A stretch of 32,000 bases of DNA from Pseudomonadota bacterium (GCA_918234285.1 CAKJXZ020000010.1:41452-73451); one strand, 5' to 3'. Positions 1-32,000 are shown, counted from the stretch's first letter. Numbers and translations are program-made. Notes: a model not told the origin generated them from the letters alone.

Positions 1-38
1 GTTTATTTATATATATATCTTTTATTTTTTGTAAGTAT

Positions 39-743
39 TTAAGCATCTTTTTTTATTTCATCATTTAACCATAGCGGATTTTTTATATTTTTTTCCAAAA
101 ACGCTCGATGTTCAGCTATTTCCTCGGCCGATAAATCAAAATGTCTTTCAATTATATTTACCTTTGAATTTGTTTTTATTTTATTAATTTTTATATTATT
201 TTCCATGGTAAATAATCCGGAACTTTCATCGCCGTATAATAACTTATAATACACTTCATATAATAACTGTGCATCAAGTAAAGCACCGTGAAAAGTACGC
301 GCCGAATCATCTACACCAAACCTCTTACATAAATCTTCCAATCTATTATGTTGCCCCGGAAATTTTTTACGTGCTATAGCTAAAGTATCTATAATTCTGT
401 CGCTGTCCTCATACGTTTTAAAACCGCATTTTTTCAGTTCCATATTAATAAAATTCATATCAAAAGACGCATTATGAGCTACAAAAATACCGTCATCACC
501 CACAAAATCCACCCATTTTTGCGCAATTTCATAAAATTTAGGCTTATTAATCAATTCTTCATTGGTAATACCGTGAATAGCTATAACTTCTTCCGACATT
601 TCTCTTTCCGGATTTATATATTCGTGAAAAGTTTTTCCCGTCGGAATGTGATCTATAAGTTCAAGTGCACCTATTTCAACTATTCTGTCTCCGTGTTCCG
701 GAAATCTGCCGGTGGTTTCGGTATCAAAGCATATTTCTCTCAT
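39..743 (-). CDS. dnaQ: DNA polymerase III epsilon subunit (3'-5' proofreading exonuclease)
   Basis: 234-aa ORF with DEDDh exonuclease motifs FDTETTG (ExoI), VAHNASFDMNF (ExoII) and HGALLDAQLL (ExoIII-epsilon). Its ATG shares one base with the coaE stop (TAATG), suggesting translational coupling. Confidence 0.9.
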   Translation of the reverse strand: MREICFDTETTGRFPEHGDRIVEIGALELIDHIPTGKTFHEYINPEREMSEEVIAIHGITNEELINKPKFYEIAQKWVDFVGDDGIFVAHNASFDMNFINMELKKCGFKTYEDSDRIIDTLAIARKKFPGQHNRLEDLCKRFGVDDSARTFHGALLDAQLLYEVYYKLLYGDESSGLFTMENNIKINKIKTNSKVNIIERHFDLSAEEIAEHRAFLEKNIKNPLWLNDEIKKDA

Positions 744-1321
744 TATAATATCTCATCCATAAATTGCATTATCTGTACTTTATTTATATTTTCCGGTTCA
801 CCGGTATTTATTATTATATCAGCCATTTCTCTTTTTTCAGTTTGAGAAATTTGTACTTTTATTATTTTATAAAAATCTTCTTCCGATATATTATCTCTTT
901 TCATAACTCTTTGTTTTTGTGTTTCTTCATCTATATCTGCAATTATTATATAATCACAATAAATATCCCAGTTTTTTTCAAAAAGTAAAGCAGCATCAAA
1001 AAATATAACATCGGTATTACGACTGAATTTATTAATAACGGTTTTTATTTTCTTTTTTAAAAACGGATGCACTATCTGTTCTAATTTTTGCAGTTGATAT
1101 TTATTATTAAATACCAAATTACGTAGACTTCTTTTATTAAAAACACCGTTTTCGAAGGTTGTCGGAAAATTTTGTTTTATTATATTTAAAAATTCGGATT
1201 TTTTATAAAAGTCACGTACCCATTTATCGGGATTATATACAACGAATCCCATCTTTTTTATTATATTAGCTAAATAAGTTTTGCCGCAGCCGATGGAGCC
1301 GGTTATACCTATTATTATCAT
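743..1321 (-). CDS. coaE: dephospho-CoA kinase
   Basis: 192-aa ORF with N-terminal P-loop IGITGSIGCGKT and the size typical of CoaE. The coaE-dnaQ adjacency is typical of alphaproteobacteria. Confidence 0.88.
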   Translation of the reverse strand: MIIIGITGSIGCGKTYLANIIKKMGFVVYNPDKWVRDFYKKSEFLNIIKQNFPTTFENGVFNKRSLRNLVFNNKYQLQKLEQIVHPFLKKKIKTVINKFSRNTDVIFFDAALLFEKNWDIYCDYIIIADIDEETQKQRVMKRDNISEEDFYKIIKVQISQTEKREMADIIINTGEPENINKVQIMQFMDEIL

Positions 1322-1351
1322 TTTTTTCCTTTAATCATAAAGTTATGTATT

Positions 1352-1665
1352 TTATACACATATACACCATAAAATGTGTATAAAAAAAGCGCTTAAAAAA
1401 TTTCTAGCAAATTGTATACATATTGTAAAAAAATTAAGAACAGTTATTCACATGTTCATAAAAATTTACACATATTGTTAATTATGTTTATATTTTTATT
1501 AACTATTTTTTAACTTATTGAATCATTAAAAATTTATTAATAAAAAAACATATCAGATATAAACATATTAATAACTATATTTTTTAATTAACAAAAATAA
1601 CAAGGTTATATAATCAATCAAAAATAATTTTTAAATATTTATTTGGGAAAAATTTTTGTGCAAAA
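1352..1665. other. Cluster of DnaA-box-like and CtrA-box-like motifs in the AT-rich coaE-rho spacer (candidate oriC)
   Basis: Perfect TTATNCACA matches at 1352-1360 (+, TTATACACA), 1375-1383 (-, TGTGTATAA) and 1444-1452 (+, TTATTCACA). One-mismatch box at 1657-1665 (-). TTAA-N7-TTAA at 1499-1513 and 1526-1540. Flanking genes are transcribed away from the spacer. Confidence 0.35.
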
Positions 1666-1669
1666 TATA

Positions 1670-1698
1670 TTGACTTTTTGTTTTTTATTAAATATAAA
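1670..1698 (+). promoter_or_regulatory. Putative sigma70 promoter of rho
   Basis: TTGACT (1670-1675), 17-bp spacer, TATAAA (1693-1698), about 55 nt upstream of the rho ATG. Confidence 0.45.
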
Positions 1699-1754
1699 AC
1701 ACTCAATGAATTTTCAATATTCATTTCTTTTTTAACAATCATAAAAAGGTTATC

Positions 1755-3008
1755 ATGCATTTAAGAGAATTAAAAGATAAGTCTCCGACTGAGCTTTTGA
1801 CTCAGGCTGAGGATATGGGAATTGAAGATGCATCTTCCATGCGTGTTCAGGATTTGGTTTTTGCTATTATGAAAAAACTGGCCGAAGATGATACTGTTAT
1901 TTGCGGTGACGGTGTTATAGAGGTTATGCAAGACGGTTTTGGTTTTTTACGCTCGGTAAAATCTAATTTTTTAGCCAGTGCCGATGATATATATGTATCA
2001 CCGCAACAGGTTAAAAAATTTGCACTTCGCACCGGTGATTCGGTTGAAGGTGAAATTCGTGCTCCAAAAGAAAATGAGCGTTATTTTGCCTTAACTAAAA
2101 TAAATACCATAAATTTTGATGATCCTGAAAAATCTAAAATGCGGGTTAACTTTGATAACCTTACACCGCTTTATCCGACAGAAAAGCTTAATTTTGATAT
2201 TATATGCGGCGATAAAGATTATACCACCAGAGTTATTGATTTAATATCTCCGCAAGGTAAAGGTCAACGCGGATTAATTGTAGCACCGCCGCGTACCGGT
2301 AAAACTGTAATGCTGCAAAATATTGCACATGCGATTGCGATGAATCATCCGGAAGTATATTTAATGGTACTTTTAATTGATGAGCGTCCGGAAGAAGTTA
2401 CGGATATGACGCGCTCGGTTAAAGGTGAAGTTATTTCTTCTACATTTGATGAACCGGCAACTCGCCATGTTCAGGTCGCGGAAATGTGTATTGAAAAAGC
2501 CAAACGTTTGGTGGAAACTAAAAAAGATGTAGTAATTCTTTTGGATTCCATAACTCGTTTAGGTCGTGCTTATAATGCGGTTGTACCTTCTTCCGGTAAG
2601 GTTTTAACAGGTGGTGTTGATGCTAATGCTTTACAACGTCCGAAACGTTTGTTAGGTGCGGCGCGTAACGTGGAAGAAGGCGGTTCTTTAACTATTATTG
2701 CCACAGCATTGATTGATACCGGCTCGCGTATGGATGAAGTTATTTTTGAAGAGTTTAAAGGTACAGGTAATTCGGAAATTATATTGGATAGAAAATTAAC
2801 CGATAAGCGTTTGTTCCCTACTATTGATATAACTCGTTCCGGCACACGTAAAGAAGAACTTTTGGTGGATAAAGCCACTCTTACCAAAATGTGGGTGTTA
2901 CGTCGCGTACTGATGCAAATGGGTATGACCGACGGTATGGAATTTTTATTAGATAAACTCAGAAATTCTAAAGATAATAATGACTTTTTCCAAAATATGA
3001 ACTCATAA
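1755..3008 (+). CDS. rho: transcription termination factor Rho
   Basis: 417-aa ORF with an N-terminal Rho RNA-binding region ([21 protein letters not shown]) and Walker [16 protein letters not shown]. Full-length Rho architecture. Confidence 0.97.
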
Positions 3009-3010
3009 TT

Positions 3011-3544
3011 TTATAAGTCTTTATTGCGGCGTAAAAGTATATATAAAGCGCCTTGACCGCCGTGTCTTTCCGACGGATTTTTAAAAACCAATATCATTGA
3101 ACGAATCCGAGGCATATTAAGCCATTGCGGAGTTTGTCGCTTTAAAACTCCTTTCGGTGCGTAAATATCATCATTTTGATGTATATTGCCTTTTCCTGTG
3201 ATCACAACTACGCAGCGTTTACCTTGATTATAGCACGAAGTGATGAAATCCTCGACTTTTTCAAAAGCATCATCTTCCTTATAACCGTGCAGATCAAGGA
3301 CGGCTTCTATCGGAAATTCTTCTTTTTTAAATTTATTGAGAGTATTTTTATCTATGCCACCTAACTCCATATCTTCTAAATTTTTAGAATAAGTGGAAAA
3401 CTCTTGTTTGACGGCGTATTGACGATGATTTCTTATTTTTATCTCCGGTTGAGGTTTATTTTCAACCGTATTTATAATAGGAGATGGATTAATATCTTTA
3501 ATTGTTTCAAGCCAAAACAATTCATCTTCTTTATCGGGTAACAT
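3011..3544 (-). CDS. Smr domain-containing protein
   Basis: 177-aa ORF. The C-terminal half matches the Smr domain pattern (LDLHGY...VVVITGKG...LKRQTPQWL). Stop lies 2 bp from the convergent rho stop. Confidence 0.75.
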   Translation of the reverse strand: MLPDKEDELFWLETIKDINPSPIINTVENKPQPEIKIRNHRQYAVKQEFSTYSKNLEDMELGGIDKNTLNKFKKEEFPIEAVLDLHGYKEDDAFEKVEDFITSCYNQGKRCVVVITGKGNIHQNDDIYAPKGVLKRQTPQWLNMPRIRSMILVFKNPSERHGGQGALYILLRRNKDL

Positions 3545-3546
3545 TT

Positions 3547-4749
3547 TTAATTAACCTTCACTGAAGATTCTTTAGGTAAAATAATGAAATATTTTCCGAC
3601 AGAATTCATACGACCGGCATATTTAAGCGCCTCCTCGCCGTGTCCCCAAAAATAATCGCCGCGTACCACGCCTTTAATGGCACTACCTATATCTTGCGCA
3701 AATACAATTTTATTTATATTACGTTTATCCGGACTTAAAGTATCAAGCCAAAGCATGGAGCTGAGAGGAATATAGCGTGTATCAACCGCCAAACTGCGAC
3801 CGGCAGTTAAAGAAACACCATAGGCACCGAGCGGTCCGTCGGCGGTATTTATTTTTTGAAAAATAAATCTTTCATTTTCCGCCATTAAATCTTGTGCTTT
3901 ATCCGGATTTTTGCGCAACCATTCGCGAATTTTAGGCATAGAAGAATCTTCTGGTTTTATCAGACCTTTGTTTATCAATATACTACCTATACCCTTAAAT
4001 TTATGTCCGTTGTTGTCGGCATATCCGATTCTGATTTCGCTGCCGTCATCCATTTTAGCCACAGCCGAACCCTGAATCTGCATAAAATGAATGTCAACCA
4101 AATCATCACCCCAAACAATTACCGGTGCAGAAATACCGTTGTTTTCAATGTCGCGACGATTATAATAAGGCACAAATTTGTTATTAACCACACGTCCGAC
4201 TAAACGAGTATTAGGTAAATCTTTATCAAAATCATGTAAATTAAGCTCAATTAAATCGTTCGGTTTTCCATAAACCGGATATTTGTATCTGTTGCTTTTG
4301 GTATAAGATGCATTTATAACCGCTTCGTAATAAGAGGTAAATTTTCCTTCAGCTTTACCATTGTCGGTAACGGCATAAGGTATGAATTCAGACTCGATAA
4401 AACTTTTCATCTCAGCCGAGGTTTTAATGTTTTTATTATTGAATTTATTACACTTGTTTTGTAAATCTGCCGCAGGTATTTTTAAGTTTTCGCTGCTGAT
4501 GTAGGTATTTTTACTTTTAAGTATTTGAGTACAGTTCTTTTTAAAAACCGGAATAACTTCGCTGAAATTTTCGCTGTTCCAGCCGGATAAATCGGAAAAA
4601 GCTACTTTTTTTATCTGCATATCACCGGATATATCCGTGATAGCGGATTTTTTAGAACAACCGTTAATATTACATATAATAAGTGCGACAGCAGCAAGAT
4701 TAAGCGCTTTTTTTGGTTGAAACCAATGTCCAATTTTTATTTTTTGCAT
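3547..4749 (-). CDS. mltA: membrane-bound lytic murein transglycosylase A (lipoprotein)
   Basis: MltA/3D-domain signature near the C-terminus (AVDTRYIPL...FAQDIGSAIKG..RGDYFWG). I prefer the start at Met28 of the tracked ORF (4749), which gives a lipoprotein-like signal ...AVALIICNINGC. It still overlaps the upstream gene's end by 50 nt. Confidence 0.82.
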   Translation of the reverse strand: MQKIKIGHWFQPKKALNLAAVALIICNINGCSKKSAITDISGDMQIKKVAFSDLSGWNSENFSEVIPVFKKNCTQILKSKNTYISSENLKIPAADLQNKCNKFNNKNIKTSAEMKSFIESEFIPYAVTDNGKAEGKFTSYYEAVINASYTKSNRYKYPVYGKPNDLIELNLHDFDKDLPNTRLVGRVVNNKFVPYYNRRDIENNGISAPVIVWGDDLVDIHFMQIQGSAVAKMDDGSEIRIGYADNNGHKFKGIGSILINKGLIKPEDSSMPKIREWLRKNPDKAQDLMAENERFIFQKINTADGPLGAYGVSLTAGRSLAVDTRYIPLSSMLWLDTLSPDKRNINKIVFAQDIGSAIKGVVRGDYFWGHGEEALKYAGRMNSVGKYFIILPKESSVKVN

Positions 4750-5353
4750 TGAAAAGTCTTTCAAAAGTCCATACATCGGTGATATTTTGCACAAAGTTTT
4801 CATCACCTTCAATGATTTTTCCGGTAGCATCTTTTAAGATATTTATTTGTTCGCTTTCAAACTCCACAATAACTTTAACACTGTTTTTCAAGAGTTTTAT
4901 ATCTTTTATTTCACTTTTTTTAAAGCAGATAAAATCAACTTCAGAAGTTATATTGTTTTCTTTTCTGAACAGCAGAACTTTATTAAAAGCGTCCCAAATT
5001 TTTTTACTGACCAATCCTTTTATATTTTCGATATTACCGGTGCTGAAAGATTGTAATACCATTTCAAAAACCCGGCAAGCTCCCTGTAAAAATTTATCTT
5101 TATTAAAATCGCCGATTTTATCGGTATTATAGCTTTTATCGTTTGCACTATCAATAGTTATGATTGTATCTTTTTTATTTTCTTTGATTATTTGTTTTAT
5201 ATTTTCCATAACATCTTTATCCGTATTATCAATAGGTTTTATAATAACGCGGATATTTTTTTCGTTACCGTGCGAACCGAATGCCGCGTATAAACGAGAA
5301 ATAATAAAAACAACGAGAATCATTAAAAAGATTATATCAATAAAAGACACCAT
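4700..5353 (-). CDS. Tim44-like domain membrane protein
   Basis: 217-aa ORF with an N-terminal TM helix (IIFLMILVVFIISRLY) and a C-terminal region resembling the Tim44-like domain. It sits in the conserved alphaproteobacterial neighbourhood secB / Tim44-like / mltA / smr. Confidence 0.7.
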   Translation of the reverse strand: MVSFIDIIFLMILVVFIISRLYAAFGSHGNEKNIRVIIKPIDNTDKDVMENIKQIIKENKKDTIITIDSANDKSYNTDKIGDFNKDKFLQGACRVFEMVLQSFSTGNIENIKGLVSKKIWDAFNKVLLFRKENNITSEVDFICFKKSEIKDIKLLKNSVKVIVEFESEQINILKDATGKIIEGDENFVQNITDVWTFERLFNAKNKNWTLVSTKKSA

Positions 5354-5483
5354 TTTATTTATCCTAAATTTAGTTCTGCTACAAATATAATAACAAAAAA
5401 TTTTTTAATCAACATAAAATATTTGACGTATTTAAATTTTAGTATTATTTGTATAGAAAATTTTGCAAGAAAAGGAGAAAAAA

Positions 5484-5972
5484 ATGGCAAAAGAAGAAAA
5501 AAAGGAAAATACCGTTAACGTTGAACAACCTGAAGGTATTATGATTCACAGTCAATATGTTAAAGATATGTCTTTAGAAATTCCGTTTGCACCGGAAATT
5601 TTCAAAGAGATGAATCAAAATCCGAATGTGCATATTGATATCAGCTTAGCTAACAGATCCATCGAAAAAGATATTTTCGAAGTTGCTTTGACCGCAAAAA
5701 TCAATGCTGATTTGGGCGAAAAGAAACTCTTTATTTTGGAATTGACTTATGCTTGCTTGGCAACAGTAAGAGTTCCGGCCGAACATTTGGAACCGATATT
5801 GTTTGTAGAATTACCGCGCATGTTGTTCCCGTTCGTTCGCTCGATTATTGCCAACAATATGTCGGAAGCCGGATTGCCGGCAATGCTTATCAGCCCGATA
5901 GACTTTATTGCTCTTTATAATGCAAAAAAAGCTAAAGAAGCTGAAAAAGCCGAAAAAGACGAGAAAAAATAA
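5484..5972 (+). CDS. secB: protein-export chaperone SecB
   Basis: SecB-like sequence (IHSQYVKDMSLE.P.AP...LFPFVRSIIAN....GLP). ATG at 5484 is preceded by AAGGAG at 7 nt. The tracked TTG at 5463 is probably too far upstream. Confidence 0.85.
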   Translation: MAKEEKKENTVNVEQPEGIMIHSQYVKDMSLEIPFAPEIFKEMNQNPNVHIDISLANRSIEKDIFEVALTAKINADLGEKKLFILELTYACLATVRVPAEHLEPILFVELPRMLFPFVRSIIANNMSEAGLPAMLISPIDFIALYNAKKAKEAEKAEKDEKK

Positions 5973-5987
5973 GAAGAATTTCCGACG

Positions 5988-6458
5988 ATGCGTTTAGCAT
6001 TATATCAACCGGATATTCCGCAAAATACAGGCACGCTCCTTCGTTTGGGAGCGTGTTTGGATTTGGCGGTGGATATTATAGAACCATGCGGATTTTTATT
6101 TAATGAAAAAGCCATGCGCCGCGCCGGAATGGACTATTTGGAATTTGTAAAATATCGTCGCCACGATTCTTGGGAGGATTTTTTGGCTTATCGCCGGGGG
6201 AATCCGCAAGAATACGGGCGAATTATATTATTAACCACCAAAGGAAATATTTCTTTTTTGGATTTTGAATTTAAGCCTAATGATATTATTTTAATGGGGC
6301 GCGAGAGTGCCGGTGTGCCGGAAAATGTGCATAATTTGGCCGATGCTCAACTGCTTATTCCGATGAATCCGCAGGCACGCTCGATTAATATGGCGGTTTC
6401 CGCAGCCATGGCCGTAACCGAGGGTTTGCGGCAAATCGGCGGTTTTCCCAAAATATAA
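5988..6458 (+). CDS. trmL: tRNA (cytidine/uridine-2'-O)-methyltransferase, SpoU/TrmL family
   Basis: 156-aa ORF with SpoU-TrmH motifs (LYQPDIPQNTGTLLR, LLMGRESAGVP, IPMNPQARSINMAVSAAMAV). Confidence 0.82.
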   Translation: MRLALYQPDIPQNTGTLLRLGACLDLAVDIIEPCGFLFNEKAMRRAGMDYLEFVKYRRHDSWEDFLAYRRGNPQEYGRIILLTTKGNISFLDFEFKPNDIILMGRESAGVPENVHNLADAQLLIPMNPQARSINMAVSAAMAVTEGLRQIGGFPKI

Positions 6459-6485
6459 CAAATCGGTGGTTTTCCCAAAATATAA
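6432..6485. repeat. 27-bp tandem duplication (2 copies) spanning the trmL stop codon
   Basis: CAAATCGGCGGTTTTCCCAAAATATAA (6432-6458) is followed directly by CAAATCGGTGGTTTTCCCAAAATATAA (6459-6485), with one substitution. Confidence 0.9.
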
Positions 6486-6492
6486 AAAATAA

Positions 6493-6521
6493 TTGAACAG
6501 TTTTGCTTTTTGTGGTATATT
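6493..6521 (+). promoter_or_regulatory. Putative sigma70 promoter of the 348-aa orphan gene
   Basis: TTGAAC (6493-6498), 17-bp spacer, TATATT (6516-6521). This places the transcription start downstream of the tracked TTG start at 6510. Confidence 0.45.
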
Positions 6522-6542
6522 CCCCACAAAGGGATAAAGAAG

Positions 6543-7589
6543 ATGATTGATTATATTTATTCGCCGCGTTTGGTAATTGCTGCAAAACGCGATTATGCGG
6601 TTGAAGGAAATCTGTTAAATGCCGCATTTATGAGTGCCGTTATGCATGACGGCGATGCCGTGCGCAAGTTGGTACATAATGCCAGAATGGAAGGGCCGGA
6701 TATTATGCGTTCGCTTTATCGTTATTATGCCGAGCATCGTGATAAAGAAATTTTGTGGAACGAAATTAATAAAATAAATGAAAAATCGGTAAATTACGGT
6801 GAATGCGGTATTTATGCCGATACGGATAAAAACGGCAATAAAATAATTTATGATTACGGTTGCAGTTTGCGCGGCGGGGAATCGTTTTGGGCTGATTTAT
6901 CTTATTATGATAAAAGACATAATGTGTATAGCGGCAACAACGAGCAAAAAAACGTCAGTGTGGCCGAAGTTTTAAAAGATACAATCAACTTTAAGACTTA
7001 TGTGCAAAACAGGCAGCCAAAAACTCCGAACGAAAAACTTAATTTGCTGTTGCAAAATCTGTTTTATGCCAAATATTACGGCGAAAAGGAGTTCAACGAA
7101 GCGACTTATCATAAGGCGTTGCAACTGCTGAACAATGATTTGGAAAATGCTTTTGCTGCAAAACAAAAACTAAAATCCAAAGATTATATGCCGGCGATAA
7201 TTTTTTTAGATGAAAAATCGACGCAGGTTTTTGATAAAGTTGATTATTCAAGGCAACGTGTTTTTTATAAAACCCAAATCGGACAGGAAATTTTGCGTTT
7301 CGGTTATTTGACCGCGCTCGGTATTTATGAATTTGAGAAAGAGCCGATGCACGAGTTTTTGGATGAGGTAAAGTCGCAAGATTTATGGCAGGTGGCACAA
7401 AGTGTCATTACCCGAAAATTTGCGCATTGGGGATATCGCAAAAGCGTGGCGGCGAATCGGTTGTTGGAGTTGAATATAATAAAACCGCAACCACGGGAAA
7501 GGCTTTATAAACCTTATTATCAAGCCGATACGGAGCGGGCGGAATATATTAATTTATATCTTTACACTAAAACAGCTGAAAAAGAATAA
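6543..7589 (+). CDS. hypothetical protein (no family recognised)
   Basis: Long uninterrupted ORF. ATG at 6543 follows an AAGGG/AAGAAG purine tract and the promoter above. No recognisable motifs. The 3' end overlaps the convergent dgkA by 23 bp. Confidence 0.65.
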   Translation: MIDYIYSPRLVIAAKRDYAVEGNLLNAAFMSAVMHDGDAVRKLVHNARMEGPDIMRSLYRYYAEHRDKEILWNEINKINEKSVNYGECGIYADTDKNGNKIIYDYGCSLRGGESFWADLSYYDKRHNVYSGNNEQKNVSVAEVLKDTINFKTYVQNRQPKTPNEKLNLLLQNLFYAKYYGEKEFNEATYHKALQLLNNDLENAFAAKQKLKSKDYMPAIIFLDEKSTQVFDKVDYSRQRVFYKTQIGQEILRFGYLTALGIYEFEKEPMHEFLDEVKSQDLWQVAQSVITRKFAHWGYRKSVAANRLLELNIIKPQPRERLYKPYYQADTERAEYINLYLYTKTAEKE

Positions 7590-7932
7590 TCGCGGCAACA
7601 ACAAAGAAGTGTACGAAAGCCATTAAAACCAGCAGACTGCCTATATCTTTGGCTTTTTTGGAAAGCGGGTGAAATTCTTCGCCGATGCGGTCGATGACGG
7701 TTTCAATCGCCGTGTTGATTAATTCCATAAATAAAATCAAAAAAAGTGAGAAAAACAGAAAAGCCAAAGCCACGCCGGAAAGTGGTAAAAAACAAAGAAC
7801 GAATCCGCACAACGTGCAAAAAAGCAAATCCTGACGAAAAGCGGCTTCACTTAAAAAAACCGCGACAAAGCCGTCAAAAGAATATTGAAAAGCCTTTAAG
7901 ATACGCTTGATTCCGGTGTATTCAGATTTCAT
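7567..7932 (-). CDS. dgkA: diacylglycerol kinase (prokaryotic DgkA family)
   Basis: 121-aa three-TM protein with DgkA motifs (AFRQ......ELINTAIE.V.DRI..E.H.LSK.AKD.GS). GGAG RBS upstream. Confidence 0.85.
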   Translation of the reverse strand: MKSEYTGIKRILKAFQYSFDGFVAVFLSEAAFRQDLLFCTLCGFVLCFLPLSGVALAFLFFSLFLILFMELINTAIETVIDRIGEEFHPLSKKAKDIGSLLVLMAFVHFFVVAAIILFQLF

Positions 7933-8012
7933 TTTCTTCTCCGTTTTTTATGAGTATATAAAGCTGTTTGCCGCAGTCAAGAAAAATTTGCGGTTTAGAA
8001 AATATATCTTGC

Positions 8013-8041
8013 TTGACAAATGAAATAATACGTTATATCAA
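8013..8041 (+). promoter_or_regulatory. Putative sigma70 promoter of the 126-aa orphan gene
   Basis: TTGACA (8013-8018) followed by TATATC/TATCAA candidates at 15-17 bp. It shares the 13-mer TTGACAAATGAAA with the promoter at 8805. Confidence 0.4.
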
Positions 8042-8093
8042 TGCGCCGTTATTTTTATTTTTTATAAATTTTGAAGATTATAATTTTAAATAT

Positions 8094-8474
8094 ATGGAAA
8101 AACAAAAATTGAATGTCGGCGACATCGTGTTGCGTAACAACGAGTTTTCATCGCCGAAAATGCCGATTAAAGCCAAGGGAATTGTGCTGAATCAAAAGTT
8201 TTACGTTGATTTGGATTCGCTGATTAAAACTCCGATATCCAAGGAGGAAGCGTTGGTTTACGGTCGCAAAATGAATATTCTGTTGCCTACCGAAAGGCAA
8301 ATGAATGTGATAAAGCGCAATATTAACGTGATAAATGAAAGCTTGCTCGGAATCGGCCGCGGCGATTGTCTGTTGTTTTATGACCATATTCAGGACGAAT
8401 TTTGGACCAGGCGCAGTGAAGAAACCGGCAGTGAGAGGCGACGCGTTTTGTTTATTGCCCCGATAAGAAAATAA
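8094..8474 (+). CDS. hypothetical protein (126 aa)
   Basis: ORF from ATG 8094, downstream of the promoter and therefore not the tracked start at 7968. It ends at a strong bidirectional terminator. No family recognised. Confidence 0.55.
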   Translation: MEKQKLNVGDIVLRNNEFSSPKMPIKAKGIVLNQKFYVDLDSLIKTPISKEEALVYGRKMNILLPTERQMNVIKRNINVINESLLGIGRGDCLLFYDHIQDEFWTRRSEETGSERRRVLFIAPIRK

Positions 8475-8511
8475 AAAAAATCGTATCCGGTTTAAGGATA
8501 CGATTTTTTTT
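8473..8511. terminator. Bidirectional rho-independent terminator
   Basis: A-run, then 9-bp stem ATCGTATCC / GGATACGAT with a 7-nt loop, then T-run. Confidence 0.8.
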
Positions 8512-8535
8512 GTTCGCAGTATATGTAGCAGCTTT

Positions 8536-8673
8536 TTACCAGCGCTGCATATAATTAGCATCTTTCCACCACTCGGGGTCGAAGATTTTGCATCCGAACA
8601 ACTTCTTCCCTGCCATCTGACCAAGAATGCCGGCAATCACGCCAAGCAACATAAAAATAATACCTTTTTTCAT
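8536..8673 (-). CDS. possible 45-aa small membrane protein (or non-coding transcript)
   Basis: Not in the ORF track (under 60 aa). MKKGIIFMLLGVIAGILGQMAGKKLFGCKIFDPEWWKDANYMQRW has one hydrophobic helix. It has its own promoter (8759-8787) and uses the 8473-8511 terminator, but there is no Shine-Dalgarno upstream of the ATG. Confidence 0.3.
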   Translation of the reverse strand: MKKGIIFMLLGVIAGILGQMAGKKLFGCKIFDPEWWKDANYMQRW

Positions 8674-8712
8674 ATATATATGGATAATTTGAAATTTTGT
8701 ATCGTTTCAACA

Positions 8713-8726
8713 GTACCCAAGGGTAC
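8713..8726. promoter_or_regulatory. Perfect 14-bp palindrome GTACCCAAGGGTAC in the 5' leader of the small minus-strand transcript
   Basis: Read directly. It has the same GTAC-N6-GTAC spacing as the apices of the long hairpins at 20.6-22.4 kb. Confidence 0.5.
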
Positions 8727-8758
8727 AATAATTTATAAAATATAATAAACTGAGAGAG

Positions 8759-8787
8759 ATAATAGGGCAAAAAGCAAAAATAGTCAA
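8759..8787 (-). promoter_or_regulatory. Putative sigma70 promoter (minus strand) of the small transcript
   Basis: On the minus strand: TTGACT (8787-8782), 17-bp spacer, TATTAT (8764-8759). Confidence 0.45.
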
Positions 8788-8804
8788 TAGCAAAAATAAA
8801 AAAA

Positions 8805-8833
8805 TTGACAAATGAAAAAATATCGTCTATTTT
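8805..8833 (+). promoter_or_regulatory. Putative sigma70 promoter of the 117-aa orphan gene
   Basis: TTGACA (8805-8810), 17-bp spacer, TATTTT (8828-8833). It lies inside the first codons of the tracked ORF, so the real start is downstream. Confidence 0.4.
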
Positions 8834-8889
8834 ATAATAAATTTGTATTATTTTTTAGAACCCCTGAAAAGGCAGGGTACACAGTTATT

Positions 8890-9243
8890 ATGGCAAAAAG
8901 AGCAATTATTGTAGGCAACGTTGAGCGTCTGGCCAAGTTGATTGCGCCGGAGCGTGTGCAAATCACAGTGAATGCAAACACCACCACGATTGATGGTAAG
9001 ACCATTAACGTCCGTGAGTTAATCACCTTTGAGGTGGAGACTTTTTCCTTTGAAAAACTTCCTTTTATGGAAACTCTCTGTAATTTGTCAATCGGCGACA
9101 GAGTGACGGTAACGTTTATCGAAAACGACAAGAACTGGGAAGTTTTCGATATTGTTCACGAGCCACATCTCGGTCGATCCCCTGATGATTGGTTCAGAGA
9201 TGCCCTGGAAGACATGAAATTTTGGGATAACAGAACAAAGTAA
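8890..9243 (+). CDS. hypothetical protein (117 aa)
   Basis: ORF from ATG 8890 (MAKRAIIVGN...). Its stop is followed immediately by a 13-bp-stem terminator. No family recognised. Confidence 0.55.
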   Translation: MAKRAIIVGNVERLAKLIAPERVQITVNANTTTIDGKTINVRELITFEVETFSFEKLPFMETLCNLSIGDRVTVTFIENDKNWEVFDIVHEPHLGRSPDDWFRDALEDMKFWDNRTK

Positions 9244-9285
9244 AAAATATCTGTCAGACTTAGCGGTCTGACAGATATTTTTTTT
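9242..9285. terminator. Bidirectional rho-independent terminator
   Basis: A6, then perfect 13-bp stem ATATCTGTCAGAC / GTCTGACAGATAT with a 6-nt loop, then T7. It serves the + strand ORF and the minus-strand tRNA genes. Confidence 0.85.
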
Positions 9286-9359
9286 GGTAGTCCCGAGCAG
9301 AGTTGAACTGCTGACCCATCCATGTGAAGGATATGTGATAACCGTTTCACCACGGAACT
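9285..9359 (-). tRNA. tRNA-Val (anticodon CAC)
   Basis: Hand-folded 75-nt cloverleaf on the minus strand. Acceptor AGUUCCG/CGGGACU, D-arm GUGA-AACGGUUA-UCAC, anticodon arm UAUCC-UUCACAU-GGAUG, T-arm AGCAG-UUCAACU-CUGCU, discriminator A, encoded CCA. Confidence 0.88.
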
Positions 9360-9378
9360 GTATAAAAAAGGGAAGTAT

Positions 9379-9453
9379 TGGTAGTCCCGAGCAGAGTTGA
9401 ACTGCTGACTCATCCATGTCAAGGATACGTGATAACCGTTTCACCACGGAACT
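9379..9453 (-). tRNA. tRNA-Val (anticodon GAC)
   Basis: Same cloverleaf as the neighbour and identical at 72 of 75 positions. The anticodon loop is UUGACAU. The two genes are separated by 19 nt. Confidence 0.88.
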
Positions 9454-9517
9454 GTAATACGCACATAATATACATTTTATTGATAATGTCAAAATATTTT
9501 TTAATATTTTTTATAAA

Positions 9518-9637
9518 TCAAAACCCGCCAAACATTAACATATGTCCGACAGTCAGCAGGTGTATTTTATGCAATAAAGCAAATAGGGTAATAAAAGAGA
9601 GCGACGCGAATATTAAGTTATTGTAATTTGTTTGCAT
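9518..9637 (-). CDS. possible 39-aa hydrophobic peptide
   Basis: Not in the track. MQTNYNNLIFASLSFITLFALLHKIHLLTVGHMLMFGGF is preceded by GGAG 6 nt upstream of the ATG. Confidence 0.35.
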   Translation of the reverse strand: MQTNYNNLIFASLSFITLFALLHKIHLLTVGHMLMFGGF

Positions 9638-9832
9638 TTTAGACTCCAATATATAAAATGTTATATACTTGTAAAACAAAAAAATTAAAAAATCAACTAA
9701 ATATTTATAAAAAAATAAAAATAAATACTTTTAGTAGGTTTTTTTAAACGTGTAAAATATTTTTTAACAATACTAAAAATTTGTTTTTACGAAAAAAATA
9801 TGCAAAAACCAATTAAAACTTGTATTAAAAAA

Positions 9833-9861
9833 TTGACAAGCTAAATTGCAAAATTTATATA
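9833..9861 (+). promoter_or_regulatory. Putative sigma70 promoter of the HTH regulator gene
   Basis: TTGACA (9833-9838), 17-bp spacer, TATATA (9856-9861). Confidence 0.45.
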
Positions 9862-9893
9862 TGAATATAGTGACTACAATTACGAGGTGAATA

Positions 9894-10397
9894 ATGAAAA
9901 AGAAAAAATCCATACGCGGCAGAATAGACGATAACGCGCCTAATCCGGTAGATGTGCATGTTGGAAAGCGAATCCGTTTAAGACGCACGATTTTGCATAT
10001 TACGCAACAGCAGATGGCGGATATGTTGGGGTTAACATTCCAACAGGTTCAAAAATATGAAAAAGGAATGAACAGGGTTGGTGCCAGTCGTTTATGGGAT
10101 ATAAGCCGTGTTTTAGAAGTGCCGATGGGTTTCTTTTTTGAAGATATGGATGATGTTGTGGCTGCACAAAGTCCGCGTATGCTTAATATTGAGCCGGATT
10201 CCATGAGTGTTTCGGAAAAACACTTACAGTTTGATGAAGATCCGATGAAACGCGCTGAGACATTGGAATTGATTAGAGCTTATTATAAAATAACGAATCG
10301 TGCCATAGCAAAACAAATGTTTGATTTAATGATTGCTTTATCAAAATCGACGGCCGGTTTAATGCGTATTGATGATAAACCGAAAAATGATAAATAA
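9894..10397 (+). CDS. XRE-family helix-turn-helix transcriptional regulator
   Basis: 167-aa ORF with an HTH_3-type core (VGKRIRLRRTILHITQQQMADMLGLTFQQVQKYEKGMNRVGASRL). GAGGTG RBS upstream. Confidence 0.8.
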   Translation: MKKKKSIRGRIDDNAPNPVDVHVGKRIRLRRTILHITQQQMADMLGLTFQQVQKYEKGMNRVGASRLWDISRVLEVPMGFFFEDMDDVVAAQSPRMLNIEPDSMSVSEKHLQFDEDPMKRAETLELIRAYYKITNRAIAKQMFDLMIALSKSTAGLMRIDDKPKNDK

Positions 10398-11124
10398 GCA
10401 AAATGAAAAACCGAAGTTTTTCGGCAGACGCCAGGGGCGGGTAATTCACAGAGCCAAAAGTTTTCTTTTAGATAATTTTTTGCCGCGAATCCGAATTGAC
10501 AGTGATAAAAAAGCGAATTTGGAACAGTGTTTCGGTTCTAAAAAAGATGCTTATGCCTTGGAGATAGGTTTTGGTGACGGCGACCATTTGGCGACTCTAT
10601 CGGCAAGAAAGCCGAACATCGGTTTTATCGGGGTGGAAGTTTACCGTAACGGGGTGGCAAATCTGCTTTCTTTGATTACCGGTTTGAAAGACGGGCGCGA
10701 CGAAGATTTGGCCAAAGAAATAAAATTGCTTCCGGATAGAGCTGATAATGTCAGAATTTATGATGACGACGTTAGATTATTGTTTGCGGCGCTACCGGAT
10801 GGTTGTTTTGATAAAATATATCTGCTGTTTCCGGACCCGTGGCCGAAAAGCCGTCATGCCAACCGGCGTTTTATCAACCCGGATAATTTGCGGGAATTGG
10901 CGCGATTATTGAAAAAGGGCGGTATATTGCAAGTAGCGACCGATCACCCGATTTATAAAAAATGGACATTGGAGACGATGCATAAAAACAGCGATTTCAG
11001 ATGGACGGCAAAAACCTCTGATGATTGGCGGAATCCGCCGGCTGATTGGGCGGAAACCAAATATCAGCACAAGGCCGTGAGAGAGGGGCGTCGGCCGGTG
11101 TTTTTCGAGTTTGAAAGAATATAA
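10387..11124 (+). CDS. trmB: tRNA (guanine46-N7)-methyltransferase
   Basis: TrmB motifs (LEIGFGDGDHL, LLFPDPWPKSRHANRRF). The start is ambiguous: TTG 10369, ATG 10372 or ATG 10387. All overlap the upstream gene's end. Confidence 0.85.
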   Translation: MINKQNEKPKFFGRRQGRVIHRAKSFLLDNFLPRIRIDSDKKANLEQCFGSKKDAYALEIGFGDGDHLATLSARKPNIGFIGVEVYRNGVANLLSLITGLKDGRDEDLAKEIKLLPDRADNVRIYDDDVRLLFAALPDGCFDKIYLLFPDPWPKSRHANRRFINPDNLRELARLLKKGGILQVATDHPIYKKWTLETMHKNSDFRWTAKTSDDWRNPPADWAETKYQHKAVREGRRPVFFEFERI

Positions 11125-11128
11125 AAAA

Positions 11129-11404
11129 TCAAAGTAACTCTTTTAAGGTTTCTTCGACCGAATCGGCATATTTATGCGGTTGCGGCTTGCTCTTTAGATA
11201 ATAATAACTCAGCGAAAAAAGACGGATGGCCGGTGTCATACCAAGGCAGGAATTATGATTATCCTTGATTTTTTCAAATAAAGTTTTCCTTTTGAGTTTT
11301 TCACGATAACATATTTCATCAATAATTTTCCACTCGGTATTGGTCAGTCGCATGCAGGTTTTTTTATCAAAAACGGAAATAACTTTATTTACATGTTTAA
11401 GCAT
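11129..11404 (-). CDS. ribbon-helix-helix domain protein (alphaproteobacterial RHH_4-like)
   Basis: 91-aa ORF. The pattern MRLTNTEWKIIDEICYREKLKRKTLFEKI....MTPAIRLFSLSYY resembles the family of small conserved alphaproteobacterial RHH proteins. Recognised from memory only. Confidence 0.55.
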   Translation of the reverse strand: MLKHVNKVISVFDKKTCMRLTNTEWKIIDEICYREKLKRKTLFEKIKDNHNSCLGMTPAIRLFSLSYYYLKSKPQPHKYADSVEETLKELL

Positions 11405-11614
11405 AATATCCTCTCAAGTTGTTTTTTTACAGAATATAAATCATTAAATGTATTGTTTCAATTAAAAATATAAAAAATAAACAAACTAAACCTGTAATTA
11501 TTAAAAAACACGGCGGTTGAAGTTGTGGAAAACAGAATCTTTGCTCTTATTTTTGACTCAAATTTGACTCATTGAAAATTTCGGCATTTTTTTAAAATTT
11601 TTTTAATTTTTTGC

Positions 11615-11643
11615 TTGCATTTGCGTTTTTGTTATGTTATAAG
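11615..11643 (+). promoter_or_regulatory. Putative sigma70 promoter of the S10 ribosomal protein operon
   Basis: TTGCAT (11615-11620), 17-bp spacer, TATAAG (11638-11643). A T/A-rich UP-like tract lies upstream. Confidence 0.5.
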
Positions 11644-11649
11644 CGCGCT

Positions 11650-11807
11650 ACAACAATTGTTTTGAGAGGGTTTACCTCGCAGCGAAGCAAATATAAAATA
11701 TAGCGCAAACCTTTGTTGCGAAAGCGTTTGCAAAGATTAACAAATTTTAGATAGCAGGGAATTCCTTGTTGGTTTTTTTTGCTGTTTAGTTATAGGAAAA
11801 GTATAAA
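11650..11807 (+). promoter_or_regulatory. Long structured 5' leader of the S10 operon with a terminator-like hairpin
   Basis: About 158 nt lie between the predicted transcription start and the rpsJ ATG. Competing pairings CGCAA/TTGCG and GCAAAC/GTTTGC occur at about 11705-11740. The hairpin CAGGG-AATT-CCTTG (11765-11778) is followed by TTGG and T8 (11783-11790). Confidence 0.3.
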
Positions 11808-12116
11808 ATGGAAACACAAAATATACGAATTCGCCTTAAGGCTTTTGATCACAGATTGCTCGACCTTTCTACCACGGAAATCGTGCATACTGCCAAAAGA
11901 ACGGGCGCAAGCGTCAGAGGTCCGATACCTCTGCCTAACAAAATCGAAAAGTTTACGGTAAATCGTTCGCCGCACGTTGATAAAAAGTCTCGTGAACAGT
12001 TCGAAATCCGTACACACAAAAGACTTTTGGATATTGTTAACCCGACACCGCAAACCGTTGATGCTTTGATGAAGCTTGATTTGGCTGCCGGTGTAAATGT
12101 TGAAATAAAATTGTAA
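11808..12116 (+). CDS. rpsJ: 30S ribosomal protein S10
   Basis: 102-aa ORF, unmistakable S10 sequence ([14 protein letters not shown]...RGPIPLP...[18 protein letters not shown]). Confidence 0.97.
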
Positions 12117-12171
12117 TTAATGTTGGCGCCTTATAAGGGTTGTCAACCTATTAAGAAAAGGAAAAATAATA

Positions 12172-12894
12172 ATGCGTACTGGTCTAATCGCAAAAAAATT
12201 AGGAATGTCCCGCATTTTTCAGGCCGACGGAACTCATGTTCCTGTAACGGTTTTGAGTGTTGAAGGTTTGCAGGTAGTTAATGTAAAGACTGCCGAAAAA
12301 GACGGATACAACGCCGTACAATTGGGTACCGGCGCCGTAAAAGCCAAAAATGTAAGCAAACCGCTTAAGGGATATTTCGCTAAGGCTAAAATTGAACCGA
12401 AAAAGAAATTGTGGGAATTCAGAGTTTCTGATGACTGCTTATTGAATGTCGGTTCGGAATTGTCGGTTGAACACTTCGTTCCGGGACAATATGTTGACGT
12501 ATGCGCCACCTCAAACGGTAAAGGCTTTGCCGGCGTAATGAAGCGTTACAATTTTGCCGGTTTGGAAGCAAGTCACGGTGTATCTATTTCTCACCGTTCG
12601 CACGGTTCTACCGGTCAAAGACAAGATCCGGGTAAAGTTTTCAAAGGTAAGAAAATGGCCGGACACATGGGTGCTGAACGCGTTACCGTTCAAAATCTCA
12701 AGGTTGTTTCGGTTGATTCTGCCAGAGGCTTGATTATGGTTAAAGGCGGCGTTCCGGGTTGCGAAAACGCATGGGTAAGAATTACCGATGCCGTTAAGAA
12801 GCCGGCTACTGTTGCTTTGCCGATGCCTGCCGGATTGAAAAAAGTTGATGAACCTGTTGTGACAGCTGAAGTTTCGGCTGAGAATGCAGAATAG
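12172..12894 (+). CDS. rplC: 50S ribosomal protein L3
   Basis: L3 sequence ([13 protein letters not shown]...VPVTVL; [11 protein letters not shown]...SHG.S.SHRS.GSTG) in canonical operon position. Confidence 0.97.
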
Positions 12895-12909
12895 TTTAAG
12901 GATAAAGAA

Positions 12910-13533
12910 ATGAAACAGGACATCTTAAATTTAGAAAATAAAAATGTCGGTTCCATCGAACTGAACGACTCGATTTACGGTTTGGAAGTTCGTTCCGATA
13001 TTTTACAACGCGTTGTAACTTGGCAGTTAGCGAGATTACAAAGCGGCAATCACGCTACCAAAGGTCGCTCCGATGTAGCTTTGACGCCGTCCAAGCCGTT
13101 CAGACAGAAAGGTTCGGGTAACGCACGTCAAGGCTCCAGAAAAGGTGCTCAATTCCGTAAGGGTGGTGTGGTATTTGGTCCGATTGTAAGAGATCACTCT
13201 TTTGATTTGACCAAGAAATTCAGAAAACTCGGTCTGAAGACCGCTCTTTCCGCGAAAGCGAAAGAAGGTAATCTTATCGTTATTGATGAAGCAAAGTTGT
13301 CGGCTCCTAAAACAAGTGATTTGAAAGCAAAATTAAGTGCTTGCGGACTGACAAACTGCCTTATTATTGACGGTAAGGATGTAGATGTTAATTTTGCTTT
13401 GGCAAGCCGCAATATCGAAGGAATCGATATTCTTCCGACAATCGGTGCCAATGTATACGACATCTTAAAGAAGGACAAATTGGTATTAACAAAAGATGCA
13501 GTAAGTTGCTTAGAGGAGAGATTAAATGGCTAA
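12910..13533 (+). CDS. rplD: 50S ribosomal protein L4
   Basis: L4 sequence ([15 protein letters not shown].....[10 protein letters not shown]) in operon position. Confidence 0.96.
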
Positions 13534-13840
13534 GAACAAATCAAACAATGTAACTGCAGCAATGTATGATACATTGGTTCGTCCGGTAATTACCGAAAAA
13601 TCTATGGTTTCATCGGAAGCTGGAAAAGTGGTATTCGAAGTACCTTTATCAGCTACCAAAGAAAGCGTTAAAGCTGCAGTTGAAGCAATTTTTAACGTAA
13701 AAGTTACCAAGGTAAATACCATTAAACAGTTTGGTAAGGCTAAGAGCTTCAGAGGTCATATCGGTCATCGTTCTGACTTCAAAAAAGCTATCATTACCCT
13801 TGCCGATGGTCAAAACATTGATGTTACAACAGGAATTTAA
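13526..13840 (+). CDS. rplW: 50S ribosomal protein L23
   Basis: L23 sequence ([10 protein letters not shown]......VFEV...A.K..VK.AVE..F.VKV..VNT). Overlaps the rplD end by 8 nt. Confidence 0.95.
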
Positions 13841-13842
13841 TC

Positions 13843-14676
13843 ATGGCTTTGAATACATATAAGCCCACATCTGCAGGACGTCGCCAACTGATTCTCGTTG
13901 ATAAGAGCGAGTTATACAAGGGCAAGCCTGAAAAGAGTTTAACGAAAGGTATTTCGAAAACAGGTGGGCGTGATAACTACGGACACGTTACAAGTCGTCG
14001 TATCGGTGGCGGTCATAAACGCAGCTATCGTATGATTGACTTTAAACGTAATAAATTTGATTGTGAGGCAACAGTCGAGAGAATCGAGTATGATCCGAAT
14101 CGTACGGCATTTATCGCTTTAATCAGCTACAGTGACGGCGAAAAGGCTTATATTTTGGCTCCGCAAAGACTGAAATCCGGCGATAAAGTAATTTCTGCTT
14201 CTAAGGCAGATATTAAGCCGGGTAATGCAATGCCTTTAAAGAATATGCCGGTTGGTACGATTGTACACAACATTGAGCTGAAGGCGGGCAAAGGCGGCCA
14301 GTTGGTACGTTCTGCCGGTTGTTATGCGCAAGTTGTTGGTAAAGACGCCGGTTATGTTCAATTGAAGTTGAATTCCGGCGAACTGCGTATGGTTCGTGAG
14401 GAATGTTTGGCAACGGTTGGTGCCGTTTCCAATCCGGATAACCAAAATATATCTCTTGGTAAGGCCGGTCGTAATCGTTGGCTCGGAAACCGTCCGGTTT
14501 CCCGCGGTGTAGCGATGAACCCGGTTGATCACCCTCTCGGTGGTGGTGAAGGCCGTACATCCGGTGGTCGCCATCCGGTTACTCCGTGGGGTAAACCGAC
14601 TAAGGGTGCCAAGACTCGTTCTAACAAGAAGACAGATCGCTTTATTATGAGATCTCGTCATGATAACAAGAATTAA
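13843..14676 (+). CDS. rplB: 50S ribosomal protein L2
   Basis: L2 sequence (YKPTSAGRR...GGGHKR.YR.IDF.R; [28 protein letters not shown]). Confidence 0.98.
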
Positions 14677-14691
14677 TAAGGAGAAAAGCTA

Positions 14692-14967
14692 ATGACTCGT
14701 TCTGTATGGAAAGGACCTTTTGTTGATGGCTATCTCTTGAAGAAAGCTGACGCTGCTAGAAATTCTAGCCGTAATGAAGTGATTAAAATTTGGTCTCGTC
14801 GTTCTACCATGTTACCGCAATTTGTCGGTTTAACATTTGGTGTTCACAACGGTCACAAATTTATTCCGGTATTGGTTACCGAAGATATGGTTGGTCACAA
14901 ATTCGGTGAATTTGCTCCGACTCGTACCTTCTACGGTCATACCAAAGAAACTGCGAAGAGAGGTTAA
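14692..14967 (+). CDS. rpsS: 30S ribosomal protein S19
   Basis: S19 sequence ([10 protein letters not shown]...IWSRRS...[31 protein letters not shown]). Confidence 0.97.
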
Positions 14968-14969
14968 TT

Positions 14970-15326
14970 ATGGCTGAGAATAGTATTAAACAAGCAAAGG
15001 CAGTTTGCCGTTCAATCAGAACCAGTTCACGCAAGTTGAACTTGGTAGCGCAAACCATTCGCGGTTTGAAGGCTGAAAAAGCGGTTGCCGAATTAAGCTT
15101 CTCTAAGAAGAGAATCGCAAAAGTGGCTCTGGAATTGTTGCAATCTGCAATTTCCAATGCCGAAAATAACCACAACCTTAACATTGATAAGCTCGTTGTA
15201 AGCGAAGCTTATGTAGGTAAAGGTATTGTAATGAAAAGAATGAATGCGCGTGGTCGCGGCAGAAGCGCTCGTATTTTGAAGCCGTTTTCTTCCATGACCA
15301 TCGTTGTTTCGGAGCGTGGGGAGTAA
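14970..15326 (+). CDS. rplV: 50S ribosomal protein L22
   Basis: L22 sequence and operon position (R.S.RK.NLVA..IRG..........F..K..A......L.SA..NAE.N). Confidence 0.95.
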
Positions 15327-15330
15327 ATAA

Positions 15331-16002
15331 ATGGGACAGAAAGTTAATCCTACCAGTCTTCGTTTAGGTGTAAATCGCACTTGGGACTCTCGTTGGTATG
15401 CTGAAAATGATAAGTTTACCGACTATCTCCACGAAGATCTGAAAATTAAAAAATTCTTGAATGAAAAGTTGGCTCAAGCCGGCATCAGCCAAATCGTTAT
15501 CGAACGTTCGGCTAAAAAAGCAAGAGTTACAATTCATTCGGCCAGACCGGGTGTTGTAATTGGCAAGAAGGGTCAGGATATCGAGAATGTAAGAAAAGAC
15601 ATTCAAAAATTGACCGACTCCGAAGTTCAATTGAACATCGTTGAAGTAAGAAAACCGGAGCTGGATGCCAAGTTGGTTGCTGATTCTGTGGCTCAACAGT
15701 TGGAACGCCGTGTGGCTTTCCGTCGCGCCATGAAGAGAGTTATGCAGTCTGCTTTGCGTTTGGGTGCTGAAGGTATTAAAGTTAGCTGCAGCGGTCGTTT
15801 GGGTGGCGCAGAAATTGCTCGTACCGAATACTACCGTGAAGGCCGCGTGCCTTTGCACACATTGCGTGCGGATATTGACTATGCAACCTCAACAGCTCAT
15901 ACAACTTATGGTGCTTGCGGCGTAAAAGTATGGATCTACAAGGGCGAAATCATGAGCCACGATCCGATGGCGCAAGACAAGAAGTTGACTGAACAAAAGT
16001 AA
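15331..16002 (+). CDS. rpsC: 30S ribosomal protein S3
   Basis: S3 sequence (MGQKVNP..LRLG....W.S.WYA; [28 protein letters not shown]). Confidence 0.98.
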
Positions 16003-16020
16003 TAACGCGAGGTTAGAGAA

Positions 16021-16455
16021 ATGTTAAGTCCAAAACGTTTGAAATTCCACAAGCAGCATAAAGGTCGTATTCACGGCATGGCTAAAGGTGGTTCAGAATT
16101 AAATTTCGGTTTATACGGTTTGAAGGCTCTGACTCCTGACCGTGTGACGGCACGTCAAATCGAGGCAGCTCGTCGTGCAATCACACGTCAGATGCAGAGA
16201 GCAGGAAAACTGTGGATCAGAATTTTCCCGGATGTACCGGTATCGGATAAACCGGCCGAAGTACGTATGGGTAAAGGTAAGGGTGCTATCGAATTTTGGG
16301 TAGCCAGAGTTAAACCGGGTCGCATTATGTTTGAAATTACGGGTGTTTCGGAAGAAATCGCTCGCAGAGCTTTTGAACTGGGCGCCGCAAAATTGCCGGT
16401 TAAGTGCAAATTTGTAAAGCGTTTGAACTCTGATATCGTTAAAGGAGACGCATAA
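16021..16455 (+). CDS. rplP: 50S ribosomal protein L16
   Basis: L16 sequence (MLSPKR.KF.K.HKGR..G.A..G; R.G.GKG..E.WVA.VKPGR..FE). Confidence 0.97.
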
Positions 16456-16652
16456 TGGTTAAAACAAAAGATTTACGCGCTATGACGATTGATGAATTGG
16501 AAAGCAAGTTAGTAGAATGCAAAAAAGAGCAGGCTAATTTGCGTATTCAACAATCAACCGGTCAACTTGAGAATGTTTCCAACATTCGCAAAGTTCGCCG
16601 TGATGTAGCCAAAATCAACACGCTCATTACTGAGCGCAAGAAGAATAGTTAG
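16455..16652 (+). CDS. rpmC: 50S ribosomal protein L29
   Basis: 65-aa ORF with an L29-like sequence (ELE.KL.E.KKE..NLR.Q..TGQLEN...IR.VRRD.A.I.T). TAATG overlap with rplP. Confidence 0.93.
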
Positions 16653-16662
16653 GAGAAAGAAT

Positions 16663-16902
16663 ATGCCTAAGAGAATTCTTCAAGGTGTTGTTGTTAGTGA
16701 TAAACAGGATAAAACTGTCGTGGTCAGTGTAGAGCGTCAGGTTATGCATCCGGTTTACAAAAAATTCGTGAAGAAGAGTAAAAAATTTGCCGCTCACGAT
16801 GAAAACAATCAGTACAAGGTTGGAGATCAGGTTTCTATTGAAGAATGCCGTCCGATTTCCAAGAACAAATCTTGGACTGTGATTTCGTCTGATAACGCCT
16901 AA
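16663..16902 (+). CDS. rpsQ: 30S ribosomal protein S17
   Basis: S17 sequence ([17 protein letters not shown]...HP.YKK.V..SKK..AHDE.N....GD.V.I.E.RP.SK.K.W). Confidence 0.96.
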
Positions 16903-16921
16903 GATATGAAGGAATAAAAAA

Positions 16922-17290
16922 ATGATACAAATGCAAACCAACCTCGATGTTGCTGATAATTCAGGCGCACGTCAGGTGCAGTGCATCAAGGTTCTTGGTG
17001 GTTCCAAGAGAAAAACGGCTTCTGTGGGTGATGTCATTGTTGTAGCAATACAAGATGCGTTGCCGAGAGGACACGTTAAAAAGGGCGATGTATATAAAGC
17101 TGTTATCGTGAGAACGGCCAGCGATATTCGTCGCAAAGACGGAAGTGTAATCCGTTTTGACAGTAATGCCGCAGTTTTAATCAATAAAGACGGTGAGCCG
17201 ATCGGTACTCGTATCTTCGGCCCTGTTACGAGAGAATTGCGTGCAAAGAAATTTATGAAAATCATTTCATTAGCACCGGAGGTATTGTAA
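16922..17290 (+). CDS. rplN: 50S ribosomal protein L14
   Basis: L14 sequence ([15 protein letters not shown]...[17 protein letters not shown]). Confidence 0.98.
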
Positions 17291-17598
17291 TGCCTAAAAT
17301 GAAAATTAAAAAGAACGATACGGTTATCATTTTGTCGGGCGACGACAAGGGTAAAACCGGCGTTGTAAAAAAAGCACTTCCGAGAGAAAGCAAGGTTGTT
17401 GTTGAAGGTTTGAATATGGTAAAGCGCCACACCAAACCGTCGCAAACAACTCCGGGCGGAATTATCTCGAAAGAAGCAGCAATTCACGTTTCCAATGTTG
17501 CCATTGTTAAAGAAGGCAAGGCAACCAAAGTCGGCTACAAAACCGTAGACGGCAGAAAGGTTCGTGTTGCTCGCAAAACCGGTGATGTAATCGATTAA
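17290..17598 (+). CDS. rplX: 50S ribosomal protein L24
   Basis: L24 KOW motif ([20 protein letters not shown]) and operon position. TAATG overlap with rplN. Confidence 0.95.
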
Positions 17599-17612
17599 TG
17601 GGAGAAAATTTT

Positions 17613-18152
17613 ATGACAAACTATGAAAATTTATATAACAACGTCATAAAGAAATCTCTTGTGGAAAAATTCGGTTACAAAAATCCACATGAGGTTCCGA
17701 AGCTGACGAAAATCGTTTTGAATATGGGTGTCGGCGATGCCGTTACCGATAAGAAAAAAGTAACATCCGCTATGGAAGAATTGGCGGCTATTTCCGGTCA
17801 ACAGCCGGTTATGACCAAGGCTCGCAAATCTATCGCTACCTTCAAAGTACGTGAAGGTATGCCGATCGGTTGCAAGGTTACTCTGCGTTCTGCCAGAATG
17901 TATGAGTTCTTGGAAAGACTGGTTAATATGGCCTTGCCGCGAATCCGTGACTTCCACGGTATTACCGGTAAAAACTTCGATGGCAAAGGTAACTTCGCTT
18001 TCGGTATTAAGGAACAAATCATTTTCCCTGAAATTAACTACGAAAAGGTAGATGAAGTCAGAGGTCTTGATATTGTTATTTGTACAACAGCTAAGACAGA
18101 CGAAGAAGCAAAGTTTCTGCTGACATCGTTTAACTTGCCTTACAAGAAATAA
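17613..18152 (+). CDS. rplE: 50S ribosomal protein L5
   Basis: L5 sequence ([16 protein letters not shown]...). ATG 17613 follows GGGAGA at 7 nt and gives the same N-terminal length as E. coli L5. The tracked start at 17598 is less likely. Confidence 0.96.
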
Positions 18153-18166
18153 GCGGAGATTTTACT

Positions 18167-18472
18167 ATGTCAAAAACAAGTTCGGTATATAGAAACTTGA
18201 AAAGAGTTAAGATGGCTGCTAAGTATTCGAACCGCCGTCAAAAACAAAAAGCAATCATGATGGATAAGAATGCTTCTCCGGAAGAGAGAATGCAGGCTCA
18301 GTTTGCTTTGCAAAAATTCCCGAAGAATTCTGCAAAATGCCGTATTCGCAATCGTTGCAGAATTACGGGACGTTCACGTAGTTATTACAGAAAGTTCGGT
18401 TTAAGCCGTGTTGAATTGAGAGATTTGGCAAGCTTTGGCGAAATTCCTGGTTTAGTAAAATCAAGCTGGTAA
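18167..18472 (+). CDS. rpsN: 30S ribosomal protein S14 (long, non-zinc form)
   Basis: 101-aa S14 (RN.C..TGR.R...RKFGLSR..LR.....G..PG..K.SW). Confidence 0.96.
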
Positions 18473-18486
18473 GGAGGGAAGATATC

Positions 18487-18885
18487 ATGTCTATGAGTGA
18501 TCCTTTGGGCGATATGCTCACACGCATCAGAAACGCACAAAGAGCGAAAAAGAGTGACGTTGTATCACCTGCTTCTCGCTTGCGTGAAAGTGTGTTGGAA
18601 GTTTTGAAGCGCGAAGGCTACATTGAAGGCTTTGAAAAGAACAATGTACGTCCGGGTGTTGATGAACTTCGTATTCAATTAAAGTACCATGAAGGTGCTG
18701 CAGTTATTACAAAAATTTACCGCGTTTCGACTCCGGGCCGTCGCGTTTATTCAAGCGTGAAGGATTTGCCGAGAGTTTACAACGGCTTGGGTATTTCCAT
18801 CATTTCTACTCCGCAAGGTGTTATGAGTGATAATGAAGCCCGCAAGGCTAATGTTGGCGGCGAAGTTTTGTGCCAAGTGTTCTAA
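18487..18885 (+). CDS. rpsH: 30S ribosomal protein S8
   Basis: S8 sequence ([15 protein letters not shown]......P.S.L......VLK.EGYI). Confidence 0.97.
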
Positions 18886-18896
18886 GGAGGTAAGGA

Positions 18897-19433
18897 ATGT
18901 CAAGAGTTGGTAAATATCCAGTTGTTGTTCCTGCCGGTGTAGAACTGAGCATCAATAACAATACGGTTGTGGCAAAAGGTAAGTTGGGCGAATTGTCCTA
19001 TTCTTTTGATGACAGCCACGTTGCAACAAAATTTGAAGACGGTAAAGTGACGGTTTCACCGTTGTCTCAAAGTAATGCAGCCAGAGCTTTGTGGGGTACA
19101 ACCCGCGCTCGCATTAATGAGATGATTAAAGGTGTAAGCGAAGGCTTTACAAAAGATATGGAATTGGTCGGCGTCGGTTATAAGGCGCGTGTTGAAGGTA
19201 AGAACCTGATTTTGTCTTTGGGTTTTTCGCATGAAGTTACTTTTCCGGCTCCGGAAGGTATTAAAATTTCCTGCGCATCTCCGACACAAATTTCAATCTT
19301 TGGTGCAGACAAACAAAAAGTTGGCCAAGTTGCGGCAGAAATTCGTAAATATAGAAAACCTGAACCGTATAAAGGTAAGGGCGTAAAATATACCAACGAA
19401 TATGTACGTCGTAAAGAAGGCAAGAAGAAATAA
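18897..19433 (+). CDS. rplF: 50S ribosomal protein L6
   Basis: L6 sequence (MSRVGK.P...P.GV.......V...GKLGEL; LVGVGY.A......L.L.LGFSH; R....PEPYKGKG..Y). Confidence 0.97.
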
Positions 19434-19444
19434 GGAATAAGTCG

Positions 19445-19807
19445 ATGAATACACCAAAAAAATTGTTTGAAAGAAGACAAGCTCGTGTAAGATACGCTTT
19501 GAAAAACGCCGCCAACGGCAAATTAAGATTGTCGGTTTTCCGCAGCGGTAAGCATATCTATGCACAAATCATTGACGATGTAAAAGGTTTGACAGTTGCT
19601 TCTGCATCTACCTTGGATAAGGAAATCAGAGGACAAATTAAAAAATCTTCTACGGTTGAAGCCGCTGGCTTCATTGGTAAAGTAATTGCTGAAAGAGCTA
19701 CAAAATCCGGTATTTCCGAAGTGGTATTTGACCGCGGCGGTTATATCTATCACGGTCGGGTTAAGGCCTTGGCTGAAGCAGCTCGCGAAGCCGGTTTGAA
19801 ATTCTAG
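19445..19807 (+). CDS. rplR: 50S ribosomal protein L18
   Basis: L18 sequence (R.R.R......RL.VFRS.KHIYAQ.IDD..G.T.A.AST; FDRGGY.YHGR.KALA..ARE.GL.F). Confidence 0.97.
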
Positions 19808-19816
19808 GAGATGAAG

Positions 19817-20377
19817 ATGGTACAATCTACAGATCGTCATAACAAAAAAGAAGTGAAAGATGAGTTGGTCGAAAGACTGGTTCACGTTAACCGTGTAGCT
19901 AAAACCGTTAAAGGCGGACGCACCATGAGTTTCGCCGCGGTTGTGGTTGTGGGTGACCAAAAGGGTCGTATCGGTTTGGGTACCGGTAAGGCTGCGGAAG
20001 TTCCGGAAGCAATCACCAAGGCTACAAACGAAGCAAGAAAGAATATGATTCGTATTCCGTTGCGCGAAGGCAGAACTCTGCACCACGATATTTCCGGTCG
20101 TTTCGGCGCCGGTAAGGTGGTTTTGAGAACAGCTCCTGCCGGTACCGGTGTTATTGCCGGCGGCCCGATGCGTGCTGTTTTTGAAGTTCTGGGTGTGCAA
20201 GATGTGGTTGCCAAATCATTGGGTTCCAATAACCCGTACAATATGATTAAAGCAACTTTCGATGCTTTAAAGGGTATTAACTCACCGAGAATGGTTGCAG
20301 CTAAACGCGGCAAGAAAGTCGGTGATATTGTCAGCCGCCGTGAAGGTATGGCCAAAGACGTTAAAGAGGAGGCTTAA
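19817..20377 (+). CDS. rpsE: 30S ribosomal protein S5
   Basis: S5 sequence (V.VNRV.K.VKGGR..SF.A.VVVGD..G..G.G.GKA.EVP.AI.KA). The second ATG (19817) has the AGGAG at proper spacing. The tracked start at 19811 abuts the RBS. Confidence 0.96.
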
Positions 20378-20379
20378 TC

Positions 20380-20568
20380 ATGGCAACTAAAAAGAAGACA
20401 ATAAAAGTTACCAGAACTGGTAGCACAATCGGACGCCCGACTTATCAGGAAACTAACCTGAGAGGTTTGGGTTTAACCAAAACCGGTCGTACCGTTGAGT
20501 TGGAGGATACTCCTTCGGTTCGCGGAATGATTAAGAAGGTGGCCCACTTAGTCAAGGTTGAAGAATAA
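20380..20568 (+). CDS. rpmD: 50S ribosomal protein L30
   Basis: 62-aa L30 (IKVT...S.IGR.......L.GLGL......V.LEDTP..RGMI.KV.HLV.V). Confidence 0.94.
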
Positions 20569-20573
20569 AACTT

Positions 20574-20680
20574 GGGGAGAGTGCTAAGAGATTATCATAC
20601 TTGCAAATTTCTTCCTTGTGTACCGTTTTGTACACGGCGTCAGAAATTAACTGCGTAGCATAGTCTCTTATCCCTCTCTT
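20574..20680 (+). repeat. Long imperfect hairpin E1 (about 107 nt) in the rpmD-rplO spacer, apex TGTAC-CGTTTT-GTACA
   Basis: Arms are 20574-20623 and 20630-20680. Paired blocks include TAAGAGA/TCTCTTA, AATTTCT/AGAAATT and TGTGTAC/GTACACG, and the outer GGGGAGAG/CTCTCTT pairs with G-U on the + strand. It starts 6 nt after the rpmD stop and opens a 161-nt gap in an otherwise tightly packed operon. Confidence 0.7.
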
Positions 20681-20729
20681 AAAAGATTTATTTTAAGACT
20701 TGCAGAGAATTTGAAAAAAGGTGAAAGAA

Positions 20730-21182
20730 ATGAAACTTAACGAATTAAAAGACAACGAAGGCGCTACCAAAAATCGTAAACGCGTAGGTCGCGGTATCGG
20801 TTGCGGCAAGGGCAAGACTTGCGGCCTTGGTCACAAAGGTCAAAAGGCTCGTGCCGGTGGTGCTAAAATGGGATTTGAAGGCGGTCAAATGCCGCTGTAT
20901 CGTCAGTTGCCGAAGCATGGTTTTAAAAATCCGTTTGCAAAGACTTATGCCGTTGTAAACTTGGATACCATTCAAAAAGCTATTGACGGCGGCAAGTTGG
21001 ATGCCAAGTCAATCAATGTTGAATCATTGCTCAGCTCTAACGTGATTTCTAAGAAGCTGGACGGCATTCGTTTGCTCGCACGCGGTGCAGTGACCAGCAA
21101 GATTGAAATCACCGTTAATTCGGCTTCTAAAGCGGCTGTAGAGGCCGTTGAAAAAGCCGGCGGCAAAGTAAATCTCATCTAG
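20730..21182 (+). CDS. rplO: 50S ribosomal protein L15
   Basis: L15 sequence (MKLNEL....G....[24 protein letters not shown]....[15 protein letters not shown]). ATG 20730 follows AAGGTGA. The tracked GTG at 20721 is less likely. Confidence 0.96.
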
Positions 21183-21280
21183 TTGGCAGCTAATACAAAA
21201 ATTACGGGTCGGAAGTGTCCTCACGTACCTCTATGTACGCTCCGGTACTTCCGCCCTTATTTTTTATTATTTGCGCATAC
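21183..21280 (+). repeat. Long imperfect hairpin E2 (about 98 nt) directly after the rplO stop, apex CGTAC-CTCTAT-GTACG
   Basis: Paired blocks are CGGAAGT (21210-21216) with ACTTCCG (21247-21253), GGG with CCC, and an A-rich left arm (21192-21204) with a T-rich right arm (21257-21269). A third GTAC lies 6 nt further on (21245-21248). Confidence 0.7.
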
Positions 21281-21310
21281 TATCTGAGATTTACATGGAG
21301 ATATTAAAAG

Positions 21311-21338
21311 GGAGGTGCGATAAACACCTCCTTTTTTA
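21311..21338 (+). terminator. Rho-independent terminator of the S10-spc operon
   Basis: GGAGGTG-CGATAAA-CACCTCC followed by T6. Confidence 0.85.
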
Positions 21339-21352
21339 ATAACATAATAAAG

Positions 21353-21378
21353 TAAAAAAACGGTCGGATATTCCGACA
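21353..21378 (-). terminator. Rho-independent terminator of the minus-strand 262-aa gene
   Basis: On the minus strand: GTCGGA-ATA-TCCGAC, then CG and T7. Confidence 0.7.
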
Positions 21379-21394
21379 GTTTAAGATTTTATCG

Positions 21395-22183
21395 CTAACC
21401 GTTTTGTTTTTTATTGGCTTTTATTTGGGCTAAATTTCTGCCCGGCAACGCATCACGGCTGACCGTACGTTTTGGTGCTTTTGGTTTTTTAGGAAGCTGT
21501 TTATCTTGTTCCATATTTTCATCCGATGGTAATTCGGAAGAAAAAGTATAAGTTTCATATCCAAATTCAATTTTTTTACTGCCGTCATTATATATAGCTT
21601 GTTCATGTTTTGCTTCAGCATCTTTTGATGTAACGCTCCAAAAACCATCTTTTTCAATATTTTTAAAGTCTCTGTCGAATTCTTCATATTCAAAATTCTG
21701 GGTTGTTTGTTCGTGCGCTTTTGGTTCTTTACGCAGTAATTCTTCTATTTTTTTATGATTGTCTGTATGATTGTCTTCGTTTGTTGAGCTTAAGAGTGAA
21801 TCAATTTTTGCTTTAATAGCATTTCTTTCTGCTTGTTCTTCAGTGCTCATAACGAATTTTGTTTCCTCTTTACCCAGTCGGACGGTATTCGGCTTCTTTG
21901 AGCCTATTTCTTTATACTCAGGATTTGAATAAATCTCACTATGAGTCCACATATCGTGAGTTTTGTTCACCGAGGTCAGAACGGAATCCGGAGCACCTTC
22001 GGCGCCTTCTTTAAAAACAGAAATGCCTTGTGCACTCATATCTTTAACCACTTGCTCGGTTTTACTTTCTTTTTTCTTATTGCTGTCTTCTTCCAACCAT
22101 TTGTTGATAAAATAGGCTCCGGCGCTGCTTAATACGACTGCGGTCGCAACACCGGCGCATAGTTGTTTCAGATTTTTGGCCAT
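21395..22183 (-). CDS. hypothetical membrane-anchored, highly charged protein (262 aa)
   Basis: AAGGAG RBS 7 nt before the ATG. N-terminal TM helix (LCAGVATAVVLSSAGAYFI), then an E/K/D-rich sequence and a basic tail. No family recognised. It sits where rplQ would be expected downstream of rpoA. Confidence 0.7.
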   Translation of the reverse strand: MAKNLKQLCAGVATAVVLSSAGAYFINKWLEEDSNKKKESKTEQVVKDMSAQGISVFKEGAEGAPDSVLTSVNKTHDMWTHSEIYSNPEYKEIGSKKPNTVRLGKEETKFVMSTEEQAERNAIKAKIDSLLSSTNEDNHTDNHKKIEELLRKEPKAHEQTTQNFEYEEFDRDFKNIEKDGFWSVTSKDAEAKHEQAIYNDGSKKIEFGYETYTFSSELPSDENMEQDKQLPKKPKAPKRTVSRDALPGRNLAQIKANKKQNG

Positions 22184-22203
22184 GGCGATTCTCCTTTGTA
22201 AAA

Positions 22204-22248
22204 TACCTCTATTGATTAAAGAATAGAGGTAAAAATAAGTTTTGTCAA
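22204..22248 (-). promoter_or_regulatory. Putative promoter of the 262-aa gene with a perfect 10-bp inverted repeat overlapping the -10
   Basis: On the minus strand: TTGACA (22248-22243), 17-bp spacer, TATTCT (22225-22220). The inverted repeat TACCTCTATT (22204-22213) / AATAGAGGTA (22222-22231) has an 8-nt centre. Confidence 0.45.
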
Positions 22249-22331
22249 TATATTTTTACAGAGGTAATACAAGCGGATTTATACGCAATTAGCGAGCTGG
22301 CGCAGTGTAATTTCGGCGGTGTAGAATATAT

Positions 22332-22440
22332 AAAAATACGGATAATGTGATAAATACGACGAAAGCCTTTTCTCGAGGTGTACAACAATGGTACATAAGA
22401 GAAAAGGCTTTCAGGTAGTTATCCGTTATACGGATTTTTT
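22332..22440 (-). repeat. Long nested hairpin E3 (about 109 nt) directly after the rpoA stop, apex TGTAC-AACAATG-GTACA
   Basis: Perfect 14-bp core GAAAGCCTTTTCTC (22361-22374) / GAGAAAAGGCTTTC (22399-22412). Outer pairing is AAAAATACGGATAA (22332-22345) with TTATCCGT...ATTTTT (22419-22440). The right end overlaps the rpoA stop codon. On the minus strand it is followed by a T-rich tract, so it may act as the rpoA terminator. Confidence 0.7.
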
Positions 22441-23449
22441 AGAATTGATCTGAGGTACGTTTAATCAAATCCTCAATATTCTCCGGCGGCCAACCCGGTG
22501 TATCCATACCTAAGTGGATACCCATCTTAGCCAACACTTCTTTGATTTCGTTCAAAGACTTACGACCGAAGTTCGGTGTACGCAACATTTCTGCTTCCGT
22601 CTTTTGAACCAAATCGCCGATGTAAACGATATTGTCATTTTTCAAGCAGTTAGCCGAACGAACAGAAAGTTCAAGCTCATCAACCTTACGCAACAGGTTC
22701 TTGTTGAACGGCAATTCCTCACGAATATCTTCAACTTCGCTTTCCGGTTCATCAAAGTTAATGAACGGCTTAAGCTGATCTTGCAGAATGCGAGCTGCCA
22801 AAGCAACCGCATCTTCCGGAGAAACAACACCATTTGTTTCAACAATCATAGTCAGCTTATCGTAGTCCATAGCTTGATTAACGCGGGTGTTTTCAACCTT
22901 ATAAGAAACTTTCTTAACCGGAGAATAAATCGCGTCAACATTAATCAGACCGATAGGCGAATCGCTGGTCATGTTGGTAGAAGCCGGAACGTAGCCCTTA
23001 CCGGTAGTAACGGTCAATTCCATATTGATTTTAGCACCGGCATCAAGCGTGCAGATAATGTGATCCGGATTCATGATTTCAACATCATGACCGGTTTCAA
23101 TCATCGCTGCAGTGACAACGCACGGACCTTCAGCCTTTAATGTCAGTGTTTTAGCCGATTCGCTGTGAACGGCAACCGCTAATTCCTTAACATTCAATAC
23201 GATATCGGTTACATCTTCCATTACGCCTGGAATAACCGAAAATTCATGTAATACGCCGTCTATTTTAATAGCGGAAACAGCGCCGCCCTGTAACGAGGAC
23301 AACAAAACCCGACGCAAAGCATTACCGAGCGTCAGACCGAAGCCTCTTTCTAAAGGTTCAACCACAATTTTAGCTTTGTTTGTGCCTTCTGTTTGAGACA
23401 CATCCAACTTTGTTGGTTTAATCAATTCTTGCCAATTCTTTTGAATCAC
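22439..23449 (-). CDS. rpoA: DNA-directed RNA polymerase alpha subunit
   Basis: 336-aa RpoA ([22 protein letters not shown]; C-terminal domain LELSVRS.NCLK...I.YIGDLV....E.L...NFG.KSL.EI). GTG start with an AAAGGA RBS. Confidence 0.97.
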
Positions 23450-23496
23450 GGGTTTAATCCTTTTCTTTAGAAGTTATATATGCATATATTTTAAGC

Positions 23497-23527
23497 ACGA
23501 CGACAGGCCTGATTCGGCCTGTGTCGT
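23497..23527 (-). promoter_or_regulatory. Strong intercistronic stem-loop between rpsK and rpoA
   Basis: ACGACGACAGGCC / GGCCTGTGTCGT pair over 12 bp with one bulge and a 6-nt loop. There is no adjacent U-run on either strand, so it is not a canonical terminator. Confidence 0.5.
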
Positions 23528-23537
23528 AAAATAAAAA

Positions 23538-23927
23538 CTAGACGCGGCGTCTTTTTCTCAAACGGCAACCGTTGTGCGGAATAGGCGTTACATCGCGAAT
23601 CGAAGTAATGGTAAAACCGATAACCTGCAATGCTCTGATTGCGGATTCTCTGCCCGAACCCGGACCTTTTACTTCAACTTCCAATGTTTTCATGCCGTTT
23701 TCCTGAGCCTTTTTACCGGCTTCTTCGGCAGCTACCTGAGCAGCGTACGGAGTAGACTTTCTCGAACCTTTAAAACCCTGAGCGCCGGCTGTTGACCAAG
23801 AAACGGTATTGCCTTGAGCATCAGCGATGGTAACTCTTGTATTGTTAAAAGAAGAATCGATGTGAGCCACACCCGAAGTAATATTCTTTTTTTCTTTCTT
23901 TTTTCTTTGAATTGTTGCTTTAGCCAT
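23538..23927 (-). CDS. rpsK: 30S ribosomal protein S11
   Basis: S11 sequence (G.AHI.SSFNNT.VTI.D..GN...[20 protein letters not shown]...; [13 protein letters not shown]). ATG 23927 follows GGGGTGAG and matches the E. coli N-terminus (MAKA...). Confidence 0.97.
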
Positions 23928-23941
23928 TTGCACTCACCCCA

Positions 23942-24310
23942 CTATTTCTTCTTGTTCGCAATGGTTTTACGTTTACCTTTACGGGTACGAGCATTTTGTT
24001 TGGTGCTCTGACCGCGTACCGGCAGACCTTTACGATGTCTTAAACCACGATAGCAACCCAAATCCATCAATCTCTTGATGTTGGTACCGACTTCACGGCG
24101 AAGTTCACCTTCAACCAGATAATCGCTATCGATAACTTCACGAATCTTCATTACTTCATCATCGGATAAATCGTTAACGCGACGGTTAAGATCGATTCCG
24201 GACTTAGAGCAAATGTCTTGAGCAGACTTGCGTCCAATGCCGAAGATATAAGTCAGTGCGACTTCAATTCTCTTGGCACTTGGAATATTTACACCAGCTA
24301 TACGAGCCAA
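23942..24310 (-). CDS. rpsM: 30S ribosomal protein S13
   Basis: S13 sequence ([11 protein letters not shown].....LTYI.GIG...A..I; YRG.RHR.GLPVRGQ.TK.NART.KG). TTG start codon with GGAG 7 nt upstream. Confidence 0.97.
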
Positions 24311-24379
24311 ATTTAATCTCCATTATTTAATAAATTAAAACATTCAAAAAGTTGATCACCACTTTTCAAAATTAAGCGG

Positions 24380-24408
24380 ATTATAGGCACGATATTTATC
24401 AGAGTCAA
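24380..24408 (-). promoter_or_regulatory. Near-consensus sigma70 promoter of rpsM-rpsK-rpoA
   Basis: On the minus strand: TTGACT (24408-24403), 17-bp spacer, TATAAT (24385-24380), in the 183-bp adk-rpsM spacer. Confidence 0.6.
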
Positions 24409-24493
24409 CACCTTTTTGTAAAAAAATTGAATTTTTTTTGCGATTTTAACGATTTTTTAAAAAACACCGCGAAAAACGCCGGTTTTAGGGCAA

Positions 24494-25174
24494 TTACCTA
24501 TCGTCTTCCAAACCGAGTACGTCGCTTATTTTGCGGCTGACTGCATCGATAGTGCCGGTACCGTCTACTGTTTTGAGCAAACCACGCTTTTCAAAAAAAG
24601 GAATAGTCGGGTAAGTAAGCAAACGATAGTTAATTAGGCGATTCTGCACGGTTGTACGGTTATCATCTTTACGGCGAGCGAATTCCGTGCCGCCGCAAAC
24701 GTCGCAAACTCCGTAAATTTGCGGTTTTTGAAACTTATCGTGATAGCCGGCGCCGCATTTCATGCAGGCATAACGCCCTAAAATACGTTCCATGATGATT
24801 TCATCCGGTACTTGAATTTCTAAAACCGCCGACAGCTTAATATTCTGTTCGGCCACCAAATCTTCCAAAACCTCGGCTTGCGGCAGAGTACGCGGAAAAC
24901 CGTCCAAAATAAAGCCGTGTGCGCAGTCCGGCTCGGATATGCGGCTTTTTACCATTTCGATAATCATTTCGTCATTAGCAAATTCACCGCGCTCAAGTGT
25001 TGCTTTCAGTTCACGTCCGAGCGGCGTATCTTTTTCGGCAAACTGGCGCAGCATTTCGCCGGTAGATAAGTGCGCAATATGAGTCTTTTCTTTTAAAATA
25101 CGAGCCTGTGTACCTTTGCCGCAACCGGGAGCACCGGTAAATACAACAAACAGACCTTCTTTGGCGTGCGTCAT
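24494..25174 (-). CDS. adk: adenylate kinase (long form with Cys4 lid)
   Basis: P-loop GAPGCGKGTQ, the LSTGEMLR motif, and a lid with CMKCG...CDVCGG. Confidence 0.95.
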   Translation of the reverse strand: MTHAKEGLFVVFTGAPGCGKGTQARILKEKTHIAHLSTGEMLRQFAEKDTPLGRELKATLERGEFANDEMIIEMVKSRISEPDCAHGFILDGFPRTLPQAEVLEDLVAEQNIKLSAVLEIQVPDEIIMERILGRYACMKCGAGYHDKFQKPQIYGVCDVCGGTEFARRKDDNRTTVQNRLINYRLLTYPTIPFFEKRGLLKTVDGTGTIDAVSRKISDVLGLEDDR

Positions 25175-25177
25175 CGT

Positions 25178-26527
25178 TTAACGGTTCTTCTTACTGATTA
25201 ATGCCGCCTTTTTGAGCAAACCTTCGTATTGGTAGGCAATTAAGTGCGATTGAACCTGATTTACGAAATCCATGGTAACCTGGACCACGATAAGCAGGGT
25301 AGTGCCGCCCAAAACAAACGGAACACCGACTCGGCTGATTAAAATTTCCGGCAAAATGCAGAGGCAGACCAAATAAACGGAAGCTACCATCGTCAGACGC
25401 GTAATTACGTAGTCGAGATATTCTGCGGTATTTTTACCCGGACGAATACCTGCGATAAAGCCACCGTGTTTCTTCAGGTTTTCAGCGGTTTCTTCCGGAT
25501 TAAATACCACGCCGGTGTAGAAAAACGTAAAGAACAGGATTAAGAAGGCATATAAAGCCAAATACAACGGCTGACCATGACCGAGTAACTGGCTCAAAGT
25601 TTGTACCCAACCCGGACCTTGTTCGGCCGAAAGATTGGCTATCGTAATCGGCAACAACAGCAAAGAGCTGGCAAAAATCGGCGGAATAACACCGGTCGGG
25701 TTAATTTTCAGCGGCAAGTGCGAACTGTCGGCTGCAGTTATGCGCATCCCCATTTGGCGCTTCGGATATTGAATCACGATACGACGTTGTGCGCGCTCAA
25801 CAAACACGATGACATAGATAAGAGCTAAAGCCATAATCAGCAGCATAATGATGGTGCCGAAAGACATTTGACCGGCACGACCTAATTCAAAAGTCTGCGC
25901 TAAAGCGTTCGGAATGTTGGCAATAATACCTACCGTAATGATAAGTGACGAACCGTTGCCGACGCCGCGCTGGGTGATTTGATCACCGAGCCAAACGATA
26001 AACATGGTGCCGCCAACCAAAGATACGATGGTCGAAAACTTAAATGCAAAGCTAGGAATCAATACAGCGGAAGCACCGTTGGCACCGGAAATGCTCAGCA
26101 AACCGACGGCAATACCGTAACCTTGAATAATCGTAATCAAAACCGTCAGCATCTTGGTGTAGTGTACGATTTTGCGGTGTCCGGCTTCACCTTCTTTTTT
26201 GAGAGCTTGCAAAGACGGAATAACCGACTGTCCGAGCTGAATGATAATGGATGCGGAAATGTAAGGCATAATGTTGAGGGCAAAAATCGTCATACGCTCC
26301 AACGCACCGCCGGAAAACATATTGAACATACCTAAAATACCACCCGAGTTACGGCTGAACATTTCAGCCAAAACGCCGGCATTAATACCCGGAAGCGGGA
26401 TAAACGTTCCCAAACGGAACACGATTAATGCCATAACGGTAAACCATAATCTTTTCTTAAGTTCTTCAGCCTTACCAAAGGCAGACATATCTAAGCCTGC
26501 TGCCATTTTTTCTGCTAACGAAGCCAT
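25178..26527 (-). CDS. secY: preprotein translocase subunit SecY
   Basis: Polytopic membrane protein with SecY signatures (RLWFT...IFRLGTFIPLPGI; ...GGTSLLIVV-like GGTTLLIVVQV). ATG 26527 follows AAAGGA. The tracked start at 26557 is probably too far upstream. Confidence 0.96.
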   Translation of the reverse strand: MASLAEKMAAGLDMSAFGKAEELKKRLWFTVMALIVFRLGTFIPLPGINAGVLAEMFSRNSGGILGMFNMFSGGALERMTIFALNIMPYISASIIIQLGQSVIPSLQALKKEGEAGHRKIVHYTKMLTVLITIIQGYGIAVGLLSISGANGASAVLIPSFAFKFSTIVSLVGGTMFIVWLGDQITQRGVGNGSSLIITVGIIANIPNALAQTFELGRAGQMSFGTIIMLLIMALALIYVIVFVERAQRRIVIQYPKRQMGMRITAADSSHLPLKINPTGVIPPIFASSLLLLPITIANLSAEQGPGWVQTLSQLLGHGQPLYLALYAFLILFFTFFYTGVVFNPEETAENLKKHGGFIAGIRPGKNTAEYLDYVITRLTMVASVYLVCLCILPEILISRVGVPFVLGGTTLLIVVQVTMDFVNQVQSHLIAYQYEGLLKKAALISKKNR

Positions 26528-26756
26528 TTTATCATCCTTTAAAAAATTTAAAACCAAATAAGGGGCACTTTTTGCCCATTGCCGATAATTTAATACATAA
26601 AAATAAAATTAATGCAACAAAAATTTGTTTATCCTCAATATTTTGTTGATGACAAGCGAATCGGCATGATTAAAAGAGGATTTTTGTTATGTGTGGCAAT
26701 TATTCCCGTTCATCGGGGTTGCGTTTTTTGAACACGGTAAATTCGGCTTTAAAGTT

Positions 26757-27491
26757 TTATTTAATTTCTTGAGTATATTTCTTTTTAATTATTTTTACGA
26801 TGTCATTGACCTCAACGGACTTTGTATCGTCGGTTGTTTTTTGCTTTTGCATCTTAGCTATACGATTTTTGACCATTTCAAAAGTTTGCGGTTGCATACT
26901 CTTTTCATCGATTTTTTGGCGGCTGCGGGTTTTTTGAGTTGTTTGAACGGAAACACCGCCTTTGCTTAAAGAGGCGAGTTGTTTTTCTTTTTGGGCGTTT
27001 TCGTATTCGGTTGAAGCGCTGACGGCATAACCGATGGCGCAAGCCGCATAAGAACAAGCCAGATAAGCGGGTAGTCCGGTTGCCGCGGCGGAAACCGCCA
27101 AACCGCCGGTTAAAGCCGCAAAACCGGACGACAGTAGAATCTCAAATTTTTTCTTTTTAGGGAGTTCGCGCCATTTATCGCGGAATTTTGTTTTTCCCGA
27201 ATCGGTTAAATCTTTTAATGCGGCCAAAGATGCTTTAGGATTTCTGTTAAGTTCGGAATTGAGTTTGGCTGATGAGTGGCTGGAAAGGGCTGCCATTGAC
27301 ATACCCAAAAAGCCGATGAGAGGACCGCCGCAATATTGCGCAACTAAGGCAGACGGTGCTAGTGCCGGCGCCACGGCCGCAACCAACCCGCCGACGGTCA
27401 TACCGCCCCACAACAGGGCATTTGCTCCCCAAAAGGCAACGCTTCGTTTATCTTCGGTGGAAAATTTTTTCCAGTTATCCTTAAAACTCAA
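26757..27491 (-). CDS. hypothetical membrane protein with an internal two-fold repeat (244 aa)
   Basis: TTG start preceded by GAGGAG at 7 nt. Two similar modules, FKDNWKKF...ALLWGGMTVGG and FRDKWREL...AALTGGLAVSA, are each followed by Gly/Ala-rich hydrophobic segments. A K/Q/T-rich tail follows. No family recognised. Confidence 0.65.
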   Translation of the reverse strand: MSFKDNWKKFSTEDKRSVAFWGANALLWGGMTVGGLVAAVAPALAPSALVAQYCGGPLIGFLGMSMAALSSHSSAKLNSELNRNPKASLAALKDLTDSGKTKFRDKWRELPKKKKFEILLSSGFAALTGGLAVSAAATGLPAYLACSYAACAIGYAVSASTEYENAQKEKQLASLSKGGVSVQTTQKTRSRQKIDEKSMQPQTFEMVKNRIAKMQKQKTTDDTKSVEVNDIVKIIKKKYTQEIK

Positions 27492-27573
27492 TACTTAGCT
27501 CCTCGTCCACATAATCATTAATCGAACGTATCCTACACCTTTTTGCGGGTTTTGTCAATCGCTTTTATTTGCA

Positions 27574-27600
27574 ATAAAAAACCCCGACCGAAGTCAGGGC
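27574..27600 (-). terminator. Rho-independent terminator of alaS
   Basis: On the minus strand: CCCTGAC-TTCG-GTCGGGG followed by T6. Confidence 0.85.
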
Positions 27601-27611
27601 TTTATTTGTTT

Positions 27612-30242
27612 TTATGCAACCATTTGTTTTATGGCGGCAATGGCATCGCTTATTTTTTCTACATCGGTGCCGCCGGCCTGTGCCATATCGGGACGTCCGC
27701 CGCCACCCTGACCGCCGAGAACACCGGCCGCTGCCCGCACCATATCAACCGCGTTATATTTGCCGGTCAAGTCTTTGCTGACCCCGACAACTACCGAGGC
27801 TTTGCCGTCTTTATCAGAGCACAAAACCACCACACCGGAGCCGATTTTTTGCGTAATATCGTCAACAAATGCCTTCAGTTCTTTCGGGTGGGCATCCGGT
27901 ACCAATTTGCCGACAAATTTAACACCGTTAACGGTTTCTACCTCGTCTTTAGCCGAAGATTGACCACCGGCCAGACTTCTCTTTAAATTAAAGATTTCAG
28001 CTTCAAGTTTTTTGCGTTCTTCAAGCAATCCGGCGATTCTGGCTTCCAAATCATTTATATTGGTTTTCAAGCCGTTGGCCGCCGCATGCAACTTATCTTC
28101 CAAAAAGCGTACATAAGAATCCGCACCGCAACCGGTTACACATTCCAAACGGCGTACACCGGCTGCCACGGCAGATTCCGATAAAATATGGAAGTAGCCG
28201 ATATTGCCGGTAGAGCTGACGTGAGTTCCGCCGCAAAGTTCGCGTGAGAACGGGGCTTTTTCATCGCCCATGGTAACCACGCGCACATCTTCACCGTATT
28301 TCTCGTCAAACAAAGCCATGGCACCGAGGGCAACCGCTTCGTCTTTATTCATAATCACGGTGTTGACTTTCAAATCGTTGCGAATTTGCTCGTTGACGAT
28401 ATCTTCTACCTTGCGGATTTGTTCGGTAGTAATCTGTTTCGGGTGAGAAATATCAAAACGCATTCTACCGGCTTCAACCGCCGAACCTTTTTGTGCCACG
28501 TGGTCACCCAACACGATTTTTAAAGCTTTATGAGCCAAGTGGGTTACCGAGTGGTTGGCACAAATTTGCGAGCGATTTTCTCTGTTGACCTCAAAGTTGG
28601 CAAATTCACCGACTTTTACCGTACCGCTCTGCAATTCACAGACATGAGCATATAAATCGTTCAACTTGGGTTTGCAATCGATGACCTTGGCGGTAAAGTT
28701 TTTGGATACGATTGTGCCGATATCGCCGACTTGGCCGCCGCGTTCGGCATAAAACGGAGTTTGGTTGGCTACCAACTCGAATTTACCGGAAGTTATTTCG
28801 TTTACTTCTTTGTCATCTTGTACCAAAGCTTTGATTTCGCCATCGGTTTTTAAGGTGTTGTAGCCCAAAAATTCGGTAGCACCGCATTTATCTTTGATAC
28901 CGTACCAAACTTTGGCCACACCTTCGTCGCCGGAGCCGGCCCAGTTTTTACGCGCTTCGGCTTTTTGTTTTTCCATGCAGGCATTGAAGCCTTCGACATC
29001 AACTTCGAGATTTCTGCCCTTGAGCGCATCCTGAGTCAAATCAAGCGGAAAACCGTAAGTATCATAGAGTCTGAACGCGGTTTCGCCGCTGAGTTTGGCA
29101 CCGGAAGACAGTTTAGAAATTTCATCATCAAGCAGCTTCAAACCTTTATCTAAGGTGCGACCGAAACGTTCTTCTTCGATTTCGATGGTTTCTTTAATCA
29201 GAGTTTCACGAGCATAAAGTTCCGGATAGGCATCGCCCATTTCTTTCTGCAGTGTCGGCAACAGCTTATAAATCATCGGCTCTTTGACACCGAGCATATA
29301 GGCGTGGCGCATGGCACGACGCATAATGCGGCGTAATACATAGCCGCGACCCTCATTGGACGGCAACACCCCGTCGGCGATTAAAAAGCTGATGGCGCGC
29401 AGATGGTCGGCAATTACGTTGTGGGAAGCCTTGAGCGGGCCGTTCGGGTCGGTATTGGCAATATCGGCAATTGCTTTAATCAGGTGTTGGAACATATCGG
29501 TTTCAAAGTTGGAGTGAACACCCTGCAAAATTGCGGCAATGCGTTCCAAACCCATACCGGTATCGATTGACGGGCGTTTTAAGTTGATGCGCGAGCCGTC
29601 CGGTAAATCTTCAAATTGGTCAAATACGAGGTTCCAAATTTCAATAAATCGGTCGCCGTCTTCTTCCGGAGTCCCCGGCAGACCGCCCCAAACCTCCGGA
29701 CCATGGTCATAAAAAATTTCGGAACACGGACCGCACGGGCCGGTATCGCCCATTTGCCAGAAGTTATCTTTGGTGGCAATACGGATAATACGGTCTTCCG
29801 GCAAGCCGGAAACCTTCTTCCAGATATCGTGTGCTTCGTCGTCGTTATGATAAATCGTAACCGCCAGCTTTTCTTTCGGCAGGCCGAATTCTTTGGTCAG
29901 CAATTCCCATGCGTACGGAATGGCGTAATCTTTGAAATAATCGCCAAACGAAAAGTTACCGAGCATTTCGAAAAACGTATGGTGGCGTACATCGTAACCC
30001 ACACTGTCCAAATCGTTGTGTTTGCCGCCGGCGCGCACGCTTTTTTGTGCGGTGGCCGCTCGGGTATAATCGCGGGTTTCGTTGCCGGCCAGAATGTTTT
30101 TAAACTGTACCATGCCGGAATTGGTAAACATCAAAGTCGGATCGTTATCCGGCACCAAAGATGATGACGGAACTATTTTGTGGCCGTTTTTCTCGAAATA
30201 ATCGAGGAACGTTTTGCGAATTTCATTTACACCGATTGTCAT
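27612..30242 (-). CDS. alaS: alanine--tRNA ligase
   Basis: 876-aa ORF with class II AlaRS motifs ([22 protein letters not shown]...[19 protein letters not shown]), the editing-domain HxxxH/CxxxH pattern (HSVTHL..., CGGTH) and a C-terminal DHHA1-like GGGG region. Confidence 0.98.
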
Positions 30243-30335
30243 TTTATTTCCTTAATTTTAAGCTTAAAATTTTCTCACTGACGCGCAGATTATAACAAAC
30301 TTTGGCGCTTGTCTATATTTATTTACAAAAAAATA

Positions 30336-30363
30336 TTGACAAATTACACAAATGCGCTATAAA
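30336..30363 (+). promoter_or_regulatory. Putative sigma70 promoter of the secreted orphan gene
   Basis: TTGACA (30336-30341), 16-bp spacer, TATAAA (30358-30363). It lies inside the tracked ORF, so translation starts downstream. Confidence 0.45.
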
Positions 30364-30379
30364 ACCGTCAACAAATCTT

Positions 30380-30871
30380 ATGATTATGGTAAAAAGAATA
30401 ATTATTTTGGCAGTTTGCTTTATGCTCTCTGCCGTCGCCGCTTCCGCTCAGCGCGACAAGTTTTTTATTGAGCGTGATTCAGTGAAAATTGCCGTAAAGG
30501 ACGCCCCGAGGTCTGAACATCAGCGTTTTTTGTACGGTCTGTACAAAGACGGTAAAGAGCTTCTTCCCATGGTTTATGATATGGTTGAGGAGCGCTCCGT
30601 TAAGCTGATGGCCTTCTTTAAGGATACGGAGATTTTGGTCTACGACACAGACGGAACTTTGGTAGACAAAGCTGTTTTGGAGTTCCCGATTGATCGCCAC
30701 TCCTTTGTGCGATTTGAGGAAATTGATGGCCGCCGCGGTATAAGCGCGTATGAGCTGGTGGTATATTACAACGACAACGATTGGATATATCAACCCATAG
30801 GCACTTACTACCGGAAAGGTCGCCATCTCTACAGAGTTATCATTACCACCGAATTGGAGCTGATAAAGTAA
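30380..30871 (+). CDS. hypothetical secreted protein (signal peptide)
   Basis: From ATG 30380 (or 30386): MIMVKRIIILAVCFMLSAVAASA/QRD is a classical signal peptide with an A-x-A site. No family recognised. Confidence 0.6.
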   Translation: MIMVKRIIILAVCFMLSAVAASAQRDKFFIERDSVKIAVKDAPRSEHQRFLYGLYKDGKELLPMVYDMVEERSVKLMAFFKDTEILVYDTDGTLVDKAVLEFPIDRHSFVRFEEIDGRRGISAYELVVYYNDNDWIYQPIGTYYRKGRHLYRVIITTELELIK

Positions 30872-30875
30872 GGAT

Positions 30876-30911
30876 AAAAGGTCGGAGTTGCTTCCGACCT
30901 TTTGTTTTTTT
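30876..30911 (+). terminator. Rho-independent terminator
   Basis: AAAA, then GGTCGGA-GTTGCT-TCCGACC, then TTTTGTTTTTTT. Confidence 0.85.
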
Positions 30912-31045
30912 GGTGAATAATCGGGAAATATATCAGTATTTTAGAGGCTTATGTCGCAGAATCAAAAAAGTAAAAAAAATACTGGAAAAATTAAAAAAAA
31001 TATGCTACAATCAAAAGAAGTGTAGGGACTTTCAAAGGGAATGCT

Positions 31046-32000
31046 ATGTATATTTGGATATTATTGGCAACGATTATGGTCGCTTTGAGCTTTTTCAACG
31101 TTGCGCCGCGCGCCGATAAGGAGCACGCACTCAACGAGATTAAGGCTGCCACGGTTGTTAACCGTTTCAAAGCGGAGCATGTGGCTATGCTGCGTAATAT
31201 TGAGTGTGAAATAATATTACGACGAAATGACCAGTATTGGGACGGCGCAGATGATACAAATCCGACTAGCGCGTCAGGACCGGTGAGAGTCACCAACTCT
31301 ACCAGCTTTATAGCAGAAGGATTAAAAGCCTATACCAAATTTGAAGATCATTTACCTGTGGGATATATGCAAGGTAATAACCGTAAGGACGGCACCGGGC
31401 AAAATTATTCAATCAGCCAAAAAGAGCATTATGTGTATTGTTTGGATAAGCCGGCCGAAAGTACAATATCCGACGCATCAGCCGGACAATATTCCGGCAA
31501 CTTTATTTCGTGTCGTACTACGGCAACAGGATCCAATATCGGATACAACCGCTATTTAGTGTCGGTTATGCCGATAAAAGACCGCTGGGTAACCAAAGAT
31601 GGCAGTAAAAAACCTTTGCCGATTCTTACAAATATATTAGCAAAAAATCCGAGCAGAACCGCAAAATTGGGGTGGAGCGAGTGTGATGAAAGCGGCTGTG
31701 TGTTGCATGGAATGGGGGCTCATGCCGTGCGCTTGGAATATACGGATCATGATGAATTTGGGAACTTAAAACAAGAATTGCACCATGTTATTTTGTCTTC
31801 GCAGTCTAAGATTTGGGATAATCCGATTTTTAAGACCAGCGGCATGTGTTATGATAATACCTGTTTGTTTGCTTATGAACAAATACCGGTGGCAGATACA
31901 GCTTGTCACTGTGAAAACTTAATCAGAGAAGCAAGCGGTCAGCCGCGATTGACCACGGAAGAATGTTATCCGGTGCCACCACCGCCGGAACAGAATCCGT
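31046..32000 (+). CDS. hypothetical N-terminally anchored, cysteine-rich protein (partial, runs off the window)
   Basis: Absent from the ORF track because it has no stop in the window. I hand-translated an open frame from ATG 31046 (AAGGGA RBS 6 nt upstream, TGcTACAAT extended -10 at about 31001-31009) to the window end. It begins MYIWILLATIMVALSFF (TM or signal), contains at least 12 Cys in motifs such as SECDESGC, MCYDNTC and ACHC, then PVPPPPEQNP. The tracked ORFs 30991-31296(-) and 31341-31559(+) are its shadows. Confidence 0.65.
   Translation, partial: MYIWILLATIMVALSFFNVAPRADKEHALNEIKAATVVNRFKAEHVAMLRNIECEIILRRNDQYWDGADDTNPTSASGPVRVTNSTSFIAEGLKAYTKFEDHLPVGYMQGNNRKDGTGQNYSISQKEHYVYCLDKPAESTISDASAGQYSGNFISCRTTATGSNIGYNRYLVSVMPIKDRWVTKDGSKKPLPILTNILAKNPSRTAKLGWSECDESGCVLHGMGAHAVRLEYTDHDEFGNLKQELHHVILSSQSKIWDNPIFKTSGMCYDNTCLFAYEQIPVADTACHCENLIREASGQPRLTTEECYPVPPPPEQNP

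Follow-up and report, generated by a model that had tools for sequence, protein, structure and literature searches.

A covarying hairpin family beside stop codons of ribosomal protein and RNA polymerase genes in uncultured Alphaproteobacteria

Three hairpins at the stop codons of rpmD, rplO, and rpoA

Within a 32,000-nucleotide stretch of Pseudomonadota DNA (referred to throughout as the window), three hairpins with a GTAC-bearing apex, designated E1, E2, and E3, adjoin the stop codons of rpmD, rplO, and rpoA, respectively, which raises the question of whether they belong together and what kind of element they represent. Each element was folded as RNA on both strands and compared with 200 dinucleotide shuffles. 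All three hairpins were present where the original prediction had placed them, and no shuffle (0/200) folded as well as the native sequence, with z-scores of −5.1 (+) and −4.9 (−) for E1, −4.5 (+) and −4.6 (−) for E2, and −8.4 (+) and −7.8 (−, sense) for E3. The pattern GTAC-N5–8-GTAC was seen seven times in the window against an expectation of 0.55 ± 0.67 (~13-fold over-represented); those at 12316 and 30532 fall within coding sequence.

E1 (20575–20680, + strand) is a type-A hairpin in the spacer between rpmD (stop codon 20566–20568) and rplO (ATG at 20731), with P1 starting 6 nt past the rpmD stop and an apex, TGTAC-CGTTTT-GTACA, at 20619–20634 (+). This junction had been described as broken; the gene order is canonical, and the spacer is merely long. 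With covariance model R1, E1 was matched at 20571–20681 (+) with 100.8 bits (E = 4.5e-26), whereas its antisense strand reached only 22.9 bits. E3 (22332–22439, − strand), also of type A, lies immediately 3′ of rpoA, and the last A of the rpoA stop codon (22439–22441, − strand) is the first paired base of the element. R1 matched E3 at 22331–22443 (−) with 89.2 bits (E = 9.8e-23). The E3 apex (22379–22395, −) reads TGTAC-CATTGTT-GTACA on the minus strand, a U run follows the 3′ arm, and the perfect 14-bp core that had been proposed for this element was located at 22361–22374 and 22399–22412.

E2 is a longer, type-B relative of ~127 nt (21168–21294, + strand). The span first assigned to it, 21183–21280, proved too short, as the element includes the final codons of rplO: its outer stem is formed by GTAAATCTCA (21168–21177), which encodes these codons, paired with TGAGATTTAC (21285–21294), and the rplO stop codon TAG (21180–21182) sits inside E2, within a conserved TCTAG internal loop. 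The apex (21224–21248, +) reads CGTAC-CTCTAT-GTACG, with a third GTAC at 21245–21248. E2 scored 21.3 bits with R1 (E = 0.0036 in a search of the window). At the same rplO site, four related loci carry the same outer stem with a type-A interior (40–98 bits); E2 was therefore assigned to the family on the basis of its shared architecture, its weak covariance-model score, and this replacement of the interior. When 13 type-B copies were aligned with MAFFT, RNAalifold recovered the apex helix alone, because the set is too heterogeneous for a fuller consensus fold. The arms of the three elements had been considered unrelated to one another; instead, E1 and E3 fit one covariance model, with E2 divergent, and all three are members of one family rather than three unrelated stems sharing an apex.

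Copies, covariation, and architecture of the family

With 37 copies as its basis, a covariance model gave 82 non-overlapping matches in 1.3 Mb, made up of the window and 80 related loci (20-kb regions around rplO). About 60 copies were high scoring, and additional copies were found in a few unrelated metagenome contigs that were also sampled. The search for further copies suggested in the original prediction was thus productive, with many members recovered from relatives, although the palindrome at 8713–8726, which had been listed as a short fourth palindrome, was not a family member by this search. The model is specific, since 641 kb of viral contigs (80 loci, all carrying the apex pattern) yielded no match above 27 bits.

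The helices covary strongly. Among 59 copies, compensatory double changes were seen at 24 of the 27 base pairs, paired cells amounted to 93.9% (36–52% after sliding partners), and the covariation score was 0.61 compared with ~0.12 in slid controls. At the apex, UGUA/UACA was unchanged in 58–59 of the 59 copies, and the fifth pair varied between CG (45), GC (5), UA (4), and AU (1), so that GTAC is replaced in a compensatory manner by GTAG/CTAC or GTAT/ATAC. Apex spacing ranged from 5 to 8 nt and fell to 1 nt in the ortholog of E3 in locus L001. Because the spacing varies and the fifth pair covaries, it is the helix that is conserved rather than GTAC; the proposal of a common apex accordingly stands for UGUA/UACA and falls for GTAC as such. 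Covariation of the apex helix also led to the rejection of other roles for GTAC, namely as a target of restriction or methylation or as a duplex binding site, and the suggested CRP/FNR-type GTA-N8-TAC site, which needs fixed spacing and sequence, does not agree with the variable spacing and the compensatory changes within GTAC.

Members are 105–130 nt long, with ~40 paired positions in four to five helices. Outermost is a stem that varies by locus, followed by one or two conserved pyrimidine–pyrimidine internal loops (TC opposite TC, flanked by TA(A/C) and (T/G)TA), an inner stem of 12–14 bp conserved in structure only, and, at the top, the invariant helix UGUA-N/N′-UACA closing a U-rich loop of 6–8 nt. 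Sequence islands are kept at the foot, middle, and apex across the family. The inner stems of rpoA orthologs differ yet pair perfectly; hypervariability through a templated mechanism was considered for the inner stem and rejected, as the orthologs differ stepwise, fitting ordinary compensatory evolution. A dimer of small REPs was likewise dismissed, because the arms are not self-complementary.

The hosts are uncultured rumen and gut Alphaproteobacteria, and the family is specific to this lineage. At gathering thresholds, the sole Rfam 15 matches in the window were two tRNAs. At E ≤ 10, nothing overlapped E1 or E3, and the matches overlapping E2 covered its 3′ part only, at E 3–10, which is chance level and far below gathering. 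Literature searches returned no description of this hairpin family. The view that no described RNA family is involved was therefore upheld, and the hairpin represents a well-supported structured motif, new to Rfam, from a poorly known lineage.

Gene context, terminators, strand, and synteny

Of 13 gene contexts, 11 have the copy in sense orientation with its start 0–9 nt from the stop codon upstream; for full-length copies, the model start nearly always falls between −9 and +2 nt from that stop. The genes upstream are rpmD, rplO, rpoA, adk, trmB, rpoC, recR, PFOR, rplQ, and two others. An element was detected in the rpmD–rplO spacer of 32 related loci holding both genes, and copies homologous to E3 lie 3′ of rpoA in eight; the odd-looking ribosomal operon junctions of the window are thus the normal state in the lineage. 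A hairpin of some kind follows rpmD in every relative; those without the long element, some of them close, retain a short one, and the short and long hairpins at this site differ by a ~64-nt core. The C terminus of rplO reads ..NIA* without an element and ..NLI*, ..NLV*, or ..NFA* with one; the element sometimes provides the last codons and stop of the upstream gene.

An intrinsic terminator of rplO, which is not a family member, lies 15 nt downstream of E2 (21310–21337, + strand; GGGAGGTGCGATAAACACCTCC followed by TTTTTT), placing E2 inside the rplO 3′ UTR. The same layout of element then terminator was found at eight related loci, and canonical terminators follow elements after rplO, rplQ, rpoC, and PFOR; a separate terminator of this kind is usually present downstream of a copy. 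We consider it very improbable that the elements are themselves plain intrinsic terminators or attenuators of unusual length whose common apex is a coincidence. Like terminators, they are hairpins after stop codons, the outer stem of E3 and of rpoA-type copies is preceded by a run of A and followed by a run of T, E2 has a GC-rich inner stem and then T-rich sequence, and tandem copies stand behind highly expressed genes. However, separate canonical terminators follow E2 and many other copies, E1-type copies are intra-operon and mostly lack a U-run (E1 itself has none), and a U-run after the outer stem is seen only in E3-type copies. The elements are also much longer than terminators, the conserved internal loops and apex are foreign to them, and a simple terminator scan reported no whole element, only a short sub-hairpin at the foot of E3 on the + (antisense) strand. 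The earlier suggestion of simple terminators is therefore not supported.

Scoring with the model is orientation-specific, with ~100 bits for the sense strand and about 25–33 bits for the antisense strand. Some copies run antisense to the genes around them: one locus (L156) has such a copy between atpB and atpE, and others occupy the 5′ ends of pilin-like genes. Among isolated mismatches on the sense strand, A–C (56) outnumbered G–T (21), and pyrimidine–pyrimidine mismatches (166) outnumbered purine–purine mismatches (49). With RNA parameters, greater stability was predicted for the antisense strand in 45 of 59 copies, and with DNA parameters in 53 of 59. G–T mismatches had been taken to favor folding of the + strand RNA; this holds for E1, but not across the family, in which the antisense strand folds better. 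Because it does, the selected form could be either RNA or single-stranded DNA.

Site density within the ribosomal protein cluster is 0.71 per 10 kb, 3–4 times that elsewhere (0.22 per 10 kb). Such enrichment, at ribosomal protein, RNA polymerase, atp, adk, and PFOR contexts, would suit a dedicated cis-regulatory RNA, a new riboregulator class in which a specific trans-acting protein reads the UGUA/UACA apex and the TC/TC loops and coordinates translation, transcription, and energy operons. Invariant islands among variable helices, internal loops recurring about one helical turn apart, and the lack of an Rfam match point the same way. We nevertheless regard this as distinctly unlikely: no candidate protein was found, both orientations occur, some copies lie at the 5′ ends of pilin-like genes, certain close relatives have no element at the same site, and degenerate arrays and half copies are more like repeats than regulators.

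Gene order is disrupted at E2 and E3, as originally proposed, with synteny to relatives stopping exactly at both 3′ ends. By blastn, homology with two related loci (L003 and L004) stops at 21295 and that with a third (L028) stops at 22332. The intervening lineage-specific segment (21295–22331) contains the rplO terminator, a convergent terminator, and an orphan gene (21395–22183, − strand) with a promoter-like site, found among related loci only in L001 and L002. None of the orphan, two uncharacterized neighboring ORFs, or the pilin-like proteins matched a Pfam family. The pilin-like genes are on the opposite strand, flanked by elements downstream of rpoA or rplO. Since the elements sit where rearrangements break and where contigs stop, they matter in practice for the assembly and comparison of these metagenome-assembled genomes.

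These exact breakpoints, the bracketed pilin-like genes, and chimeric copies joined at the apex could suggest site-specific recombination sites for cassette exchange or inversion, for example of the orphan or the pilin-like genes. Integron attC sites resemble the elements in that structure is kept while sequence varies, one strand folds better, and genes are bracketed from a position after the ORF. Recombination sites of this kind are, however, extremely improbable here. No recombinase gene was seen, and most copies are at stable orthologous housekeeping junctions. Apex spacers vary in length and sequence, and such variation speaks against the core site of a tyrosine recombinase. In attC, conserved boxes (RYYYAAC/GTTRRRY) lie at the foot; here, some copies have GTCTAAC, which agrees with R″, but (A/G)TTATCC and not GTTRRRY stands on the 3′ side. 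With neither integrase nor cassette array, and with flanking genes that are ribosomal and core housekeeping, an integron attC site was rejected.

Comparison with repeat families and proposed role

REPs are palindromes of 20–40 bp with a stem of 8–9 bp and a loop of 4–5 nt, and bear an unpaired tetranucleotide (GTAG or CGTC/TGTC/CCTC) at one palindrome end; they lie <20 nt from the upstream ORF end, may supply stop codons, and occur in tandem clusters and at ORF N termini (PMC3733652). Their copy number is usually >100 per genome (Nunvar et al. 2010, PMC2817692; "high copies" in PMC3733652). Like the CGTC-tagged REPs of Alphaproteobacteria (Di Nocera et al. 2013, PMC3733652), the present elements are dispersed and clustered palindromes that are plausibly transcribed, and they have no known transposase. 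They are extragenic, lie near the 3′ end of the upstream ORF at a variable distance from the next, and can supply its stop. They differ in being single hairpins of 110–130 nt, well outside the size of small palindromes, in which an inner module of ~70 nt replaces the loop, in having their strongest conservation at the apex (UGUA/UACA), and in an apparently modest copy number (~0.2 sites per 10 kb outside the ribosomal cluster in the sampled regions).

REPINs, which are RAYT-mobilized REP doublets (Bertels & Rainey 2011, PMC3116915), share with the present family the form of ~100-nt extragenic hairpins, compensatory changes, singlets, half copies, ordered clusters, and long vertical persistence. 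In REPINs, though, the ends are invariant 16-mers and the middle is variable, whereas here the middle is invariant and the ends vary; the arms here are not small palindromes, and copies adjoin stop codons, a non-random position. No RAYT was found: a tblastn search of 1.7 Mb of related loci for IS200/RAYT-like ORFs with an IS200 TnpA query, a weak test, gave only a spurious match to nadE.

Much of this would fit purely selfish, non-autonomous mobile DNA of the REPIN/MITE kind, with no host function, in which a transposase (e.g. RAYT or IS200-type HUH) recognizes a single-stranded DNA hairpin and post-stop sites are tolerated or targeted. Copies are dispersed and also occur as tandem arrays, 3′ half copies, and apex-joined chimeras, and in one subfamily the terminal inverted sequences, AAAAACTCGTCTAAYGG ... 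RTTATCCGAGTTTTT, are conserved. The swapped interior at the rplO site with its locus-specific outer stem kept, the ~64-nt core distinguishing long from short rpmD-site hairpins, the exact synteny breakpoints at element ends, and the asymmetric folding of the strands are also in its favor, and compensatory changes are known in REPINs too (PMC3116915). Against it, same-site copies at rpmD–rplO and rpoA persist, fully compensated, across relatives whose L15 proteins are ~70–75% identical; the apparent density is low and focused on highly expressed operons; no target-site duplication was seen; the weak search described above showed no IS200/RAYT-like ORF; and it is the apex that is conserved, where REPINs conserve their ends. 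On balance, we consider a purely selfish nature rather unlikely. If the family is mobile DNA, it would be a REP-like system with inverted conservation (apex, not ends) and without a known transposase, which bears on the origin and persistence of such repeats.

The interpretation that we prefer, and to which we would give an even chance, is that these are long (~110–130 nt) REP/REPIN-like structured repeats serving as 3′-UTR or intercistronic hairpins. The original prediction had offered either an element selected for shape or a repeat family similar to REP/BIME or Rickettsia RPE sequences, and the evidence backs both together. The family, previously uncatalogued, is best read as unusually large REP-type repeats and not as a new kind of system. 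Because copies come right after the stop, mostly in sense orientation, and upstream of a terminator or the next cistron, they are probably part of the mRNA. There, a stable stem-loop in the 3′ UTR or between cistrons could act as an exonuclease barrier, a processing site for a double-strand RNase, or both, and so might set the survival of the upstream and downstream message; the invariant apex and internal loops would probably be read by a protein. At the DNA level, the family may spread and be reshuffled through a copying or recombination process that would leave arrays, half copies, chimeras, and breakpoints at element ends. Neither a partner protein nor a mobilizing enzyme was found in the sampled regions, and the mismatch pattern, which does not favor sense RNA, the greater stability of the antisense strand, and the presence of some antisense copies count against the mRNA reading. 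If the elements do act on mRNA, they would set relative expression, throughout the lineage, within and after the operons for ribosomal proteins, RNA polymerase, and ATP synthase.

An unlikely extension is a new class of structured nucleic-acid element, a modular nested hairpin that marks the 3′ ends of highly expressed operons and is read by a dedicated protein. This protein would recognize the UGUA/UACA apex and the periodic pyrimidine–pyrimidine loops (tandem G–A on the other strand), and the output of ribosomal protein, RNA polymerase, ATP synthase, and PFOR operons would be tuned. The module would propagate by inserting into, or swapping the interior of, existing hairpins, which would explain locus-specific outer stems, even those with coding sequence.

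Larger repeats were also compared with the REP-type elements described here. ERIC/IRU sequences (127 bp, enterobacteria) and Correia/NEMIS sequences (Neisseria) are imperfect palindromes of 100–150 bp located in intergenic DNA that is transcribed; folded within mRNA, they may alter its stability or be cut by RNase. They share full-length sequence and terminal inverted repeats with target duplications, whereas the present copies share only short islands, their helices covary, and the host lineage is unrelated; repeat-unit (RU) elements are treated in PMC2759123. For Rickettsia RPEs, the likeness lies in alphaproteobacterial palindromes that enter coding sequence, seen here as overlap with the last rplO codons and stop and with the open leaders of pilin-like ORFs. 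RPEs are typically in-frame insertions inside genes, and the present elements, which are almost always extragenic, are set apart by this description (RPEs are mentioned in PMC3733652).

At the foot of the elements, one subfamily has CGTC-TA... with ...TA-TCC on the other side, a partial resemblance to the CGTC-tagged REPs. In copies of the rpoA, adk, trmB, and rpoC type the sequence is CTCGTCTAA, in which CG pairs and TC does not, and the variants CGTA, CATC, and TGTC occur; rpmD-type copies, E1 among them, have GTGC(A/T)(A/G)A in place of the CGTC tag.

Folding and extent of the three hairpins

On the plus strand of the window, the S10–spc ribosomal protein genes run from rpsJ (11808) to rplO, with rpmD at 20380–20568 and rplO extending from its ATG at 20731 to 21182. 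Located 3′ of rplO is an orphan gene (21395–22183, minus strand); rpoA, rpsK, rpsM, adk and secY occupy 22439–26557, all on the minus strand, and beyond this block lie an unknown ORF and then alaS. Public sequences nearest to the window come from rumen and gut metagenome-assembled genomes of uncultured Alphaproteobacteria, with L15 of RUG13901 99% identical to that of the window.

The original prediction placed hairpins between rpmD and rplO (E1, plus strand), at the rplO stop (E2, plus strand) and after rpoA (E3, minus strand), and all three are real. Each element was folded on both strands alongside 200 dinucleotide shuffles, and for E1, E2 and E3 alike 0/200 shuffles folded as well as the real sequence on either strand. 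Energies were −39.0 kcal/mol (z = −5.1) for E1 and −32.8 kcal/mol (z = −4.5) for E2 on the plus strand, and −36.4 kcal/mol (z = −7.8) for E3 on its sense (minus) strand. The perfect 14-bp stem described within E3 is present. E2 is a genuine hairpin but had been assigned too small a size: its outer stem, GTAAATCTCA / TGAGATTTAC, gives a span of 21168–21294, taking in the final rplO codons and leaving the stop TAG inside an internal loop.

One family with a covarying stem

The arms of the three elements had been considered unrelated; common islands and covariance-model matches show instead that they belong to one family. GTAC...GTAC sites whose loops are rich in pyrimidines were frequent in 80 related loci retrieved from the rplO region, some forming tandem arrays (period ~86 nt) immediately 3′ of rpoA or adk. 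An alignment of 37 long-hairpin copies was searched for islands, giving a conserved foot loop (TCTAR facing YTATC), a middle motif (CTAC-TTG facing GCGTA(G/T)C) and an apex (CTYRTGTAC-loop-GTACAC.NCG). The RNAalifold consensus comprised 27 pairs, with compensatory changes in 22. A covariance model, proposed originally as a check on relatives, returned 82 non-overlapping matches in 1.3 Mb and further matches in metagenome contigs. With filters off, a scan of the window found only E1 (100.8 bits), E3 (89.2 bits) and E2 (21.3 bits, E = 0.0036); scored on the antisense strand, E1 and E3 gave 22.9 and 33.3 bits. The palindrome at 8713, suggested as a fourth member, is unrelated to the elements. As a specificity control, 80 viral loci, all carrying the apex pattern, gave no match above 27 bits. 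E2 (~127 nt) is a member of a longer, heterogeneous type B (E1 and E3 are type A), and rplO-site copies in other relatives combine an outer stem as in E2 with a type-A interior.

In 59 high-scoring copies, standard pairs filled 93.9% of cells, compared with 36–52% when the 3′ partners were slid by 1–3 columns; both-sided changes were seen in 24/27 pairs, and the covariation score was 0.61 versus ~0.12 in slid controls. This alignment was fitted to the covariance model, and an independent MAFFT alignment agrees with it. At rpoA-downstream orthologs, inner stems of 13–14 bp differ yet pair perfectly, with near-identical feet and apexes. The apex U-G-U-A / U-A-C-A is invariant in 58–59 of the 59 copies. 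The fifth apex pair, which joins the C of one GTAC to the G of the other, covaries (CG 45, GC 5, UA 4, AU 1; for example TGTAG..CTACA and TGTAT..ATACA), and GTAC itself is therefore not required; of the common GTAC apex proposed originally, the UGUA/UACA part stands but GTAC per se is dispensable. GTAC-N5-8-GTAC was observed 7 times in the window (0.55 expected), the pairs at 12316 and 30532 lying within coding sequence, and 114 times in 1.3 Mb, with 62/114 inside the elements, which total 8.6 kb, and those outside mostly at conserved coding sites; this enrichment is due to the presence of the hairpin family.

In L001, the closest relative, the E3 ortholog (11791–11897) has a shortened apex loop, GTACCGTAC versus GTACCATTGTTGTAC, and the E1 ortholog (9850–9960) has a single broken apex pair (TGTAG..GTACA), so the apex is not immutable on short time scales.

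Position, strand and turnover

In nearly all full-length copies, the model start falls between −9 and +2 nt relative to the stop codon of a same-strand upstream gene. This gene is rpmD in 32 of the loci holding both rpmD and rplO, and elsewhere rplO, rpoA, adk, trmB, rplQ, an Hsp33-like or a Trp-tRNA-ligase-like gene or, in metagenome contigs, rpoC, recR or a PFOR gene; exceptions are one antisense copy between atpB and atpE and antisense copies at the 5′ ends of pilin-like genes. Site density in the sampled loci was 0.71 per 10 kb in the ribosomal cluster versus 0.22 elsewhere. The final rplO codons and stop come from the element's 5′ end, the protein terminating in ..VNLI*, ..VNLV* or ..VNFA* with the element and ..GKVNIA* without it. 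Relatives without the long rpmD–rplO element carry a shorter hairpin immediately after the rpmD stop, which in the group of related locus L018 consists of E1-type outer helices with a 6-nt loop replacing the ~64-nt core. A canonical intrinsic terminator follows the element at rplO (21310–21337, 3′ of E2), rplQ, rpoC and PFOR, placing the element within the 3′ UTR rather than as the terminator itself. The hairpins are probably co-transcribed and would act as a 3′-UTR or intercistronic hairpin.

A sense-RNA form would be favoured by orientation, adjacency to the stop codon and the U-rich loop. The antisense strand was predicted to be more stable in 45/59 copies with RNA parameters and 53/59 with DNA parameters. 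Isolated sense-strand mismatches were more often A-C (56) than G-T (21), pyrimidine–pyrimidine mismatches (166) outnumbered purine–purine (49), and the conserved TC/TC loops become tandem G-A pairs if read on the opposite strand. Predicted stability, mismatch bias and these tandem G-A pairs would favour an antisense form.

The elements had been noted to sit where gene order is disrupted, and homology breaks indeed coincide with the ends of E2 and E3: homology to related loci L003 and L004 stops with the final base of E2 (21295), and that to L028 with the final base of E3 (22332). The intervening segment (terminators and orphan gene) is shared by the window, L001 and L002 only, and the rplO–secY junction is broken in many relatives. 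Across the clade, rearrangement hot spots lie at the spc/alpha operon junctions. Tandem arrays hold copies retaining the apex and 3′ arm with a non-complementary 5′ arm, chimeras with arms derived from different elements, and series of 3′ halves. DNA-level turnover of the hairpins coincides with local rearrangements and probably involves a mobilising mechanism.

Known repeat classes and neighbouring genes

Rfam 15 holds no matching family, and no description of the hairpin element was found in the literature. REP-type repeats lie near upstream ORF ends, may supply stop codons, occur at ORF N-termini and cluster, and CGTC-tagged REPs are mostly alphaproteobacterial and without a known transposase (PMC3733652, Di Nocera et al.). 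The hairpin family shares the stop-codon proximity, stop supply, N-terminal sites and clustering (PMC3733652) but lies outside the REP size criterion. REPINs are ~100-nt hairpins with compensatory changes, both features also seen here (PMC3116915); unlike REPINs, with their conserved ends, the family is inverted, with an invariant apex and variable ends. A tblastn search of 1.7 Mb of related loci with an approximate IS200 TnpA query found no RAYT-like gene. The two-way interpretation offered originally, a shape-selected element or a palindromic repeat family, was broadly right. The family is a new, large variant among structured intergenic repeats of the REP-like class. The CRP/FNR-type site also proposed fails on the tested features. 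Intrinsic terminator and integron attC identities were rejected on the features tested.

Several observations concern adjacent genes. In the window, and in most relatives with a sampled locus reaching rpoA, the gene 3′ of rpoA is not rplQ; among loci with ORFs read downstream of rpoA, only L063 has it there. In L004 the alaS-to-189-aa-ORF segment of the window is inverted and directly 3′ of rplO. Type IV pilin-like genes (~195–220 aa) form a large paralogous family in L013–L080, L141 and L142 (for example L026 11115–12071, L028 17709–18335 and L032 10564–11265), often immediately 3′ of rplO, adk or rpoA; their proteins gave no Pfam match and have in common an almost invariant N-terminus, G-RSMIEMLGVLAIIGVLSVGGIAGYSKAM. 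A short canonical leader (M-x-x-N-Q-S-G) is present in some; in others it is missing, and these are fused either to the antisense side of a hairpin element or to different sequence. L026 has two divergent copies arranged as 104-nt inverted repeats, 81% complementary, that flank a segment of 749 nt, a layout that could permit a promoter/leader inversion switch.

Window ORFs 21395–22183 (−), 26757–27491 (−) and 30302–30871 (+) gave no Pfam match. The first, the orphan gene, is found in the two closest relatives only and encodes 262 aa with a hydrophobic segment at the N-terminal end; it has a promoter-like site (TTGACA-17-TATTCT, 22248–22220) and its own terminator (21363–21377). The ORF at 6510–7589 (+, 359 aa) has a sub-threshold match to Minor_capsid_1 (20.9 bits; cut-off 25). 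An AT-rich stretch of ~400 nt 5′ of rho (1330–1750) holds many overlapping inverted repeats. Perfect palindromes with A8/T8 flanking runs at 8473–8511 (AAAAAAAATCGTATCC..GGATACGATTTTTTTT) and 9242–9283 (AAAAAATATCTGTCAGAC..GTCTGACAGATATTTTTT) look like bidirectional terminators with no relation to the hairpin family; two side-by-side tRNA genes (9288–9453, minus strand; Rfam tRNA, 53 and 56 bits) adjoin one of them.
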